Assembly (NCBI GenBank): GCA_048061315.1
Contig: JBGMRJ010000005.1
Span: 1 to 57,153, forward strand
Source: Gammaproteobacteria bacterium
GTDB taxonomy: Bacteria; Pseudomonadota; Gammaproteobacteria; UBA6429; Thiohalophilaceae
Direction: 5' to 3'
Length of the DNA stretch: 57,153 nt
Each line of letters starts with the position of its first letter. Within the stretch, counting starts at the first letter, position 1. The notes under the pieces were generated by a model, which was given only the letters and a program-made list of their open reading frames with translations, did no database searches and had not been told where the DNA came from. Both the position numbers and the translations under genes were made by a program. Shown here piece by piece: positions 1-57,153 of the stretch.

Positions 1-518
1 AAATTCAGGCGATTGATTATGATAGTACTGTAATAGAAATTACCGAGAAATATTTTTCAAATTCAAATTTATCTGAGTTAAATATAATTAATCGTGAAGC
101 AAAACAGTATATTTCGAACTCGTTAACAACTAATACTGATATACTCTTTATCGATTTGTTTTCTCATGGGGCAATACCGAATTTCTTTAATGACATCGAA
201 TTCTATGAAAATTGTAAAAGAAACTCGAGATCAGGTGTTATTGTTTTCAACTTGATAATCGAAACAGAGAACTCCTTTAAACACCTTATGGGTTTAATAT
301 TATCTGTTTTTAATAAACGCTGCTTGTGTCTTACGGTAGCGGATTTTAAAAATATAATTGTCCTTGCTTTTAGTGAAAGTTGTGAATTTGAAAATGATGT
401 GATGGAATTACGAGCTAAGTGTATTTCTTTGCAAAATTCATATAAAATTAATTTTAGTGATTTGCTTGATGAAATCATAATGAGCAACGAGTGTATCGAC
501 AATAAAATTAAAATTTAA
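1..518 (+). CDS. Spermidine synthase-like class I SAM-dependent methyltransferase, C-terminal fragment (5' end lies outside the window)
   Basis: The frame beginning at base 3 is open through to the stop at 516-518. The translation IQAIDYDSTVIEITEKYF...TDILFIDLFSHG... looks like the AdoMet-fold core of spermidine-synthase-like proteins. The ORF track only reports the part after an internal TTG at 156. Confidence 0.55.
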   Translation, partial: IQAIDYDSTVIEITEKYFSNSNLSELNIINREAKQYISNSLTTNTDILFIDLFSHGAIPNFFNDIEFYENCKRNSRSGVIVFNLIIETENSFKHLMGLILSVFNKRCLCLTVADFKNIIVLAFSESCEFENDVMELRAKCISLQNSYKINFSDLLDEIIMSNECIDNKIKI

Positions 519-1465
519 TTTTCTATAAAGTTGACTCTTTTCGTGATTATTATTGTCGATATTAATCCAACCAATACCGCAAACCACAATGATGTAATCC
601 GAATTATAATCGGTGCCATGATCACAATTTCCTTTGGTGCGCCAAAATAGTATAAAAATACCCCCATTACAATTTCTGTGCTGCCTATTCCGCCAGGGAT
701 AAATGATAATGCACCAGAAATTAATGCTATCGAATAAATACTTATCGCGGTATAAAATGGTATTTCAAATCCCAGCTGTTGGAGTAATATATAAAACGCA
801 GCTCCTTGTATTGACCAGGCAAAAAAACCGATAATTAATCCTATGCTCAGTGGTTGTGGTTGTAATAATATTTGTGTGTGAGCTAGTAAATTATTTATGG
901 ATTCAATAATTTTATTAAGACGTGCAGATTTAAAGTTGTTGTTATACTTAAGTAGAAATGTTTGTAAATATTTTATTCTTAAAGTGAAAATTATGAGCAA
1001 TATTGTAGTGAGTAATAAACTGATGAATACAGCATAGTCATCGTGTTGATACAATAACAAACTTGAAAGAACTGTAACTATGGCTAAATCAAGTAGTCGC
1101 TCAATGATAAATGCTGAAATACTTTTAGTGTAATTTATCCCATGTTGGTATAAATACAATGAGCGTATTGTTTCACCAATTTTAGCCGGTGAAATGGTTA
1201 AAGCAAACCCGGATAAATAATATAAAAAATGCTGCAGATGTGGAATATTAAATCCCAGCTTATTTACAAAATACGCCCAACGACAATATCGGAGAATGTA
1301 GCTGGTAAACGAACAAGCTACCAGGCCTAACCAACCACTGACGCTAATTTTTTTAATAACAGAAATACTGCTTTCCCAACCTAAAAATATCACCGAAATT
1401 AGATATAATGATATTGCTACTATTATCATTAATATAATTGATTTTAAGTGTTTCTGGATAAACAT
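515..1465 (-). CDS. Flippase-like / lysylphosphatidylglycerol-synthase TM-region family (UPF0104) integral membrane protein
   Basis: 316 aa with multiple hydrophobic helices along its whole length. The C-terminal IPGGIGSTE motif is typical of this family. Confidence 0.6.
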   Translation of the reverse strand: MFIQKHLKSIILMIIVAISLYLISVIFLGWESSISVIKKISVSGWLGLVACSFTSYILRYCRWAYFVNKLGFNIPHLQHFLYYLSGFALTISPAKIGETIRSLYLYQHGINYTKSISAFIIERLLDLAIVTVLSSLLLYQHDDYAVFISLLLTTILLIIFTLRIKYLQTFLLKYNNNFKSARLNKIIESINNLLAHTQILLQPQPLSIGLIIGFFAWSIQGAAFYILLQQLGFEIPFYTAISIYSIALISGALSFIPGGIGSTEIVMGVFLYYFGAPKEIVIMAPIIIRITSLWFAVLVGLISTIIITKRVNFIEN

Positions 1466-1603
1466 GTTAAGTGATTTTGTGTTCGTGATAAAATCGAGTT
1501 AGTATATAATACATAAGCAATTAAGATAACTATTGCTTTAAATAAATAATCAGGTAAGTTACCTGGTTATACGTTATTCAATTTAAACTAATAAGGTACC
1601 AAT

Positions 1604-1897
1604 ATGGCTTCAACCGTTGATGACTTAACAATTGATTATACCGAAGATGACAAATTAATAATTAAACAACTGGATAAAGAAGTTCTTACAAAAGGTGCAT
1701 GGTCGACTATTGTCTACCGATTTGAAGAATGGAACCGTACCAAAGAGGAGTATGGTCCAAATAAATATTCAATTCGCCGTTACCAAAAACGAAATGATGA
1801 ATACCGTCAAAAATCCAAATTTAATATTACAAATCGTGGTCAGGCTGAAAAATTAATTGCCATTTTACAAAAATGGCTTGATGAAAATCCTGAATAG
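1604..1897 (+). CDS. Hypothetical small protein (97 aa)
   Basis: Clean ORF with an AAGG-type RBS region upstream (ctaataaggtaccaatATG). No domain recognised. Confidence 0.5.
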   Translation: MASTVDDLTIDYTEDDKLIIKQLDKEVLTKGAWSTIVYRFEEWNRTKEEYGPNKYSIRRYQKRNDEYRQKSKFNITNRGQAEKLIAILQKWLDENPE

Positions 1898-2019
1898 CTA
1901 AGTTACGGATTTTACAACAGGATTGTCGTTATTATGTTAAGAATCTTTTACCTGCTTATTTACCTGTATTTTCATAATTCTGTATTAACGTAATAGTTGG
2001 CCTGCTTTATGCATCTTAG

Positions 2020-2481
2020 TTGTTAACAGAATATGAGATTACAAATATGAATACGGTAATGAAACCAATGCGTAGTTATATACGACATCCATCAGATATC
2101 CCACTTGAATATAAGCTTAAATCAGTTGGTGATAGTGCGACATTAAACTTAAATAATGTTAGTTATGGCGGTGTTTCGTTTAACTCTGAGCAATCGCTTA
2201 AAGAAGGTTCAATAATTGAACTTAAGATCTTGTTTGTAAAACCCGAATTTGTCAGTAAATGTCTGGTTACCTGGTGTCAAATGGAAGGCGATATTTACGT
2301 AATAGGGGCAATGTTTTTAGAGCAGAATGACGTTTATATGGCAAGAATGGTTGAACAAATTTGTCACATTGAGCATTACAAGAATGAAGTTAAACGCCGT
2401 GAAGGCCGAGTGATAAGTGGTGAACAAGCTGCTAATGAGTGGATTGCCAGATTTGCGAGTAATTTCCCGAAATTAACATAA
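2020..2481 (+). CDS. PilZ domain c-di-GMP receptor protein
   Basis: Contains RxxxR (RSYIR) followed by the N-x-S-x-x-G motif (NVSYGG), the two halves of the PilZ c-di-GMP binding signature. The true start is possibly the ATG at 2047. Confidence 0.7.
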   Translation: MLTEYEITNMNTVMKPMRSYIRHPSDIPLEYKLKSVGDSATLNLNNVSYGGVSFNSEQSLKEGSIIELKILFVKPEFVSKCLVTWCQMEGDIYVIGAMFLEQNDVYMARMVEQICHIEHYKNEVKRREGRVISGEQAANEWIARFASNFPKLT

Positions 2482-2594
2482 GATATTAATTTAATTGTAG
2501 ATTTGTGTAATTCCGGGATTGCCATTTTCGTAACAACGGGTAATATTAACAGGTGATTTTACGGGAATAGAGCAAGTAATAACTTATAATAAAT

Positions 2595-3539
2595 ATGGAT
2601 AGACGTAGCGTTCTTGGTTATTTATCAGTGATTGGCATCTTTGGGTTCTATGGCAATCGTTTTTTGTCCCCGAAAGCAACTGATTCAAAACCTCAGACAT
2701 TTGATACACCCAATAAAACCAGAATAAAACCGAAACAGCCGGTTCAAACAATTTTGGTCGAAACTCCCCCCAAAATTGAAACAGCTGTCACTTCTCGTGA
2801 AATTCAAGTAATCGATAATTCTGTTGTTGATTATTTGTATAAAATTAAGCATTTTAATAAGAACTTCAAAACGGATATATTTCTTAATGAGGAGAAATTT
2901 TTCGTTTTAAAACGGTTGTCGCGACGATTGAATCGCGCTCAAACCATTATTGGCTATATGAATTTTAGTATTCTTGATTTTCCAATGTTAATGCGATATT
3001 CAAAAAATTATCCTGCAATTGGTAAATTTACTGATTCGGAAGTTGGATTAATAGAGGAACTTATAACGCGCACAGCAACTGACTACGGTTTTTTTGGAGA
3101 TAAGTTGATTGATAATATGAACGATAAAATACCGAAACAGTATTTGAGTAAAATATCAAATTCAGGTCAATATTTATATAAGCATCAGGCTCAGCGATTA
3201 TTCAAGCGCATTCAAAACGAAGTTGGAGATCAAGTTATATTAACTTCCGGGGTGCGTGGCTTAATGAAACAATTACAATTGTTTACCGCTAAGGCTGTTA
3301 AGACCGGTGGTAATTTGTCACGTGCATCGCGCTCACTTGCACCCCCGGGCCATTCATATCATGGAATTGGCGATTTTGATATTGGCGATATCAGTTTGGG
3401 GAAATTAAATTTCACCGAGACGTTTTCAGAGACTAGTATTTATAAAAAACTGGTTGATTTGGGATTTATAAAAATACGATACGATTCGAATAATAAGTTT
3501 GGTGTTCGTTACGAGCCTTGGCATATCAAAGTGAGTTAA
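2595..3539 (+). CDS. Exported M15 (LAS/VanY-like) D-alanyl-D-alanine carboxypeptidase family peptidoglycan peptidase
   Basis: N-terminal MDRRSVLGYL twin-arginine-like signal. Also carries SGVRG, S-Y-H-G-I-G-D-F-D and EPWH motifs characteristic of the M15B/C zinc peptidase fold. Confidence 0.7.
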   Translation: MDRRSVLGYLSVIGIFGFYGNRFLSPKATDSKPQTFDTPNKTRIKPKQPVQTILVETPPKIETAVTSREIQVIDNSVVDYLYKIKHFNKNFKTDIFLNEEKFFVLKRLSRRLNRAQTIIGYMNFSILDFPMLMRYSKNYPAIGKFTDSEVGLIEELITRTATDYGFFGDKLIDNMNDKIPKQYLSKISNSGQYLYKHQAQRLFKRIQNEVGDQVILTSGVRGLMKQLQLFTAKAVKTGGNLSRASRSLAPPGHSYHGIGDFDIGDISLGKLNFTETFSETSIYKKLVDLGFIKIRYDSNNKFGVRYEPWHIKVS

Positions 3540-4910
3540 GTGAGAATGATTAAAAATCTTAAATCTGTTGCTATTGTGTTTATGTTATTTGTTATTCTAC
3601 CGAATATAACTTATGCTCAAAAATTACAATTTAGTTTGCATAAGTTAGAATCGGGACAGTCAGGGCCACGAATTTTGGTATTAGGCGGAATTCAAGGTGA
3701 TGAACCGGGTGGTTTTAATGCCGCATCCTTGTTGGTAACAGATTATAAAATAACCCGTGGCTCAGTTTGGGTTGTACCCAATTTAAATTTTGAAAGCATA
3801 ATTAAACGATCACGTGGCATACACGGTGATATGAATCGAAAGTTTTCACAAATTAAACGCTCTGATCCTGAGTATCAATCTATTCAAAAAATAAAATCAT
3901 TAATCGTAAATAATGACATTGATATCATTTTAAATCTTCATGATGGTAGTGGGTTTTATCGAACAAAATATATTGATAAACAGCACAATCCCAATCGATG
4001 GGGTCAAAGTATTATTATTGATCAAGACACCGTTTCGGCGAAAAAATTTGGTCGTTTGCAATATATCGCTAATTCAGTAATGAATTCTGTTAATACTAAA
4101 ATATCTAATTCTAATCATTATTATGCTGTTAAAAACACCTGGACGAAAAATGGTGATGTGGAAATGGAAAAAACCTTAACGTATTTTGCAATTAAAAATT
4201 CGAAGCCTGCTTTTGGAATTGAAGCTAGTAAAAGCTTTTTGACCCATGAACGTGTTTTATTTCATCTATTGGTTGTTGAAAGTTTTATGGATAATGTAGG
4301 TGTTAGATATCAGAAAGAATTTAAACTGACGCTAAATACTATACATGGCTTGTTAAATAATAATATCAAAGTAAGTTTGTATAATAACCATATTCAGTTT
4401 GATGCCTCAAAAGCAAGGACACGGATTGGATATGTTCCAATAAACAAGAATGCGCCATTGCAGTTCAAATCAAATAATCCGCTTGTTGCAATCACATCAT
4501 CTAAAACAAAAAAATACAAAGTGAACTTTGGTAATCGACAGCTAACTTATCTTGAACCGGAATATTTTGATTTTGACCATAAATTAGTAAAGGTAGATTT
4601 TGTTATTGATGGTAATTTACAAAATATTAAAATTGGAAGTAGAATCAGGGTGAAAAACCATTTTATGGTTAACCATATCCATGGTTACCGCGTTAATATC
4701 ATTGGTTATCGAAATAAGGCATCACGTAATGAAAGTGGTTATATAGTAAAAAAATCAAATATAAATAAACGTTTTTCTATTGATAAAACTGCAAATGTGT
4801 ATCGAGTCGAGTTTTATGATGGTAAAAAATTCAGTGGCATGGTTTTAGTTGATTTTGGTAAACAATCCTACACTTCACTAGATAACACAATAGCACCAGA
4901 TTATATGTAA
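3540..4910 (+). CDS. Csd4/Pgp1-like (M14-related, 'M99') peptidoglycan DL-carboxypeptidase
   Basis: Signal peptide ending in TYAQ. The motif GGIQGDEPGG carries a Q-x-x-E metal-ligand motif instead of the H-x-x-E of classical M14, followed by LNLHDG. At 456 aa, the size is consistent with a three-domain protein. The stop of the upstream M15 gene abuts the start (taaGTG). The ATG at 3546 is an alternative start. Confidence 0.65.
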   Translation: MRMIKNLKSVAIVFMLFVILPNITYAQKLQFSLHKLESGQSGPRILVLGGIQGDEPGGFNAASLLVTDYKITRGSVWVVPNLNFESIIKRSRGIHGDMNRKFSQIKRSDPEYQSIQKIKSLIVNNDIDIILNLHDGSGFYRTKYIDKQHNPNRWGQSIIIDQDTVSAKKFGRLQYIANSVMNSVNTKISNSNHYYAVKNTWTKNGDVEMEKTLTYFAIKNSKPAFGIEASKSFLTHERVLFHLLVVESFMDNVGVRYQKEFKLTLNTIHGLLNNNIKVSLYNNHIQFDASKARTRIGYVPINKNAPLQFKSNNPLVAITSSKTKKYKVNFGNRQLTYLEPEYFDFDHKLVKVDFVIDGNLQNIKIGSRIRVKNHFMVNHIHGYRVNIIGYRNKASRNESGYIVKKSNINKRFSIDKTANVYRVEFYDGKKFSGMVLVDFGKQSYTSLDNTIAPDYM

Positions 4911-4920
4911 AAAAAATTTG

Positions 4921-5235
4921 TTATTTAAAATAAAAAACCTCGCCATATTCGTGGCGTCCAGTTTTAAGATTTTTATAATTCGTAATCATAATAATTGTTT
5001 TTAATATTTCCGGGGTGGATATTTTATCTACATTCAATGCTATAGAAATTAATTTTAGTTCACTATCGTGTTCCGGGACATCAATGAATTGTTTAATCCC
5101 GGTGTTGGAATTAGCAGGAGCAAGAGATTTCAGTGTGCGGATTTTAGCATCCCAAATAATATTTTGATGATTAAATAATCCTGGGAATTTTATATGGGCT
5201 AAAGTTGGCTTTAAGCTTACTACTTCGTATTTCAT
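4921..5235 (-). CDS. Hypothetical protein (104 aa)
   Basis: ORF whose ATG overlaps the stop of the upstream gene by 1 nt (TAATG), implying translational coupling. No domain recognised. Confidence 0.5.
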   Translation of the reverse strand: MKYEVVSLKPTLAHIKFPGLFNHQNIIWDAKIRTLKSLAPANSNTGIKQFIDVPEHDSELKLISIALNVDKISTPEILKTIIMITNYKNLKTGRHEYGEVFYFK

Positions 5236-5684
5236 TACTTATTTTTATGTTTCGTTCTAATTTCAAAATTAACGACTGACTGGATTATATCGTCATAGGG
5301 GTAATTTTCGATTGACTGATATTTGGTAATAGCATTTTTAAGCAATTCGATAATATTAGAAATGTTAGTGTCTTCTGAGTTTTCAATTAAGCGTTGTAAC
5401 CCCAGCAACCCACCAATCTGAATTTTAATTTCTTTCTTGTGAGGTAATGGGCCATCAATTTTCGTTTGTTTTAAAGAAAAACGTGCATGTTCCCGAAGCG
5501 TTATTAAAAAATGCTTACAGTTTTCTTTTGATTTTAAATTGTTGCATTTAACACCTTCACGACTGGCAAGCAGAAATTTAATGGCGAACTGGCAGGAACA
5601 TCTTTTTGCCGTAATTGATTTTTCAAAACAACACCGATCAGGATTTAGTTGTTTGTAGGTTGAGCGAAAATTGTCTTCATCCAT
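5235..5684 (-). CDS. Four-cysteine protein of unknown function (paralogue of 8303..8734)
   Basis: 149 aa. The N-terminal half has four spaced Cys. The C-terminal half shares IQIGGLLGL...NISNI...YPYDDII...FEIRTKHK with IQHGGLLGL...TISDI...FPYESTI...YKVRSRRK of the ORF at 8303..8734. Confidence 0.55.
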   Translation of the reverse strand: MDEDNFRSTYKQLNPDRCCFEKSITAKRCSCQFAIKFLLASREGVKCNNLKSKENCKHFLITLREHARFSLKQTKIDGPLPHKKEIKIQIGGLLGLQRLIENSEDTNISNIIELLKNAITKYQSIENYPYDDIIQSVVNFEIRTKHKNK

Positions 5685-5711
5685 AATAATTGCTTTAGAC
5701 TAAAATGCGGG

Positions 5712-5951
5712 CTATTTTTCCCATTCTTTAACTATGGAAGCATCTCTTTTTTCTGATAACTTTTCTTCTGCATCGAGTTCAGTATCGGCAAAAATAACTT
5801 TTATTGTCGTATTACTGTCTGTCGGTAATTCACTGCGCAGGGTTTTGGCAGTATTCTTTGCTTCTTTAAAAATATCAAATTTCGTTATTAATTCCAGATT
5901 TTTAATAATATCTGTCGGGCCGGGAGAAATTTTATAGATATAGTAGGGCAT
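5712..5951 (-). CDS. Hypothetical small protein (79 aa)
   Basis: First ORF of a three-gene minus-strand cluster (5951 to 4921). No domain recognised. Confidence 0.45.
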   Translation of the reverse strand: MPYYIYKISPGPTDIIKNLELITKFDIFKEAKNTAKTLRSELPTDSNTTIKVIFADTELDAEEKLSEKRDASIVKEWEK

Positions 5952-6062
5952 AATAAAAACGAGTCTGTTGTAATAATGGAACTCTATTTTATTATCCTAT
6001 GATAGGATATTCAAGTTGATAATAGTGGTAAAATACTGTTTTCTACTTTTAGTGAGATAGGG

Positions 6063-6449
6063 TTGATGGCTAATTCGGATAAATCGATATTAATTATTAT
6101 GGAAAGAGGCGGTTATCCTGATTTTTCATCATTATTTAACAGTGCCGGTTTTGGGGTAGTTATCGAGACTAGTATGCGAAAAGCGATAAGTCGACTAAAA
6201 CGAAATACACCTGATGTTGTAATAGCTGAGTTTAATTTTCAAACTGATTTTAGAGATCGTAGTAGTAGTCTTGAATCTTTAATGGCGACATTACAACGGT
6301 CACCTGATGTTAAAGTTATCGTGTTTTATGAAAAAGAACATGTTATTCACTTTAATCGATTAAAAGAACGTTATGATTTTCATTGTGTCCTGGAATTTCC
6401 AATTTTAGAAAATAAATTGCAGGGTTGCATATTAAATATTACTGAATAA
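6063..6449 (+). CDS. Receiver-like (pseudo-receiver) single-domain protein
   Basis: CheY-like alternating beta-alpha pattern, but ILIIMERGG replaces the acidic DD pocket and VVIAEFNF has Glu where the phospho-acceptor Asp is expected. Confidence 0.45.
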   Translation: MMANSDKSILIIMERGGYPDFSSLFNSAGFGVVIETSMRKAISRLKRNTPDVVIAEFNFQTDFRDRSSSLESLMATLQRSPDVKVIVFYEKEHVIHFNRLKERYDFHCVLEFPILENKLQGCILNITE

Positions 6450-6453
6450 AATT

Positions 6454-6663
6454 TTATGCGTCGATATCCGGAATCAGCTTACTTTCGATAAGAACAATAT
6501 TATCTTTTAATTGTAATTTTCGTTTTTTTAATCGTTTTAACAATATTTGGTCAAAATTAGCTCCCGAAGATAAATTCGTTATAACATCATCCAAATCACG
6601 GTGTTCCAGAATTAAATTTTGTAAGCGTTCTTTTAAAAGTGCTGTTTCTTCATTACTTAGCAT
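6454..6663 (-). CDS. DUF465 / YdcH-family small coiled-coil protein
   Basis: The sequence LKERLQNLILEHRDLDDVI...LKRLKKRKLQLKDNI matches the YdcH pattern. I place the start at the internal ATG (6663). The 24-aa N-terminal extension in the ORF track looks non-coding. Confidence 0.6.
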   Translation of the reverse strand: MLSNEETALLKERLQNLILEHRDLDDVITNLSSGANFDQILLKRLKKRKLQLKDNIVLIESKLIPDIDA

Positions 6664-6917
6664 TGTTAGATAATAGCTGTAAGTTAAATAGTGTGTAGTA
6701 ATTAACCTTGTTCTCAAGAGGAAATTATAATACAAATACTACTACATTTTATATGTTTACTATTACAATTAAAATAGTTTTATTGCTCGAGCTGCTCAAG
6801 CATTGATATGTTAAGATATCATAGCACATGCGAATAATAGTATGACAATAGTGTTTTTCAGGATAGTAGGGTAGTTTTCCTGTATTGAGATTGAATTATG
6901 TTATGTGGATATAACTG

Positions 6918-7301
6918 ATGTTAAATATTAAGACAGAAGAAAGAAGTCATCTAACAGTTAAGGTTATGCATGAACTTGATTCGTGGGGCTTAAAAGCTGA
7001 TGAATTAATTCAAATTCTACAGTTACCCTCGGGGACTCCTAAAAGAGCGTTACGCAAATACCGTGAGAATACCTCATTTCCAATTGCTGCTGAGCTAGAT
7101 AATCGTCTGGATCATGTGATCGGGATAATTAATGCACTTCGAACCAGTTTCCCTCACAATCATAATATGGGCTCTTTTTGGATGAAGCAACGGAATAAGC
7201 GCTTTGAAAATAAATCACCTGTGGCATACATCACATCAGAGGGTTTAGGTGGGTTGATTTCAGTGCGAAAACATCTTGACTGTTCTTATATGCCGGATTG
7301 A
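6918..7301 (+). CDS. Xre/MbcA/ParS-like antitoxin toxin-binding domain (DUF2384) protein with no adjacent toxin
   Basis: The C-terminal FWMKQRNKRFENKSPVAYITSEGLGGLISVRKHLD fits the DUF2384 pattern (W..pN..f.g.sP...i.t..G...V...L). Confidence 0.5.
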   Translation: MLNIKTEERSHLTVKVMHELDSWGLKADELIQILQLPSGTPKRALRKYRENTSFPIAAELDNRLDHVIGIINALRTSFPHNHNMGSFWMKQRNKRFENKSPVAYITSEGLGGLISVRKHLDCSYMPD

Positions 7302-7312
7302 ACTTTCAGACT

Positions 7313-7609
7313 CTATTCGTTATCCTTTTTTTTAGTTGATTTTAACGTACTATCAAGTTGCACAACGACTGATGTTTTTGGTTCGTCAACAAAGTGTGGA
7401 CGCAGTTTTAATTCTCTCCCAGCTTCGCTGGCTAACTCTGATTCTCTTGCACTAATTAATGCCAGGCAATCCCTAATACCGATAATAGTATTTTCGCTCA
7501 GAGGATGTTTTAACCCCGGTTTAATATGGGTATCACGAGCAACATCTGTTAATACCCGTTTCATGATGCGCAGTATTTTTTCTTCTGTAGTACTTTCACT
7601 TTTATCCAT
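7313..7609 (-). CDS. Hypothetical protein
   Basis: ORF 7313..7663. The ATG at 7609 (MDKSESTTEEK...) is the more plausible start. No domain recognised. Confidence 0.4.
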   Translation of the reverse strand: MDKSESTTEEKILRIMKRVLTDVARDTHIKPGLKHPLSENTIIGIRDCLALISARESELASEAGRELKLRPHFVDEPKTSVVVQLDSTLKSTKKKDNE

Positions 7610-7907
7610 ATTTAACACTCGTAGTCCTGACATACTAAAAGCCCATTTTGCCACAAATAACACTTTTTTGATATTTCAGTAATCAGTTTCACTAATTTAA
7701 ATTGTATAAATCGCTTGTTATCTATTTTGAGTGTCTATACTTAAAAATGTGCAGACAACAATGGTGTCTGGATAATCAGTTTTATAATAACTGTATTATA
7801 TCAATAAGTTATTGATATACCAATATTTTTAATAAACCTAGGATAGCAATGCTTGCTCATCTAGCTTGTTTTAGTAAGTTGATATTTAATAGGGTAAGGA
7901 GAATGAA

Positions 7908-8273
7908 ATGACAGATATGTTAAATTATATTCGAGACGGTGAATCATACGACAAAGATCCGAATGGCAATTTAGCTGAATTGGATCCATGGTCAGAATCG
8001 ATAGCTGAAAACCTTGCAAAAGGTGAAAATATTAAACTCAGTGCTGAGCATTGGGATGTTATTCATTTTCTACGTAATTATTTTAAATTATGCGGTTCAG
8101 TTCAAAATGCCCGAGCATTAACAAAAGTTTTGGAAAAACAATATGTAAAAGAAGGTGGTATTAAAAAACTGTATAAACTATTTCCAAACGGGCCTGTTAC
8201 CCAGGCAAGTAAAATAGCGGGTTTACCTGTGCCAGCAGCAAGTAGTGACCCAAGCTTCGGTTATATTCATTAA
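7908..8273 (+). CDS. DsrC/TusE-family protein lacking both C-terminal arm cysteines
   Basis: It aligns along its whole length with E. coli TusE, for example LYKLFPNGPVTQASKIAGLPVP versus [22 protein letters not shown]. The tail is ...PAASSDPSFGYIH instead of ...VKCI. A strong RBS (taaggagaatgaaATG) precedes the start. Confidence 0.8.
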   Translation: MTDMLNYIRDGESYDKDPNGNLAELDPWSESIAENLAKGENIKLSAEHWDVIHFLRNYFKLCGSVQNARALTKVLEKQYVKEGGIKKLYKLFPNGPVTQASKIAGLPVPAASSDPSFGYIH

Positions 8274-8302
8274 TAATAAGCTGATATAGTTTAGAGATAT
8301 CT

Positions 8303-8734
8303 ATGGTATCGCTTGATACGGATTTTACCCAAAATGATAAATGCGCATTTAGTAATACTTTAATTACAGGTCACTATTCTTGTTCGAATGCAACAAGTGT
8401 TGTTCGCCGTGGTGGCAACGAAATTTCTTGTGGTGTAATAGATGCTTCACGTAAATGCGAAAATATTTACAATAAGTTAAAGGAAATAGCAGCTCCAGTA
8501 TTTGATGTTGATGATGACTTATTAACTATGCCTCATGGTATTATGGTCAAAATTCAGCATGGAGGGTTGTTGGGTTTAAATACCATTGTTAATGGTGACA
8601 GCGACAATACAATTTCAGATATCTCTAAGTTAATATTAGCAACTGAAAATAAATTTAATGATTTTAATGATTTTCCCTACGAATCAACCATCAATTTCAT
8701 GACGAGTTACAAAGTAAGATCACGCCGTAAATAA
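8303..8734 (+). CDS. Four-cysteine protein of unknown function (paralogue of 5235..5684)
   Basis: It starts 30 nt downstream of the dsrC-like gene on the same strand. It shares the Cys spacing and C-terminal motifs of the ORF at 5235..5684. Confidence 0.55.
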   Translation: MVSLDTDFTQNDKCAFSNTLITGHYSCSNATSVVRRGGNEISCGVIDASRKCENIYNKLKEIAAPVFDVDDDLLTMPHGIMVKIQHGGLLGLNTIVNGDSDNTISDISKLILATENKFNDFNDFPYESTINFMTSYKVRSRRK

Positions 8735-8739
8735 ATATC

Positions 8740-9765
8740 CTATAATGGTACGTAATCAAATTTAATTTTATTCGTCTGACATTCTAAACTGATAATCGGT
8801 ATCATTTTGTCTATGGTTTTTTTACCAGCAGATAAGTAGTAATAATATTCTTTAGGTGTTGCTAAATCAGATTTAATGGCACTAAGAAATTTTTTGATTA
8901 TTATATCCTGGTTGGTATTATCCAAATCATAATATTGCTGATCATTATCGTTCAGTTTTATGTGAATTGGATTATAACTAAAATTATCCAGAGCATCTTC
9001 CCATGAGCGACACAAATTATGATGATAATGCGTTTTATTGTGAGTCGATATAAGGTATAGCGATATTAGTTTTTGATAGTCCAGTGATATTGCATGCTCT
9101 ATTAAACTTTTAATTGGAGCAAAACCATTATCCACAGCAAGAAATACGATAGGCACCTCAGGATTTTCGAGTAATTGAAATTGACCATAGGGACCATTTA
9201 ATTGAATTGTTGAACCCGTTTTAATATTATGAATTAACTCATTACTGAAATCTGAATTATTCTTACTGTTAATATGAAATTCCAGATTTCTATCATCACA
9301 GGGGCAACTTGCTATAGGGTAACATGCATTTGTTTCGTTGATGGTTAACATGATATTTTGTCCTGCTAAAAAACGTAATGTATTTGTTCTTGGGGTTTGC
9401 AGGTGAATTATTGATGTATAGTTGGAAACAGAATTTATTTTTTTTAATTTTGCTTTGATCTCCTGGTATGATATGTCGATGTCATTAATTGCAACGTCGG
9501 CTTCAAGAACTAAATCTGAGGTCGCTGTGCAGGTGCACATCAGGATAAAATTTTGATGTTTTTCTGCAGCAGTGAAATTGTAATCCTGATGCTTGATTGA
9601 TTTAACTGACCCTATTTTTAATTTAGCCCTACATTTACCACATTTACCATTAGTGCAACCGTAATTCAGATTATGTCCTTTTTCAAGGGCTGTATCCAGG
9701 ATACTGGTGTTACCATCCAGAGTGAATGTATGACTGCTGGGGAGTAGTGTTATGCTATGACTCAT
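8740..9765 (-). CDS. 2Fe-2S ferredoxin domain fused to an FNR-like FAD/NAD(P)-binding oxidoreductase
   Basis: The N-terminal plant-type cluster motif is C-x4-C-x2-C ... C (GCTNGKCGKCRAKL ... LMCTC). It is followed by a roughly 230-aa flavodoxin-reductase-like region (RFLAGQNIML, CYPIAS, VFLAVDNGFAPIKS). Confidence 0.7.
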   Translation of the reverse strand: MSHSITLLPSSHTFTLDGNTSILDTALEKGHNLNYGCTNGKCGKCRAKLKIGSVKSIKHQDYNFTAAEKHQNFILMCTCTATSDLVLEADVAINDIDISYQEIKAKLKKINSVSNYTSIIHLQTPRTNTLRFLAGQNIMLTINETNACYPIASCPCDDRNLEFHINSKNNSDFSNELIHNIKTGSTIQLNGPYGQFQLLENPEVPIVFLAVDNGFAPIKSLIEHAISLDYQKLISLYLISTHNKTHYHHNLCRSWEDALDNFSYNPIHIKLNDNDQQYYDLDNTNQDIIIKKFLSAIKSDLATPKEYYYYLSAGKKTIDKMIPIISLECQTNKIKFDYVPL

Positions 9766-9789
9766 GACATACAGTATAGTGAATCACGT

Positions 9790-10689
9790 TTATTTTTTGA
9801 AATTCGAAAAGCAATGAACTTCGTTTCCTGAACCAATAAATTTAATTTCATCAAAGCTTATCATTGCAGAAATTGCAATACCGCGGCCATGAGGATCAAA
9901 TGCTCTGGATGGGTCTACTTTTAAGTATTTTTTAAAATCAAAACCATCACCTTGATCTTTAATAATTAATTTTATCCCGGAACCACAATGTAAAAATTTT
10001 ACTGAAGTGTATTTTTTTTGGTATTGTTTTTGTAGTAGTCGATTGTTAACTTCATCGTTCCAGCTACCCTCTGTAACAAGTTTTGTTTTTTCAGCATATG
10101 AAATCCCCAGATTTCCATGTTCTACCGAATTAATAAGCAGTTCGGTAATTCCCATTATAACTTTTACTGGTGTCGGATATAGATTGGCAATCATTCTGGA
10201 AAGTATATCGGCCTCTTGCAATGTTTTAAAATGACATTCAATTTCATTTACCATGTCACAGATTAAATCATAAGCTAGACTTGAACTCGATATTTCTTTA
10301 TGACGAGAATAATCTGAGATTGCTGCCTTGACAATAGACAACATTATTTCGGCTTGAAACGGTTTTGTTAAATAATAATAAGCGCCAGCATTGATACCTT
10401 CAATAACTTCACTATCTGATGTCGCTGCTGTTTGCATGATGATTGGAATATTATTTATCGAGCTATCTTTTTTTATAATTTCCAGAAACTCCATGCCATT
10501 CATAATTGGCATCTTGCGATCCAGTAAGATTACATCAATAGTCTTTTTGTTGTTATTTAAAATATTCAGGCCGAGCTGACCATTTTCAGCCGTTAAAATG
10601 GTATAGCCTTCATCAGTTAAATGAACCTTTAAAATATCGATATTAAAAGGTTCATCATCAATAATTAAAATAGTTTTATTGGTACTCAC
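9790..10689 (-). CDS. Response regulator receiver fused to an RsbW-like HATPase_c (anti-sigma/serine kinase-type) domain
   Basis: Canonical receiver (LIIDDEP, VILLDRKMPIMNG, KPF). The C-terminal half has LLINSVEHGN, DQGDGFD and HGRGIAI motifs of GHKL ATPases. Confidence 0.7.
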   Translation of the reverse strand: MSTNKTILIIDDEPFNIDILKVHLTDEGYTILTAENGQLGLNILNNNKKTIDVILLDRKMPIMNGMEFLEIIKKDSSINNIPIIMQTAATSDSEVIEGINAGAYYYLTKPFQAEIMLSIVKAAISDYSRHKEISSSSLAYDLICDMVNEIECHFKTLQEADILSRMIANLYPTPVKVIMGITELLINSVEHGNLGISYAEKTKLVTEGSWNDEVNNRLLQKQYQKKYTSVKFLHCGSGIKLIIKDQGDGFDFKKYLKVDPSRAFDPHGRGIAISAMISFDEIKFIGSGNEVHCFSNFKK

Positions 10690-10902
10690 TTTTTAAACCT
10701 GACAATATTTAGTTCTATTATGGGTAATTATCTTAATTATTAATAGTTTGAGTAATCATTTAATTTTATATCGACAAATATAAAATTAACTTTATTATCC
10801 GTTGACGGATTATTTAAAACCTTAATTTCATATCGAATATCAAGAGTGTTTAAGGTCGGTAGAAAAATAATGGTGTTATAATTATTCGCGTTAGTGCGTT
10901 AG

Positions 10903-12129
10903 TTATTGATAATTAGAATCGATGTAGTCCAGAACTATTTGCTGAAAATCAGCTGCGATTGTATCACCTTTCAAGGTTACTGTTTTCTGTCCATCGACAT
11001 AAACCGGGGCGACAGGTTTTTCACCAGTACCGGGTAAACTAATACCAATATTCGCTAATTTACTTTCGCCAGGGCCATTTACAACACAACCCATTACTGC
11101 CACTGACATATTTTCAACACCCTGGTACTGTTTTTTCCAAACGGGCATTTGTTCTCTGATGTAACTCTGAATATCTTTGGCGAGTTGTTGGAAATAGCTA
11201 CTAGTGGTACGGCCACATCCAGGACAGGCAATGACCGTTGGCAAGAATGCACGCAATCCCAGTGATTGCAAAATTTCCTGCGCCACCGTCACTTCGGTAG
11301 TGCGGTCACCACCGGGCTCAGGCGTTAATGATATGCGGATAGTATCGCCAATTCCTTCCTGCAATAAAACGGATAATGCGGCTGTTGAGGCGACAATACC
11401 TTTGGAGCCCATTCCAGCTTCAGTTAGCCCGAGATGGAGCGGATAGTCTGTTTGACCTGCTAGCTTTCGATAAACACGTATTAAATCCTGTACGCCGCTC
11501 ATCTTGCAGGACAGGATAATTTGGTCATGGGCAAGTCCTACCGAATTCGCAAATTTTGCACTATCAAGCGCAGATTGAATCATGGCGTTATCAATAATTT
11601 CATAGTTTTCCAATGGATTATTTTTTTGGTTATTCTCATCCATTAATTTTGCCAATAAAGATTGGTCCAGGCTGCCCCAATTAACACCAATTCTGACGGG
11701 TTTATTGTATCGGCAGGCTATTTCAATCATTTTAGCGAATTGACTGTCGCGTTTTTTACCGCGGCCTACATTACCGGGATTAATACGGTACTTTGACAGG
11801 GCTTGAGCGCAATCAGGAAATTGCTCTAATAGTTTATGGCCATTAAAGTGAAAATCGCCTACTAGTGGGACATTAAGCCCCATATCATCCAGATTTTGTC
11901 GGCATTGGGCTACTGAAGCCGCCGCTTCCGCGCTATTGACTGTAATTCTAACTAATTCTGAGCCGGCCTTTGCCAATGCGGCGACTTGCTGTGTGGTTGC
12001 TTCTACATCGGCCGTATCGGTATTGGTCATAGATTGTACGACCACGGGCGAGCCACCACCGACGGTAATGTGATCAATTTTAACCGCTCGCGTTATTGCC
12101 TTTAGCGGTATTTTTTTGAAATTTGGCAA
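10903..12129 (-). CDS. ispG: 4-hydroxy-3-methylbut-2-en-1-yl diphosphate synthase (flavodoxin)
   Basis: Full-length similarity to IspG/GcpE ([31 protein letters not shown]). The start codon is apparently TTG. Confidence 0.95.
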
Positions 12130-12309
12130 GTGTTATTCCTTGATATCTATTGGAAATTTAGGGGTGATCATACCATTTTATGAGCGATCGGGAGCCTATA
12201 AGATTGGATAATTAAATACTATTATAAAATTCGGGGTAAATTAACGGCAGTGCTCAGCTATGCTTCTGGTATAATTACTTCAAAATGGTTTAATAATTAA
12301 GGACTGGGA

Positions 12310-13152
12310 ATGAGCGCACAAAATCACAATGAACCTCTGACTTTAGCAGAACAAGCTGATCGCCATATACTTTATCAGGATGCCGTTCAGTGCACCGAAA
12401 CTGAAATCGATTTTTTTGATGCAACCTATGTGAAATTAAAAGGTAAAACGCCTTTAGTCATGAAAGAAGATTTTTGTGGTACTGCACTTTTATCGACTGA
12501 TTGGGTTAAGAGTAATCCTAAACGAGAGGCCATCGGTGTTGATATTTGTGGTGAAACACTGGAGTGGGCTAGAGTTCATAATATTAAACCTGCTGGTGAA
12601 GCAATTGAAAAACGCATAAGCTTGTTTCAGGAAGATGTTCGCGTTATATCGGAACCAAAAGCGGATATTACCTGTGCCCTTAATTTTAGCTTTTGTATTT
12701 TTAAAACCAGAAATGATCTCCGCAGTTATTTTGAAAGTGTATTAAAAGGATTAAAAGACGATGGTATCCTGGTATTGGACATGTTTGGTGGCACCGAGTG
12801 TCAGGATGAACTTGAAGAAGAAACTGAAATGGATGATTTCCCTGCTACCTACGTTTGGGAGCATGCGAACTTTAATCCGATTACTAACGATATCACCTGT
12901 CATATCCATTTCGATTTTGATGATGATTCCCGTATCGACAAAGCGTTCACTTATAACTGGCGATTGTGGTCATTACCGGAATTAAATGAATTATTAACCG
13001 AAGCCGGTTTTAGCAAAGTTCGTGTTTATTGGGAAAAATTTGAAGAAAGTGATGATGACGATGATGAGATGGAAGGTACGGGTGAATATTTTGAAGCCAT
13101 TGAAGTAGAAAACCAGGAATCATGGATGGTTTATATTGTTGCTGAAAAATAA
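12310..13152 (+). CDS. Class I SAM-dependent methyltransferase with acidic C-terminal tail
   Basis: Motif I-like DFCGTA, motif post-I GVDI and a GILVLDMF segment. The tail is rich in D/E. Confidence 0.6.
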   Translation: MSAQNHNEPLTLAEQADRHILYQDAVQCTETEIDFFDATYVKLKGKTPLVMKEDFCGTALLSTDWVKSNPKREAIGVDICGETLEWARVHNIKPAGEAIEKRISLFQEDVRVISEPKADITCALNFSFCIFKTRNDLRSYFESVLKGLKDDGILVLDMFGGTECQDELEEETEMDDFPATYVWEHANFNPITNDITCHIHFDFDDDSRIDKAFTYNWRLWSLPELNELLTEAGFSKVRVYWEKFEESDDDDDEMEGTGEYFEAIEVENQESWMVYIVAEK

Positions 13153-13164
13153 GTGCTAATGTGT

Positions 13165-13196
13165 AAAAAAAAGCCCTCATTAATGAGGGCTTTTTA
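13165..13196. terminator. Bidirectional rho-independent terminator between convergent genes
   Basis: The palindrome AGCCCTCATTAATGAGGGCT (13172-13191) is flanked by an A-run upstream and a T-run downstream. It sits between the methyltransferase (+) and the MCP (-). Confidence 0.8.
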
Positions 13197-13225
13197 TGGT
13201 CTCGAATAACGTTACTGAATATTAT

Positions 13226-15550
13226 TCAGGTTTTGAATTTTGAAACTAACACTTGCAGATCTTGTGCAAGTTCCGTTAGCTGTGAACTGGAATCTGATGT
13301 TTGATTACTGGCCTCAGTGGTTTGTTGCGCGAGTTGCGATATCGCTACAATATTTTTATTTATTTCTTCGGTTACCGCACTTTGTTCTTCAGCAGCACTA
13401 GCGATCATGGTATTCATTTCCATAATGCTATTGATTGAACTGGTAATGGTTTGAAGTGAGTCTCCAGCCATAGATGCTTGTAACACACTGGCTTCGGTCA
13501 TCTCCTGACTTTGTTCCATAACTTTAACCGCTTCTTTAGTACCTTGTTGTAATGCGGTTATCATGGTTTCAATTTCTACGGTTGATTGTTGCGTACGACC
13601 GGCCAAGGTACGAACTTCATCTGCTACCACTGCAAACCCCCGGCCTTGCTCACCGGCCCGAGCTGCTTCGATTGCTGCATTGAGTGCTAATAAATTAGTT
13701 TGTTCTGCAATGCCTTTGATAACATCGAGTACCGAACCAATATTTTCACTTTCTTTACTTAAACGTTGAATAACATCGGTGGCAACTTGAATTTTACTTG
13801 AAAGCCGGTTTATGGCTTTAATGTTTTCCTGAACAACATTGTTTCCGGTAACAGCATGTTCATTTGCTTCTTCGGCAGATTTTGCAGCTTGTTCTGCATT
13901 CCGTGCAACTTCCTGAACGGTTGCTGACATTTCGTTTATGGCCGTTGCAACCTGATCAACTTCATCAAATTGTTGAGTAACCCCGTCTCGTGTTTCGGCT
14001 GTGTTCGCAGTCATTAAGTCGGCTGCTGTTGCAACTAAGCCGGTAGCCGCTGCAACTTGAGTGATACTCTCATGAAATACCGCAAGTAAATGATTAAATG
14101 AGGAAGACATTTGTCCAATTTCATCTTTGCTTGTGACTTCAACACGTTTGGTTAAATCATTGTTTTCGTCAATTTCATGAACGATTGATTTCAGTTTTAT
14201 AATGGGTTTTGTGAGTGTTACTGAAAATATTCCACCTGCAAGTGAGGCTAACGCTACCATGATCACGGTTACAACAATCGCAGAACTTATAAGCTTAGTT
14301 GCTAATGCTTGTGTTGCTTCAAAAGCTTCATCTGTTAAAATTTCACTGACAATTGCCCAGTGCATATTTAAAGTCGTAAAAGGGGTGTAAGCTGTTAACA
14401 CTTCTCGTCCCAGATAATTCTGAGAAACCTTGATTCCTGAATTGCCTGCTATAGCATCATCAATGTAATTTCCCGTTAATGGCAATAAACCTAAGGTGGT
14501 GTTTTTCTTTGAAATTTGTTCAGCATTAATATTACTGTTATTTAAAGCCTGAAAATAAGAGTCTTTATGCTCAACCAACTCTCGGCTAATACTGCGCATG
14601 ATTTTGTCTGAACCAACGATATAACTCTCTCCGGTCATACCCAGCCCGATATTTTTCCATTTGTTTTGACTGGTCATTATATTATTTATTTGATTACTCG
14701 GTAGTTTGAATATTAAGGTACCGAGTATCTCAAAGGCATCTTCTTCTAATAAATCTTGTATTGGCGACAGAATGAATGCTGAGCTGTTATTATAAGTTGG
14801 CAGGTAAGCATGCAGATCAGTAAGAGTAACAAACTCACTGTCATCTTTTTCAATCGCTGTTTTAAATGCAATTCCCAATAGTTGGTCTTTTAAAGGCCCG
14901 GTAGTTAATGATGTTGCAAAATCAATATTTTTCATTGCGCTGTAAACAATAGTACCTTTTGCATCTGCAATCAGAATATCATCTAAATTCAGTTTTGTTA
15001 ACATTTGTAAAATAGTTGTATGGTAGCTACTATGAACCTCGGCGTATTGTGATTCATCATCAGGGTCGATGGTATCGTGTTTATTACCAATTGTACTTTC
15101 ACTTAATGATAAAAATTGAAATTGTAATGCTATTGCTAAATCACTTAATTGACCAATATACCGATCCATTGATTTTGTTTGGGTATTTAGTTTTGCAAAT
15201 TCATTAGTGAAATCTTTTTTGTAGAATTCAGTTAAAGTTGTACGCTTATCTGCAATATCGCCTGCGGGATATTTTTTAAATGCGGCTGTAAATTCCTGAG
15301 CGATACTGACAAAATATGGATCTGTGGAAAAATTTTTAATTTGTTGTTCTCTAAAATGAAGGTATTCTTCCAACTCTGCTTTTTTAATTTCCCTCATTGC
15401 GAGCAATCGGGCTTTAACCTGATCTTCAATGGCTTGTTGCGATGAACTACTCGCAGTGGTTAGTAATATAACACTCGTAGTAATAATGGAAATCGTAGCA
15501 ACGATGCTAAATGCGGCCAGAATTTTTATTTTAAGATTTAATTTAAACAT
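13226..15550 (-). CDS. Methyl-accepting chemotaxis protein with a large periplasmic (Cache-like) sensor
   Basis: N-terminal TM, a roughly 380-aa periplasmic region, a second TM, HAMP, and the highly conserved signalling hairpin [35 protein letters not shown]. Confidence 0.9.
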
Positions 15551-15730
15551 CTACCAATGGTTCCTTAATCTATTTGTTTTTGGTAATTTCAACAATACAA
15601 GTTACTTTGTGTGGTTATCGGTAGTTGTAAAAAAATCTTTAGTTTAAAACGCAAATTACATCCGTATCTATCTGATTAATAGTAATTTATCGATTTAATC
15701 GCTACTATGCTTAACTTCTTAATATTGCTA

Positions 15731-16438
15731 TTAATTTTTTAATATTGGATGGTAGGGAGAGGTTCGAGTTCGATCGTGGGAAACCATTCGGTATTCAACA
15801 AATGAATTCTTACTGTCAAAGTGCAAAAACGGGTTTCCCTGTTTTTGTTGCGACATACTACAGGTGTGTGTTTCACCATAATTATGCCCGGGGCAAATTA
15901 CAGTGTCATCGGGTAGATCGCGTGCCATATTTTTTAACGTTGTGTACATCACCTCCGGATCGCCACCGCTTAAATCGCATCGACCACAACCATAAACAAA
16001 CAGGGTGTCGCCGGTAATTAACTGTTTATCTATCTGGTAACACGCTGACCCCGGTGTATGTCCAGGGGTATGCAAAATTTTAATTTCAGTATCACCAAGC
16101 TGGATTAAATCTCCGCCATGGTGTAATGACGGTGTTTGTATGTCACTACCCCAAAAAGTAGCTTCTGATTTTAATAAATGCAATTGAGCGTCAAATTGAT
16201 TTAAAACATCGTTTATACCGTTAATGTGATCATGGTGACTGTGCGTTAACAATATGTCAGTGATAACGACGTTTTTTTGTTTTGCCAGTTCGAGCATCTG
16301 CGGTACATCCCAGGCGGGATCAACAATGGCAGCGCGTTTACTCGCCGGGTCGCTAATTAAATAAACAAAATTTTCCATTGGACCCATTTCAATAACATCT
16401 AATTCAAAAGATCCGTTAACGTCAATACTATTATTCAT
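15731..16438 (-). CDS. MBL-fold metallo-hydrolase (hydroxyacylglutathione hydrolase / persulfide dioxygenase-like)
   Basis: Carries the THSHHDH metal motif, HTPGHTPG and a CPGH segment. Confidence 0.8.
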   Translation of the reverse strand: MNNSIDVNGSFELDVIEMGPMENFVYLISDPASKRAAIVDPAWDVPQMLELAKQKNVVITDILLTHSHHDHINGINDVLNQFDAQLHLLKSEATFWGSDIQTPSLHHGGDLIQLGDTEIKILHTPGHTPGSACYQIDKQLITGDTLFVYGCGRCDLSGGDPEVMYTTLKNMARDLPDDTVICPGHNYGETHTCSMSQQKQGNPFLHFDSKNSFVEYRMVSHDRTRTSPYHPILKN

Positions 16439-16532
16439 TGGCTTACCTGATATATCTTTATAACAACATAATATACTCCCATTTTGAAATGAGTGTTACA
16501 ATCTATTTTCTTTTAAAATATTCAGGATAATT

Positions 16533-17192
16533 ATGGTTAACCAGGTCGAATTTTGGCAGCAACGTTGGGTTAATAATCAAACCGGGTTTCACGAAGGGCA
16601 AGTTAATTCGTATTTAGAAAAGTATATTACACGCTTATCGTTACCGGATAACGGCACGGTCTTTCTGCCATTGTGTGGTAAGTCTAATGATATTCTGTGG
16701 TTATCGAATCTCGGTTATAATGTTATTGGCGTTGAGTGTAGTGAGCTGGCAGTTAGTGCATTTTTTAGTGAAAATAATTTAACGGCAAACATTACCGAAC
16801 ACGATAACTTTAAAATTTGGCAAGCGGGTAATATAACTATTTATTGTGGTGATTTTTATGAGTTAAAATCATCATGGTTAACATCGGTGAATGCGATTTT
16901 TGATCGGGCGGCATTAGTCGCGTTGCCACAGGAACAACGAGATACTTACATTAATCATTTAAAATCGATTTGTTCTGATTCAACAATTTTATTAGTATCC
17001 CTTGAATATTTACAAAATGAAATGACCGGGCCGCCCTATGCTGTGAGTGAAATTGAAATTATGGCCTTGTTAAATCCGAGCTCGGCGGTAACGCTTATAG
17101 AATCTAATGATATATTGGTGGATAATGAAAAATTTAAAGAACGTGGGTTAACGTCTTTAATGGAAAAAGTATTTATTATTACACCAAAATAA
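16533..17192 (+). CDS. tpm: Thiopurine S-methyltransferase
   Basis: FWQQRWVNNQTGFHEG, LPLCGKS and FDRAALVALP are typical of the TPMT family. Confidence 0.85.
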   Translation: MVNQVEFWQQRWVNNQTGFHEGQVNSYLEKYITRLSLPDNGTVFLPLCGKSNDILWLSNLGYNVIGVECSELAVSAFFSENNLTANITEHDNFKIWQAGNITIYCGDFYELKSSWLTSVNAIFDRAALVALPQEQRDTYINHLKSICSDSTILLVSLEYLQNEMTGPPYAVSEIEIMALLNPSSAVTLIESNDILVDNEKFKERGLTSLMEKVFIITPK

Positions 17193-17257
17193 AGTCATTA
17201 AATTCATGTTATTAGCGTAATTGGTATTAAAATATTTTATTAATTCAAAGTTTATAA

Positions 17258-17932
17258 GTGCTGGTCGATAATTTAGCTATGATAGTGATTCCTGAAGTAC
17301 ACAAAAAATTAACCCCCTCGATAATTACGATTATTCTACTTTTTATTTTAAGTAGCTGTTTTTTATCGTCAAACGTTAGCGCTGCCATTTATATTTATCA
17401 ATTACCTGATGGCAGTAGGGTCATCACGGATCGCCCTAAATATGATGGTGTGTATAAAAAAATACGTAGTAGTCGCAAGATGGCTGGTATGGGGCAAATT
17501 ATAAGTGGACACTATAAAGTAAAAGATACCAATAAAAACCGCAAACGTTATGCGCCATTAATTAAGCAATTAGCAGCTGCATATGGCGTTGATGAGGCTC
17601 TGGTTAAAGCTGTGGTGCATGCAGAGTCTTATTTTAATCCTAATGCAACCTCGAAAAAAGGGGCATCCGGTTTAATGCAATTGATGCCGACTACGGCAGC
17701 TCTGTATGGTATTTCAGATTTGTATAACCCCTCAAAAAACATTGAAGCCGGTGTACGTCATTTACGGTATTTACTAAAACGTTATCAACACAGCTTGCCT
17801 TTTGCGATTGCTGCTTATAATGCAGGTGAAACTGCAGTAAGCCAGTATAACGGGATACCACCTTATTTAGAAACTCAGCGCTATGTTAAAAAAGTGTTGC
17901 GCTATCATTCATATTATAGTCGCTGGCCTTAA
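17258..17932 (+). CDS. Exported lytic transglycosylase (SLT domain) with an N-terminal DUF4124-like segment
   Basis: AESYFNPNATSKKGASGLMQLMP and AAYNAGE are SLT catalytic motifs. A signal/anchor sequence lies at the N-terminus. Confidence 0.8.
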   Translation: MLVDNLAMIVIPEVHKKLTPSIITIILLFILSSCFLSSNVSAAIYIYQLPDGSRVITDRPKYDGVYKKIRSSRKMAGMGQIISGHYKVKDTNKNRKRYAPLIKQLAAAYGVDEALVKAVVHAESYFNPNATSKKGASGLMQLMPTTAALYGISDLYNPSKNIEAGVRHLRYLLKRYQHSLPFAIAAYNAGETAVSQYNGIPPYLETQRYVKKVLRYHSYYSRWP

Positions 17933-18639
17933 TTGCTGATTTTAATCTTATTCACCAGTTCCGGTGAATCATTCTTTGGACTATTCACTGTTTTACTCAC
18001 GGCATAAGAGTGCATCACACTGTAATCAGATTGCGCTAATAGTGACTCCATTAGTTCTAAATGGGCACTAGATTGTCGGGGGGCAAGCCAATCGAGTTGA
18101 TGTTCCCGGGAAATAATTACCGGCATGCGGGAATGAATTTTGGTCATAAAGGCGCTTGCTTCGGTGGTGATGATGCTGCAGGACTGGATTGAATTTGATT
18201 GATCGGGTGAAATCCATTGATCCCATACTCCGGCAAAGGTGAAAAGACTCTGGTCTTTGCGTGAGATATAATAGGGTTGCTTGGCATTCGCTTCGTTATG
18301 CCATTCGTAGAATCCATCGGTTATGATCAAGCATCGTTGTTGTTTAAATGGAGTGCGAAATGCCGGTTTACTGGTGATGGTATCAGAGCGGGCATTGTTC
18401 ATGCTAAAGCGGTTATCGATTCCTTTTGACCATGAGGGCACTAAACCCCATCGAATTGGATGACATTGGAGCTGATTTTCATTATTGTAATGAAGACTTA
18501 AAATATCCGTTCCGGGTGGGATATTAAATTTGAAGGCAAATTTATCGATGGTATTAGCACCGATTGAGTAATTAAAATGAGACTCGAAATAGTCTATTAT
18601 TTCATCGGTTTGTTTTCCCAGGGTGAAACGACCACACAT
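17929..18639 (-). CDS. yedK: SOS response-associated peptidase (SRAP, abasic-site DNA-protein crosslink protein)
   Basis: The family requires Met-Cys at the N-terminus. MCGRFTL is found at the internal ATG (18639), so I trimmed the 12-aa extension in the ORF track. The stop overlaps the convergent SLT gene stop in a shared TTAA. Confidence 0.85.
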   Translation of the reverse strand: MCGRFTLGKQTDEIIDYFESHFNYSIGANTIDKFAFKFNIPPGTDILSLHYNNENQLQCHPIRWGLVPSWSKGIDNRFSMNNARSDTITSKPAFRTPFKQQRCLIITDGFYEWHNEANAKQPYYISRKDQSLFTFAGVWDQWISPDQSNSIQSCSIITTEASAFMTKIHSRMPVIISREHQLDWLAPRQSSAHLELMESLLAQSDYSVMHSYAVSKTVNSPKNDSPELVNKIKISN

Positions 18640-18736
18640 TGTTAAGTACTCGGTATTTTGGGTTTTAGAATTCAATTATGATAATGATTGACGCTCCAGT
18701 ATTTTACAACGATACAGTATTTTCAGGTTATTTGTT

Positions 18737-19891
18737 TTGATAATTCATATCGATATGGATGCTTTTTATGCATCAGTAGAGATTCGGGAAAATCCGGCAC
18801 TGATAAATAGGCCGGTCGTTGTCGGTGGTGATGGTAATCGTAGTGTGGTTTCTGCTGCGAGTTATGCAGCACGACGATTTGGCATTTACAGTGCGATGCC
18901 AATGACAATGGCGAAGCGTGCTTGTCCACGGTTAGTCATTGTGCCGGTCAATATGTCATTGTATATTACAGTGTCACATCAAATTCATGACATTTTTGCA
19001 CGATATACACCGCAGATAGAACCTTTGTCGCTTGATGAAGCGTTTCTCGATGTTACTGCAAGTCGGCGTTTATTTGGCTCCCCTGTTGAAATCGCACAAA
19101 AAATAAAAAGCGCGATTTTAGATGAATTGAATCTGGTTGCGTCGGTGGGTATTGCACCAAACAAGTTTCTCGCTAAAATGGCATCCGATGAAAATAAACC
19201 TGATGGTTTTACGGTGGTGCAGGAAACTAAAATAAATGAATTTCTTGATCCGATGCCGGTGACACGATTATGGGGAGTTGGTAAAGCGACCGCTGCACGT
19301 CTGGAACGTTTTGGAATTACCCGGGTGAAACAATTACGCACTCAGGCTGAAATATTCATGCTGGAACAATTTGGTAAGCAGGGGATTCATTTAATGCAGT
19401 TAGCGAACGGTATTGATAAAAGACGGGTGCAGTCTGAACATCAGGCAAAATCGATATCCCATGAAACGACATTTGCAACTGACATTTATGATGAGCAGGT
19501 ACTTAAATCGGTATTATTAGGGTTGACTGAACAGGTGGCGTGTCGTTTAAGGGTTAAAAATATAGAAGGCCGAACAGTACAACTTAAAATCAGAAATTCT
19601 GAATTTAAAACAATAACACGTTCTTATACACTGGATCATGATAGTAATACGACCAGTGAGTTATGGCAGGTATGTCTTAAGTTATTTACCGGTGTTCGGA
19701 TTGAGAATAAAGACAGTATCCGTTTAATTGGTATGGGTGTTACCGGTTTTAAAAATCCACAAGCAATGCAACATGATCTGTTTACACATTCCGATAAAAA
19801 ACAGGATATAATTGACAAGTTATCTGATACGATTAATGAACGCTATGGTAAAAAAACAGTTACCCGTGGCAGTGTCAGGATTAAAAAATGA
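18737..19891 (+). CDS. dinB: DNA polymerase IV
   Basis: IIHIDMDAFYASVE, SLDEAFLDVT and a Y-family fold pattern throughout. The start codon is TTG. Confidence 0.9.
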   Translation: MIIHIDMDAFYASVEIRENPALINRPVVVGGDGNRSVVSAASYAARRFGIYSAMPMTMAKRACPRLVIVPVNMSLYITVSHQIHDIFARYTPQIEPLSLDEAFLDVTASRRLFGSPVEIAQKIKSAILDELNLVASVGIAPNKFLAKMASDENKPDGFTVVQETKINEFLDPMPVTRLWGVGKATAARLERFGITRVKQLRTQAEIFMLEQFGKQGIHLMQLANGIDKRRVQSEHQAKSISHETTFATDIYDEQVLKSVLLGLTEQVACRLRVKNIEGRTVQLKIRNSEFKTITRSYTLDHDSNTTSELWQVCLKLFTGVRIENKDSIRLIGMGVTGFKNPQAMQHDLFTHSDKKQDIIDKLSDTINERYGKKTVTRGSVRIKK

Positions 19892-19927
19892 TAAAAATAA
19901 AAATTACTTTATAGTGTTGGAGCAAAT

Positions 19928-22618
19928 ATGGATAGTGTAACAAGTGATTCAATCTCGGAACCAAAAACAATTTTCCTGAAAAACTATACTGTACCTGAAT
20001 TTCTGGTTGATACTGTCAATCTGGATTTTAATCTGTTTGAGTCGGAAACAACCGTGTCCTCTGAGTTAACGATTCGTCGAAATCCGGCATCAAACACTGA
20101 TAATGCGGATTTAGTGCTAGATGGCCAAAATCTGAAACTACTCTCAATTGCGATTACATCGGCCGATCAAACTTCGATATTAGCGGATAACGACTACAGT
20201 CTGGATGAGGAAACTCTGGTGGTTTCCAATGTGCCGGATGCGTTTACAATTAAGATCGTTATCGTAATTAATCCCAAAGAAAATCTGGCCCTCGAGGGTT
20301 TGTATTTATCGAGTAATATGTTTTGTACTCAATGTGAGGCACAGGGTTTTCGGCGGATCACGTATTTTCCGGATCGACCTGATGTGATGGCATTATTTTC
20401 GGTGACGGTGCATGCTGATAAAAAACAATTTCCCATTTTGTTATCGAATGGTAACCGCATTACCAGCGGTGATGAGCAAGACGGGCGTCACTTTGTTTCC
20501 TGGCATGATCCGTTTCCTAAACCGAGCTATTTGTTTGCGTTGGTAGCAGGTGATCTTTATTGTCAACAGGATGTCTTTACTACTGCATCGGGCACTAAAG
20601 TTGATTTGTATTTATTTGTTGAACACGAGAATAAACACAAGTGTGATCATGCTCTAATCTGTTTGAAGCAGTCCATGAAATGGGATGAAGATACTTTTGG
20701 GCGTGAATATGATTTAGATAATTTTATGATTGTTGCGGTAAATGATTTTAATATGGGCGCGATGGAAAATAAGGGATTAAATGTTTTTAACTCCAGTTGC
20801 GTTTTAGCCAGTCCCGAGACAACAACTGATGCAGATTATTATCGAATTCAGGGAATTATTGGGCACGAGTATTTTCATAATTGGTCAGGCAATCGGGTAA
20901 CGTGTCGTGACTGGTTTCAACTAAGCCTTAAAGAAGGGTTTACTGTTTTTCGGGATCAACAGTTTAGTTCGGACATGAATTCTGCTGCTGTGCAGCGTAT
21001 CGATGATGTTAATATTTTACGCAATGCGCAATTTAGTCAGGATGCCGGACCAATGGCTCACCCGGTACGTCCTCAGGAATATATTGAGATTAGTAATTTT
21101 TATACTGTAACTGTTTATAACAAAGGTGCGGAAGTGGTTCGCATGATTCACACTTTGCTAGGAGCCGAACGCTTTAGAAAAGGTTCTGATACCTATTTTG
21201 AACGTCACGATGGACAAGCTGTCACGGTTGAAGATTTTGTTGCTGCTATGGAATCTTCTGGAGATACAAAAAATACTGTCGATTTGAAACAGTTTATGAA
21301 TTGGTATCATCAGGCGGGAACACCCAATATCGAATTTAGTGAACAGTATGATGCCACTACCAGGGAATATACACTAACGTTATCTCAATCTTGTGCGCCG
21401 ACACCGGGGCAGAATTCTAAAAAAGAATTTCATATTCCCGTTAAGGTTGCGTTATTGAATTCAGATGGTGAAACCCTAAATCTAAATTTAACTGGAAATG
21501 ATGGTTGTCAGAATGTTAGTGACTGTGTTTTGGTGTTACGTGAAAAGCAGCAAAAATTTATTTTTAACGATGTTCCAGAGAAGCCGGTATTATCATTATT
21601 GCGGGGATTTTCTGCACCGGTAAAAATTTCAACAAAGCGCGGCCATGCTGAGCTGGCTTTTTTGTTTGCACATGATAATGATGATTTCAACCGTTGGAAT
21701 GCCGGACAGGAACTTGTTCTGGATATTATCCTGTCGAAAATCACCCAACATCAGGCCGGTGAGAAATTAAATCTTGAGCAAGATTATATTGATGCGTTCA
21801 AAAAAACATTGAACAATAACGCATTAGATAATGCATTGAAGGCTCAAGCGCTTGGTTTGCCATCTGAATCGTATATTGCTGACCAGTGTCAAACGGCTGA
21901 TCCAGATGCCATTCACTCTGTTCGAGTTTTTATTCGGCAACAACTCGCACTGAAACTTGAAACTGATTTTGTCGAGTTGTATAAGCAATCGAAGTTAACG
22001 GGTGAGTATCAATTTAATGCAAAAGATATGGGGCAACGTAGTATTCGAAATATTTGTTTGTCCTATTTAATGGAGTTGGGTAAACCGATTTATCATCAAT
22101 TGTGTTATGAGCAGTTTGAACAGAGTAATAATATGACTGATGTACTGGCAGCGTTAAGTTTGTTAGCGAATTTTACCAATGAATTTCAGCAAGACAGTTT
22201 AAATAAATTTTATACTAAGTGGCAGGACGATGCTTTAGTCGTCGATAAATGGTTTGCGATTCAGGCAACCTCCCGATTAACCGGGACGCTTGATAAAGTG
22301 AAATCATTGATGCAGCATCCGGCATTTACTATAAAGAATCCGAATAAAGTTCGGGCCTTAATTGGGCGTTTTTGCTTGGGAAATGTTGTGCAATTTCACA
22401 ATTCGGATGGTTCTGGTTATCAATTCTTAGCAGATCAGGTATTGGCTTTGGATAAACTTAACCCGCAAATTTCGGCTCGATTAATTCAAGCTTTTAGTCA
22501 ATGGCGAAATTATGATGAAAGCAGGCAAGGAATAATTAAAGCAAATCTGAATCGGATAATTTCTGAAGAAAAATTATCAAAAGATGTTTTTGAAATTGTA
22601 TCCAAAACGCTTGCTTAA
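19928..22618 (+). CDS. pepN: Aminopeptidase N
   Basis: 896 aa with the GAMEN exopeptidase motif and the HEYFHNWSGNRVTCRDWFQLSLKEG zinc site. Confidence 0.95.
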   Translation: MDSVTSDSISEPKTIFLKNYTVPEFLVDTVNLDFNLFESETTVSSELTIRRNPASNTDNADLVLDGQNLKLLSIAITSADQTSILADNDYSLDEETLVVSNVPDAFTIKIVIVINPKENLALEGLYLSSNMFCTQCEAQGFRRITYFPDRPDVMALFSVTVHADKKQFPILLSNGNRITSGDEQDGRHFVSWHDPFPKPSYLFALVAGDLYCQQDVFTTASGTKVDLYLFVEHENKHKCDHALICLKQSMKWDEDTFGREYDLDNFMIVAVNDFNMGAMENKGLNVFNSSCVLASPETTTDADYYRIQGIIGHEYFHNWSGNRVTCRDWFQLSLKEGFTVFRDQQFSSDMNSAAVQRIDDVNILRNAQFSQDAGPMAHPVRPQEYIEISNFYTVTVYNKGAEVVRMIHTLLGAERFRKGSDTYFERHDGQAVTVEDFVAAMESSGDTKNTVDLKQFMNWYHQAGTPNIEFSEQYDATTREYTLTLSQSCAPTPGQNSKKEFHIPVKVALLNSDGETLNLNLTGNDGCQNVSDCVLVLREKQQKFIFNDVPEKPVLSLLRGFSAPVKISTKRGHAELAFLFAHDNDDFNRWNAGQELVLDIILSKITQHQAGEKLNLEQDYIDAFKKTLNNNALDNALKAQALGLPSESYIADQCQTADPDAIHSVRVFIRQQLALKLETDFVELYKQSKLTGEYQFNAKDMGQRSIRNICLSYLMELGKPIYHQLCYEQFEQSNNMTDVLAALSLLANFTNEFQQDSLNKFYTKWQDDALVVDKWFAIQATSRLTGTLDKVKSLMQHPAFTIKNPNKVRALIGRFCLGNVVQFHNSDGSGYQFLADQVLALDKLNPQISARLIQAFSQWRNYDESRQGIIKANLNRIISEEKLSKDVFEIVSKTLA

Positions 22619-22620
22619 AA

Positions 22621-23871
22621 TTAATAGCTGATCTCGGCAAAATATTCTGTTTCTTCTTTTGCGCGGTTAAGTGCTTCACGGCTTGTCGTTAAAACATCAA
22701 AAGAGTTCTGGTGATGGGGTTTCTTTTCTGCTATTCCGACACTGACCGATATGGGTATTGATTTATATTTTGTATTTCGTTCTGCGCGTCCTACTGGTGC
22801 TATGTAATTCGGTTTGAATAGGGGTCTTTTTTTACTGCGCAACAGGAAGGGTTCATTTGCAATTGAGTCACATAATGTCGCAAGATATTTATTAGCTTCG
22901 TGTAGTTGCATGTCATAAAAGATAATTGCAAATTCCTGATCGCCGTATCGGTAAGGGAATCCTTTTCGACCTAGATGACGACTGCGTGATGCAATCATTC
23001 GCAATATTTGATCACAAACATCCTGACCATATTCATCAGTCATTATTTTAAAATCATCAATGTCAATTAATGCAATGCAAAAATGTTCATTTAATTTTTT
23101 TAGTTGTGACTTAAATGTACGCCGGGAAGGTAGTTCAGTAATTAAATCTATTTTGGATAATCGATAACTGTTTAAACTGATTGTCAAAATGAGTATTAGG
23201 CTTGCGACTGTATAAAACATAACTGAAGTGATCGGAGTGTTAATATAATGTTGAGTTAAAACTATCGCAATAAATGCTCCAAGATAACCGGTTATTGTTA
23301 TTTTTTGTTTAATAATGGCATTTATCAACAGGATCAGAAACGTAATTGCATTGATTATAATGGTTGACTGATACATTGGTGTAAGATCAAATATTTCGGA
23401 TCCAAAAAATGGATAGTATAAATATTTCAAAAGTAGATCCGGTGTGATATTGACAAACCAGATTAATATCATTAATTCAAATGCCAGTAACAATAAAAGA
23501 TGAAGCCCGGTTTTATTGTGAATTCCTTTTTCCTGTGTCATAAATACAATTATGAAATTAATTGCAATAATTGGCCCAATCAAGACATATAGTATTGTGG
23601 CTGTTGTTTCATTAGTATCAGTAGGCCAGATTAGATTTCGCATCAACCAGTAACCGATTAAGATGCTGATTGCTATGTTGAGTTCATGTGATTGTTTATG
23701 AGTATAACTATTAGCAATAATTAGTAACAAAAGTATATACGGAAGATATTGCAATATATAAATAACAAATTCCGGAAGTTGTGGAATTAAGCTTGAATAT
23801 TGTAAAGTCAGTAAAATCAATGTTATCGCAAACAAAGCCGAGAGAATGATTTTCGTAGTAGATAAACTCAC
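22621..23871 (-). CDS. Membrane-anchored GGDEF-domain protein with a degenerate active site (GDQEF)
   Basis: About 230 aa of polytopic membrane domain, then a GGDEF fold in which the signature reads RYGDQEFAII. No RxxD I-site is visible upstream. Confidence 0.7.
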   Translation of the reverse strand: MSLSTTKIILSALFAITLILLTLQYSSLIPQLPEFVIYILQYLPYILLLLIIANSYTHKQSHELNIAISILIGYWLMRNLIWPTDTNETTATILYVLIGPIIAINFIIVFMTQEKGIHNKTGLHLLLLLAFELMILIWFVNITPDLLLKYLYYPFFGSEIFDLTPMYQSTIIINAITFLILLINAIIKQKITITGYLGAFIAIVLTQHYINTPITSVMFYTVASLILILTISLNSYRLSKIDLITELPSRRTFKSQLKKLNEHFCIALIDIDDFKIMTDEYGQDVCDQILRMIASRSRHLGRKGFPYRYGDQEFAIIFYDMQLHEANKYLATLCDSIANEPFLLRSKKRPLFKPNYIAPVGRAERNTKYKSIPISVSVGIAEKKPHHQNSFDVLTTSREALNRAKEETEYFAEISY

Positions 23872-24121
23872 ACAGCACCTAAGTTTCGGGTTGATTTATA
23901 AATTAGCGTCTAATTGAATTATTTAATAATTGTTGTTGACTATAAATAATTAGTAACATGAACTGTGTCACATTATAAAGACTGCCCACTAATACTAAAC
24001 AAGTAACTGGTAACGCCATTCTAGCGTGTGATCAGGTAGTAGACAATCTGTTTAATTGCTATTGAGCCTAACTATAGAATGTTTTGAGGGGAGCAACGCG
24101 GCGTAATGAAAAAATAAAAAA

Positions 24122-25165
24122 TTAACTCATACTAAAATCAATCATTCGTTGAACCGAACGTAGTGCTTTTACTCGAGTTTGTTCATCCACGAATATTTCA
24201 TTATTGCCAGTCTTTATTGTATTGGCTAAATCTTGTAAGCCATTCATAGCCATCCAGGGGCAATGCGCACAACTATTACAAGTTGCACCTATACCATGAG
24301 TTGGTGCTTCGATAAAACGTTTATCACTGGCAATTTGTTTCATCTTATAGAATATTCCGTTATCGGTGGCGACAATGAAGGTATCATTAGGCAGCTTATT
24401 AACGGCGTTAATAAGTGCCGTAGTTGAACCTACTACATCAGCCTGTAAGATGACTTCTCGTGGGGACTCCGGGTGTACCAATACCGCAGCATCAGGATAT
24501 TTTTGGCGAAGTCGGGTTATCCCATCGGCTTTAAATTCATCATGTACTATACAACTACCTTGCCATAACAGCATGTCGGCATCCGTTTGCCCTTGTATGT
24601 AGTCTCCAAGATAACGGTCGGGTGCCCAAATGATTTTTTCACCACGATCATGTAAATATTTAATGACTTTTACGGCAATACTTGAAGTAACAACCCAGTC
24701 GGCACGGGCTTTGACTTCGGCACTGGTATTGGCGTAGACCACGACAGTGCGGTCTGGATGCTCATCACAAAACTTTGAGAATTCATCGATAGGACAGCTT
24801 AAGTCCAGCGAACATTCCGCGGCCAGGTTGGGCATTAATACGGTTTTTTCCGGGTTTAAAATTTTAGCGGTTTCACCCATAAATTTCACACCGGCGACGA
24901 TAATGGTTGATGCCGAGTGGTTATTACCAAATCGCGCCATGTCGAGTGAGTCGGAAACATAACCACCAGACTCTTCGGCTAACATTTGCATATCGCTACT
25001 GGTGTAGTAGTGAGCCACTAACACCGCATCTTTTTGCTGCATTAAATGCTTAATTTCCGATATCAGCCTTGAGCGTTTCTCTGGTTCGAGGATTGGCGCT
25101 ACAACAACATTATTGGCTCTTGAACGGATTGAATCTTCATCTATGAAAAAAGCTTGTGCAGTCAT
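24122..25165 (-). CDS. nadA: Quinolinate synthase A
   Basis: 347 aa, collinear with NadA (VAHYY, MARFG, CxxC...C cluster ligands, GSTTALI-type motif). Confidence 0.93.
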
Positions 25166-25414
25166 TTTGTATTAATCTTTATGTGTTCTATTAGTTAATA
25201 GTTTAGATAATGACTAAGAGTATAAATACCACCCTTTACAGGGAATATAGCTTTTTGGGTAGAAAACGAAAATTTTTGGGATATGACACTTAATTTTAAA
25301 CAATTAACGTTGGGTTTTATTCAGAAAAATGCTATATATAGCAATATGTTATAACTGATATATAAACTAGTTTATTAAGAATGGAGTCTTATCGTGAGCA
25401 ATAAAGGAAAATAA

Positions 25415-26092
25415 ATGAAAAATAGAAAAATAATCGATAAAATTTTTAAGTGTTTGCGTTTATCGGAGTCAAATAACCCGAATGAATCTGCTGCGGCCTT
25501 GCGCCAGGCACAGCGTTTGATGGATATACATGGAATTAACAGCGAACAGGTGCAGTCAGGCCACGAGGTCGAAGTTCTGACGGTTAAATCGCAATTTATA
25601 GAACCTCCCTACTGGTTAATTGCATTGTCGGATTTAATCGGACAGGCTTTCTTTTGCCGTGCCTATGTTTCTCGTACAAAAAACAAACAATCCGAGTTTT
25701 ATTTCATCGGAATTGGTAATCGAACTGAGTTAGCAAGCTACACATTTACCGTATTACAGCGTTTATTAGCGCGTGAGCGTCGTCATTTTGTAAGCTCCTT
25801 GTCAGAAATGAAGAAATCTGAAAAAACACGACGTGGGAATGTTTTTGCTCAGGCATGGTTATTTCGGATTGCTCGAACAATAGTCAATTTTGTCGCCGAT
25901 CCCATCGTCGAACAAGCCATCGATAGCTATGTTAAACAGCACTTTGGCGTGACCAGCGACTTTGAAAGCGCTGCAGTAATACCCGATACTCAGGATATAT
26001 CGGCGATTTCAGATGGTTATAAGGCTGCTGAGGGGGTAAGTCTGTTTCGACCTGTCAATAATGACAATAACACCTATGCTTTAAGTCAGTAG
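25415..26092 (+). CDS. DUF2786 domain protein (a family common on phages and plasmids)
   Basis: N-terminal KIFKCLRLSESNNPNESAAALRQAQRLMDIHGI matches the DUF2786 helix-hairpin pattern. Confidence 0.55.
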   Translation: MKNRKIIDKIFKCLRLSESNNPNESAAALRQAQRLMDIHGINSEQVQSGHEVEVLTVKSQFIEPPYWLIALSDLIGQAFFCRAYVSRTKNKQSEFYFIGIGNRTELASYTFTVLQRLLARERRHFVSSLSEMKKSEKTRRGNVFAQAWLFRIARTIVNFVADPIVEQAIDSYVKQHFGVTSDFESAAVIPDTQDISAISDGYKAAEGVSLFRPVNNDNNTYALSQ

Positions 26093-26345
26093 CGTATCAA
26101 TTAGATAGCCGTATGCTGTATTATATTACTTTGTTTTTATAGGGTAATGATGTAGTTAACTGATTCTTTATAATTGCCGCTATTTCGGGCAGGGTTAATG
26201 ATTGATCAAAATGTGTCGATAAATTTCATATCATAATTCACTGAATGTTTATAATAATTGATTAAATCAGCTGCAGTCGCTTTAGATCATATTTTGAGTG
26301 GGTGAGCACAAATTCTGGTTTTTTGGGAATAACGAAATAGTTTTC

Positions 26346-27275
26346 ATGACAGCATATTTAAAATACATTAATGGCGACAATGAGAAGCAAATAGAGTGCA
26401 GTACTGTTTTAACAATTGGTAGAGATAAAAACAGTGATATTATACTTAAGGATTTAATGGTCTCCAGAAACCATGCAATGATTCGTTTAATTGGAGCCGG
26501 CGATTACTACCTGATTGATAGTGGTAGTTCAAATGGAAGTTACATCAATAAAAAACGTGTCGCGATGCCCACCCTGTTAAAGAATGGTGATCGCTTAACG
26601 ATCGGTCATATCATTTTTACCTTTGAAGACGAAGAGGATGAAACTAATAAAAAATCAGATTCTCTCTCGTTACAGGAAACTATCGTAGTTGATAGCCCGG
26701 AAATAAAACACAATACTATTTTAGTAGCGGATATTCGTGGTTTTACCTCCATATCGGAACAAGTTGATATTAAAACACTAACCCGGATGATGAATAAATG
26801 GTTTCATAATGTTAGTAATGCCATTTTTACAAATGGTGGAACGGTTGATAAATTTATTGGCGATTGTGTATTTGCACGCTGGGAATCTGAAACTGAAGAT
26901 AAACCTGCCATTATTCCTGCACTGCGTTCAGCATGGTTAATAAATATAATAACGAATAAATTAAACCAGTCATTTTCAGAAATTAATGAAAAAATTAGAA
27001 TAGGCGTTGGTATAAACAGCGGTATCGCTTCTGTTGGCATTGGACAGGATAATACTGCCTTAGGTGATGCCGTAAATGTTGCATTTCGGTTGGAAAATGC
27101 CAGTAAAATGCTCGATACTGATGTTGTTTTAAGTGAAACAGCCTATAAGTATCTCCCCGCTCTAAGCTGGAAGGGTAAAGAACAACATATTAGAGTTAAA
27201 GGTAAACGGGATACAATTCGTGTGTTAAGTCTAAAATTTAATGAAGTAGAAAGTTTATTGCAGGATGTAAACTGA
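26346..27275 (+). CDS. FHA domain fused to a class III adenylate/guanylate cyclase domain
   Basis: FHA: TIGRDKNSDIILKDLMVSRNHAMI...IDSGSSNGSYINKKRV...NGDRLTIG. Cyclase: ILVADIRGFTS, KFIGDCVFARW, GINSGIASVG, LGDAVNVAFRLE. I place the start at ATG 26346 rather than the upstream GTG 26298. Confidence 0.8.
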   Translation: MTAYLKYINGDNEKQIECSTVLTIGRDKNSDIILKDLMVSRNHAMIRLIGAGDYYLIDSGSSNGSYINKKRVAMPTLLKNGDRLTIGHIIFTFEDEEDETNKKSDSLSLQETIVVDSPEIKHNTILVADIRGFTSISEQVDIKTLTRMMNKWFHNVSNAIFTNGGTVDKFIGDCVFARWESETEDKPAIIPALRSAWLINIITNKLNQSFSEINEKIRIGVGINSGIASVGIGQDNTALGDAVNVAFRLENASKMLDTDVVLSETAYKYLPALSWKGKEQHIRVKGKRDTIRVLSLKFNEVESLLQDVN

Positions 27276-27289
27276 TTTTGAGTTAATTT

Positions 27290-27697
27290 TTAATGTGAAT
27301 GATTTTTTGATATGTATAATTGAATTTCACTCATTAATTCTTCCATCTCGAGTTTGATAGTGTTAATTATTTTGCTTGCCTGATCTGCAACTTCATAGGA
27401 TGTTTTATCAATAGTATCACTATTAAATATCGAATTGGCTTTTAACAGGATGACTATTTTATCATCCGGGATGAATTGAGCTAAAATTGCATATCCGGTT
27501 ATTAATCCTTCCTGAAGTTTCGAATCATCTTTTCCTAATTCAAGTAGCAGTAATTGAATGGCATTTTTAATTTCAATTTTTTCATAGGGTAGTTTTGATA
27601 GTGGTATACCGTAGCTTGATTGGTCGAACTCTGATAACACTTTTCCATATTTGTTTAATATAGTGTCAGCGTTTTTAATGGGGTCAGAATCTGTCAT
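27290..27697 (-). CDS. Hypothetical protein (135 aa)
   Basis: ORF only. No domain recognised. Confidence 0.4.
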   Translation of the reverse strand: MTDSDPIKNADTILNKYGKVLSEFDQSSYGIPLSKLPYEKIEIKNAIQLLLLELGKDDSKLQEGLITGYAILAQFIPDDKIVILLKANSIFNSDTIDKTSYEVADQASKIINTIKLEMEELMSEIQLYISKNHSH

Positions 27698-27791
27698 ATT
27701 TTATATTAAAAATCTTTAATTTATTTATAGCTCATTATAGTATAATTGAACACTCAACTAAATAAATTTTGATGAATTCTAATGTGTAATT

Positions 27792-28559
27792 ATGGAAAGT
27801 AGTTTCGAACAACTTCAGTATTTTTCATTACAATCGTTGTATTCTTTACAGACCGAGATTATGGCAACTTTCGGGATAGTTTTTGTCTTAATGTTGTTAG
27901 CGTTGATTTTATTATTACCCATGATTCAAATTAGAATTAATGAATATAACAATAATAAAATTTTAAAAAGTTTAGGTAAATTCCAACTAAAAAATGTCGC
28001 AATTCAAATTAGTTCGGATGAAACTGTTTATATTGATTATTTAATCCTGGTGCCGTCCGGGATATTTGTTCTAAATATAATGAAATATAACGGTATCATA
28101 TTCGCCGGTGAAAATGTTGAACAGTGGACTCAATTATTGAACAAAAAGAGTTACAAGTTTCCAAATCCATTGCGTGACCTTGAAATCTGTGAATCCGCCG
28201 TTCGTAGTCTTGTTGAAAATTGTAATATAATTGGACATATTGCCTTTGAATCAAATTGCGCATTTCCCAAGGGGAAACCCGCTAAAATAACATTATTGCA
28301 TGAAATGCAGGATGAACTAGAATTTCTACAAGGTAATGTAACTAATGAATTAATTCAAAAGTGGAGTGAGCTTAAAAATTCCGATTTTTGTACCAGCAAT
28401 ACTAAGCAAAACGAATTGAGTATTGTTGTACGAGGTGAGCAAAAATCACTTAGAAAATTAGCAGGTATTTTCTTTTTAGCATCATCATTGCTATTGTTAC
28501 TTTATCAGATATCGAACACCGTATGGTTTGCACATATTCTTATTAAAAGTTTAAATTAG
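27792..28559 (+). CDS. NERD (nuclease-related domain) protein with N- and C-terminal TM segments
   Basis: Hydrophobic helices at both ends. The central YIDYLILVPSGIFVLNIMKYNGIIFAGENVEQWTQ fits the NERD core. Confidence 0.55.
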   Translation: MESSFEQLQYFSLQSLYSLQTEIMATFGIVFVLMLLALILLLPMIQIRINEYNNNKILKSLGKFQLKNVAIQISSDETVYIDYLILVPSGIFVLNIMKYNGIIFAGENVEQWTQLLNKKSYKFPNPLRDLEICESAVRSLVENCNIIGHIAFESNCAFPKGKPAKITLLHEMQDELEFLQGNVTNELIQKWSELKNSDFCTSNTKQNELSIVVRGEQKSLRKLAGIFFLASSLLLLLYQISNTVWFAHILIKSLN

Positions 28560-28577
28560 TTAAATGTAGAAGATTAT

Positions 28578-29024
28578 ATGATTAAAAAATACTTAATTTT
28601 GAGCATCACTGTATTCCTCGTTTCAGGTAGCTATTCCGTTGTTTTAGCCGCTAAATCGAAAGGAAGTAATATTGCCAGAGCATTTTTTTCGACGGCTATA
28701 GTGAACCGGGAACCAGTAAACAGGTTATTGGTTGGCAGTGAACTTAAAAAAGTGTATTTTTTTTCAGAGGTTCGTCATATGGAAGGACAAACTATTTATC
28801 ACCGGTGGGAATATAACGATAAAGTTGTATCAAAGAAAAAATTTAATGTAAAGAATGCAAAATGGCGGGCTTACTCAAGTTACAAAATTAAACCTAATAT
28901 GATCGGGAAATGGACTGTTGTGGTTACGGATGAACGGGGTTGGCCATTAAAGGCCGTCATTTTCCATTATGTCAAACGTCAAAGTCAGACGGACTACCCG
29001 GATGTAATATTACCGCCAAAATAA
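28578..29024 (+). CDS. Exported DUF2914 domain protein
   Basis: Signal peptide, then AIVNREPVN...VYFFSEVRHMEGQTIYHRWEYNDKVV...WRAYSSYKI...GKWTVVVTDERGWPL, the typical DUF2914 pattern. Confidence 0.6.
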   Translation: MIKKYLILSITVFLVSGSYSVVLAAKSKGSNIARAFFSTAIVNREPVNRLLVGSELKKVYFFSEVRHMEGQTIYHRWEYNDKVVSKKKFNVKNAKWRAYSSYKIKPNMIGKWTVVVTDERGWPLKAVIFHYVKRQSQTDYPDVILPPK

Positions 29025-29047
29025 AGTATAATTATAATCGTTTTATT

Positions 29048-32000
29048 TTAGCGATCAGGTCCTAACTCAACACTGTCTTTCCATTTTTCCAGCATTGTCT
29101 TAAATTCTGAAGCTGCATTCTCTTTAACATTTAACTCAGCGCGGGATTGGGCTGCGGCAATTCGAGAAAGACGGCGTGTTTCTGTTTCTTCCACTACTAC
29201 TTCCTGATTTGGTTCTAGCCATGCAAGAACCTTGTCAAAATTAAAATACGTTTCGTTGGTAGCTGAAAATATGCCAATTATCGTAATTACAACGGTTGTA
29301 GTTGCAATTAATGTTAGCGTTTTATTTCGGGGCAGTTTTCGAGTAGCTACACGAGGTTGAGCTTGAAATGATTGAGAACTGGTAACATTATTAGTCTGTA
29401 GAAAACGATTTGAGGACAGTGCAACACTATCTGTGGGGTTAAAATTAGCCTGCTCATTAATTTGAGTATTACGAGCCTGTGTCAGAGGCGCAGGTGAAAC
29501 TACACTTGTTTCTTCTGTAAAAATTTGATCATTTGCATTATTAGCTTCTTCAAAATCAAATAAATCTTCGTCTATATCGATATCAATCGAGTTAGAAATT
29601 TCTAAATCAGGAACTCTATCCATTGTTTCAAGTACAGGAATGTCATCGAATTCATCTTCCTGTTCTTCAAAAACTATCTCTTCTGGATCCGGACGTTGAA
29701 ATATAAAAATATCATTTTCACCTTCCAGAATTATGCGACCATCTTTTTCGACAACTGTAGATTTTGCTAATGAGATATCGCTATTGAGATCCGATTGTAA
29801 TTCAACATCGAACTCTGGTTTTGCTTTTTTCTGTAATTTAGCCGCTATTGCAGTAGCTTTTTGTTTCGCTAATTCCTGATTTCTCTTGGCTTCAAGATTG
29901 GCCTGTTCTTGAGCTCTTAATTGAGCAAGTTGCCTCTCCTGTTCTTCTGCATGTTCCTGTTCTATTTGTTGTGTACGAAGTACAGCACGTTTCGCAGCTT
30001 CGTCTGCATTGCGCTTAGCTAATTGTTCGGTTTCTAAACGGGTTCGTTCAAAGGCTTCTGCTTCTGCTTTTGCCATTCGTGCTAATTCTGTTTCACGCGC
30101 GAGTTGTTTTGCTTCCTGGATTTCCAGTTCAATTTGCTTACGGGCATCAGCAACATCATTTTTGGCTTTTTGTGTGATCTTTTCTTGCTCTGAAAGTCTT
30201 TTTTCTTCTTCAGCCTGTTGACGGATTAGCCGAGCCTGTTCTGCTTCAGCCTGAGCTATTTTAGCCTGCTCTTGCAGTATTCTACGGGAAGCTTCAACTT
30301 CATTTTTTAGTTTATTGGCTTCAGATTTTGCTTCTTCACGAATTGATTCTGCTTCAGCTCTAAAATGTGCAGCCTCCATCTCAGCGCTCAAGCGGGCTTC
30401 TTCTGCTTCGATAGATAATTTATCGGCTAGTTCCTTGGTTTTTTTCTCTTGTTCTTCAAGCTTTCTGTTTTGAGTATCTTTTTCTTTTAGTTCGGACCGT
30501 AATTGAATAACGGCATTCTCCGCATCTTTTTGAGCTTTTGATGCAACATCGGTATTTTTTTGAAGTTGTAGTTCGGTTTCCTGTTTGTGTTTTTTGATAG
30601 CATTTTCGAGCTCAGTTTTTTCTTGCTCTACTTTTGATCGAATTGTATTTATTTCGTTATTTGCTTCTTGTTTTGCTTTTTCGAGTAATTTATCTGCTCT
30701 TGAAGATTTTTCTTCAGCTTCAAGTCTTTTATGTTCTAAAATTTGTTGTTCTTTTTTGCGTTGCTGTAATTCTGCCCGCAGTTCTTCTATTTCACGTTCT
30801 GTATCACTTTTGATATTCGAAATTTGTTGTTTCGCAATTTGTACTTCCGCTTCAGCTTTTTCCTGTTGTGCCAGAATTTTCTTTTCAACTTTTACACGTT
30901 TTGAGGCTTCTTTTTGGGATTTTTTAAGTTCACTTTCAACACGTTTGCGTTCTTTTTCAATTTCATTTTTATAGCGATTTAATTCCAGCTGCGAATGTTC
31001 TCGAATTGTTAGTGCTTCTTTTTTAATTCGTTCTATTTCCTGTTGCGCTTTTTTAGTTTCATCCGCAGCTTGTGCTGCTTTTCTATGCTCTTGTTTTAAT
31101 TTTTCTTGATAATTTTTTTCGGCCTGCAGTGCTTTTTTGCTCTCCTGGTTTGCTTGTGATGCTTTTATTCGTTCTTGTTCTAATTTCGCCTGGTAATCTT
31201 TTTCTATTTGTGTAGCCTTCTTAATGGATTCTTTTCGTTCTTTTTCAAGTTTTTCAGAAAATTCTTTCTCAGCTTTAGTTTTGATTAGATCAATTTCATC
31301 GTCATTCAACGTAGGGATTTGTAAACTCTCGAGTTCAGAAGCAATATTCGTTTTGGCAATTTTCACATCTGAAATAGAATTGTTTTTATTCGTATTTATC
31401 GCAACCGGGGTTACTATTGGTGAATGACTTTCAGTTTCTGCTGTTGCTGTTGCTTGCCTTGATGAGCGTTGCGCTTTTGGGAGCTCATTTTCTTTTGGCC
31501 GTAATAATTTATCGCAACTTGTCATACCTGATTGAATGACACTGCATTGCAAACCCAGCTGACACATTAAAAATGCAGCTGCTGCACTTCGATTTCCCGA
31601 ATCGCAATAGACCACATATTTTCGCGATGGATTTAAAGATGTAGCACGATTACGTAACATCGAAAGCGGGATATTCATCGCACCTTCTATGGCATCATTT
31701 TTAAACTCATCTTTGCTACGTACGTCGATTAATCTGGCACCGGATTTAACTAACTTACTTGCGGTTTCTTCATCGATATATTCGAGTAACGGTTGCACTA
31801 AAATGGTATTAAAATCTTCTTTGGTTAAGCGCATTAATGAACCATTTTCTTTCATGGTTACTGAGGCATTTCGTTTACCATTTGTTATTAAGGCTTCTTC
31901 ACCAAATCCATCACCAATGGTCAGGATTGCTAATTTAACGTCTTTAACTTTTGGAGCAGGGCGTCGAGATACATCACACTTTCCGGATTTAATAATGTAG

Positions 32001-32554
32001 TAGTAATCATCCTGAGTACCTTGTTTAACAACAACATCACCTTTTTTATAGTCAACCTCGGTCATTTTCATTAACAGATTTTGAATATTCTCTGTCGGTA
32101 GGTTTAAAAAGGCTTTAGATTGTAAAAAACGCAACATCCAGTCACTGGCATCATCATCTGATTCGTTGACATCAAGTTCGGTTACTTCATATGATGTAAC
32201 AATACTGTCATCGGCAGTGAGTATGTCCAATAAATCTGTATCGATCGATAATAAGGTTGCTGCAGTTTTTGTTCGAGCAGTAGAGGTTCTTGGTAAAGTT
32301 TGTTCAATTGCTGAAGTAGCAGCTGACGTTTTTGCTTTGAGAACCGTTGCGCGTGATTTTCCGGGCGTCGTTAATTCTATTTGTCCGGCTAATAAAAAAT
32401 AAGTACGTTTATCATGATCACCTTGTCTGAATAAAACCCGAGTCGCAGGCAGCTCTTCGATTTTCGCTTTATTAACGATCTCGTTAATTTTATCAGCACT
32501 TAAATCCTTAAAGGGATTTAAATTTTTTAAGATTTTTTTATCTACTTTTTTCAC
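29048..32554 (-). CDS. Giant tail-anchored protein: two cNMP-binding domains, a rhodanese domain, about 500 aa of coiled coil, an acidic region and a C-terminal TM
   Basis: The second CAP_ED domain has FGEEALITNGKRNASV. The rhodanese domain has the active-site loop YCDSGNRS. A long E/K/Q/A heptad-like stretch covers roughly residues 400-930. The hydrophobic LTLIATTTVVITIIGIFSA lies about 70 aa from the C-terminus. Confidence 0.8.
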   Translation of the reverse strand: MKKVDKKILKNLNPFKDLSADKINEIVNKAKIEELPATRVLFRQGDHDKRTYFLLAGQIELTTPGKSRATVLKAKTSAATSAIEQTLPRTSTARTKTAATLLSIDTDLLDILTADDSIVTSYEVTELDVNESDDDASDWMLRFLQSKAFLNLPTENIQNLLMKMTEVDYKKGDVVVKQGTQDDYYYIIKSGKCDVSRRPAPKVKDVKLAILTIGDGFGEEALITNGKRNASVTMKENGSLMRLTKEDFNTILVQPLLEYIDEETASKLVKSGARLIDVRSKDEFKNDAIEGAMNIPLSMLRNRATSLNPSRKYVVYCDSGNRSAAAAFLMCQLGLQCSVIQSGMTSCDKLLRPKENELPKAQRSSRQATATAETESHSPIVTPVAINTNKNNSISDVKIAKTNIASELESLQIPTLNDDEIDLIKTKAEKEFSEKLEKERKESIKKATQIEKDYQAKLEQERIKASQANQESKKALQAEKNYQEKLKQEHRKAAQAADETKKAQQEIERIKKEALTIREHSQLELNRYKNEIEKERKRVESELKKSQKEASKRVKVEKKILAQQEKAEAEVQIAKQQISNIKSDTEREIEELRAELQQRKKEQQILEHKRLEAEEKSSRADKLLEKAKQEANNEINTIRSKVEQEKTELENAIKKHKQETELQLQKNTDVASKAQKDAENAVIQLRSELKEKDTQNRKLEEQEKKTKELADKLSIEAEEARLSAEMEAAHFRAEAESIREEAKSEANKLKNEVEASRRILQEQAKIAQAEAEQARLIRQQAEEEKRLSEQEKITQKAKNDVADARKQIELEIQEAKQLARETELARMAKAEAEAFERTRLETEQLAKRNADEAAKRAVLRTQQIEQEHAEEQERQLAQLRAQEQANLEAKRNQELAKQKATAIAAKLQKKAKPEFDVELQSDLNSDISLAKSTVVEKDGRIILEGENDIFIFQRPDPEEIVFEEQEDEFDDIPVLETMDRVPDLEISNSIDIDIDEDLFDFEEANNANDQIFTEETSVVSPAPLTQARNTQINEQANFNPTDSVALSSNRFLQTNNVTSSQSFQAQPRVATRKLPRNKTLTLIATTTVVITIIGIFSATNETYFNFDKVLAWLEPNQEVVVEETETRRLSRIAAAQSRAELNVKENAASEFKTMLEKWKDSVELGPDR

Positions 32555-32924
32555 AGTATCGTTGTTGAGGTTGATTAAACAGTAATTTTAAATTATTTTG
32601 TTTACATAATCATAGATTAATTAACAAACAATGATTGTGACTCCTTTCACAGCTTGGTCTATTAAACCGATTATTTGTATTATTATCAGGTAGATATGAT
32701 GAAAGTCTATCCTATCACACAGTAAAAATAATCACGAATCATTAACAGCTGATATTGGTATCGTCATGAAGTTATTTTTCTAAAAATTCAATGTATCAAT
32801 ATGTGATTTACTTCCAATTCTATTAATTTGCCCGAAGCAGGGTGGTATCAAGTGGTTACATTTAGGTATATTTTTATTTAAACTGTCGGTACAACCCAGC
32901 TCAGTGTGAGCGACTAATTTCAAT

Positions 32925-33623
32925 TTATTTATCATCATTGATTATAAATTTTAGCTCAAAAATAAATTGTTTGTTTCGCATATTTAATGTGAAGTGTTTC
33001 GCATTTTTTAATTGGCCTATTTTTGTAATGAAATTATTCGGGTCTTCTCTAATTAAACTATTATTGATTCCGGTAATAATATCACCTTCAGAGAGTCCTA
33101 ATAGCTCGGCTGGGCTATTCTCCTTAATTCGTGTAATTTGATAGCCACTAAAGTATCCGTCTTCTGTGAGCACTTTCATGCCAATATTATTAAGCCAGGT
33201 TTGAGTGTCATTATGAAGGCTGTTAAACGTTTTTCGGTTAATTCGATATTCGTAGCGTGTTATTTTTTCTGCATTGTTCAAATTAGAAATATTTCCATGG
33301 TATTTTCTATTCGTGGCAGGAACCAGACTAAGATGAGTAGATTTATTGGATTGAGTTAATGTGACAGAATCATTTGCGATAGCAGTTATTTTATAACCGA
33401 GTACAAACTGGTTTATTTGGTATATTTCCTCTGAATCATTTTTAATTCGCAATATTGCTAAAACATGTTTCCCTGTGATGGTGCCAACTAATTCAATTTG
33501 TGAGATTTCACCATCATCAGTAGGATTTGAATTGTCGGCATTCGTTATATTTATCAAGGCTAAATATAAATAAAATATAATAAGACAGTGGCACTTAGTC
33601 GAAACTTTATGCCCGCCGAACAT
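32925..33623 (-). CDS. PDZ-domain protein (GspC-like), last gene of the ExbB/ExbD/TonB-like operon
   Basis: N-terminal anchor. The C-terminal GYQITRIKENSPAELLGLSEGDIITGINN is a PDZ ligand-binding region. The start overlaps the upstream stop by 1 nt. Confidence 0.55.
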   Translation of the reverse strand: MFGGHKVSTKCHCLIIFYLYLALINITNADNSNPTDDGEISQIELVGTITGKHVLAILRIKNDSEEIYQINQFVLGYKITAIANDSVTLTQSNKSTHLSLVPATNRKYHGNISNLNNAEKITRYEYRINRKTFNSLHNDTQTWLNNIGMKVLTEDGYFSGYQITRIKENSPAELLGLSEGDIITGINNSLIREDPNNFITKIGQLKNAKHFTLNMRNKQFIFELKFIINDDK

Positions 33624-34546
33624 TATTGAGGCAACAATACCAGCGGAAAATTAAAAGTGAAATTGGATGCGCCGGGTTTTGCTCCAAAATTAAATCGTTT
33701 TACCCGCAATTTAATTCTTTTCTCGATACTCTTGTTCTTTAGCTCACTTGATACAATAGAAATTTTAATAACTTTACCTGACGCATTTAATGTGATTTTT
33801 AGTAGTATGGTACCTTGTAAGCCAGGATCCCGTCGTAAAGCCCGGTTGTATATTGAATTTATCGCACCTTTATTGCGTTGGAATATTAATTGAATTTCTT
33901 CATCGCTCCATCCTGTGGTGCGTGTCCGCTGCGAATTACTGTTCGATGTTGCGATAGAACTTTGAACATTAGTTGTTGAACGTGATTTTAATTTTGTATT
34001 GCTATTAATAACCGCTTTGCTACTTGCAATGCCACCACTACTGGAGTTGGCATTGGATTTTAATACACTTGAGGTATCAAATTTTACATTACGTTTTTTT
34101 GTAACTTTAAGTTTAGTGTTTTTCAATGCCGCCACATTGAAACCATCTCGCAAATCAGCAAGTTCATCAAATCCCGCTGAATCAAAAGCGGACTGAGCAA
34201 CTTTCTTCGCAGATGGTTTTGGTTTAGGTTTAGGTTTTTTCTTTTTTACAGCTTTCTTTTTAGGTTTTTTCTTGGGCTTTTTCTTTACGACCTTCTTTTT
34301 TTTATCAATCTTTTTTGGTTGTGGTTTTTTAATGATTGGTTTAATTGGTTGCTTTATTAATAAACGCGCAAATCTGGGTGGGATTTCATCAAACTTGTCT
34401 TTTTTTACTTCAGGTGTCGGTAATAAAGGTATAACAACAAATAGTATGACAAAAATTATAAATACTTTTTTTGCAACTTTATTAAAACGCTGATCATTGT
34501 CGGTATCCGACCAGGGCAATAAGGGCTCGGCAGTATATTGATACAT
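33623..34546 (-). CDS. TonB-like energy-transducer protein (GltG/AgmX-like)
   Basis: N-terminal TM, a Lys/Pro-rich spacer (KKPKKKPKKK...KPKPKPKP), and a C-terminal domain of about 90 aa with a TonB_C-like pattern (YNRALRRDPGLQGTILLKITLNASGKV). Confidence 0.6.
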   Translation of the reverse strand: MYQYTAEPLLPWSDTDNDQRFNKVAKKVFIIFVILFVVIPLLPTPEVKKDKFDEIPPRFARLLIKQPIKPIIKKPQPKKIDKKKKVVKKKPKKKPKKKAVKKKKPKPKPKPSAKKVAQSAFDSAGFDELADLRDGFNVAALKNTKLKVTKKRNVKFDTSSVLKSNANSSSGGIASSKAVINSNTKLKSRSTTNVQSSIATSNSNSQRTRTTGWSDEEIQLIFQRNKGAINSIYNRALRRDPGLQGTILLKITLNASGKVIKISIVSSELKNKSIEKRIKLRVKRFNFGAKPGASNFTFNFPLVLLPQ

Positions 34547-35055
34547 TAACTTTTCTCCCCTTCGACCGATTTTTGTAAAACAGCGAGAGATATGTTTGTA
34601 TAATTTGCATTAGAGCAGGTTACCATTATTTTTTTCAGTAGCTTGAATGGAATTTTTTTATCACCCAATATAGTAACTTTTAAACCTTTTTTATTTTTTG
34701 CCAGACGCATTGCTCTTGCAGCATATCGCCTTAACTGTTTCTGTAAACCAGGAATTATGGGTGATTTTTGGCGTAGGATATCTTTTACTAATGCAACAGA
34801 GCGACCTTGCAGTAAAATGTGTTTATCGTTAACAGTAATTACAATAGATTTTTTTGGCGTCTGTTGTGCTGTCGATTCTGGAAGTTGAATAGCTTTACTA
34901 TTTGTTAGTGCTTCTTCTTCACCTGAACTGACCAATAAAAAGAATACTAATATCGTGAAGATATCCATTAAGGAAACCATATTTAAACTGGCTGTACGAT
35001 CTTTACGACGCTTATGATGAGCCTGCATGCGTTTAGCACGTGCGGACATTTTCAT
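34546..35055 (-). CDS. ExbD/TolR-family biopolymer transport protein
   Basis: Basic N-terminus, a single TM (LNMVSLMDIFTILVFFLLV) and a periplasmic domain. Overlaps its neighbours by 1 nt. Confidence 0.8.
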   Translation of the reverse strand: MKMSARAKRMQAHHKRRKDRTASLNMVSLMDIFTILVFFLLVSSGEEEALTNSKAIQLPESTAQQTPKKSIVITVNDKHILLQGRSVALVKDILRQKSPIIPGLQKQLRRYAARAMRLAKNKKGLKVTILGDKKIPFKLLKKIMVTCSNANYTNISLAVLQKSVEGEKS

Positions 35056-35096
35056 AGTAATACTCTCATTTTTTCTTAATCAACTTTAAATTTTAA

Positions 35097-35597
35097 TTAT
35101 CGTTTGACCGGTGCATCACCAATCGCAATTTCAGGAAATAATTCAGCATAAACAAACTCATTATCTAATTTTGCTTTATAAGTTCTGACTGAATCCATTA
35201 CTCGAACCAGTGTTTCGTAGGATGTATTGGGTGATGACAATATTGTAGTATTCGTTTTATCTGGATATTTTGCTTTTATTTGCTTTAGGAGATCGGTTAA
35301 TGCTTTGGTATTATGTTTACCTTTGTAAAGTGGAATCGATCTTAGTAGGCCACCTTTGTTATCAACAACTGCGATATTATTTTTGTACACAACCACTTGA
35401 AATTCAAATTTCTGCTTTTGTTTGGATGCTACAGATTTTCCTGCTGCCGGTAAATTTAGTTCCAATATAGCCATTCGTGAAAATACCGCCGTGATAAGCA
35501 GAAATGGGACTAAAACCACCATTAAATTCATAAAGGCAGTAATGTTTAATTCTGCAGTATCGATATTACGTTTACGTCGTTTACGTACACGGCTCAT
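35097..35597 (-). CDS. ExbD/TolR-family biopolymer transport protein
   Basis: Basic N-terminus and a single TM (LNITAFMNLMVVLVPFLLI), with ExbD-like periplasmic domain topology. Confidence 0.8.
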   Translation of the reverse strand: MSRVRKRRKRNIDTAELNITAFMNLMVVLVPFLLITAVFSRMAILELNLPAAGKSVASKQKQKFEFQVVVYKNNIAVVDNKGGLLRSIPLYKGKHNTKALTDLLKQIKAKYPDKTNTTILSSPNTSYETLVRVMDSVRTYKAKLDNEFVYAELFPEIAIGDAPVKR

Positions 35598-35599
35598 CT

Positions 35600-36247
35600 T
35601 TATTTACCACCAAAGCTGGTTTTTTCAGAAATGGAATTAACAAATTTAACGCCGGCCATTTCAAGGCTATCGACTATTTCAGTGGTTTTAGTTTGTAATA
35701 CGGTGTAAATCAACAGTAGTGGGATTGCTACCATTAATCCAAATGCCGTAGTGTTCATTGCAACTGAAATACTCTCGGATAAGATTTGTGCTTTTTGAGA
35801 TGGGTCTGCTTCAGCAACAGCTTTAAAGGCGTTAATCAAACCAATAATGGTTCCCAATAATCCTAACAAAGTTGCTATGTTTGCGAAGGTGGCCAGATAG
35901 TGTGTGCGTTTTTCCAAACGAGGGATTATTTCCATCATGCCTTCTTCAATTGACATTTCGACATCATCACGGTGTTTTGCTGATTTTACTTTAGATAATC
36001 CATTGCTGATAACGCGACTCATTGCATTATTGGATTTTGAAGTGAGACCGTATGCTTTTTGAAAATCACCTTGTTTTAAGATAGGCAATAACTCGGCTAA
36101 GAGTTTACGGTTAGTACGGCGTGATGCAGAGAGGTATACGTATCTCTCTATTGCAATTGCTGCACCTAGTGCCAGTACAATTGCAATCGGGTACATAAAA
36201 ATACCACCATTTTTAAAAAAATCGACAATAGTTGTGTAAATGTCCAT
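35600..36247 (-). CDS. MotA/TolQ/ExbB proton-channel family protein
   Basis: Three TMs with the conserved C-terminal pair (ATLLGLLGTIIGLINAF ... MNTTAFGLMVAIPLL). Confidence 0.9.
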   Translation of the reverse strand: MDIYTTIVDFFKNGGIFMYPIAIVLALGAAIAIERYVYLSASRRTNRKLLAELLPILKQGDFQKAYGLTSKSNNAMSRVISNGLSKVKSAKHRDDVEMSIEEGMMEIIPRLEKRTHYLATFANIATLLGLLGTIIGLINAFKAVAEADPSQKAQILSESISVAMNTTAFGLMVAIPLLLIYTVLQTKTTEIVDSLEMAGVKFVNSISEKTSFGGK

Positions 36248-36304
36248 ACCTATCTCCTGGAGCGTATGTTAGTGATTATATTTTGTTTGATTATGATTAG
36301 TTAC

Positions 36305-36604
36305 TTAATTTTCATTTTTTTCAGGGTTAAGCTGTTCATGAAAATTGACTTGTCTTTGAAATTCTTTTCGTTCAATTGGTGCAAGAGCCTCATCCACGAG
36401 TCTATCGATTGGTAATGAATCCATATCGGGTAGTTGAGATTGTTTCCAGGGCACAATATACAAAACTTTCGGCAACTCTCGATTCCCAATAATGGATGTC
36501 CCTTCTATGTCTACAACTTCCTCAGCAAAGCCTGCTTGTGCAAAATAACTGCTTAATAGGCCATTCACAAAGAGTGACAATAATAGTAAATTAATATATT
36601 TCAT
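36305..36604 (-). CDS. Small secreted protein (occupies the GltF-equivalent position)
   Basis: 99 aa with signal peptide MKYINLLLLSLFVNGLLSSYFAQA. No domain recognised. Confidence 0.5.
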   Translation of the reverse strand: MKYINLLLLSLFVNGLLSSYFAQAGFAEEVVDIEGTSIIGNRELPKVLYIVPWKQSQLPDMDSLPIDRLVDEALAPIERKEFQRQVNFHEQLNPEKNEN

Positions 36605-36635
36605 GATTTAAACCTTTTGTATATTGTATAGTAAG

Positions 36636-37265
36636 TTATGATGCATTTACACGTCGTTCAATATCAATAATCCATTTACTGACATTTTTATCTTTGTTTC
36701 CTGTTATTTCCTGGTACCGCTTGTAGTGTTCCAGAGCTTTGCTTAAATTCGCCAGATATATGTCGTATAAGATACCAATATTTAAATGTGCATTGGCATA
36801 TTTTGGCTTACTGCGAATTGCAAGTTGGTAAGACTTTAAAGCATCCTTGAATTTACCGTTTTTACGCTGAATAACGCCAATATGATTATGGCTAACAGCG
36901 TTATTGGGGTTCAAATTCAAAGCCTTATCAAATGCTTTTTGTGCTTTTGAATACTGTTTGGCATGAAAATAGATTAACCCAAGGTTTACGTGTGGACCGG
37001 CAAATTGTGGATAATTTTGAGTTAATAATTTTAATGCTCTGATTGCAGAGTTGTTTTTATTAGACTGCATTAAGGAAATTGCACGAATGTAGTCACGTTT
37101 AAATTTAGGTGTAACAGGCGGCGTTTGAATTTTAACAAATGCCGGTAATGAATCTTCAGTTGGCTGAGTTCCCGAGTTTTCAGTTTGAGCTGCGCACGCT
37201 GTAAGACTGACAATAAATATTGAAAGAATTAAATTTTTAAAATTAATGTTATTAATGAACTGCAT
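36636..37265 (-). CDS. TPR-repeat lipoprotein (GltE/AglT-like)
   Basis: Lipobox SLTAC. At least four TPR units (AIRALKLL..., AQKAFDKALNLNPNNAVSHNHIGV..., ALKSYQLAIRSKPKYANAHLNIG...). Confidence 0.75.
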   Translation of the reverse strand: MQFINNINFKNLILSIFIVSLTACAAQTENSGTQPTEDSLPAFVKIQTPPVTPKFKRDYIRAISLMQSNKNNSAIRALKLLTQNYPQFAGPHVNLGLIYFHAKQYSKAQKAFDKALNLNPNNAVSHNHIGVIQRKNGKFKDALKSYQLAIRSKPKYANAHLNIGILYDIYLANLSKALEHYKRYQEITGNKDKNVSKWIIDIERRVNAS

Positions 37266-40164
37266 TTGTGTATTGCTCTATGTGTTCTGGTTTTGCATAA
37301 CGGGCAGGTAGTAATTTACTTAATTGCTTTAAACTACTTTTGACCCATTTATTGTAAATCCCGTCTTGTATTCGTGCTAAATTGCTTGTATGTATTTCTA
37401 TCGATTTTTCTTCTAGTGGAAAAGCTTGTTCTTCTAAAAGAAGTTCATATTCTTCGAGCTGGTCGGCAGTTAGTTTTTTGGGTCGTTCCGACTTCATTAG
37501 GGATACTGCAAAATCCCGATAGATTTCTGCAATGCGATAGGTAGCTGATGTTGTAACAGAAGCTACTTGATAATCTATTGCTACAGTGTAGGCTGCTATC
37601 GCTTTTTGCATTAATTTTTTCTTTTTTCTCAAGCTCTTTTTTAAAGGGATTGTTAACTTTACTTTATTATAGGCGACATGTTTAGGCTCAGCCATGGTTA
37701 GTAAAGCTTCTGCGACAATAATCTTAGTTTCTTCAGTTCTGGAATTCGGGTATTTTTTATCAGTTTTAATTATATCTTTCAACCAATACCATTGTTGTTT
37801 ATGATTTTTTTTCTTTTTGTAAATTGTGACTAGCTCAGATCGTGCTTCCATTGATTCGGGCATTCTACCCGGGAATAATTTGATGTAATTTGTATATGCT
37901 TTAATGGCACGATCAGTTTTATTGGCATTTTTATAGATTAAAGCGACTTGCCATAATAATCGTTGTGATACAGCTTTATCTTTAGTATTGAGTGCAAGTA
38001 CTTCAAGCTGACCTGCAGCCTTTACATGCTGACCTGATTTTGTGTAAACCAGAGCTAGTTTTTCTGTTACTCCCGACTGTAACTTATGCCTTCTAGGCTG
38101 TGTTTTACGAAACCGTTCAAGTATGCTTCCGGCCTTTTTCCATAGGCCGAGTGTTATATACTCGGCTGCTGCATCATATTCAGCGGTTGCTACGATTGAC
38201 GAATTAGGAACGGATTTTCGAACACGTAAAAATTGTACTGCTGCTTTTTCATGGTTACCCGCCAGTCGTAATTGTTCACCTTGTTTATATATACTTGCTG
38301 CAAGTCGTTTAATAATCGCTGGTCTTTGTTTGTCTTTTTTATCGTAATATTTAATACTCTTTCGATAGGCTAGTTCTGCTTTTTTATAATTCCCTAATTC
38401 AAACTTGGCATGAGCGAGAATAGTCCAGGCAGACTTCAAATCTTTTTGCGATTTTTTTCCGGGTTTTTTCAATAGTTGTTCAGCAGTACTTGCGGCACGT
38501 GTGTAATCTTTAAGTGTAAATAGTTTCTCTGATGTTTTAACTAAAACCGTAGACACATTTTTATTATTAGGAAATTTTACTGTAAATTTTAATGCACTTT
38601 CTATGCTCTTTAGCTGCCAAACAGCAACTTGATCTTTTGGTAAGGATGGAATTAGTTTTTGGTAAGCCAATATCGCAGCATATGCAGCGGTACTACTTTT
38701 TCGATGAGGCTTATAATCATAAGCAGTTTTTTCATATTCAATAATTGCTTTGTTATACTGTTTACTGTCAAAAAGAATTTCAGCTAACAAAAAATTCTTT
38801 TGTGATGTTTGTTTATCGTTGGGAAATGATTCAATAAATACCTGATACCAATGTGCGGCTTTATTAAAGTCAGATAATTTACGTTTTTTCTTGGCCACTG
38901 AGTGGTAGTGTCGGGATAGATCCGATATGTGTTTTTTTAGTTGAGGCTTTAAGGTGTTTCGGGTTTCAGGAGAGTGCGAGTTCCAAAAAGCTGAATTAAC
39001 ACCATAATTTTCAACAAACGTTTCTTTTGTTGGTAATATTAAAGAAGCAAAACCACCACTTTTATAAGCGAGGATTGCAAGGTTATGAAATTTAGGTGCT
39101 TGATCGTGTTGTGGATGATGAGTGATAAATTCAAGATATGTATTCGCAGCATCAATAATGCGATCTTTTTCAGTGTAAAGATCACCTAAACTTTTATAAA
39201 TTTGTGGTTCATATTCTCTTGAGCCATTTTCTTTAAAATAACGTGAAACACTTTTTGGGCCATCAAGGTAAGTGAACGTTAAACTAATTGCCCGCATAGT
39301 ATCTTTGATTAATTCCTGTTCACTTCGGGATAAAACAACAGTTTCTTTACCAATTAAATTACCGGATTGTCTAATTAATTTATTGACGTTTGCAGGTCTT
39401 ACACCGGGTATTTCACTATTATTTTTGTGAAGTAATTTTTGATCCAGTAATTTAAAAAATGCAGTTAAAGTTTTGGTATGTTTATTTTGTTTGAATAAGC
39501 TCCAACTGTATTTATAAAGTGAGCGTTGGTAATAGATAGAATCGATATTTGTATCAACTATTATTTTGTAGGCTTGTTCTGCACCTTTATAATCACCTAA
39601 AACAAACATGGTCTCACCACGACGAAAATTAATTTCTTGTCGGCGTGGATCATTTGGAAACTTTTCATTTAAAACATTCAGAATTTTGAGGGCGTTTTCA
39701 AGTTCCCCCAGAATTTCGTAGGCTTTTGAGAGTTGGTAGTAAATTTCATTATTCGAGGGTTTATCAGGGTATTTTTTTAAATACGTTTTATATTGTCGTA
39801 TTGCACTAACCAGATCAACCTTACTTTGAGATTGAAGGCGTTTACTCCTGCTCGTACTTTTCTTTACGCCAGCTTCGAGTTTTAAATCTGCCAGTCTACG
39901 TAAAGAATCCTGATAAATTTTTTCATTGGAGCCGGTTTTTCCTGCTACAACATTTTCATAAGTGTTAATTACTTTTTTTCGATCCATCTTTCTTTTCGAT
40001 GGATCTATTTCGGCAAAACTGACTTCTTTATCTTCCAGGCTGTCTAATGTTGCGGCTTGTTTACTCGCGCCACATGACACTAATGTTAAAGAAAATAGCA
40101 GAAGGATAAACGGGAATACTTTATTCAGTGAGGTACTGAAATAATTCAAGTGACAAAAATTCAT
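37252..40164 (-). CDS. Large (970 aa) TPR-rich lipoprotein (GltD/AgmU-like)
   Basis: Lipobox LVSC. TPR-like helical repeats run along the whole length. It overlaps the downstream TPR gene by 14 nt. Confidence 0.7.
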   Translation of the reverse strand: MNFCHLNYFSTSLNKVFPFILLLFSLTLVSCGASKQAATLDSLEDKEVSFAEIDPSKRKMDRKKVINTYENVVAGKTGSNEKIYQDSLRRLADLKLEAGVKKSTSRSKRLQSQSKVDLVSAIRQYKTYLKKYPDKPSNNEIYYQLSKAYEILGELENALKILNVLNEKFPNDPRRQEINFRRGETMFVLGDYKGAEQAYKIIVDTNIDSIYYQRSLYKYSWSLFKQNKHTKTLTAFFKLLDQKLLHKNNSEIPGVRPANVNKLIRQSGNLIGKETVVLSRSEQELIKDTMRAISLTFTYLDGPKSVSRYFKENGSREYEPQIYKSLGDLYTEKDRIIDAANTYLEFITHHPQHDQAPKFHNLAILAYKSGGFASLILPTKETFVENYGVNSAFWNSHSPETRNTLKPQLKKHISDLSRHYHSVAKKKRKLSDFNKAAHWYQVFIESFPNDKQTSQKNFLLAEILFDSKQYNKAIIEYEKTAYDYKPHRKSSTAAYAAILAYQKLIPSLPKDQVAVWQLKSIESALKFTVKFPNNKNVSTVLVKTSEKLFTLKDYTRAASTAEQLLKKPGKKSQKDLKSAWTILAHAKFELGNYKKAELAYRKSIKYYDKKDKQRPAIIKRLAASIYKQGEQLRLAGNHEKAAVQFLRVRKSVPNSSIVATAEYDAAAEYITLGLWKKAGSILERFRKTQPRRHKLQSGVTEKLALVYTKSGQHVKAAGQLEVLALNTKDKAVSQRLLWQVALIYKNANKTDRAIKAYTNYIKLFPGRMPESMEARSELVTIYKKKKNHKQQWYWLKDIIKTDKKYPNSRTEETKIIVAEALLTMAEPKHVAYNKVKLTIPLKKSLRKKKKLMQKAIAAYTVAIDYQVASVTTSATYRIAEIYRDFAVSLMKSERPKKLTADQLEEYELLLEEQAFPLEEKSIEIHTSNLARIQDGIYNKWVKSSLKQLSKLLPARYAKPEHIEQYTNAVH

Positions 40165-40176
40165 AATGTTACGGAG

Positions 40177-40674
40177 TTATTCCCAAATTTTAATGTTGAG
40201 CACAGGCAGATCTTGTTGCTCAGATTTGGATATCTCAAGCTCAACAAACTTTGTGGTATCAGTTTTTGTTAATTTTGAAGAGCTACTAATTTCATAGCTT
40301 TGTTTGTTACCACCAATTGCAGAGAATTCAGCTTTAATGGTATGTTCTCCTTCACTCAAATTTCCAACATATATTTTTTGCGTTGCATTTTTTAAAAGTG
40401 CCTTACTCTCACGTTGAGAATAAATGTATGTTTTTGTTTTTCTATTATCGAGATAAAGATTTACAAAATTTAATTTAAAACCTGAAGGTGCCGTGACGGT
40501 TAGTAATACTGCCAGTTGAGACTTTTCCGGTTTAAAAAGAATCTCCTGCAGCTCAGATAGTTCCTTATTGACATCAGACCAGGCATTATTATCGATTGTT
40601 ATTAGGCTAACTATAAAAGCAGCAGCCACAAAAATTAAAAACTGTAAAATAGATTTTAATTTGAAAATTCTCAT
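40177..40674 (-). CDS. Secreted protein of unknown function, first gene of the operon
   Basis: The internal ATG at 40674 gives MRIFKLKSILQFLIFVAAAFIVSLI..., a signal peptide. The 40-aa extension in the ORF track lacks coding character. Confidence 0.5.
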   Translation of the reverse strand: MRIFKLKSILQFLIFVAAAFIVSLITIDNNAWSDVNKELSELQEILFKPEKSQLAVLLTVTAPSGFKLNFVNLYLDNRKTKTYIYSQRESKALLKNATQKIYVGNLSEGEHTIKAEFSAIGGNKQSYEISSSSKLTKTDTTKFVELEISKSEQQDLPVLNIKIWE

Positions 40675-41130
40675 ATCTAAATATATTACCTTTATTTTTT
40701 GTTGTTCGACAGGAAATACTATACTAATTTTGTGTCTATTAATTATAACTGCATCAAGAATACTATAACGGCAATTTTGTCTTAATATTTTCAATATTTT
40801 AAATAGGACAATAATTAGGTTTATCCCTGTAAATCACTATGATTTTGACCTGATATGTCTCTATTTTAACCAGCTTGACTGAAAAATTGCAGGAAAATTG
40901 AATATCAAATATCAGATAGTATCGTTAAAAGCCATTAATTCTAATATGTTAAATAATAGACGATAATTCGATTTCGTATTTGATTCTCATCACAAAATCA
41001 ATTTATCAGCAAATAATCAACAACTTAGTAATACCATTTCAATTTTTCTGAATTTATGTTGTTAACATAAGTTATCAGGTAACAAAATACATCGAAGCAT
41101 TATATTATAGTGATTCCAGACCTGCATGAC

Positions 41131-42150
41131 CTATTTACTCTTTTGGGTTTTTAAACCGTCAGAAAAGTGTAATTTACCTTCTGCGTCAATAATGATGGCA
41201 TCAAAATCAGCTATGGTATTAATCAAGTTGAGTGCTTTACGGGTACCCAGTACAAACAGACTTGTTGATAATGCATCACATGTGGTGGAGTCTGGCCCAA
41301 TTACAGACACACTTTGAACTGATGATATTGAATAGCCTGTTTTGGGACTAATTATATGGTGATAACGAACACCATCTTCGATAAAAAACCGTTCATAATC
41401 CCCTGATGTTGAAATCGCAATATTGCTTAGGGGAATAAGTATCGCTGATTTTCCAGGAATTCTGGGATTGCGGATTCCGGTAATCCAGGGGCGGCCTCGA
41501 TGATCGCCAATAATTCGAGTATCGCCACCGGCGCTGACTAATCCGTGTTTTACACCATTATCTTTTAGAATATCAATGCTCTTATCAACCGCATGACCTT
41601 TCGCTATGCCACCTAAATCAATGACGACACCGGCTTGTGAAAATTTGATACTTTGATCAGGCCTAAATAATTGTAAATGCTTATAGTTTATTTTATTCAG
41701 ATTATTGTTAATTTGATTCTTGGCTGGTTTTATTTTTAAGCGATAATCATATAAATTACCAATGCTTGCAAAGGTGATATCAAATGCGCCTTGTGTTAAT
41801 TCTGATATTTCGATTGATTTTTGAATCAAGTTAAACATTTCGTTACTGATAGTGACTTTTTGTGATGCTGCTAGACGATTAACTCTGGATATTTCGCTTT
41901 CTTTTTTGAATGGGCTCATTAATTCATCAATTCGGCGCATTTCTGTAATAACTTTTTTCAGTAATAATTTTCCTTTATTTTTGTTTTCTTCATCGAGCCA
42001 AAATTCAATTCGAATTTCGGTACCCATGATTGATTGTTTATCTTTGAACCACTGGGCAAATGTATTGCCGGAAAAAAAATAGCATATTGATAAAAATATG
42101 AATTGTAATACGACTTTTTGTAAAAAGGTGTGAACAATTTGAAATGGCAT
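41131..42150 (-). CDS. apbE: FAD:protein FMN transferase (flavin transferase)
   Basis: GAFDIT, DLGGIAKG, SAGGD, STSGDYERFF and DALSTSLFVLG motifs of the ApbE family. N-terminal signal present. Confidence 0.85.
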   Translation of the reverse strand: MPFQIVHTFLQKVVLQFIFLSICYFFSGNTFAQWFKDKQSIMGTEIRIEFWLDEENKNKGKLLLKKVITEMRRIDELMSPFKKESEISRVNRLAASQKVTISNEMFNLIQKSIEISELTQGAFDITFASIGNLYDYRLKIKPAKNQINNNLNKINYKHLQLFRPDQSIKFSQAGVVIDLGGIAKGHAVDKSIDILKDNGVKHGLVSAGGDTRIIGDHRGRPWITGIRNPRIPGKSAILIPLSNIAISTSGDYERFFIEDGVRYHHIISPKTGYSISSVQSVSVIGPDSTTCDALSTSLFVLGTRKALNLINTIADFDAIIIDAEGKLHFSDGLKTQKSK

Positions 42151-42333
42151 ATTGGCTACAGTTTTTTAATTGGGGTAGTCATTATAATTGTATTTCAGTT
42201 ACTGAGGCAATTTTATAAAAATTCACTATATTATTAGTTATGTTGCGGTTTATTTAAACTTGAAATTAATACCACATAAACCCTATTTAATTCGTGTTTA
42301 TAAATATAATTTGTTGCCGATAGCTATTAAATA

Positions 42334-43104
42334 ATGACAAATAGTAATACCCCGCCAAATTCATTGGAATCCATTCTTAGTGCCTTACGAGATGATTATC
42401 TGGCCGACCTGCCAACTCGACTTCAGGATATGGAAGCACAGGTTTTAGCATTGGAAAATAAGAACCAATTTGAAGAGCAGTATCAGGCTTTATTCCGTAA
42501 CGTTCACAGTATTAAAGGTAGCGCCGGGACTCATGGTTTATTTATACTCTCGAGAATCTGTCACCGTTTTGAAGATCATTTATCCTCAAATAAACAGTTT
42601 AATGTTTTGGAGAATCATCAGGTTTCACATTTATTCAAATTTGTTGATTTATTAGTATCAGCAAGAGATCGAATTATTAGTGGCGATGATGTTTTTACCG
42701 CAATTGAACATGATCTTGACGAGCTGGATATAAAGGCATTCAAAGGCGTTATTAAAATATTGATTGTCGGTCAGTCAACCTCAACTATAAGTTTAATAAC
42801 AAAGCTGTTAAAAAATTATCCTGTTCAGATTAGTACTTTATCCGATGGCTTACAATCCCTGGATAAATTAGTACATGATAAATTTGATTTAATGTTTGTG
42901 GGGCTTGAGTTACCGATGTTAAATGGTTTGGCGCTTATAGCTGCAATCAGGCTGTCTAAAACTCTAAATTCAACAATGCCGATTATATTATTAACATCAA
43001 AGGCCGAGATTAAGACTGATCCATTACTATCTGTTAACCATGTAATTCAGCGTGACTCTAATATGATATCAAATATAGAAAAAGCATTTAAAACAATTTT
43101 ATAA
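42334..43104 (+). CDS. Hpt domain fused to a receiver-like domain lacking the acceptor Asp
   Basis: The Hpt motif is HSIKGSAGTHG. In the C-terminal CheY-like fold the acceptor position reads DLMFVGLELPMLNG (Gly in place of Asp), and ILIVGQS replaces DD. Confidence 0.6.
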   Translation: MTNSNTPPNSLESILSALRDDYLADLPTRLQDMEAQVLALENKNQFEEQYQALFRNVHSIKGSAGTHGLFILSRICHRFEDHLSSNKQFNVLENHQVSHLFKFVDLLVSARDRIISGDDVFTAIEHDLDELDIKAFKGVIKILIVGQSTSTISLITKLLKNYPVQISTLSDGLQSLDKLVHDKFDLMFVGLELPMLNGLALIAAIRLSKTLNSTMPIILLTSKAEIKTDPLLSVNHVIQRDSNMISNIEKAFKTIL

Positions 43105-43193
43105 AAATGGATTTAATAGTTTGCTAACTATATCGTGAATAGCCAGATTTTCCATAATTTAAATTACGAATATTTATGTTGAAACGATTGAAA

Positions 43194-44735
43194 CTAAGTG
43201 GTGGATTTGGCCTGCCATTTATCTGCTGATTTTGAATCACCGGATTTGAGGTAATACTTTGAGATCATTCTGCATGCCGGGCCCTGGCATTTTGGATTTA
43301 ATTCCATGGCTCGTGTTAAAACTTTCACGCCTGAGACATCATTATTGCCTAGCAATAATCGTCCAATTGAGTAAAGAATTTTAACGTCATTTGGACGGTG
43401 TTTTAGAATTCGATTATATATTTTGAGGCCGGCATTTTTTCCTTCGATCTTACTGGTCAATCTGGCTAACTCAAATACCTCTTGTTCACTCAGGGCACTT
43501 TCTTTAGTTTTTTTCTGTAAGTCGCGTAGTTGGACAACCAGGGGATCATCTTCTTGAAACGAATTTTTAGTTGTTTTGGGATCTTTAATTACATTTAAAG
43601 CCAGTTGCAGGCGTTGTAACCAGATTTGATCCATCGTTGAAATGACTTCACTGGCATATTCACCGAGATAATGTTTTGCAGCATTAAAATTAAATTTACT
43701 CGGTACTATGATTTCTTCGTGTCCGAGGGAATACATTCTTTCGCGTAAGCCCGGTAATGTATGTGAGAAATCAATTGAGGCTGAATATGCAGCTTTTAAC
43801 CAACGTTCTTTTTCTTCATGAGTTAAACCCTTTGCAATGGCATTGGTCATTGAATCAAAAGGTAAATGTCCTGGGGCTGATGGATTTTTACGAGCCATAC
43901 TTTGTATTTTTGGCCAGAATTTTTTATCGAGAAATTCAGGGTTTACGATATTTGCACCTATCATAGCGACAACATCATTGTCATTAATGACATCTAATAC
44001 ATAATGATCAGATTTTAGTTCATCTTTTTGTATCGCAAAAAATGAAATGGCTTCAGTTAAAGGGCAGTAAATAGAAAAGAAATAATACAAAAATTTATGA
44101 AACGGATTTTTCCCGTTTTTATATGCGTGTAAATAATGACGCCAAATTTTGGTTGATCGGTTAATCCAGTTAGTTAGCAGGTCGTACTGTCCTGAATATT
44201 GCCCAATAACACGGGCTAGTGATCCTTTGAAATGATCCGGACTTAAACATAGCAATGTTGGCAAACCGATACATAAAGTAGTGTGCGTAAATAATGGGAG
44301 ACTATATCGAGGTGTCTGGCAAACTGATATCGAATAATCAGGAGTAAATATAACATTATCAAAACTACGGCATGAGTAACGCTCGACGAGTAACAACATT
44401 TCATCAATGAGTTTGTCTGGTTTTTCCCAATCTAGTTCAACTCCGGTGGGTGGTAGAAATTTTGAGGTGAAGATGAAAAAACTGGTTACCGCTACCAGAG
44501 ATAAGAATGCAATATGGATTAGTACAAAAATCCAGTCGACAATTCCCGCTGCGGAGGAAATTTGTCCAAATAAAGTGAAAAAGAAAATGACAGTCATTAG
44601 GGGGAAAAATGCTAAAAAACTATATCCAACAGCTGTTAATAATGCTGCTAGTGTAAGATAGCCTTTAGGAAACCTGGCATACACTGGTTGCAGCACCGGA
44701 ATTAATCGAACAAATTTTATAATATCGTTTAACAT
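43194..44735 (-). CDS. Membrane protein with C-terminal TPR repeats, unknown function
   Basis: Several N-terminal TM helices. The C-terminal region (YNRILKHRPNDVKILYSIGRLLLGNND...AMELNPKC) is TPR-like. No HExxH motif. Confidence 0.45.
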   Translation of the reverse strand: MLNDIIKFVRLIPVLQPVYARFPKGYLTLAALLTAVGYSFLAFFPLMTVIFFFTLFGQISSAAGIVDWIFVLIHIAFLSLVAVTSFFIFTSKFLPPTGVELDWEKPDKLIDEMLLLVERYSCRSFDNVIFTPDYSISVCQTPRYSLPLFTHTTLCIGLPTLLCLSPDHFKGSLARVIGQYSGQYDLLTNWINRSTKIWRHYLHAYKNGKNPFHKFLYYFFSIYCPLTEAISFFAIQKDELKSDHYVLDVINDNDVVAMIGANIVNPEFLDKKFWPKIQSMARKNPSAPGHLPFDSMTNAIAKGLTHEEKERWLKAAYSASIDFSHTLPGLRERMYSLGHEEIIVPSKFNFNAAKHYLGEYASEVISTMDQIWLQRLQLALNVIKDPKTTKNSFQEDDPLVVQLRDLQKKTKESALSEQEVFELARLTSKIEGKNAGLKIYNRILKHRPNDVKILYSIGRLLLGNNDVSGVKVLTRAMELNPKCQGPACRMISKYYLKSGDSKSADKWQAKSTT

Positions 44736-44978
44736 TGTGATTTTTAATTGTTGATTACAGTATTTTTTATAATGTTTTATAGAAATAAATTTTAGTCAAT
44801 TTATACAATAGAGTATTTGATTATTTTGACTATGATACTAATCACAAAATACAGTATTTTTGCTTTTTTTTCATCCAAAATAATCGTTAGTTTAATCCAT
44901 CTAAACTATATTTTCGCTAGAACCGCTATGATTTTTTATACCAGGTTTAAGTATTAGCGTGAATATAAGGAAAATTGA

Positions 44979-45431
44979 ATGTCGAAATTTAGATTTTTAT
45001 ATCGAGTAAAATTACTTTTTTCCATAATATTTATTTTTATTTTAGTGTCTTGTACCAAAGTGACTGGCGAACAACAAATTAATTTTCAAATAGTTACGAT
45101 GCAACAAGCCTTGACTGATAAATCTTTGTCAGATTTTATGCAGTTCTTTACTAGAGATTTTGTTGGAAATGAAAAACTCTCTAAAGCTGAACTGCAACAA
45201 TTAATTTATTTTCATTTTATTCGTAATCGCAATATTGAAACTTATAAATGGCAAGCAGATATTATTGTTAAAGAACAGCGAGCCGACGTAGAACTTTATG
45301 TCGTTGTGTCCGGGAGTAATAGTAATATTCCTGAGCGGGGTAGGGTATTCACAATTAAGTCATCCTGGATAAAAATTAAGGACTCATGGATGATTAATAA
45401 AGCCAGTTGGGAAGATGCGATAACCAATTAA
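44979..45431 (+). CDS. Lipoprotein of unknown function
   Basis: Lipobox LVSC after a hydrophobic signal. RBS aaggaaaattgaATG. Confidence 0.5.
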   Translation: MSKFRFLYRVKLLFSIIFIFILVSCTKVTGEQQINFQIVTMQQALTDKSLSDFMQFFTRDFVGNEKLSKAELQQLIYFHFIRNRNIETYKWQADIIVKEQRADVELYVVVSGSNSNIPERGRVFTIKSSWIKIKDSWMINKASWEDAITN

Positions 45432-45501
45432 TCTAATTTTAAGCTGCGTTTTATCATTGAGTGTGGATTATAGTTGGAGATGACGGAGTAGGTGGTATTT
45501 T

Positions 45502-46047
45502 TCACTTCCGACGATTACTTTTTTCAATGATGTGACTATAAACCGGGAAGGTCTTGGTATTCCGATCTTTAAAATAATAGCGTAATGTTTGTTCTATAGT
45601 TTTAAAGGCTAACTGATCCCAGGGAATGTCCTTTTCACTAAATAATTTTACTTCCAGGCTTTCAATCCCGGGAGCAAAATTCAAGTCTAATAATTCAGCA
45701 CGATACATGACATAGATCTGGCTTATGTGAGGCAGGCTGAAAACGGTATAAAGTGCTTCTATTTTAATATTGGCATTGGCTTCTTCAACACTTTCACGAG
45801 TAGCTGCTTGTTCCAGCGTTTCATTATTTTCCATAAATCCGGCAGGCAGTGTCCACATTCCTACCCGAGGTTCGATGGCACGTTTGCATAATAAGATCTT
45901 ATCTTGCCAAACTGGGAGAGTCCCCGTGACAACTTTAGGATTGACATAATGAATAATGTTACATTGGTGGCACACGTGACGGGGCAGGTTGTCTCCATCC
46001 GGAATTTCCAAAACAACGCTACTGCCACATTGATTGCAATAATTCAT
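45502..46047 (-). CDS. NUDIX hydrolase with N-terminal zinc ribbon
   Basis: Nudix box GFMENNETLEQAATRESVEEANA. The N-terminus has CNQCGS...CHQC. Confidence 0.8.
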   Translation of the reverse strand: MNYCNQCGSSVVLEIPDGDNLPRHVCHQCNIIHYVNPKVVTGTLPVWQDKILLCKRAIEPRVGMWTLPAGFMENNETLEQAATRESVEEANANIKIEALYTVFSLPHISQIYVMYRAELLDLNFAPGIESLEVKLFSEKDIPWDQLAFKTIEQTLRYYFKDRNTKTFPVYSHIIEKSNRRK

Positions 46048-46262
46048 TATGTGACAGGTAAGTTATTTAACCACGCAGACCACTCACTATGAAGGGTCAC
46101 ATCGACGCCGTCTTGAGATGCAAGAGATTGCAAACTTGTTTGCAAGTCGTGGAGTAAACGTGAATCCATTAATTCAAAATTATCCTGAATCTGGCTATGC
46201 AAAACTTGATAGATCAGTTTTAGCTCGGAAACGGGATATTCAGTAATTAATTGTGTGGTCAT
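46047..46262 (-). CDS. Hypothetical small protein (71 aa)
   Basis: ORF between yggX and the NUDIX gene. Its stop overlaps the NUDIX start by 1 nt. Confidence 0.4.
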   Translation of the reverse strand: MTTQLITEYPVSELKLIYQVLHSQIQDNFELMDSRLLHDLQTSLQSLASQDGVDVTLHSEWSAWLNNLPVT

Positions 46263-46276
46263 ATTTTTATTCGCGA

Positions 46277-46561
46277 TTACTTTTTACCGCCAGCAGCTTG
46301 AAAACCGTCTGGTAATGAACCGAGATCACCTTCTTTAAATAAAAATCCCAGCATATGCTGTTCAATTAAATCCAGGCTGCGTGGATCAGCAGTATTAAGT
46401 GAGTTTTCGTTAATAATTGTTGTTAATCGTTCAAGCCATTTATTCCAGCCTTCCTGCGACACACTGTCATAAATGCGTTGCCCCAGTTCACCTGGGTGAG
46501 GTAGTTCTTCTAAACCTTCGGCTTCACGTTGTAGTACCTGACAAAAGACCATTCTAGTCAT
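46277..46561 (-). CDS. yggX: Fe(2+)-trafficking protein
   Basis: MTRMVFCQVLQREAEGLEELPHPGELGQRIY... is collinear with E. coli YggX ([31 protein letters not shown]). The start is set at ATG 46561. Confidence 0.85.
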   Translation of the reverse strand: MTRMVFCQVLQREAEGLEELPHPGELGQRIYDSVSQEGWNKWLERLTTIINENSLNTADPRSLDLIEQHMLGFLFKEGDLGSLPDGFQAAGGKK

Positions 46562-46747
46562 ATTGGTATTCCCATTAATCATGTTTAAAAACCGCTATTA
46601 TGACCTATATTGATGGTCAATGTGTAGTTGAAAAGTGCGTGCTGTGTTAGAATTTATTGCAGTACCTAAAAATAATCAGTAAATACAGACGAAATTTAGT
46701 GTTATATCTGATGAGTATTACTAATAAGAACATGTGGAGCATGAAAA

Positions 46748-47152
46748 ATGAATGATATGACAGCAGCGATGTTTAATACATCAATAACAGATTCTGATAT
46801 GAAGATCACGGACTCTGCAATCGAGCAAATGGCAGAATTAATTCGCAGTGGTGAAGATGATGTTCAGGCAATTCGAGTATTTGTTTCCGGTGGTGGTTGT
46901 GGTGGTATGACCTACGGTATGACCTATGCTGAGTCACCATCGAAATTTGATAAAATTAAAACTGCTGATGGCTTCAAACTGTATGTTGATGCAGTAGCCT
47001 TAGGTTATTTAAAAGGGTGTGAAGTTGATTTTGTAAATGACGGTGTTAATAGCAGTTTTGTTTTTAATAATGTCTTTCAAAGTGTCGGCGGCTCAGGTGG
47101 TTGTAGTGCTTGTGGTGGTGCTAGCGGCGGTGGTGGTGGTTGCGGCGGTTAA
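46748..47152 (+). CDS. IscA/HesB-family iron-sulfur cluster insertion protein with a Gly/Cys-rich C-terminal tail
   Basis: The RVFVSGGGCGGMTYGM core is as in ErpA/IscA. The usual C-terminal CGCG..SF is replaced by GGSGGCSACGGASGGGGGCGG. Confidence 0.75.
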   Translation: MNDMTAAMFNTSITDSDMKITDSAIEQMAELIRSGEDDVQAIRVFVSGGGCGGMTYGMTYAESPSKFDKIKTADGFKLYVDAVALGYLKGCEVDFVNDGVNSSFVFNNVFQSVGGSGGCSACGGASGGGGGCGG

Positions 47153-47292
47153 ATATTATTCATAACGGCAATATCCGTAACAGTCGTTAATTATCTTGAA
47201 ACTACCTTAAAAATTATCTTTAGTGTCTGGCAATTTGTTTTCAAACGAATTGTCAGACATTTAATGTCAACACACTTTAAAACCCAATTATT

Positions 47293-48570
47293 ATGAATAT
47301 TAATCAACAACATCAAAATCGTATTTTGTTGATTGCTCCCCATGGTAGTTATCGTACTTTTGCATTTATTAATGCTGCTCGTCAAAAGGGAATTGAGGTG
47401 TTAATTGCATCTGAAGGAAAACATTCTGTTGTAAGCGCTTATTCTGAAGGATTGCACATTAAATTTGATGAGCCAGATTTAGCGATTAAAAAAATGTTGC
47501 ACGAGGCATCAAAAAACCCATTTACTGCGGTTATCGGAACAGATGATTCTACCACTGAGCTTGCCGCTAAAGTATCGAAGATTTTAGGTCTTGAGCATAA
47601 TGAACCAATGTCAGTTGAAATTGCGAAAAGAAAAGATCTGGCTAGGACATGTTTACGTGATGCCGATGTTAAAATTCCAAATTTTGTTATTATCAATATT
47701 GCTCAAGATAGTGTTGAGCAGATTTCTAATATTAAATTTCCAGTTGTTGTAAAACCGATTGGCTTATCAGGAAGTCTGGGTGTTATTCGTGTTGATGATG
47801 AGCAAGCATTAGAAAAGACATGCCGTCGAGTTGCAACAATAATACGACAGGATAAAAAATTATCTGCTGAAAATTACCAATACTTGTTACTAGAAGAATT
47901 TATTGCAGGTGATGAAATTGCAGTCGAGGGAATTTTAATAGATGAAAAATTCACCCTTCTTAGTATTTTCGATAAACCGGACCCACTTAACGGACCTTAT
48001 TTTGAAGAAACGTATTATATTACCCCTTCAAAATTAACCGAGTCGCAGCAACAAGAATTAATAGCAACATTACAATCAGCATGTGATGCTTATGGTTTAC
48101 GGCATGGACCCATTCATGCTGAATGTCGTATAAACGAAGACGGTATCTGGGTTATTGAAATTGCAGCCCGTACTATTGGTGGCCTGTGTGGACGATTATT
48201 ACAATTTGGAACCGGACTTAGTTTGGAAGAATTGGTTCTAGCTCACGCGATAGGGGAATCAATACCAACGATTGAACAGTTACCACATGACAAAGCATCG
48301 GGTGTTTTAATGATACCGATACCGAAGCATGGCATTTTAAAACGGGTGGAAGGCTTATTAGCGGCACAAAATATTCCACTGATTGATGATGTTAGTATTC
48401 AAATTCAGGAAGGGTATGAAGTGATACCCTTACCTGACAACTCAAGTTATCTTGGGTTTATATTTGCATCCGGTAGTTCAACTCAGGAAGTGGAACAGGC
48501 ATTACGAAAAGCACATGAGTGTTTAAATATTATTATTGCACCGTTACTTTTTAAAGCCAACGTGGCATAA
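47293..48570 (+). CDS. ATP-grasp domain protein (carboxylate-amine ligase type)
   Basis: 425 aa. The KPIGLSGSLGV, EEFIAGDEIAVEG and HAECRI...VIEIAART segments follow ATP-grasp topology. Confidence 0.7.
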   Translation: MNINQQHQNRILLIAPHGSYRTFAFINAARQKGIEVLIASEGKHSVVSAYSEGLHIKFDEPDLAIKKMLHEASKNPFTAVIGTDDSTTELAAKVSKILGLEHNEPMSVEIAKRKDLARTCLRDADVKIPNFVIINIAQDSVEQISNIKFPVVVKPIGLSGSLGVIRVDDEQALEKTCRRVATIIRQDKKLSAENYQYLLLEEFIAGDEIAVEGILIDEKFTLLSIFDKPDPLNGPYFEETYYITPSKLTESQQQELIATLQSACDAYGLRHGPIHAECRINEDGIWVIEIAARTIGGLCGRLLQFGTGLSLEELVLAHAIGESIPTIEQLPHDKASGVLMIPIPKHGILKRVEGLLAAQNIPLIDDVSIQIQEGYEVIPLPDNSSYLGFIFASGSSTQEVEQALRKAHECLNIIIAPLLFKANVA

Positions 48571-48595
48571 AAATGAATTCTTTTAGGAAAATATT

Positions 48596-49690
48596 ATGAT
48601 CCAGATGTCAACAACGAACAAAATGGATAATTCGGAGAAATCTGAAAACCCGCAATACAAATTAATTGAGACCGGCTTACAAGAGAAAATGGACGATGGC
48701 ACAACGCGATGTAACTTGTGTTTATGGCGTTGTCGGTTACGACACGGCCAACGTGGATTTTGTCAGGCTCATGTTAATCGACACGGTACATTATATAATT
48801 TATCGTATGGCATAATTTCAGCTATTGAAATCGGGAAAATTGAAGATAAACCGGTAAAACATTTTCAGCCTGGAACCAAAATTATGTCTATTGGCAGTTA
48901 TGGCTGTAGTTTTCGCTGTGATGGTTGTCATAATTTAACGATATCCTGGGGGACGCAAACGCTGGATGAACTCGCAAAAGGAATTTCAACAGAGGCTTTT
49001 GTTTCTCCCGAAGAAATTGTTGCAACTGCATTACGCCATAAAGTGCAAGGGATTGCATTTACCTATTCTGAGCCTGCAGTGTGGCTAGAGTATGTTATCG
49101 ATGTGGCAAAATTTGCCCGGCAAGCCGGATTATATTTAGTTTATGTTTCCAATAGTTTTGTAACTGACGAAGCGCTGGAATTAATGGCTCCCCACATTGA
49201 TGTATTGTGTTCCGATGTTAAAAGTCTGGATAATGATTTTTATTATGATATTTGTAAAAAAGCCAAAGTGTCTGAAATATTGGGCTCGATTAAAAAAGCT
49301 CATCAGCTAGGAATGCATGTTGAAACGCGAACTAATATAATTCCGGGTAAAAATGATAATCTGGAAATGTTACGAGAAACTGCAATCTGGATTCGTGATA
49401 ATCTTGGTGCGACAAGTCCCTGGCACATCACCCGATTTTTCCCGGCTTTTAAATTAAGTCATATACCGGCAACACCCAGTGAAATCATGTGGCAAGTGCA
49501 TGATGTTGCTCGCGAAATTGGTTTAACTAATGTTTATGTTTATGATGATAAAGGCTGTGATTGTGCTGATAGTAATTTACCGGTGTCGACTTTTTTACAA
49601 GGTGATGAAAACTCAATTCACCAGGTTAAAAAATGCGTTGCAGAGTGTTGTGGCGACGATGGTATATTACTCAAAAAATATGAAGAATAA
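48596..49690 (+). CDS. Radical SAM enzyme of the PflA-like / AmmeMemoRadiSam-system type
   Basis: N-terminal Cys knuckle RCNLCLWRCRLRHGQRGFCQ, radical SAM motif GCSFRCDGCHN, and an extra Cys-rich C-terminus (GCDCAD...CVAECCG). It begins 25 nt after the ATP-grasp gene. Confidence 0.8.
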   Translation: MIQMSTTNKMDNSEKSENPQYKLIETGLQEKMDDGTTRCNLCLWRCRLRHGQRGFCQAHVNRHGTLYNLSYGIISAIEIGKIEDKPVKHFQPGTKIMSIGSYGCSFRCDGCHNLTISWGTQTLDELAKGISTEAFVSPEEIVATALRHKVQGIAFTYSEPAVWLEYVIDVAKFARQAGLYLVYVSNSFVTDEALELMAPHIDVLCSDVKSLDNDFYYDICKKAKVSEILGSIKKAHQLGMHVETRTNIIPGKNDNLEMLRETAIWIRDNLGATSPWHITRFFPAFKLSHIPATPSEIMWQVHDVAREIGLTNVYVYDDKGCDCADSNLPVSTFLQGDENSIHQVKKCVAECCGDDGILLKKYEE

Positions 49691-49701
49691 TTTTTAACCC
49701 T

Positions 49702-49732
49702 AAAATACAGTATCAGTTCACTGTATTTTATT
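49702..49732 (+). terminator. Rho-independent terminator-like hairpin after the radical SAM gene
   Basis: 10-bp stem AAAATACAGT / ACTGTATTTT with an 8-nt loop, and a T-rich 3' side. Confidence 0.55.
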
Positions 49733-49804
49733 GTGGTTTAGGAAAGTTTATTTAATGCATTGAATACTACCAATGCACTGCTCAGATTAATTAATAAAAA
49801 TCAA

Positions 49805-50076
49805 CACTGTTGCCCCATTTAACTTTCTAACGAGAACATAACGGAGGATATGGAACCGGTGCAGCCTGCTAAAGACCGTCTGCTTCAGGGACAGCCCAGG
49901 CTGCCCTCTCTTACTTCGCAATTCACCTTGTGAAGCAGTCGAGCGGCCAGGGATGGCGAATAGCGAGTCTTTAGCAGGCTGCACCGGTTTCATGTCCGGA
50001 TTGCACCATTTGACTTAAAACGTATGTACAGCCTATGTTTAAACTACTTTCGTTTAAAGTTAACGGGACAGTAGTG
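49805..50076 (+). repeat. Structured GC-rich repeat element, copy A (MITE-like or unannotated structured RNA); strand inferred from G-U pairing
   Basis: Shares terminal inverted repeats, a 31-bp stem (49846-49876 with 49967-49997), an 8-bp apical stem and an identical 28-nt bulge with copy B. It carries a 43-nt apical insertion relative to copy B. Confidence 0.8.
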
Positions 50077-50141
50077 ATAAACAAACTAAAGTCATTAGCT
50101 GACTTTGCCGTTATCTAGAGTTATCGATTCTAAATATAAAA

Positions 50142-50492
50142 GTGATTGTTATGACTGAATTACCAAAAATATCCCAGGATCCGCTATATCAATTATTACG
50201 ACAAGGTGAAATTGAAGAATTCAATAAGCGACGGTTAGCAGGGGAATCCTGTGATCTGGTTAACTGCGATTTTCGAAATGTTGATCTTCGAAAAATTAAT
50301 GCTGATGGTCTTGATTTTAGTGGTTGTTACTTTCGGCAAACGGATTTACGTGGCGTTGACTTGTCCAGGTCAAAATTGCCAGGAGCCAGTATTAATGGTG
50401 CACGGGTTTCCGGTGTGTATTTTCCAACTGAATTGTCTGCTGCTGAAATAAATTTATCGATTACTTACGGTACCCGGATGCGTTATTCTTAA
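50142..50492 (+). CDS. Pentapeptide-repeat protein
   Basis: CDLVNCDFRNVDLRKINADGLDFSGCYFRQTDLRGVDLSRSKLPGASINGARVSG is a run of A(D/N)LXX-type pentapeptides. The ATG at 50151 is an alternative start. Confidence 0.75.
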   Translation: MIVMTELPKISQDPLYQLLRQGEIEEFNKRRLAGESCDLVNCDFRNVDLRKINADGLDFSGCYFRQTDLRGVDLSRSKLPGASINGARVSGVYFPTELSAAEINLSITYGTRMRYS

Positions 50493-50506
50493 AACCGATA
50501 ATCAAT

Positions 50507-51991
50507 TCAGGATGAACAGCTAACCGCAACTGAGTTGGCCCAATTGGGCGGCACATCTGCATAATGCTGCATATCAGGATGTTCATCATAAGGATTTTGT
50601 AATACCGTTAATAAGCGATCTATTTCTGAATAATCTTTTTCGTCGCGAGCTTTCCGAATGGCTATTTCGGCAATATAGTTTCTCAATATAAATTTTGGAT
50701 TACAGGAATTCATTGTTATTTTACGTTTCTGATCATTTGAATTTTCCTGTTTTAATCTGGCGCAGTATACATTAGCCCATTCGTCCCATGCCGCAATATC
50801 AATAAAGTCATCGCGAATTCCGTTATTATCGTGAATGTTGTCACTTGAAAAATTACTCAGGGAACGAAAAAAACGTGTGTAGTCACTGCCATTTTTTTCC
50901 AGTAATGCCAGTAGTGTGTTAATTAATTTTAAATCATTATTTTCGGATTGGCTAAATCCGAGTTTTTGTTGCATTAAAAATACATATTCATTGATAAAGG
51001 CTTTTTCGTATAAAGCTAAACATGATTTTGCATCATCAATTGTCATTAATGGCAGTAATGCCTGAGCTAAACAACTTAGATTCCATAATCCAATATTGGG
51101 TTGTTCTTTAAAAGCATAACGACCACTGTGATCTGAGTGGTTACAGATAAAATTCGGATCATATTTTTCGAGAAATCCAAACGGACCATAGTCCAGGGTT
51201 AATCCTAAAATTGACATATTATCAGTATTCATAACGCCGTGTGCAAAACCCACGGCTTGCCAGTGTGCGATTAATTTGGCAGTTCGAATAACAACTTCAC
51301 TAAGCCAATCGACATATTTTGAAGTATTGTTTTTAATGTCAGGAAAATAATGGTTTATGGTGAAATCTGCCAGTGTCTTTAGTTGTTCATGTTGATCCCG
51401 ATAATAAAAAATTTCAAAACTTCCAAAGCGAATGTGGCTTGGTGCCATCCTGATTAAAAAGGCACCTGTTTCTATTGTTTCACGATAAATTTCATCATCT
51501 GATCCAATGATACACAATGCTCGTGTCGTATCGATGGATAATCCAGCCATTGCTTCACTGCACAAATATTCACGTATGGTTGAGCGTAATACCGCACGGC
51601 CATCGCCATCGCGTGAATAAGGGGTTAAGCCTGATCCTTTTAATTGCAAGTCCCAATGTTCACCTCGGTTATTGATTACTTCCGTTAATAAGATTGCGCG
51701 GCCATCACCTAGTTGCGGGTTATAGCCTCCAAATTGATGTCCTGAATATAACATGGCTAGTGGATCAGTATGAGGAAAGGGCTTTTTGGCTGTGATACAA
51801 TCGATGAAATCCTGATCGGGTATGAAACTCTGATCAAGATCGATTAACCCGGCAGCCTGTTGATTAAAGCTCACTAAATAATGGGGTAATTTAAACGGCG
51901 TTGGTTTGACATTAGTATGAAACTGATTCGATAATCTTCCAAAGCGATTATCAAATTTTAAATTAAGAAATTGTTGTAAGTTATCAGACAT
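50507..51991 (-). CDS. selO: Protein adenylyltransferase SelO (YdiU)
   Basis: 494 aa. The QLGDGRAILL, HGVMNTDNMS and DYGPFGF motifs are those of the SelO pseudokinase-fold AMPylase. Confidence 0.9.
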   Translation of the reverse strand: MSDNLQQFLNLKFDNRFGRLSNQFHTNVKPTPFKLPHYLVSFNQQAAGLIDLDQSFIPDQDFIDCITAKKPFPHTDPLAMLYSGHQFGGYNPQLGDGRAILLTEVINNRGEHWDLQLKGSGLTPYSRDGDGRAVLRSTIREYLCSEAMAGLSIDTTRALCIIGSDDEIYRETIETGAFLIRMAPSHIRFGSFEIFYYRDQHEQLKTLADFTINHYFPDIKNNTSKYVDWLSEVVIRTAKLIAHWQAVGFAHGVMNTDNMSILGLTLDYGPFGFLEKYDPNFICNHSDHSGRYAFKEQPNIGLWNLSCLAQALLPLMTIDDAKSCLALYEKAFINEYVFLMQQKLGFSQSENNDLKLINTLLALLEKNGSDYTRFFRSLSNFSSDNIHDNNGIRDDFIDIAAWDEWANVYCARLKQENSNDQKRKITMNSCNPKFILRNYIAEIAIRKARDEKDYSEIDRLLTVLQNPYDEHPDMQHYADVPPNWANSVAVSCSS

Positions 51992-52130
51992 TGATGTTAG
52001 TGGCTTTAATTAAAATGGCTATTTTACAGTGACATCCAAATATTAACGACCCTGTATATTTTAGGTGATATAATCGAATACAAGTTATTGAACTTATTTA
52101 TTTTAAAATTTATCTATATAAGGTTCTATT

Positions 52131-52925
52131 TTGGAAAATACCATTCATTCAACTGCCATTATTTCAAACAAAGCAATTCTTGGTGAAAGTAATACTATTG
52201 GCGCTTTTGTTATTATTGAAGATGATGTGGTATTAGGTTCAAATAATATTATTCATGCTCGCTGTAGTATAAAAAAAGGTTCTCGAATTGGCTCGAATAA
52301 TGTAATTCATGAAGGTTGTATATTTAGTGGTGATCCACAAGATACCAGCTTTAAAGACTGTGCGACTCAAACAGTGCTTGGTAACGACAACGTTCTTCGA
52401 GAATATGTCATTATTCATCGAGGTAGTTCAACACAAACCAGTACTCAAATTGGCGATAAAAATTATCTCATGAATGGCGTGCATTTAGGTCACGACTGTA
52501 TTTTATCAAATAATATAATAATGGCTCCCTATGCAGCTCTAGCAGGCCACGTTGCTGTTGAAAATAATGCATTTATTTCTGGTGGTGTTATGGTTCATCA
52601 ATTTACAACTATTGGCTGTTTCGCCATGGTTGGTGGTAATAGTAAAATTACTCGAGGTGTTTTGCCCTATATGATTACTGACGGCGTACCGGGTTCAGTT
52701 AAAGGATTAAATAGTGTTGGCCTTCGGCGGGCTGGTTTTTCATCAAATAGTGTTAAAAGTTTAAAGCAGGCATTTCAAATATTATTTCCTAAAATTATCA
52801 ACCCGGAATTGAACTCCTTGGACGGTATCTTAGTGGCGTTACAAAAAATAAAAACGCCAGAAGTTGAGCATTTAATAAATTTTATAAAATCACAAAAACG
52901 AGGATTTCACAGAGTTAAACGATAA
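52131..52925 (+). CDS. lpxA: Acyl-ACP--UDP-N-acetylglucosamine O-acyltransferase-like left-handed beta-helix protein
   Basis: Hexapeptide repeats, a GVHLGHDC catalytic His segment, and the C-terminal helical domain (GLNSVGLRRAGFS...LKQAFQILF) as in LpxA. The start codon is TTG. Confidence 0.75.
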   Translation: MENTIHSTAIISNKAILGESNTIGAFVIIEDDVVLGSNNIIHARCSIKKGSRIGSNNVIHEGCIFSGDPQDTSFKDCATQTVLGNDNVLREYVIIHRGSSTQTSTQIGDKNYLMNGVHLGHDCILSNNIIMAPYAALAGHVAVENNAFISGGVMVHQFTTIGCFAMVGGNSKITRGVLPYMITDGVPGSVKGLNSVGLRRAGFSSNSVKSLKQAFQILFPKIINPELNSLDGILVALQKIKTPEVEHLINFIKSQKRGFHRVKR

Positions 52926-53172
52926 ATATTCGATTATTTTGTGCTAAATGTTTGATTTTCTGTATAAATTTGTATTTATCTCAATATAGATGACTTGAAA
53001 TACTATGTTTCAACCCCATGAAACGGTAAAATACCTGTTTTTTAAATACCCAGAATTTAATTTGGAAAAGTGTGTAATAAATAAATATTTAAATCGTAAT
53101 TATTCACTGCCCCATGTTGTAGTAAGAGCTTTATCCTTACTATCGAATTACAATTAGTTTAAAGAGTTATCA

Positions 53173-53691
53173 ATGGAAAATAAAAATAGTTTCTCAAGAG
53201 AAGACATTATAAAATGTGGCCACAGTGAACTTTTTGGTCCTGGAAATGCGCAATTACCATTACCGCCGATGCTTATGTTTGATCGAATTCCACGCATCAA
53301 TACTGAAGGTGGAAAATACGGTAAAGGTGAGATCATCGCTGAGTTGGATATTAATAAAGATCTATGGTTTTTTGCCTGTCATTTTGAAGGTGATCCGGTT
53401 ATGCCAGGTTGTTTAGGTTTAGATGCAATGTGGCAGTTGTTGGGGTTTTATCTGGGATGGTTGGGTGGTCCGGGTCAGGGGCGAGCATTAGGTTCTAAAG
53501 AAGTTAAATTTACCGGGCAAGTAACACCGGATAAAAAACTGGTGACCTATCATATTCATATCAAACGAACAATTATGCGGAAATTATACATGGGTATTGC
53601 TGATGCCGTAATGAGTGTTGATGGTGAAGATATATATACTGCAAATGATCTTCGTGTTGGTTTGTTCGCTAAAGCTGAGGAAGGAGCATAA
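53173..53691 (+). CDS. fabA: 3-hydroxydecanoyl-ACP dehydratase/isomerase
   Basis: [24 protein letters not shown] active-site region; 172 aa. Confidence 0.95.
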
Positions 53692-53693
53692 CA

Positions 53694-54914
53694 ATGTCTA
53701 CTAAAAGAGTTGTAATTACCGGCTTGGGGATTGTGTCCAGTATTGGTAATAATAAAACTGAAGTTGCTGAATCTTTACGGCAAGGTAAGTCTGGCATTCA
53801 TTTCCATCAGGAGTATGCCGATCTTGGAATGCGAACCCATATTCATGGTGGTCTGAATATTGATACCGAAGCACTGATTGATCGTAAAGTAAGACGGTTT
53901 ATGGGTGATAGCGCGGCATATAATTACATTGCAATGCAACAGGCAATAGAAGATGCCGGATTAGACGACAGTGATGTGTCAAATATTCGAACAGGTTTGG
54001 TGGTTGGCTCAGGTGGCCCATCTACATCAAGTATAGTTGAAGCAGCTGACATTTTAAGAGAGCGCGGCATTAAACGTGTTGGGCCTTATCGTGTTACTAA
54101 AACTATGTCGAGCACAAACTCGGCCTGTCTGGCAACACCGTTTAAAATTAAAGGTGTTAATTATTCTATTACCTCTGCTTGTTCTACTAGTGCTCATTGT
54201 ATTGGTCATGCAGCTGAATTAATTCAACTCGGTAAACAGGATATTGTGTTTGCCGGTGGTGGTGAAGAATTACATTGGACCTTAACTATTTTGTTTGATG
54301 CAATGGGAGCCTGTTCGTCTAAATACAATGATGCTCCTGAAACGGCTTCGCGTACTTTTGATGTCGATCGGGATGGTTTTGTAATTTCCGGTGGTGGTGG
54401 ACTTTTAGTTGTTGAAGAGTTAGAACATGCTAAAGCACGTGGTGCTAAAATTTATGCTGAAATTACTGGTTACGGTGCAACATCCGATGGTGCCGATATG
54501 GTTGCACCTTCAGGTGAAGGTGCGGTTCGTTGTATGCAACAAGCACTAGCAACAACAGACGGACAAAAAATTGACTACATTAATACCCATGGTACCAGTA
54601 CACCGGTTGGTGATATGCGGGAACTTGAAGCAATTAAAGAAGTCTTCGGCGACAATATACCATTTATTAATTCTACAAAATCATTGACTGGTCATGCCTT
54701 GGGTGCTGCGGGTGTGAATGAAGCAATTTATTCCTTACTAATGATGGAAGGAAATTTTATTAGCGCTTCAGCAAATATTACTAATCTGGATCCGGCTGCC
54801 GAGGGTTTTCCTATTGTGCGCGCGTTAAAAGAAAATATTACTTTAGATCGTGTTATGTCGAATAGTTTTGGGTTTGGTGGTACCAACGCCAGTTTAATAA
54901 TGCAGCGATACTAA
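53694..54914 (+). CDS. fabB: 3-oxoacyl-ACP synthase I
   Basis: 406 aa and nearly collinear with E. coli FabB ([44 protein letters not shown]). It starts 2 nt after fabA. Confidence 0.95.
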
Positions 54915-54931
54915 TCTTGTGAAACAAGATT
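54913..54931 (+). terminator. Possible terminator hairpin after fabB
   Basis: AATCTTGT-gaa-ACAAGATT is an 8-bp stem overlapping the stop codon. No clear T-run follows, so this call is weak. Confidence 0.3.
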
Positions 54932-55009
54932 AGATACATTTCAGTCAAAACATTACATTCATTCTTATTGCTTAGTTTAAACCACAAATAAAGTAGCTAT
55001 GCTTTAAGA

Positions 55010-56182
55010 ATGGATTCAGAATCATTAGTTCACGCTATTTTTTTAATTTTTACTGGTGCAGCAATTTTAGCATCGTTAGCGCTTTATGCGCGTCAATCTT
55101 TAATTATTGCCTATATCTTTTTAGGTGTGTTAATAGGTCCGTGGGGGCTGGCTCTGGTTCCTGAACCAGAAATCATAGAAGACATTGCCAGTGTCGGTAT
55201 TATCTTCCTGTTATTTCTTTTGGGTCTTGATTTAGATCCGCATAGTTTATCAAACATGTTTTCCAAGGCCATGATAACCACGCTTTTAAGTAGTTTACTA
55301 TTTGCTGGTGTTGGTTTTGTGATTGCGTTGTCGTTTCAGTTTGGTTTTATTGAATCCGTCGTTATTGGTGCTACTATGATGTTTTCCAGCACTATACTAG
55401 GGCTTAAGTTATTACCAACGACAGTATTACACCACAGGCATCTTGGAGAAATTATAATTAGTGTGTTGTTAATTCAGGATTTAATCGCAATATTTATTCT
55501 TATTATTTTTCATGGCGCATCTCAGGGAAATGATGATCTACTATTTCAGTTTGGAAAGCTTGCACTAACAATTCCGATGATTATCCTGTTAGTTTTTCTT
55601 ATTGAACGATATTTACTATTACCACTAATTGCCAGATTTGACACAATACGAGAGTACATTTTTTTAGTAGCCCTGGGTTGGTGTCTTGGTATAGCTGAAC
55701 TCGCTAATTATGTTGGTCTATCGGTAGAAATAGGTGCATTTGTAGCCGGGATTGCATTAGCAAGACGACCCATAGCCGTTTATATCGCTGAAAGTTTACG
55801 ACCGTTACGGGATTTCTTTTTAGTGATGTTTTTCTTTTCACTCGGTGCCGGGTTTGATTTATCGATGTTCACTAAGGTGATTATTCCAGCTGCTTCATTG
55901 GCTGTATTTGTATTAATATTCAAGCCACTAATTTTTCGCTGGTTGCTGCGAAAAGTTGCAGAACGTCCCAGAACAGCGAAGGAAGCCGGATTTAGATTAG
56001 GACAGATAAGTGAATTCTCATTATTAATTACTATTATTGCCTTACAGTCAGGCTATATTTCAGCAAAAGCCTCATATGTCATTCAATTAGCTACCTTAAT
56101 TACATTTATATTTTCTTCTTACTATATAGTCATGAAGTATCCAACCCCGATAAGCACGTCAGAGAAATTACGCCGCGATTAA
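55010..56182 (+). CDS. Cation:proton antiporter (CPA2 / Kef-type membrane domain, no KTN domain)
   Basis: 390 aa with about 12 TMs. The GPWGL, FLLGLDLD, SSTILGLKLL and QDLIAIFIL segments are typical of the Na_H_Exchanger family. Confidence 0.8.
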   Translation: MDSESLVHAIFLIFTGAAILASLALYARQSLIIAYIFLGVLIGPWGLALVPEPEIIEDIASVGIIFLLFLLGLDLDPHSLSNMFSKAMITTLLSSLLFAGVGFVIALSFQFGFIESVVIGATMMFSSTILGLKLLPTTVLHHRHLGEIIISVLLIQDLIAIFILIIFHGASQGNDDLLFQFGKLALTIPMIILLVFLIERYLLLPLIARFDTIREYIFLVALGWCLGIAELANYVGLSVEIGAFVAGIALARRPIAVYIAESLRPLRDFFLVMFFFSLGAGFDLSMFTKVIIPAASLAVFVLIFKPLIFRWLLRKVAERPRTAKEAGFRLGQISEFSLLITIIALQSGYISAKASYVIQLATLITFIFSSYYIVMKYPTPISTSEKLRRD

Positions 56183-56286
56183 TCGATAATATTGAACTTA
56201 TTTACTGTGCAAGGCATTAAATAAATAGTGTTCTAATTAGTGCCTGTGATAAACTTTAATCAAAATGTTAAATATTTAGTTATGGA

Positions 56287-56808
56287 GTGAACTCTATGTT
56301 TCAGCAATTTATTGTAATGCTTGCTATTTTAACGGGTTCAGTATTGTTATTACCTAATGCACTCGCTGACGAATCTTCTGATGTGAAAATAACAGAAACT
56401 GAAACTTTCGTTGAGTATAAAATTAATGGGTTTTATGCTGACATTCGTGATGATGTTGAATTATCAATTACGGGGACTGGAATTAAAATTAATACCATTG
56501 CACACACCGGTGACATGCTCATTCGAACCGCAAAAGATGTCGGTGCTACTAAAGTAATTTATAAGCATGCTGAGGCTTTTGAATTTTGTTCGGCAACAAT
56601 ATCACGAGCAACAATGGAGGCCGATTTCAGAAATTTTATGTTTTGCCCTTACATTATTTACGTTTATCAATTATCTGGCGATAAAGATAAAGAAGTAGTC
56701 TATGTTACTTATCGTCGCCCTACATACGGTAAAAATAAAAAATCCAATGAAGCGTTACAATCGGTTGAGAAATTATTAAAGGGTATTATTTCAGAGGTTT
56801 TACCTTAA
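56287..56808 (+). CDS. Exported DUF302 domain protein
   Basis: Signal peptide. The core FEFCSATISRATMEADFRNFMFCPYIIYVYQ parallels the DUF302 pattern (..CNP......l...p.....lPC.v.Vy). Confidence 0.55.
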   Translation: MNSMFQQFIVMLAILTGSVLLLPNALADESSDVKITETETFVEYKINGFYADIRDDVELSITGTGIKINTIAHTGDMLIRTAKDVGATKVIYKHAEAFEFCSATISRATMEADFRNFMFCPYIIYVYQLSGDKDKEVVYVTYRRPTYGKNKKSNEALQSVEKLLKGIISEVLP

Positions 56809-56816
56809 TTTATTAT

Positions 56817-57043
56817 TGTCCCGTTAACATAACAAGATATTGATAAAACTGAAGCTTATGACTACGTTTGAAATGATTGCGACATCACCGGACATGAAAC
56901 GGGTACAGCCTACTAAAGACTCGCTATTCGCCATCCCTGGCCGCTCGACTGCTTCATCCTTGAAGCAGACGGTCTTTAGTAGGCTGTACCCGTTCCATAT
57001 CCTGTCTTTATGTGCTCGTTGAAAAGTTAACGGGACGGCAGTG
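56817..57043 (-). repeat. Structured GC-rich repeat element, copy B (inverted relative to copy A)
   Basis: Perfect 11-bp terminal inverted repeats GTCCCGTTAAC (56818-56828) / GTTAACGGGAC (57026-57036). The 31-bp stem pairs 56890-56920 with 56972-57002. The 28-nt bulge is identical to that of copy A. Confidence 0.8.
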
Positions 57044-57063
57044 ACCTTAATAATTAAAATAAT

Positions 57064-57153
57064 GAATAAGGTAAAAGGTGCTTTTTTAGGAATTATTTCC
57101 AGTTCGATTTTAGTGCCAGTTATCTGTTTTGCGGTGGAGCTCGATGATATTAA
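57064..57153 (+). CDS. Possible 5' end of an exported protein gene (runs off the window)
   Basis: ATG followed by MNKVKGAFLGIISSSILVPVICFAVELDDI, which is signal-peptide-like. Only 30 codons are visible and there is no obvious RBS. Confidence 0.3.

Follow-up and report, generated by a model that had tools for sequence, protein, structure and literature searches.

Gene organization of the locus

Nine open reading frames, designated g1 to g9, occupy positions 32925-40674 of the window, i.e., the whole 57,153-nucleotide stretch of DNA that was analyzed, and all of them are located on the minus strand (Table 1). Their positions agree with those of an earlier sequence-only reading, and the tight packing described there was recovered: g2 and g3 overlap by 14 nt, g7/g8 and g8/g9 overlap by 1 nt each, and the remaining gaps range from 2 to 57 nt. 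The ATG start of g1 is backed by the N-termini of its homologues. The product list proposed in that reading, including two TPR proteins, one ExbB, two ExbD, a TonB-like protein, and a PDZ protein, agrees with the Pfam and NCBIfam domain calls.

Table 1. Coordinates of the nine genes, the leader, and the adjoining genes
Feature	Position	Strand	Product or remark
g1	40177-40674	(-)	165 aa, counted from ATG
g2	37252-40164	(-)	970 aa
g3	36636-37265	(-)	209 aa
g4	36305-36604	(-)	99 aa
g5	35600-36247	(-)	215 aa
g6	35097-35597	(-)	166 aa
g7	34546-35055	(-)	169 aa
g8	33623-34546	(-)	307 aa
g9	32925-33623	(-)	232 aa
Leader, AT-rich	40675-41130	(-)	two blocks kept in close relatives (alignment with L081 and L082)
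ApbE-family flavin transferase	41131-42150	(-)	ApbE, 5.3e-82
1168-aa protein	29048-32554	(-)	370 nt downstream; two cNMP-binding domains and rhodanese (Pfam)

The 456-nt leader reported earlier is present as the gap between g1 and the upstream ApbE gene. In one of its conserved blocks (41028-40947), TGTGA-N6-TCAAA occurs together with a TATTAT hexamer; the other (40723-40672) carries TATAGT and a ribosome-binding site. Promoter-like sites show no enrichment in the leader, and no Rfam family was matched there. The absence of a convincing Fur box was confirmed, since the best match (14/19) was equaled by 62 of 500 shuffles (12%) and is therefore not significant.

Conservation and the published core

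The comparison set comprised 80 related loci from GTDB genomes, among which the order g1-(GltC-like)-g2-g3-g4-g5-g6-g7-g8 recurs. All nine genes, the PDZ gene among them, occur in the window's order in the close relative L082, and a second close relative, L081, follows the same order until the ninth gene, which is cut off by the contig end. Given this recurrence, the nine-gene arrangement is not a product of chance.

Luciano et al. 2011 (PLoS Genet, PMC3169522) described a core (Group B cluster) consisting of aglR, aglQ, and aglS together with gltD, gltE, gltG, and gltC. In non-gliding gamma- and betaproteobacteria, the core genes sit together in one cluster; the sequence-only reading had likewise placed a single core cluster in non-gliding proteobacteria. 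The trees of that paper are the basis for the presumed branching of the motor and Glt proteins with AglRQS and GltDEG of M. xanthus. The published order is GltC-like, GltD-like, GltE-like, a skipped locus tag, AglR-like, AglQ-like, AglS-like, and GltG-like, with Mpe_A1224-1231, CJA_3312-3319, Maqu_1595-1602, and Tgr7_0536-0543 as examples. The TPR products measure 550-692 aa (GltC-like), 922-1016 aa (GltD-like), and 162-263 aa (GltE-like) in Table S3 of that paper; the AglR-, AglQ-, and AglS-like motor proteins measure 217-272, 168-188, and 162-185 aa, and the GltG-like protein 321-371 aa (535 aa in Thioalkalivibrio).

The window, also a single co-oriented cluster in a non-myxobacterial proteobacterium, shares this order and near-identical sizes for GltD, GltE, the small gene, AglR, the two TolR proteins, and GltG. 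The series 970/209/[99]/215/166/169/307 fits the published cluster except for the missing GltC-like gene, with the AglR-, AglQ-, and GltG-like products lying 2-14 aa under the published ranges. The resemblance to the Agl-Glt core noted earlier thus stands with respect to family, gene order, and sizes, but it is incomplete: the GltC-like TPR gene is absent, and both g1 and the 3' GspC-like HR+PDZ gene lie outside the published core. The inclusion of GltF in the core did not hold, because the published core has GltC instead, and GltF (MXAN_4868) was assigned to a group limited to myxobacteria/Bdellovibrio (Myxococcales, Bdellovibrionales).

Motor subunits g5, g6, and g7

The contiguous genes g5-g7 encode one TolQ/ExbB-like protein followed by two TolR/ExbD-like proteins. 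Pfam assigns MotA_ExbB to g5 (1.3e-30) and ExbD to both g6 (5.3e-16) and g7 (1.1e-16). All NCBIfam scores remain below their cut-offs: for g5, TolQ reaches 66.9 bits (cut-off 221) and ExbB 51.7 (206.2); for the two smaller proteins, ExbD models reach at most 28.3 bits against cut-offs of at least 123, and TolR about 31 against 127. In the PDB, g5 matches ExbB (1.1e-10) and TolQ (2.6e-7), its TM2 and TM3 motifs are conserved across 66 sequences, and all three proteins align to solved ExbB, TolQ, ExbD, and TolR chains over the functional transmembrane segments. It can be presumed that g5 is a TolQ/ExbB/AglR-like proton-channel subunit that forms a pentameric stator ring.

The proton-carrying Asp is kept by only one of the two ExbD paralogues. 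At the AglS position, g7 retains it as Asp31, aligned with TolR Asp23, and this residue occurs in every sequence listed of a 64-sequence alignment. At the AglQ position, Asn24 of g6 is aligned with Asp25 of E. coli ExbD; the site is Asn in most related loci and Asp in Steroidobacteraceae-type loci.

An anti-phage defense system was considered and rejected, as the models match nothing but generic domains in the cluster. In the Zorya test, g5 gave a 19-bit generic MotA/ExbB-region match to ZorA, and the other genes gave none.

The TonB-like transducer g8

The protein encoded by g8 begins with a short cytoplasmic N-terminus (about 25 residues) carrying a conserved LPW motif, followed by one transmembrane segment, a Lys/Pro-rich spacer, a Ser/Asn-rich linker, and an AgmX/PglI-type C-terminal domain. 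The last of these passes NCBIfam NF033768 (66.9 bits, cut-off 40). The GltG equivalog is matched by the C-terminus only (52.5 bits, cut-off 650), as expected of the short proteobacterial form in Table S3. The gene directly follows the TolR-like genes, as does the GltG homologue in the published core. No Pfam family, TonB_C included, was matched, no PDB sequence match was found under E 0.7, and the TIGR01352 tonB_Cterm model gave 25.5 bits, below its cut-off of 27.1. The earlier description of g8 as a TonB_C-type protein with a Lys/Pro spacer agrees with the layout of transmembrane segment, spacer, and TonB-like domain; the TonB C-terminal models are not passed.

These features bear on whether the cluster is a specialized TonB-ExbB-ExbD system with TPR accessories, comparable to Vibrio TonB2/TonB3, that powers one or more TonB-dependent transporters of the outer membrane encoded elsewhere in the genome. 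The two share ExbB- and ExbD-like proteins, a Pro/Lys-rich single-pass transducer with the TonB layout, and an associated TPR protein; moreover, ExbB is the closest PDB relative of g5, the tonB_Cterm cut-off is only narrowly missed, and a close homologue of g2 is named 'TPR domain protein, putative component of TonB system'. However, the AgmX/PglI domain fits the C-terminus of g8 better, the ExbB and ExbD equivalog scores are all far under their cut-offs, and the window contains two ExbD paralogues and a giant TPR lipoprotein, but neither a significant Fur box nor a TtpC-like long MotA/ExbB protein of the kind found in the Vibrio systems with TtpC/TtpD. As stated before, no TonB-dependent receptor accompanies the cluster: the only ORFs longer than 520 aa in the 57-kb window encode an MCP, PepN, g2, and the cNMP-binding protein. 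Partner genes could lie outside the visible 57 kb of the genome. Among the 30 gene clusters that the 80 loci most widely have in common, a subset of which was Pfam-scanned, no receptor family was found. A TonB system of this kind is accordingly improbable, and its siderophore-type variant was rejected, given the lack of a receptor in the window and of a significant Fur box and the unmet TonB_C, ExbB, and ExbD thresholds.

TPR lipoproteins and the absence of GltC

Domain searches identify g2 as a TPR protein, and its translation contains the lipobox LVSC, at which 'AC' is retained in the consensus of 28 homologues. NCBIfam finds repeated TPR units, both YbgF/CpoB-like (85.5 bits) and BamD-like (76.5 bits), and more than 900 homologues with 37-47% identity occur across Gammaproteobacteria. 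The size and position of g2 match the GltD homologues of the published Table S3; at this GltD/AgmU-like position, it presumably serves as the central scaffold in the periplasm, with its anchor in the outer membrane. The second TPR protein, g3, lies at the GltE/AglT-like position, carries the lipobox LTAC in its translation, and is conserved in 48 of the related loci. Its score against the GltE equivalog NF033758 (41.9 bits, cut-off 225) is no better than those against the Tgl and PilW TPR models, and no GltD, GltC, GltF, or AglRQS model matched the cluster proteins in the NCBIfam search. The putative assignment to the GltD-like and GltE-like slots upstream of the motor genes therefore draws on position, size, TPR content, and the lipoboxes, all of which fit.

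Of the seven genes that make up the published core, GltC is the proposed connector to the outer membrane; it was sought by tblastn of the window with GltC-like proteins from related loci, and nothing was found. Only 12 nt separate g1 from g2, where published clusters have a GltC-like gene before the GltD-like one. Such genes are present in 61 of the 80 related loci; L002, L081, and L082 lack them as the window does. With GltC missing, the outer-membrane link rests here on predicted lipidation alone.

These data also bear on a surface-transport machine resembling Agl-Glt (gliding) or Agl-Nfs (spore-coat polysaccharide), which would carry an adhesin or polymer along the outer membrane or across it. 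The cluster and the Glt and Nfs systems are members of one evolutionary family: a TolQ-like protein with two different TolR-like proteins, an AgmX/PglI-type TonB-like transducer, large and small TPR lipoproteins, and a small secreted protein gene right after the small TPR gene are common to both. Furthermore, many related loci contain GltC-like and OMP beta-barrel genes in the same co-oriented block. However, neither GltC nor GltF was identified in the window, nor were equivalents of GltA/B/H/K, GltI/J, CglB, AglZ, or MglA or any OMP-barrel gene among the window genes examined. In addition, g8 has only about 25 cytoplasmic residues, hence neither an FHA domain nor coupling to a platform in the cytoplasm, and the core by itself was argued not to drive motility (PMC3169522). 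A surface-transport function has therefore a low probability. A gliding motor in particular was rejected, as g8 has no cytoplasmic FHA domain, GltC is absent, and no outer-membrane barrel or adhesin module was identified among the window genes examined; motility is not to be expected here. The M. xanthus genes also differ in occupying three loci rather than one operon.

Putative accessory genes g1, g4, and g9

The exported product of g1 consists of an N-terminal signal/anchor helix, a further helix, and an 8-strand beta-sandwich at residues 53-164. No Pfam or NCBIfam family covers it, and its AF2 model (pLDDT 78.8) gave only generic Ig/transthyretin-like matches in Foldseek, none at E<=1e-3. 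Homologues are located upstream of GltC-/GltD-like genes in 51 of the 80 loci, and in L011 the homologue is fused with the GltC-like protein. Consequently, g1 is a conserved first gene of the cluster family that was previously unreported; although conserved 5' of GltC, it is missing from the tables of PMC3169522.

The small secreted protein g4 has no Pfam or NCBIfam family, but it is conserved in 46 of the related loci, with the motif ELPKVLYIVPWK conserved in the family alignment, and a search of 1.84 billion proteins gave 1228 family representatives at E<=1e-3. Its slot between the GltE-like and AglR-like genes is the skipped locus tag of the published clusters, where PMC3169522 places an additional gene without a homologue in Myxococcales. 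Thus, g4 is this 'additional gene' of the proteobacterial core and a GltF analogue by position and size only.

The last gene, g9, encodes a protein with an N-terminal anchor followed by HR and PDZ domains (Pfam PDZ_6 and PDZ). Its AF2 model (pLDDT 75.9) matches in Foldseek the PDZ domains of EpsC (2i4s, E 5.6e-5) and PulC, as well as the GspC HR domain 3oss_C from the GspC-GspD complex (target-normalized TM 0.80, rmsd 1.6 A). The NCBIfam GspC models are matched below their cut-offs (GspC_delta 1.4e-15, 57.9 bits vs 150; TIGR01713 1.2e-10, 41.5 vs 101.6). The gene occurs in L081, where it is cut by the contig end, L082, and L003, and is absent from the other 79 loci, so that it is a lineage-specific addition with a GspC-like HR+PDZ fold. 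It shares with type II GspC (EpsC/PulC) the layout and the structural matches to both domains, but differs in being encoded in a motor/TPR operon. One could imagine that g9 links the motor with a T2S or type IV pilus secretin encoded elsewhere by way of the secretin's N0 domain, as both the structural and the family matches point to GspC. Nevertheless, this is very improbable: the scores stay under the GspC cut-offs, the tested neighbors in the window include no further gsp or pil genes, and a gene confined to this lineage and L003 cannot explain the family as a whole.

Proposed mechanism

The gliding motor of Myxococcus has a widespread relative that is non-motile, the core family, and the operon is probably a reduced member of this family, i.e., a Glt-type core complex related to the Agl-Glt and Nfs machines of Myxococcus but ancestral and non-motile. 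As a trimmed version of a cluster published in 2011, the find is real but largely expected; it adds to the published picture g1 as a family member and g9 as a gene of this lineage.

Most likely, such a complex would work in the manner of Tol-Pal, with a 5:2 stator that uses proton flow to pull on a TPR lipoprotein scaffold in the outer membrane. The TolQ/ExbB-like g5 would form an inner-membrane ring around a TolR/ExbD-like heterodimer of g6 and g7, in which the protonatable transmembrane Asp would be supplied by g7 only. Powered by proton flow, the stator would act on the single-pass, TonB/TolA-like g8, whose Lys/Pro-rich linker may span the periplasm and whose C-terminal domain, with part of the linker, would bind g2. 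The latter would be anchored in the outer membrane along with the small lipoprotein g3, and the secreted g1 and g4 and the GspC-like g9 would serve as accessory periplasmic adaptors. Through this chain, inner-membrane energy would be transmitted to an outer-membrane-tethered scaffold, and the output is probably a maintenance or assembly task in the outer membrane or periplasm. While the genes present, their domains and conservation, and the Asp/Asn asymmetry are observations, the stoichiometry, protein contacts, and output are inferred from structures of TolQR/ExbBD and from a published AlphaFold model of the Agl-Glt machine, in which AglR5 surrounds an AglQ/AglS heterodimer and GltD forms a pillar bound by the GltG linker, its C-terminal domain, and GltE.

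The likeness to Tol-Pal includes a PMF-driven TolQR-type stator (TolQ being the best NCBIfam match of g5), an extended transducer anchored in the inner membrane and reaching an outer-membrane lipoprotein, and CpoB/YbgF-like TPR units in g2 (TIGR02795, cut-off 90.1). In contrast to Tol-Pal, the cluster lacks TolB and Pal, has two TolR paralogues of which one lacks the Asp, and encodes a lipidated TPR protein of 970 aa; all equivalog scores are under their cut-offs.

Neighboring genes

Periplasmic redox genes (ApbE, TlpA-like redoxin, DUF3570, DUF4266) recur beside the related clusters. ApbE is found in 36 of the 80 loci. It either precedes the cluster on the same strand, often as the immediate neighbor of g1, or follows right behind g8; one locus has it on the opposite strand. 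It is thus a conserved neighbor of the cluster family, and a functional link is possible. Together with DUF3570, thioredoxin-like, and DUF4266 genes, it constitutes a recognized flavinylation cluster.

This association raises the possibility that the system energizes or assembles a redox module outside the cytoplasm. Flavo-, haem-, or thiol-redox proteins of the periplasm or outer membrane would then be positioned, inserted, or gated by the motor and its TPR scaffold, the candidates being ApbE, DUF3570, DUF4266, TlpA-like redoxin, and a multihaem lipoprotein. In the window and in close relatives, the gene immediately before the operon encodes ApbE; across different orders, ApbE takes at least three distinct positions relative to the cluster. 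Of 41 informative loci, 28 have a TlpA-like redoxin, DUF3570, or ApbE gene as the same-strand neighbor immediately upstream of g1, and 35 have at least one of these or DUF4266, although the loci are phylogenetically related and the counts are not independent events. However, the [S/T]GA[S/T] flavinylation motif is conserved in no cluster protein, the window retains ApbE only, set apart by the leader with its conserved promoter-like blocks, and ApbE could serve Nqr or Rnf. A redox role is hence unlikely, and the reduced Glt-type core remains the preferred reading.

On the downstream side, the translation of the 1168-aa protein shows a long coiled-coil-like stretch and a C-terminal transmembrane segment. 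A protein of about 1200 aa with cNMP-binding and rhodanese domains adjoins the cluster in L082, L002, and L003, which makes this cNMP-binding coiled-coil protein a conserved downstream neighbor in this branch only.

Family Membership and Operon Anatomy

Nine minus-strand ORFs occupy positions 32925-40674, exactly as the sequence-only reading had placed them. By gene order and protein sizes, the cluster is a member of the Agl-Glt-type family published in 2011, in a variant without GltC and with an added GspC-like protein. The core complex published by Luciano et al. 2011 (PMC3169522) consists of aglR, aglQ, aglS, gltD, gltE, gltG and gltC; several gammaproteobacteria, one betaproteobacterium, Geobacter and Fibrobacter carry it as a single cluster. 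The order and sizes of the window genes fit Table S3 of that paper except for GltC, with three proteins falling 2-14 aa under the published ranges. The family proposed by the sequence-only reading is upheld, while its version of the core has to be corrected against PMC3169522: GltC was overlooked, and GltF was included although that paper places it outside the core, in a group restricted to myxobacteria and Bdellovibrio.

Features of the operon and its surroundings, with protein sizes (aa) in the window and in Table S3 of PMC3169522
Feature	Position	Strand	Window	Published	Remark
FHA domain fused to adenylate/guanylate cyclase domain	26298-27275	plus			Two genes past the cNMP-binding protein
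cNMP-binding protein	29048-32554	minus	1168		370 nt downstream of g9, same strand
g9	32925-33623	minus			PDZ and GspC-like HR domains
g8, GltG-like		minus	307	321-371; 535 in Thioalkalivibrio	
g7, AglS-like	34546-35055	minus	169	162-185	
g6, AglQ-like	35097-35597	minus	166	168-188	
g5, AglR-like		minus	215	217-272	
g4	36305-36604	minus	99		Skipped locus tag after the GltE-like gene in Table S3
g3, GltE-like		minus	209	162-263	
g2, GltD-like		minus	970	922-1016	
GltC-like			absent	550-692	
g1	40177-40674	minus	165		
Proximal leader block	40672-40723	minus			
TGTGA-N6-TCAAA	40994-40979	minus			Within the distal block
Distal leader block	40947-41028	minus			
ApbE gene	41131-42150				Directly upstream of the operon
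Hpt and response-regulator receiver protein	42334-43104	plus			Divergent, just upstream of ApbE

The genes are closely packed: g2 and g3 overlap by 14 nt, g7/g8 and g8/g9 by 1 nt each, and the remaining junctions are gaps of 2-57 nt. Domain scans identify g2 and g3 as TPR proteins, and their translations contain the lipoboxes LVSC and LTAC, respectively. The same scans match g5 to MotA_ExbB (1.3e-30) and g6 and g7 to ExbD (5e-16 and 1e-16), while g1 and g4, both exported, match no known family. The g8 protein has about 25 residues in the cytoplasm and crosses the membrane once; a spacer rich in Lys and Pro then leads to a C-terminal domain, which passes the NCBIfam model of the AgmX/PglI C-terminal domain (NF033768) with 66.9 bits against a cut-off of 40. 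Searching NCBIfam at E<=10 returned no GltD, GltC, GltF or AglRQS model.

Related Loci

The comparison set consists of 80 loci from a scan of GTDB genomes, which are phylogenetically related and not independent samples. They come from Thioalkalispiraceae, Acidiferrobacterales, Steroidobacteraceae, Woeseiaceae, Candidatus Thiodiazotropha and Burkholderiales (e.g. Rhizobacter and Aquabacterium). The gene-order comparison called for by the sequence-only reading (ORF and BLAST synteny) shows the order g1, GltC-like gene, g2-g8 recurring throughout. More than 900 homologues of g2 are detectable; the relatives returned by protein and locus searches are the closest ones, all gamma- or betaproteobacterial, and tblastn of g2 against plasmids found no copy. 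Two close relatives from hydrothermal/marine metagenomes, L081 and L082, have 74-77% identity in g2 and the nine-gene order with ApbE upstream, the L081 contig stopping inside the ninth gene.

The find is solid, but it is no surprise for a specialist, and its most useful product is the comparative side observations. Knowing the role of the core in non-gliders would show the origin of the gliding and spore-coat machines. The literature searched contains no functional study of the published proteobacterial clusters, and recent reviews offer nothing further on non-gliders. The comparative work around the window, rather than the window itself, sharpens the question of this role: the core family dispenses with GltC in some loci, and its stator often has a single proton-carrying Asp. 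Because its source is uncultured, the window is a poor entry for experiments; the comparative points lend themselves to tests in carriers that are already in culture, among them Marinobacter, Cellvibrio, Shewanella frigidimarina and Thioalkalivibrio.

Stator, Transducer and Proposed Mechanism

The g5 protein aligns with solved ExbB and TolQ chains, and its TM2 and TM3 motifs are conserved over 66 family members. Asp31 of g7 aligns with TolR Asp23, and Asn24 of g6 stands at the position of ExbD Asp25. Every g7-type sequence in the displayed alignment has Asp at this position. The g6-type paralogue mostly has Asn; only the Steroidobacteraceae-type loci have Asp there, and so carry it in both paralogues. 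The published Agl-Glt structural model places an AglR5 ring around an AglQ/AglS heterodimer. Because of this model and the Asn/Asp pair of g6 and g7, we infer that the window's branch has a 5:2 stator in which just one Asp can be protonated.

The mechanism proposed here draws on the operon's anatomy, on the TolQR/ExbBD structures and on the structural model of Agl-Glt. Protons flowing through a complex of five g5 subunits with g6 and g7 would act on g8, whose linker and AgmX/PglI-type domain would engage an outer-membrane-anchored scaffold of g2 and g3, while g4, g1 and g9 would serve as periplasmic adaptors. The most probable physiological output would be an envelope or outer-membrane assembly task of the Tol-Pal kind. 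The likeness to Tol-Pal lies in the CpoB/YbgF-like TPR units which, together with BamD-like ones, make up g2 (NCBIfam), and in the shared logic of stator, extended transducer and outer-membrane lipoprotein. Against the cluster being a Tol-Pal system itself, there is no TolB and no Pal, and the scores are below the cut-offs.

Against a classical TonB system, the ExbB, ExbD and TonB family scores all lie below their cut-offs. The g8 C-terminus reaches 25.5 against the tonB_Cterm cut-off of 27.1 and has no Pfam TonB_C match. As the sequence-only reading had stated, the 57-kb window contains no TonB-dependent receptor, its only ORFs above 520 aa being MCP, PepN, g2 and the cNMP-binding protein, and the leader has no significant Fur box, the best match (14/19) being equalled by 62 of 500 dinucleotide shuffles. 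The absence of the outer-membrane and cytoplasmic modules and a g8 without FHA domain speak against gliding or polymer transport. An anti-phage defence role was excluded by a search of defence models.

Accessory Proteins

No GltC-like gene is present in the window: g1 and g2 leave only 12 nt between them, and GltC-like queries had no tblastn match anywhere in the stretch. Such a gene occurs in 61 of the 80 related loci and is also missing from L081, L082 and the locus L002. Homologues of g1, a protein not in the tables of PMC3169522, occur in 51 of the 80, and by this distribution g1 is a conserved member of the cluster family. In its AF2 model (pLDDT 78.8), a helix precedes an eight-strand beta-sandwich, for which a fold search returned only generic beta-sandwiches as structural neighbours. 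In locus L011 (7845-9986), a g1-like beta-sandwich domain (residues 47-173) is naturally fused in frame to a TPR protein of the GltC type, the whole fusion being 713 aa long, which suggests that g1 and GltC work together. For g1 being paralogous to a GltC domain, hhalign gave a probability of 5%, and this possibility was rejected.

The g4 gene occupies the same place as gltF, directly after the GltE-like gene, and is of similar size; the likeness is limited to position and size. The g4 family has no Pfam or NCBIfam model and is very large: of 1.84 billion cluster representatives (50% identity clusters), 1228 match it at E<=1e-3 and 357 at E<=1e-10. Its alignment contains a near-invariant, strand-like motif, ELPKVLYIVPWK. 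Many members are N-terminally extended, up to about 260 aa overall. Together, g1 and g4 are two conserved components not described in detail in PMC3169522.

The description of g9 as a PDZ protein is correct as to the PDZ domain, found by domain scan, but incomplete, since the protein also has a GspC-like HR domain. Two NCBIfam GspC models match it at 1.4e-15 and 1.2e-10, both below their cut-offs. Structural matches of the g9 model are the PDZ domain of EpsC (2i4s, E 5.6e-5) and the GspC HR domain 3oss_C, which comes from a GspC-GspD complex (target-normalised TM 0.80, rmsd 1.6 A). Because the g9 family profile finds only one of the 80 loci (L003), g9 is a lineage-specific addition.

Leader and Cyclic-Nucleotide Neighbours

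ORF calls and a domain scan bear out the 456-nt gap between the operon and the upstream ApbE gene. Two blocks of this leader are conserved with L081 and L082, and the remainder has diverged. The proximal block contains TATAGT and a ribosome-binding site. In the distal block, the centre of TGTGA-N6-TCAAA lies about 28 nt from a TATTAT hexamer; speculatively, the two could represent a CRP-like site with class II promoter geometry. Promoter- and terminator-like sites are not enriched in the leader, and no Rfam family was found in the window.

The 1168-aa protein combines two cNMP-binding domains and a rhodanese domain, and in its translation a long stretch resembling a coiled coil and a TM segment at the C-terminus can be read. 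In L082, L002 and L003, too, the cluster is followed on its own strand by a protein of about 1200 aa with both of these Pfam domains. In the window's branch, this giant protein may thus be a partner of the cluster, either regulatory or structural. The FHA-cyclase gene and the CRP-like leader site give hints of cyclic-nucleotide control of the region. The Hpt and receiver protein upstream of ApbE is found in the same place in L081 and L002.

Redox Neighbourhood

Core clusters repeatedly adjoin periplasmic redox-maturation genes. In 28 of 41 informative loci, the same-strand gene next to g1 on its upstream side is a TlpA-like redoxin, DUF3570 or ApbE; in 35 of the 41, the locus holds at least one of these or DUF4266. 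In the Thiodiazotropha loci, ApbE comes after g8. [quoted passage not shown] 2021), a paper that makes no mention of ExbB or TPR neighbours. Because the loci are non-independent and no flavinylation motif is conserved in the Glt-type cluster proteins, the redox link is a lead and not a finding.

In an improbable reading, the Glt-type core would not be a general-purpose envelope device but a motor driven by protons that serves an extracytoplasmic redox apparatus alone; in the window's branch, it would also be wired to cyclic-nucleotide signalling. The TPR scaffold, with g1 and g4, would then dock or gate outer-membrane or periplasmic electron-transfer proteins, on account of which ApbE would be retained beside the operon. 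Candidate cargoes would be the flavinylated DUF3570 barrel, the DUF4266 CxC lipoprotein, the TlpA-like redoxin and HZS-alpha/multihaem lipoproteins. Two elements would provide the wiring: the cNMP-binding membrane protein with its coiled coil, conserved downstream of the cluster, and the CRP-like leader site.

In some of the loci L002-L079, the neighbourhood also includes an HZS_alpha/multihaem lipoprotein together with OMP beta-barrels, or a trio of PSD2-like, Laminin_G_3 and Tat-signal proteins.

Follow-up and report, generated by a model that had tools for sequence, protein, structure and literature searches.

The window analyzed here, a stretch of 57,153 nucleotides of gammaproteobacterial DNA, contains two inverted copies of one small element, which we identify, with little doubt, as a MITE carrying a structured module of the TwoAYGGAY/YPAL type. 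TwoAYGGAY has been in Rfam since 2010 without an assigned function: together with the YPAL/RU-2 repeats and the Ysr224 entry, from which it is catalogued separately, it shares a single three-way-junction module, borne by mobile elements. As the best overall explanation, which we hold to be reasonably probable, the MITE carries TwoAYGGAY cargo whose motif strand would act as a putative CsrA clamp.

The feature is real, and was read correctly in the original prediction, apart from some corrections reported below. The two segments are indeed inverted copies of one element (Table 1), joined by the repeat pairs I1 (69 nt, 96%) and I2 (47 nt, 91%), with a mean column identity of 82% over the whole element in the pairwise alignment of copy A with copy B. 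The predicted long stem is present in both, as repeat I4 in copy A (31 nt, 94%) and I3 in copy B (34 nt, 91%). Direct reading also recovered the 8-bp apical stem CTGCTTCA/TGAAGCAG of both copies and the 28-nt segment TCGAGCGGCCAGGGATGGCGAATAGCGA, the same in copy A (49939-49966) and, as reverse complement, in copy B (56921-56948), along with the three compensated differences between the two long stems and the two sites where one strand has G-U and the other A-C. Both copies are GC-rich, as had been noted: 0.535 at 49800-49999 versus 0.30-0.34 in the flanks for copy A, 0.43 versus 0.33 for copy B. The start of copy B, previously placed at 56817, had to be moved to 56811, the run 56811-57043 being the one flanked by a duplication. 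No copies other than A and B were found within the window by filter-free cmsearch with our covariance model R1.

Table 1. Parts of the two window copies, and adjacent inverted pairs of modules found at other loci. Positions of copies A and B refer to the window, those of pairs to the locus named.
Feature	Position	Strand	Evidence
Copy A, full MITE, 272 bp	49805..50076	+ (motif strand)	repeats, alignment, duplications
Copy A, model R1 match of 114.7 bits	49839-50006	+	cmsearch
Copy A, left TIR CACTGTTGCCCCATTTAAC, degenerate: 3 substitutions and 1 inserted base against consensus	49805..49823	+	
Copy A, right TIR GTTAACGGGACAGTAGTG, 1 mismatch to consensus	50059..50076	+	
Copy A, P1 5' arm, 31 nt	49846..49876	+	repeat I4, fold
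Copy A, P2 hairpin: CTGCTTCA, GGGA, 39-nt insertion (49892-49930), TGAAGCAG	49880..49938	+	
Copy A, junction and P3: UCGAGCG, GCCA-GGGA-UGGC, GAAUAGCGA (28-nt "bulge" of the original prediction)	49939..49966	+	
Copy A, P1 3' arm	49967..49997	+	repeat I4
Copy B, full MITE, 233 bp	56811..57043	- (motif strand)	repeats, TIRs, duplications
Copy B, module: RF01731 TwoAYGGAY, 45.6 bits; model R1, 132.6 bits	56883..57009	-	Rfam, cmsearch
Copy B, P3 hairpin GCCA-GGGA-UGGC, second CANGGANG site	56930..56941	-	reading, fold
Copy B, P2 hairpin CUGCUUCA-AGGA-UGAAGCAG, first CANGGANG site	56949..56968	-	reading, fold
Copy B, TIR, 5' side of motif strand, CACTGCCGTCCCGTTAAC, 1 mismatch	57026..57043	-	
Copy B, TIR, 3' side of motif strand, inner 11 nt perfect, 4 transitions in outer 7 nt	56811..56828	-	
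Copy B, target-site duplication, left, ACCTTAATT, including the TAA stop of ORF 56287-56808	56802..56810		
Copy B, target-site duplication, right, ACCTTAATA, 8/9 identical to left	57044..57052		
Adjacent inverted pair, L001	6197-6328/6362-6490	+/-	
Adjacent inverted pair, L062	12829-12960/12993-13121		
Adjacent inverted pair, L109	243-376/410-538		
Adjacent inverted pair, L037	5179-5308/5364-5505		
Adjacent inverted pair, L017	1089-1217/1262-1392		
Further loci with adjacent inverted pairs: L007, L011, L022, L107, L125, L138			

Neither window copy has a transposase beside it, in agreement with what had been stated: genes around them encode a radical SAM enzyme, a pentapeptide-repeat protein and SelO, and there is also a 173-aa ORF without a Pfam match, whose positional counterpart in a syntenic locus, L145, described below, is annotated DUF302. 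The selO gene (50507-51991, minus strand), located between the pentapeptide and lpxA-like genes, is absent at the syntenic position of L145, a one-gene indel. An ATP-grasp ligase gene, followed by the radical SAM gene, occupies 47293-49690; the name "AmmeMemoRadiSam system radical SAM enzyme" is given to proteins closely homologous to the radical SAM protein, and the nearest relatives are uncultured gamma-proteobacteria of hydrothermal vents. No record was found for two window proteins in an exact-protein look-up.

More than 20 relatives of the window's type have in common 18-bp TIRs, CACTGCTGTCCCGTTAAC ... GTTAACGGGACAGCAGTG, from whose consensus the termini of copy B depart by 1 and 4 mismatches and those of copy A by 5 (left) and 1 (right). 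The repeats of copy B had been described as perfect over 11 bp, which is true of the inner 11 nt, while the outer 7 nt are degenerate on one side. A search for target-site duplications revealed 9-bp direct repeats, matching at 8 or 9 positions, in 12 of the 21 full-length copies (examples are ATACCACAT, TTTAGCTTT and ACAATATGT). Copy B is among these: its duplication, ACCTTAATT/ACCTTAATA, matches at 8 of 9 positions and overlaps the stop codon of the upstream ORF. In copy A, with its decayed left TIR, only 6 of 9 positions match. The syntenic locus L145, on a hydrothermal-vent metagenome contig, is without a copy at either site; it shares with the window the gene order ATP-grasp, radical SAM, pentapeptide, LpxA-like, FabA, FabB, Na/H exchanger, DUF302, with 86% identity between the radical SAM proteins, and its intergenic DNA is too diverged for an exact empty site to be mapped.

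The same TIRs also enclose other sequences. The element at L024:6435-6666 features a different long hairpin (GCGAGCGATAGCGCGGCAATCTTG...) and its own 8/9 duplication, and a derivative at about 3400-3540 of L020 has the module deleted: the TIRs thus constitute a mobility chassis, and the structured part its cargo. Another site with the same 18-bp TIRs and a different long hairpin is L024:1-90. An autonomous parent IS, or a transposase gene with the same termini, was found neither in the window nor in the 149 loci or viral contigs, where a scan for the terminal repeat gave 0 matches. Inverted pairs of modules, 33-190 nt apart, are frequent, with partners often coming from different subfamilies (Table 1), which suggests insertion beside existing hairpins, as reported for YPAL targets.

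Relatives were collected by searches of increasing sensitivity. A 20-nt piece of the core matched 24 loci in species-representative genomes, with up to 10 copies per genome. All hosts of these loci are metagenome-assembled genomes, with gamma-proteobacterial labels except for one Woeseiaceae bin; the labels include Thioalkalispiraceae, Thiohalomonadales, Legionellaceae, Chromatiales, Erwinia and one unclassified bin. A looser pattern matched at least 120 metagenome stretches: about half of the matches listed are true copies, the remaining ones being chance occurrences in GC-rich coding DNA, told apart by their lack of hairpins. Model R1, built from 59 copies, recovered about 90 copies, 82 of them unique, including divergent ones which contain neither search pattern. 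BLAST gave no match of copy B to plasmids, or of an Erwinia-type copy to E. coli genomes, and a full-text literature search with the core and terminal-repeat sequences returned nothing relevant.

Read 5' to 3' on the motif strand, the module is composed of the P1 5' arm (about 31 nt), CGU, the P2 hairpin with a GGA loop, (U)CGAGCG, the P3 hairpin (GCCA-NGGA-UGGC), GAAUAGCG(N) and the P1 3' arm, that is, a three-way junction closed by P1, the conserved junction reading CGU ... CGAGCG ... GAAUAGCG. The fold is far more stable than that of dinucleotide shuffles (z of -10.3 for copy B and -8.5 for copy A), and in both copies the motif strand is more stable than its complement by 5-10 kcal/mol. In the alignment of 24 sequences 96% of the cells are paired, with double changes at 35 of 44 pairs and, within the 31-34 bp P1 stem, at 30 of 31; none of 500 shuffles matched the observed values, and pairing dropped to 31-43% when partners were slid by 1-3 columns. 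Covariation extends to P3, as seen in divergent copies and in YPAL (GCC/GGC, UAC/GUA, CAC/GUG). Maintenance of the pairing by selection is therefore strongly supported.

Entropy, as computed over 21 full-length copies, is low in the TIRs, the basal part of P1, the junction and the loops; the spacers vary, as does, with compensation, the middle of P1. The notion of a hypervariable P1 was rejected, its entropy being no higher than that of the spacers, which looks like ordinary compensated drift. Two features of the original prediction need revision here. The loop of the P3 mini-hairpin, taken for a GNRA type, reads NGGA among relatives (GGGA, UGGA, AGGA, CGGA), and the apical loop, supposed to vary freely, keeps its GGA without exception among the 24 aligned sequences and almost always in the wider family. 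The invariance of the junction is partly a product of construction, the search patterns having fixed 20 nt in the first scan and 19 nt in the second; what persists in pattern-independent copies is CGU before P2, CGAGC(G/A), the ANGGAN loops and GCG before the P1 3' arm. One argument for a constraint acting in place on the core is offered by a single locus, copy A, where TIR and duplication have decayed by about 25% and the 28-nt core is without change. The 39-nt insertion in the apical loop of this copy defines a conserved sub-lineage, being found also in loci L059 and L093: the small hairpin inside it covaries (CAGC/GCTG versus CAAC/GTTG), and the predicted fold of copy A has the insertion paired with the first GGA, which it would thereby mask. 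This sub-lineage has still transposed, as L093 features a 9/9 duplication.

From the two window copies it had been argued that G-U pairs on one strand, corresponding to A-C mismatches on the other, mark the plus strand of copy A and the minus strand of copy B as the one read as RNA. This strand call is backed by the whole family. In per-sequence folds of the 82 unique copies, the motif strand contains 229 G-U pairs versus 12 A-C single mismatches, and the antisense strand 84 versus 93; G-U pairs exceed A-C mismatches on the motif strand in 75 of the 82, and the motif strand is the more stable in 70, by a mean of 6.9 kcal/mol. Folding of individual sequences was preferred to counting on the MAFFT alignment, which proved too noisy because subfamilies misalign. 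Selection is on one strand, family-wide.

Comparison with Rfam, which had been proposed as a check, showed that the structured RNA, initially thought unannotated, is already catalogued: copy B matches RF01731, TwoAYGGAY, with 45.6 bits (E = 1.6e-6) in a 281-nt scan, above the curated gathering threshold of 43. Two relatives also lie above it, L065 with 47.4 bits and L104 with 43.6 bits, and more distant subfamilies fall below. Copy A has no match to RF01731 at E <= 10, being missed by the model because of the conserved 39-nt insertion in its apical loop. The full 57-kb window, scanned at Rfam gathering thresholds, gave 0 matches, in contrast to the 281-nt scan of the same sequence, since copy B was lost to the speed filters: borderline true members can be hidden by them. 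The cmscan alignment of copy B to RF01731 deletes the lower stem of the second hairpin, which marks it as a short-P3 variant. Its loops are AAGGAU and AGGGAU; family-wide they are ANGGAN, with GGA kept and the Y positions not strictly so. TwoAYGGAY belongs to Rfam clan CL00106, the clan which cmscan gives for E. coli CsrB.

TwoAYGGAY was described by Weinberg et al. 2010 as having two AYGGAY loops and an often very large P1, with stems of about 24 bp; it came from human gut samples, Clostridiales and gamma-proteobacteria, and several copies from Psychromonas ingrahamii are present in the authors' alignment (PMC2864571). A 2025 preprint calls the motif "relatively unexplored", and we found no experiments on it in the searchable literature. 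The window element is a short-P3 sub-family of this motif, borne by a MITE with TIRs and duplications, a location not described for TwoAYGGAY in the accessible literature. The refuting condition initially posed, under which a MITE and an RNA role would exclude each other, is a false dichotomy. Of the two readings offered, a structured RNA and a MITE-like element, the evidence backs both at once: covariation on one side, and TIRs, duplications and absence from a syntenic relative on the other.

A related module is found in Yersinia. The 168-nt RU-2 repeat of Y. pestis, as reported by Delihas 2007, contains ...GTAAAG CGT CCGCGCC-AAGGAT-GGCGCGG CTCGAGC CTACA-TGGA-TGTAT TTACGGCGT CTTTAC... (PMC2759123), a layout which matches the window core: CGT, P2 with an AAGGAT loop, CTCGAGC, P3 with a CATGGATG loop, and GCGT. 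Model R1 matches a 100%-identical YPAL copy of Y. pseudotuberculosis over its full length (31.7 bits, E = 4e-8), and the Ysr224 model (RF02770) matches the opposite strand of the same copy with 133.9 bits (L148 1527-1667, NZ_AP028969.1). Ysr224 is thus the antisense strand of YPAL/RU-2, whose sense strand bears the TwoAYGGAY-like module. The TwoAYGGAY and Ysr224 entries and the YPAL repeat appear never to have been connected before. According to the reviews by Delihas, YPAL elements are mobile, lack terminal inverted repeats, make duplications of 3-26 bp and insert near dyad symmetry; they are reported to be co-transcribed with upstream genes, and may affect transcript stability (PMC2229807). 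YPAL-like copies, with 75% identity, were also observed on large plasmids of Klebsiella, Citrobacter, E. coli, Shigella, Pantoea and Enterobacter. One of them, L149 1501-1664 (E. coli plasmid NZ_CP067312.1, 71600-71763), has an IS26 transposase gene at a distance of about 1.2 kb; about 16 other plasmids contain such copies, most of those listed being from wastewater isolates.

Both hairpin loops of the module read CA-N-GGA-NG, with the GGA triplets about 23 nt apart. Nearly all 82 unique copies keep the GGA in both loops, the preceding base being free (A, C, G or U). The GGA loops match CANGGANG, which makes two sites per module. They also match the consensus of the high-affinity CsrA/RsmA site, A/UCANGGANGU/A, reportedly defined by Schubert et al. 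2007. They agree, too, with the Rfam 12 report, where the CsrA site is described as a short GGA-bearing hairpin that generally comes in pairs (PMC4383904). [quoted passage not shown] The geometry of two GGA sites, held by a conserved junction on a long helix, is plausible for one CsrA dimer.

In the explanation which we favour, the element is a non-autonomous DNA transposon, moved in trans by a transposase making 9-bp duplications. Its motif strand would be transcribed, probably by read-through from neighbouring genes, and a single dimer of the global regulator CsrA/RsmA would be clamped between the two GGA hairpins. The module may thereby work as a small decoy for CsrA or offer it a local landing site, and the long P1 helix would in addition provide the host transcript with a stable 3' hairpin. 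The CsrA mechanism is, in our judgement, a serious possibility, somewhat short of probable. In consensus scans no suitably placed sigma-70-type promoter upstream of the module exceeded chance, and the element showed no terminator. Among co-directional contexts, 20 copies have the same orientation as the flanking genes and 20 the opposite one, with no bias. Given the lack of an internal promoter and of an orientation bias, an RNA role is something we infer. Gene 3' ends are favoured, 15 copies lying between convergent genes versus 6 between divergent ones. Relative to both ORFs beside it, copy B lies in antisense orientation, so that read-through there would yield the non-motif strand. Ysr224, which models the opposite strand of YPAL in Yersinia, also counts against the CsrA reading, as do the small number of GGA sites, two per element where sponges of the CsrB type have many, and the predicted pairing of the first GGA with the insertion of copy A; no literature linking YPAL to CsrA was found. 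No csrA gene is present in the sequence examined, an absence that is uninformative.

The main competing explanations differ in the molecule on which the structure would act. An ordinary MITE, whose palindromy is kept at the DNA level only, for example by hairpin-templated quasi-palindrome correction, and which has no functional single strand, would agree with the clear MITE nature of the element, with the missing promoter and orientation bias, and with a P1 no more variable than unstructured spacer. Such a mechanism is strand-symmetric, however, and the excess of wobble pairs over A-C mismatches, 229 to 12 on one strand only, counts against a purely double-stranded DNA explanation; moreover, the unpaired asymmetric junction and both GGA loops are conserved like the TIRs while spacers drift, unrelated chassis (YPAL, Legionellaceae and Erwinia-type elements) bear the same core, and the 28-nt core of copy A is intact between ends decayed by about 25%. 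We consider this explanation very unlikely. As DNA hairpins tolerate G-T wobbles, the strand asymmetry would also fit a single-stranded DNA fold with a role in mobilization or spread, its GGA loops and junction being recognized by a transposition or host replication protein. Conservation of the core, comparable to that of the TIRs, and the frequent occurrence of modules in adjacent inverted pairs speak for it, as does YPAL, with its variable duplications, lack of terminal repeats and targeting of dyad symmetry (PMC2229807). Nevertheless, same-TIR elements with other or no cargo have transposed: the one at L024:6435-6666, with its 8/9 duplication, has moved without the module, which is therefore not needed for TIR-based mobility. 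In addition, the motif strand is unbiased with respect to GC skew (26 versus 36), and copies A and B, 7 kb apart, lie on opposite strands of a region where skew is mostly positive and cumulative skew is rising. A role as single-stranded DNA thus seems unlikely to us.

At the RNA level, the element might simply be a generic stable hairpin at mRNA 3' ends, an exonuclease barrier or stabilizer whose loops have no protein partner. The preference for gene 3' ends (15 convergent versus 6 divergent contexts), the insertion of copy B at a stop codon and the reported co-transcription of YPAL with upstream genes, with possible effects on transcript stability (PMC2229807), are all consistent with such a role, and the high stability of both strands, -79 and -68 kcal/mol, would explain the absent orientation bias. 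The conserved CANGGANG loops, the junction and the strand asymmetry are nonetheless left unexplained by it, and we grant it a small, though real, chance of being right. Self-cleavage, as in a ribozyme, is brought to mind only by a hammerhead-like three-way junction and by an HDV-like segment. The latter is AUGGCGAAU, 9 nt, which we take to resemble the HDV J4/2 segment. Rfam scans up to E = 10 returned no ribozyme family, the element lacks the hammerhead core CUGANGA, and an HDV-like ribozyme would need a P1 substrate strand beyond the 31-bp helix and C residues in L3, neither of which is present; we regard a ribozyme as extremely improbable. A retron msr/msd RNA, an integron attC site, a sigma-54 promoter and a group II intron domain V were also considered and rejected, being unfit in topology or sequence and without Rfam support.

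Returning to the MITE with a putative CsrA-clamping cargo, a broader and rather doubtful extension would have the two-site module captured repeatedly by unrelated mobile chassis, namely the TIR MITE, YPAL in Yersinia, and the repeats of Legionellaceae, Erwinia and many uncultured gamma-proteobacteria, and spreading as a CsrA decoy or landing pad. If this were true, transposition would rewire which transcripts join the Csr/Rsm regulon, and the total CsrA-titrating capacity of the cell would change. More generally, if CsrA binds and insertion alters the regulation of neighbours, sites of post-transcriptional regulation would be spread by way of MITEs. The contribution of the present analysis lies in connecting TwoAYGGAY with YPAL and Ysr224, and in demonstrating that the module is mobile cargo, which explains both the multi-copy distribution of TwoAYGGAY and its long closing stem.

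Among known systems, TwoAYGGAY is resembled by the window element in the two GGA terminal loops, the very long closing P1 and the occurrence in gamma-proteobacteria. The second hairpin, P3, is however of 4 bp, where the Rfam consensus has about 15 bp; the loops are ANGGAN rather than strictly AYGGAY, and copy A, like many relatives, falls below threshold. With YPAL/RU-2 the element shares the core order CGU, P2, CGAGC, P3, GCG, as well as the nature of a small mobile intergenic repeat near gene 3' ends; in contrast, YPAL/RU-2 has no TIRs, duplications of 3-26 bp and an unrelated P1 sequence, and the window copies, because of their 18-bp TIRs and 9-bp duplications, are not filed as YPAL proper.

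The likeness to sRNAs of the CsrB/RsmZ type lies in GGA triplets within hairpin loops matching CANGGANG, and in the same clan, CL00106. Those sRNAs, however, are encoded by single-copy genes, each equipped with a promoter and a terminator of its own and with many GGA sites, whereas the window element is mobile and multi-copy, contains two such sites and shows no detectable promoter. The Correia/NEMIS, ERIC and RUP repeats are similar in size (about 100-270 bp), in having TIRs and duplications, in their intergenic location and in the long stable hairpins that their transcripts form, as a transcript of the window element would (PMC2229807); unlike the window element, they lack a conserved asymmetric junction with two loops resembling protein sites.
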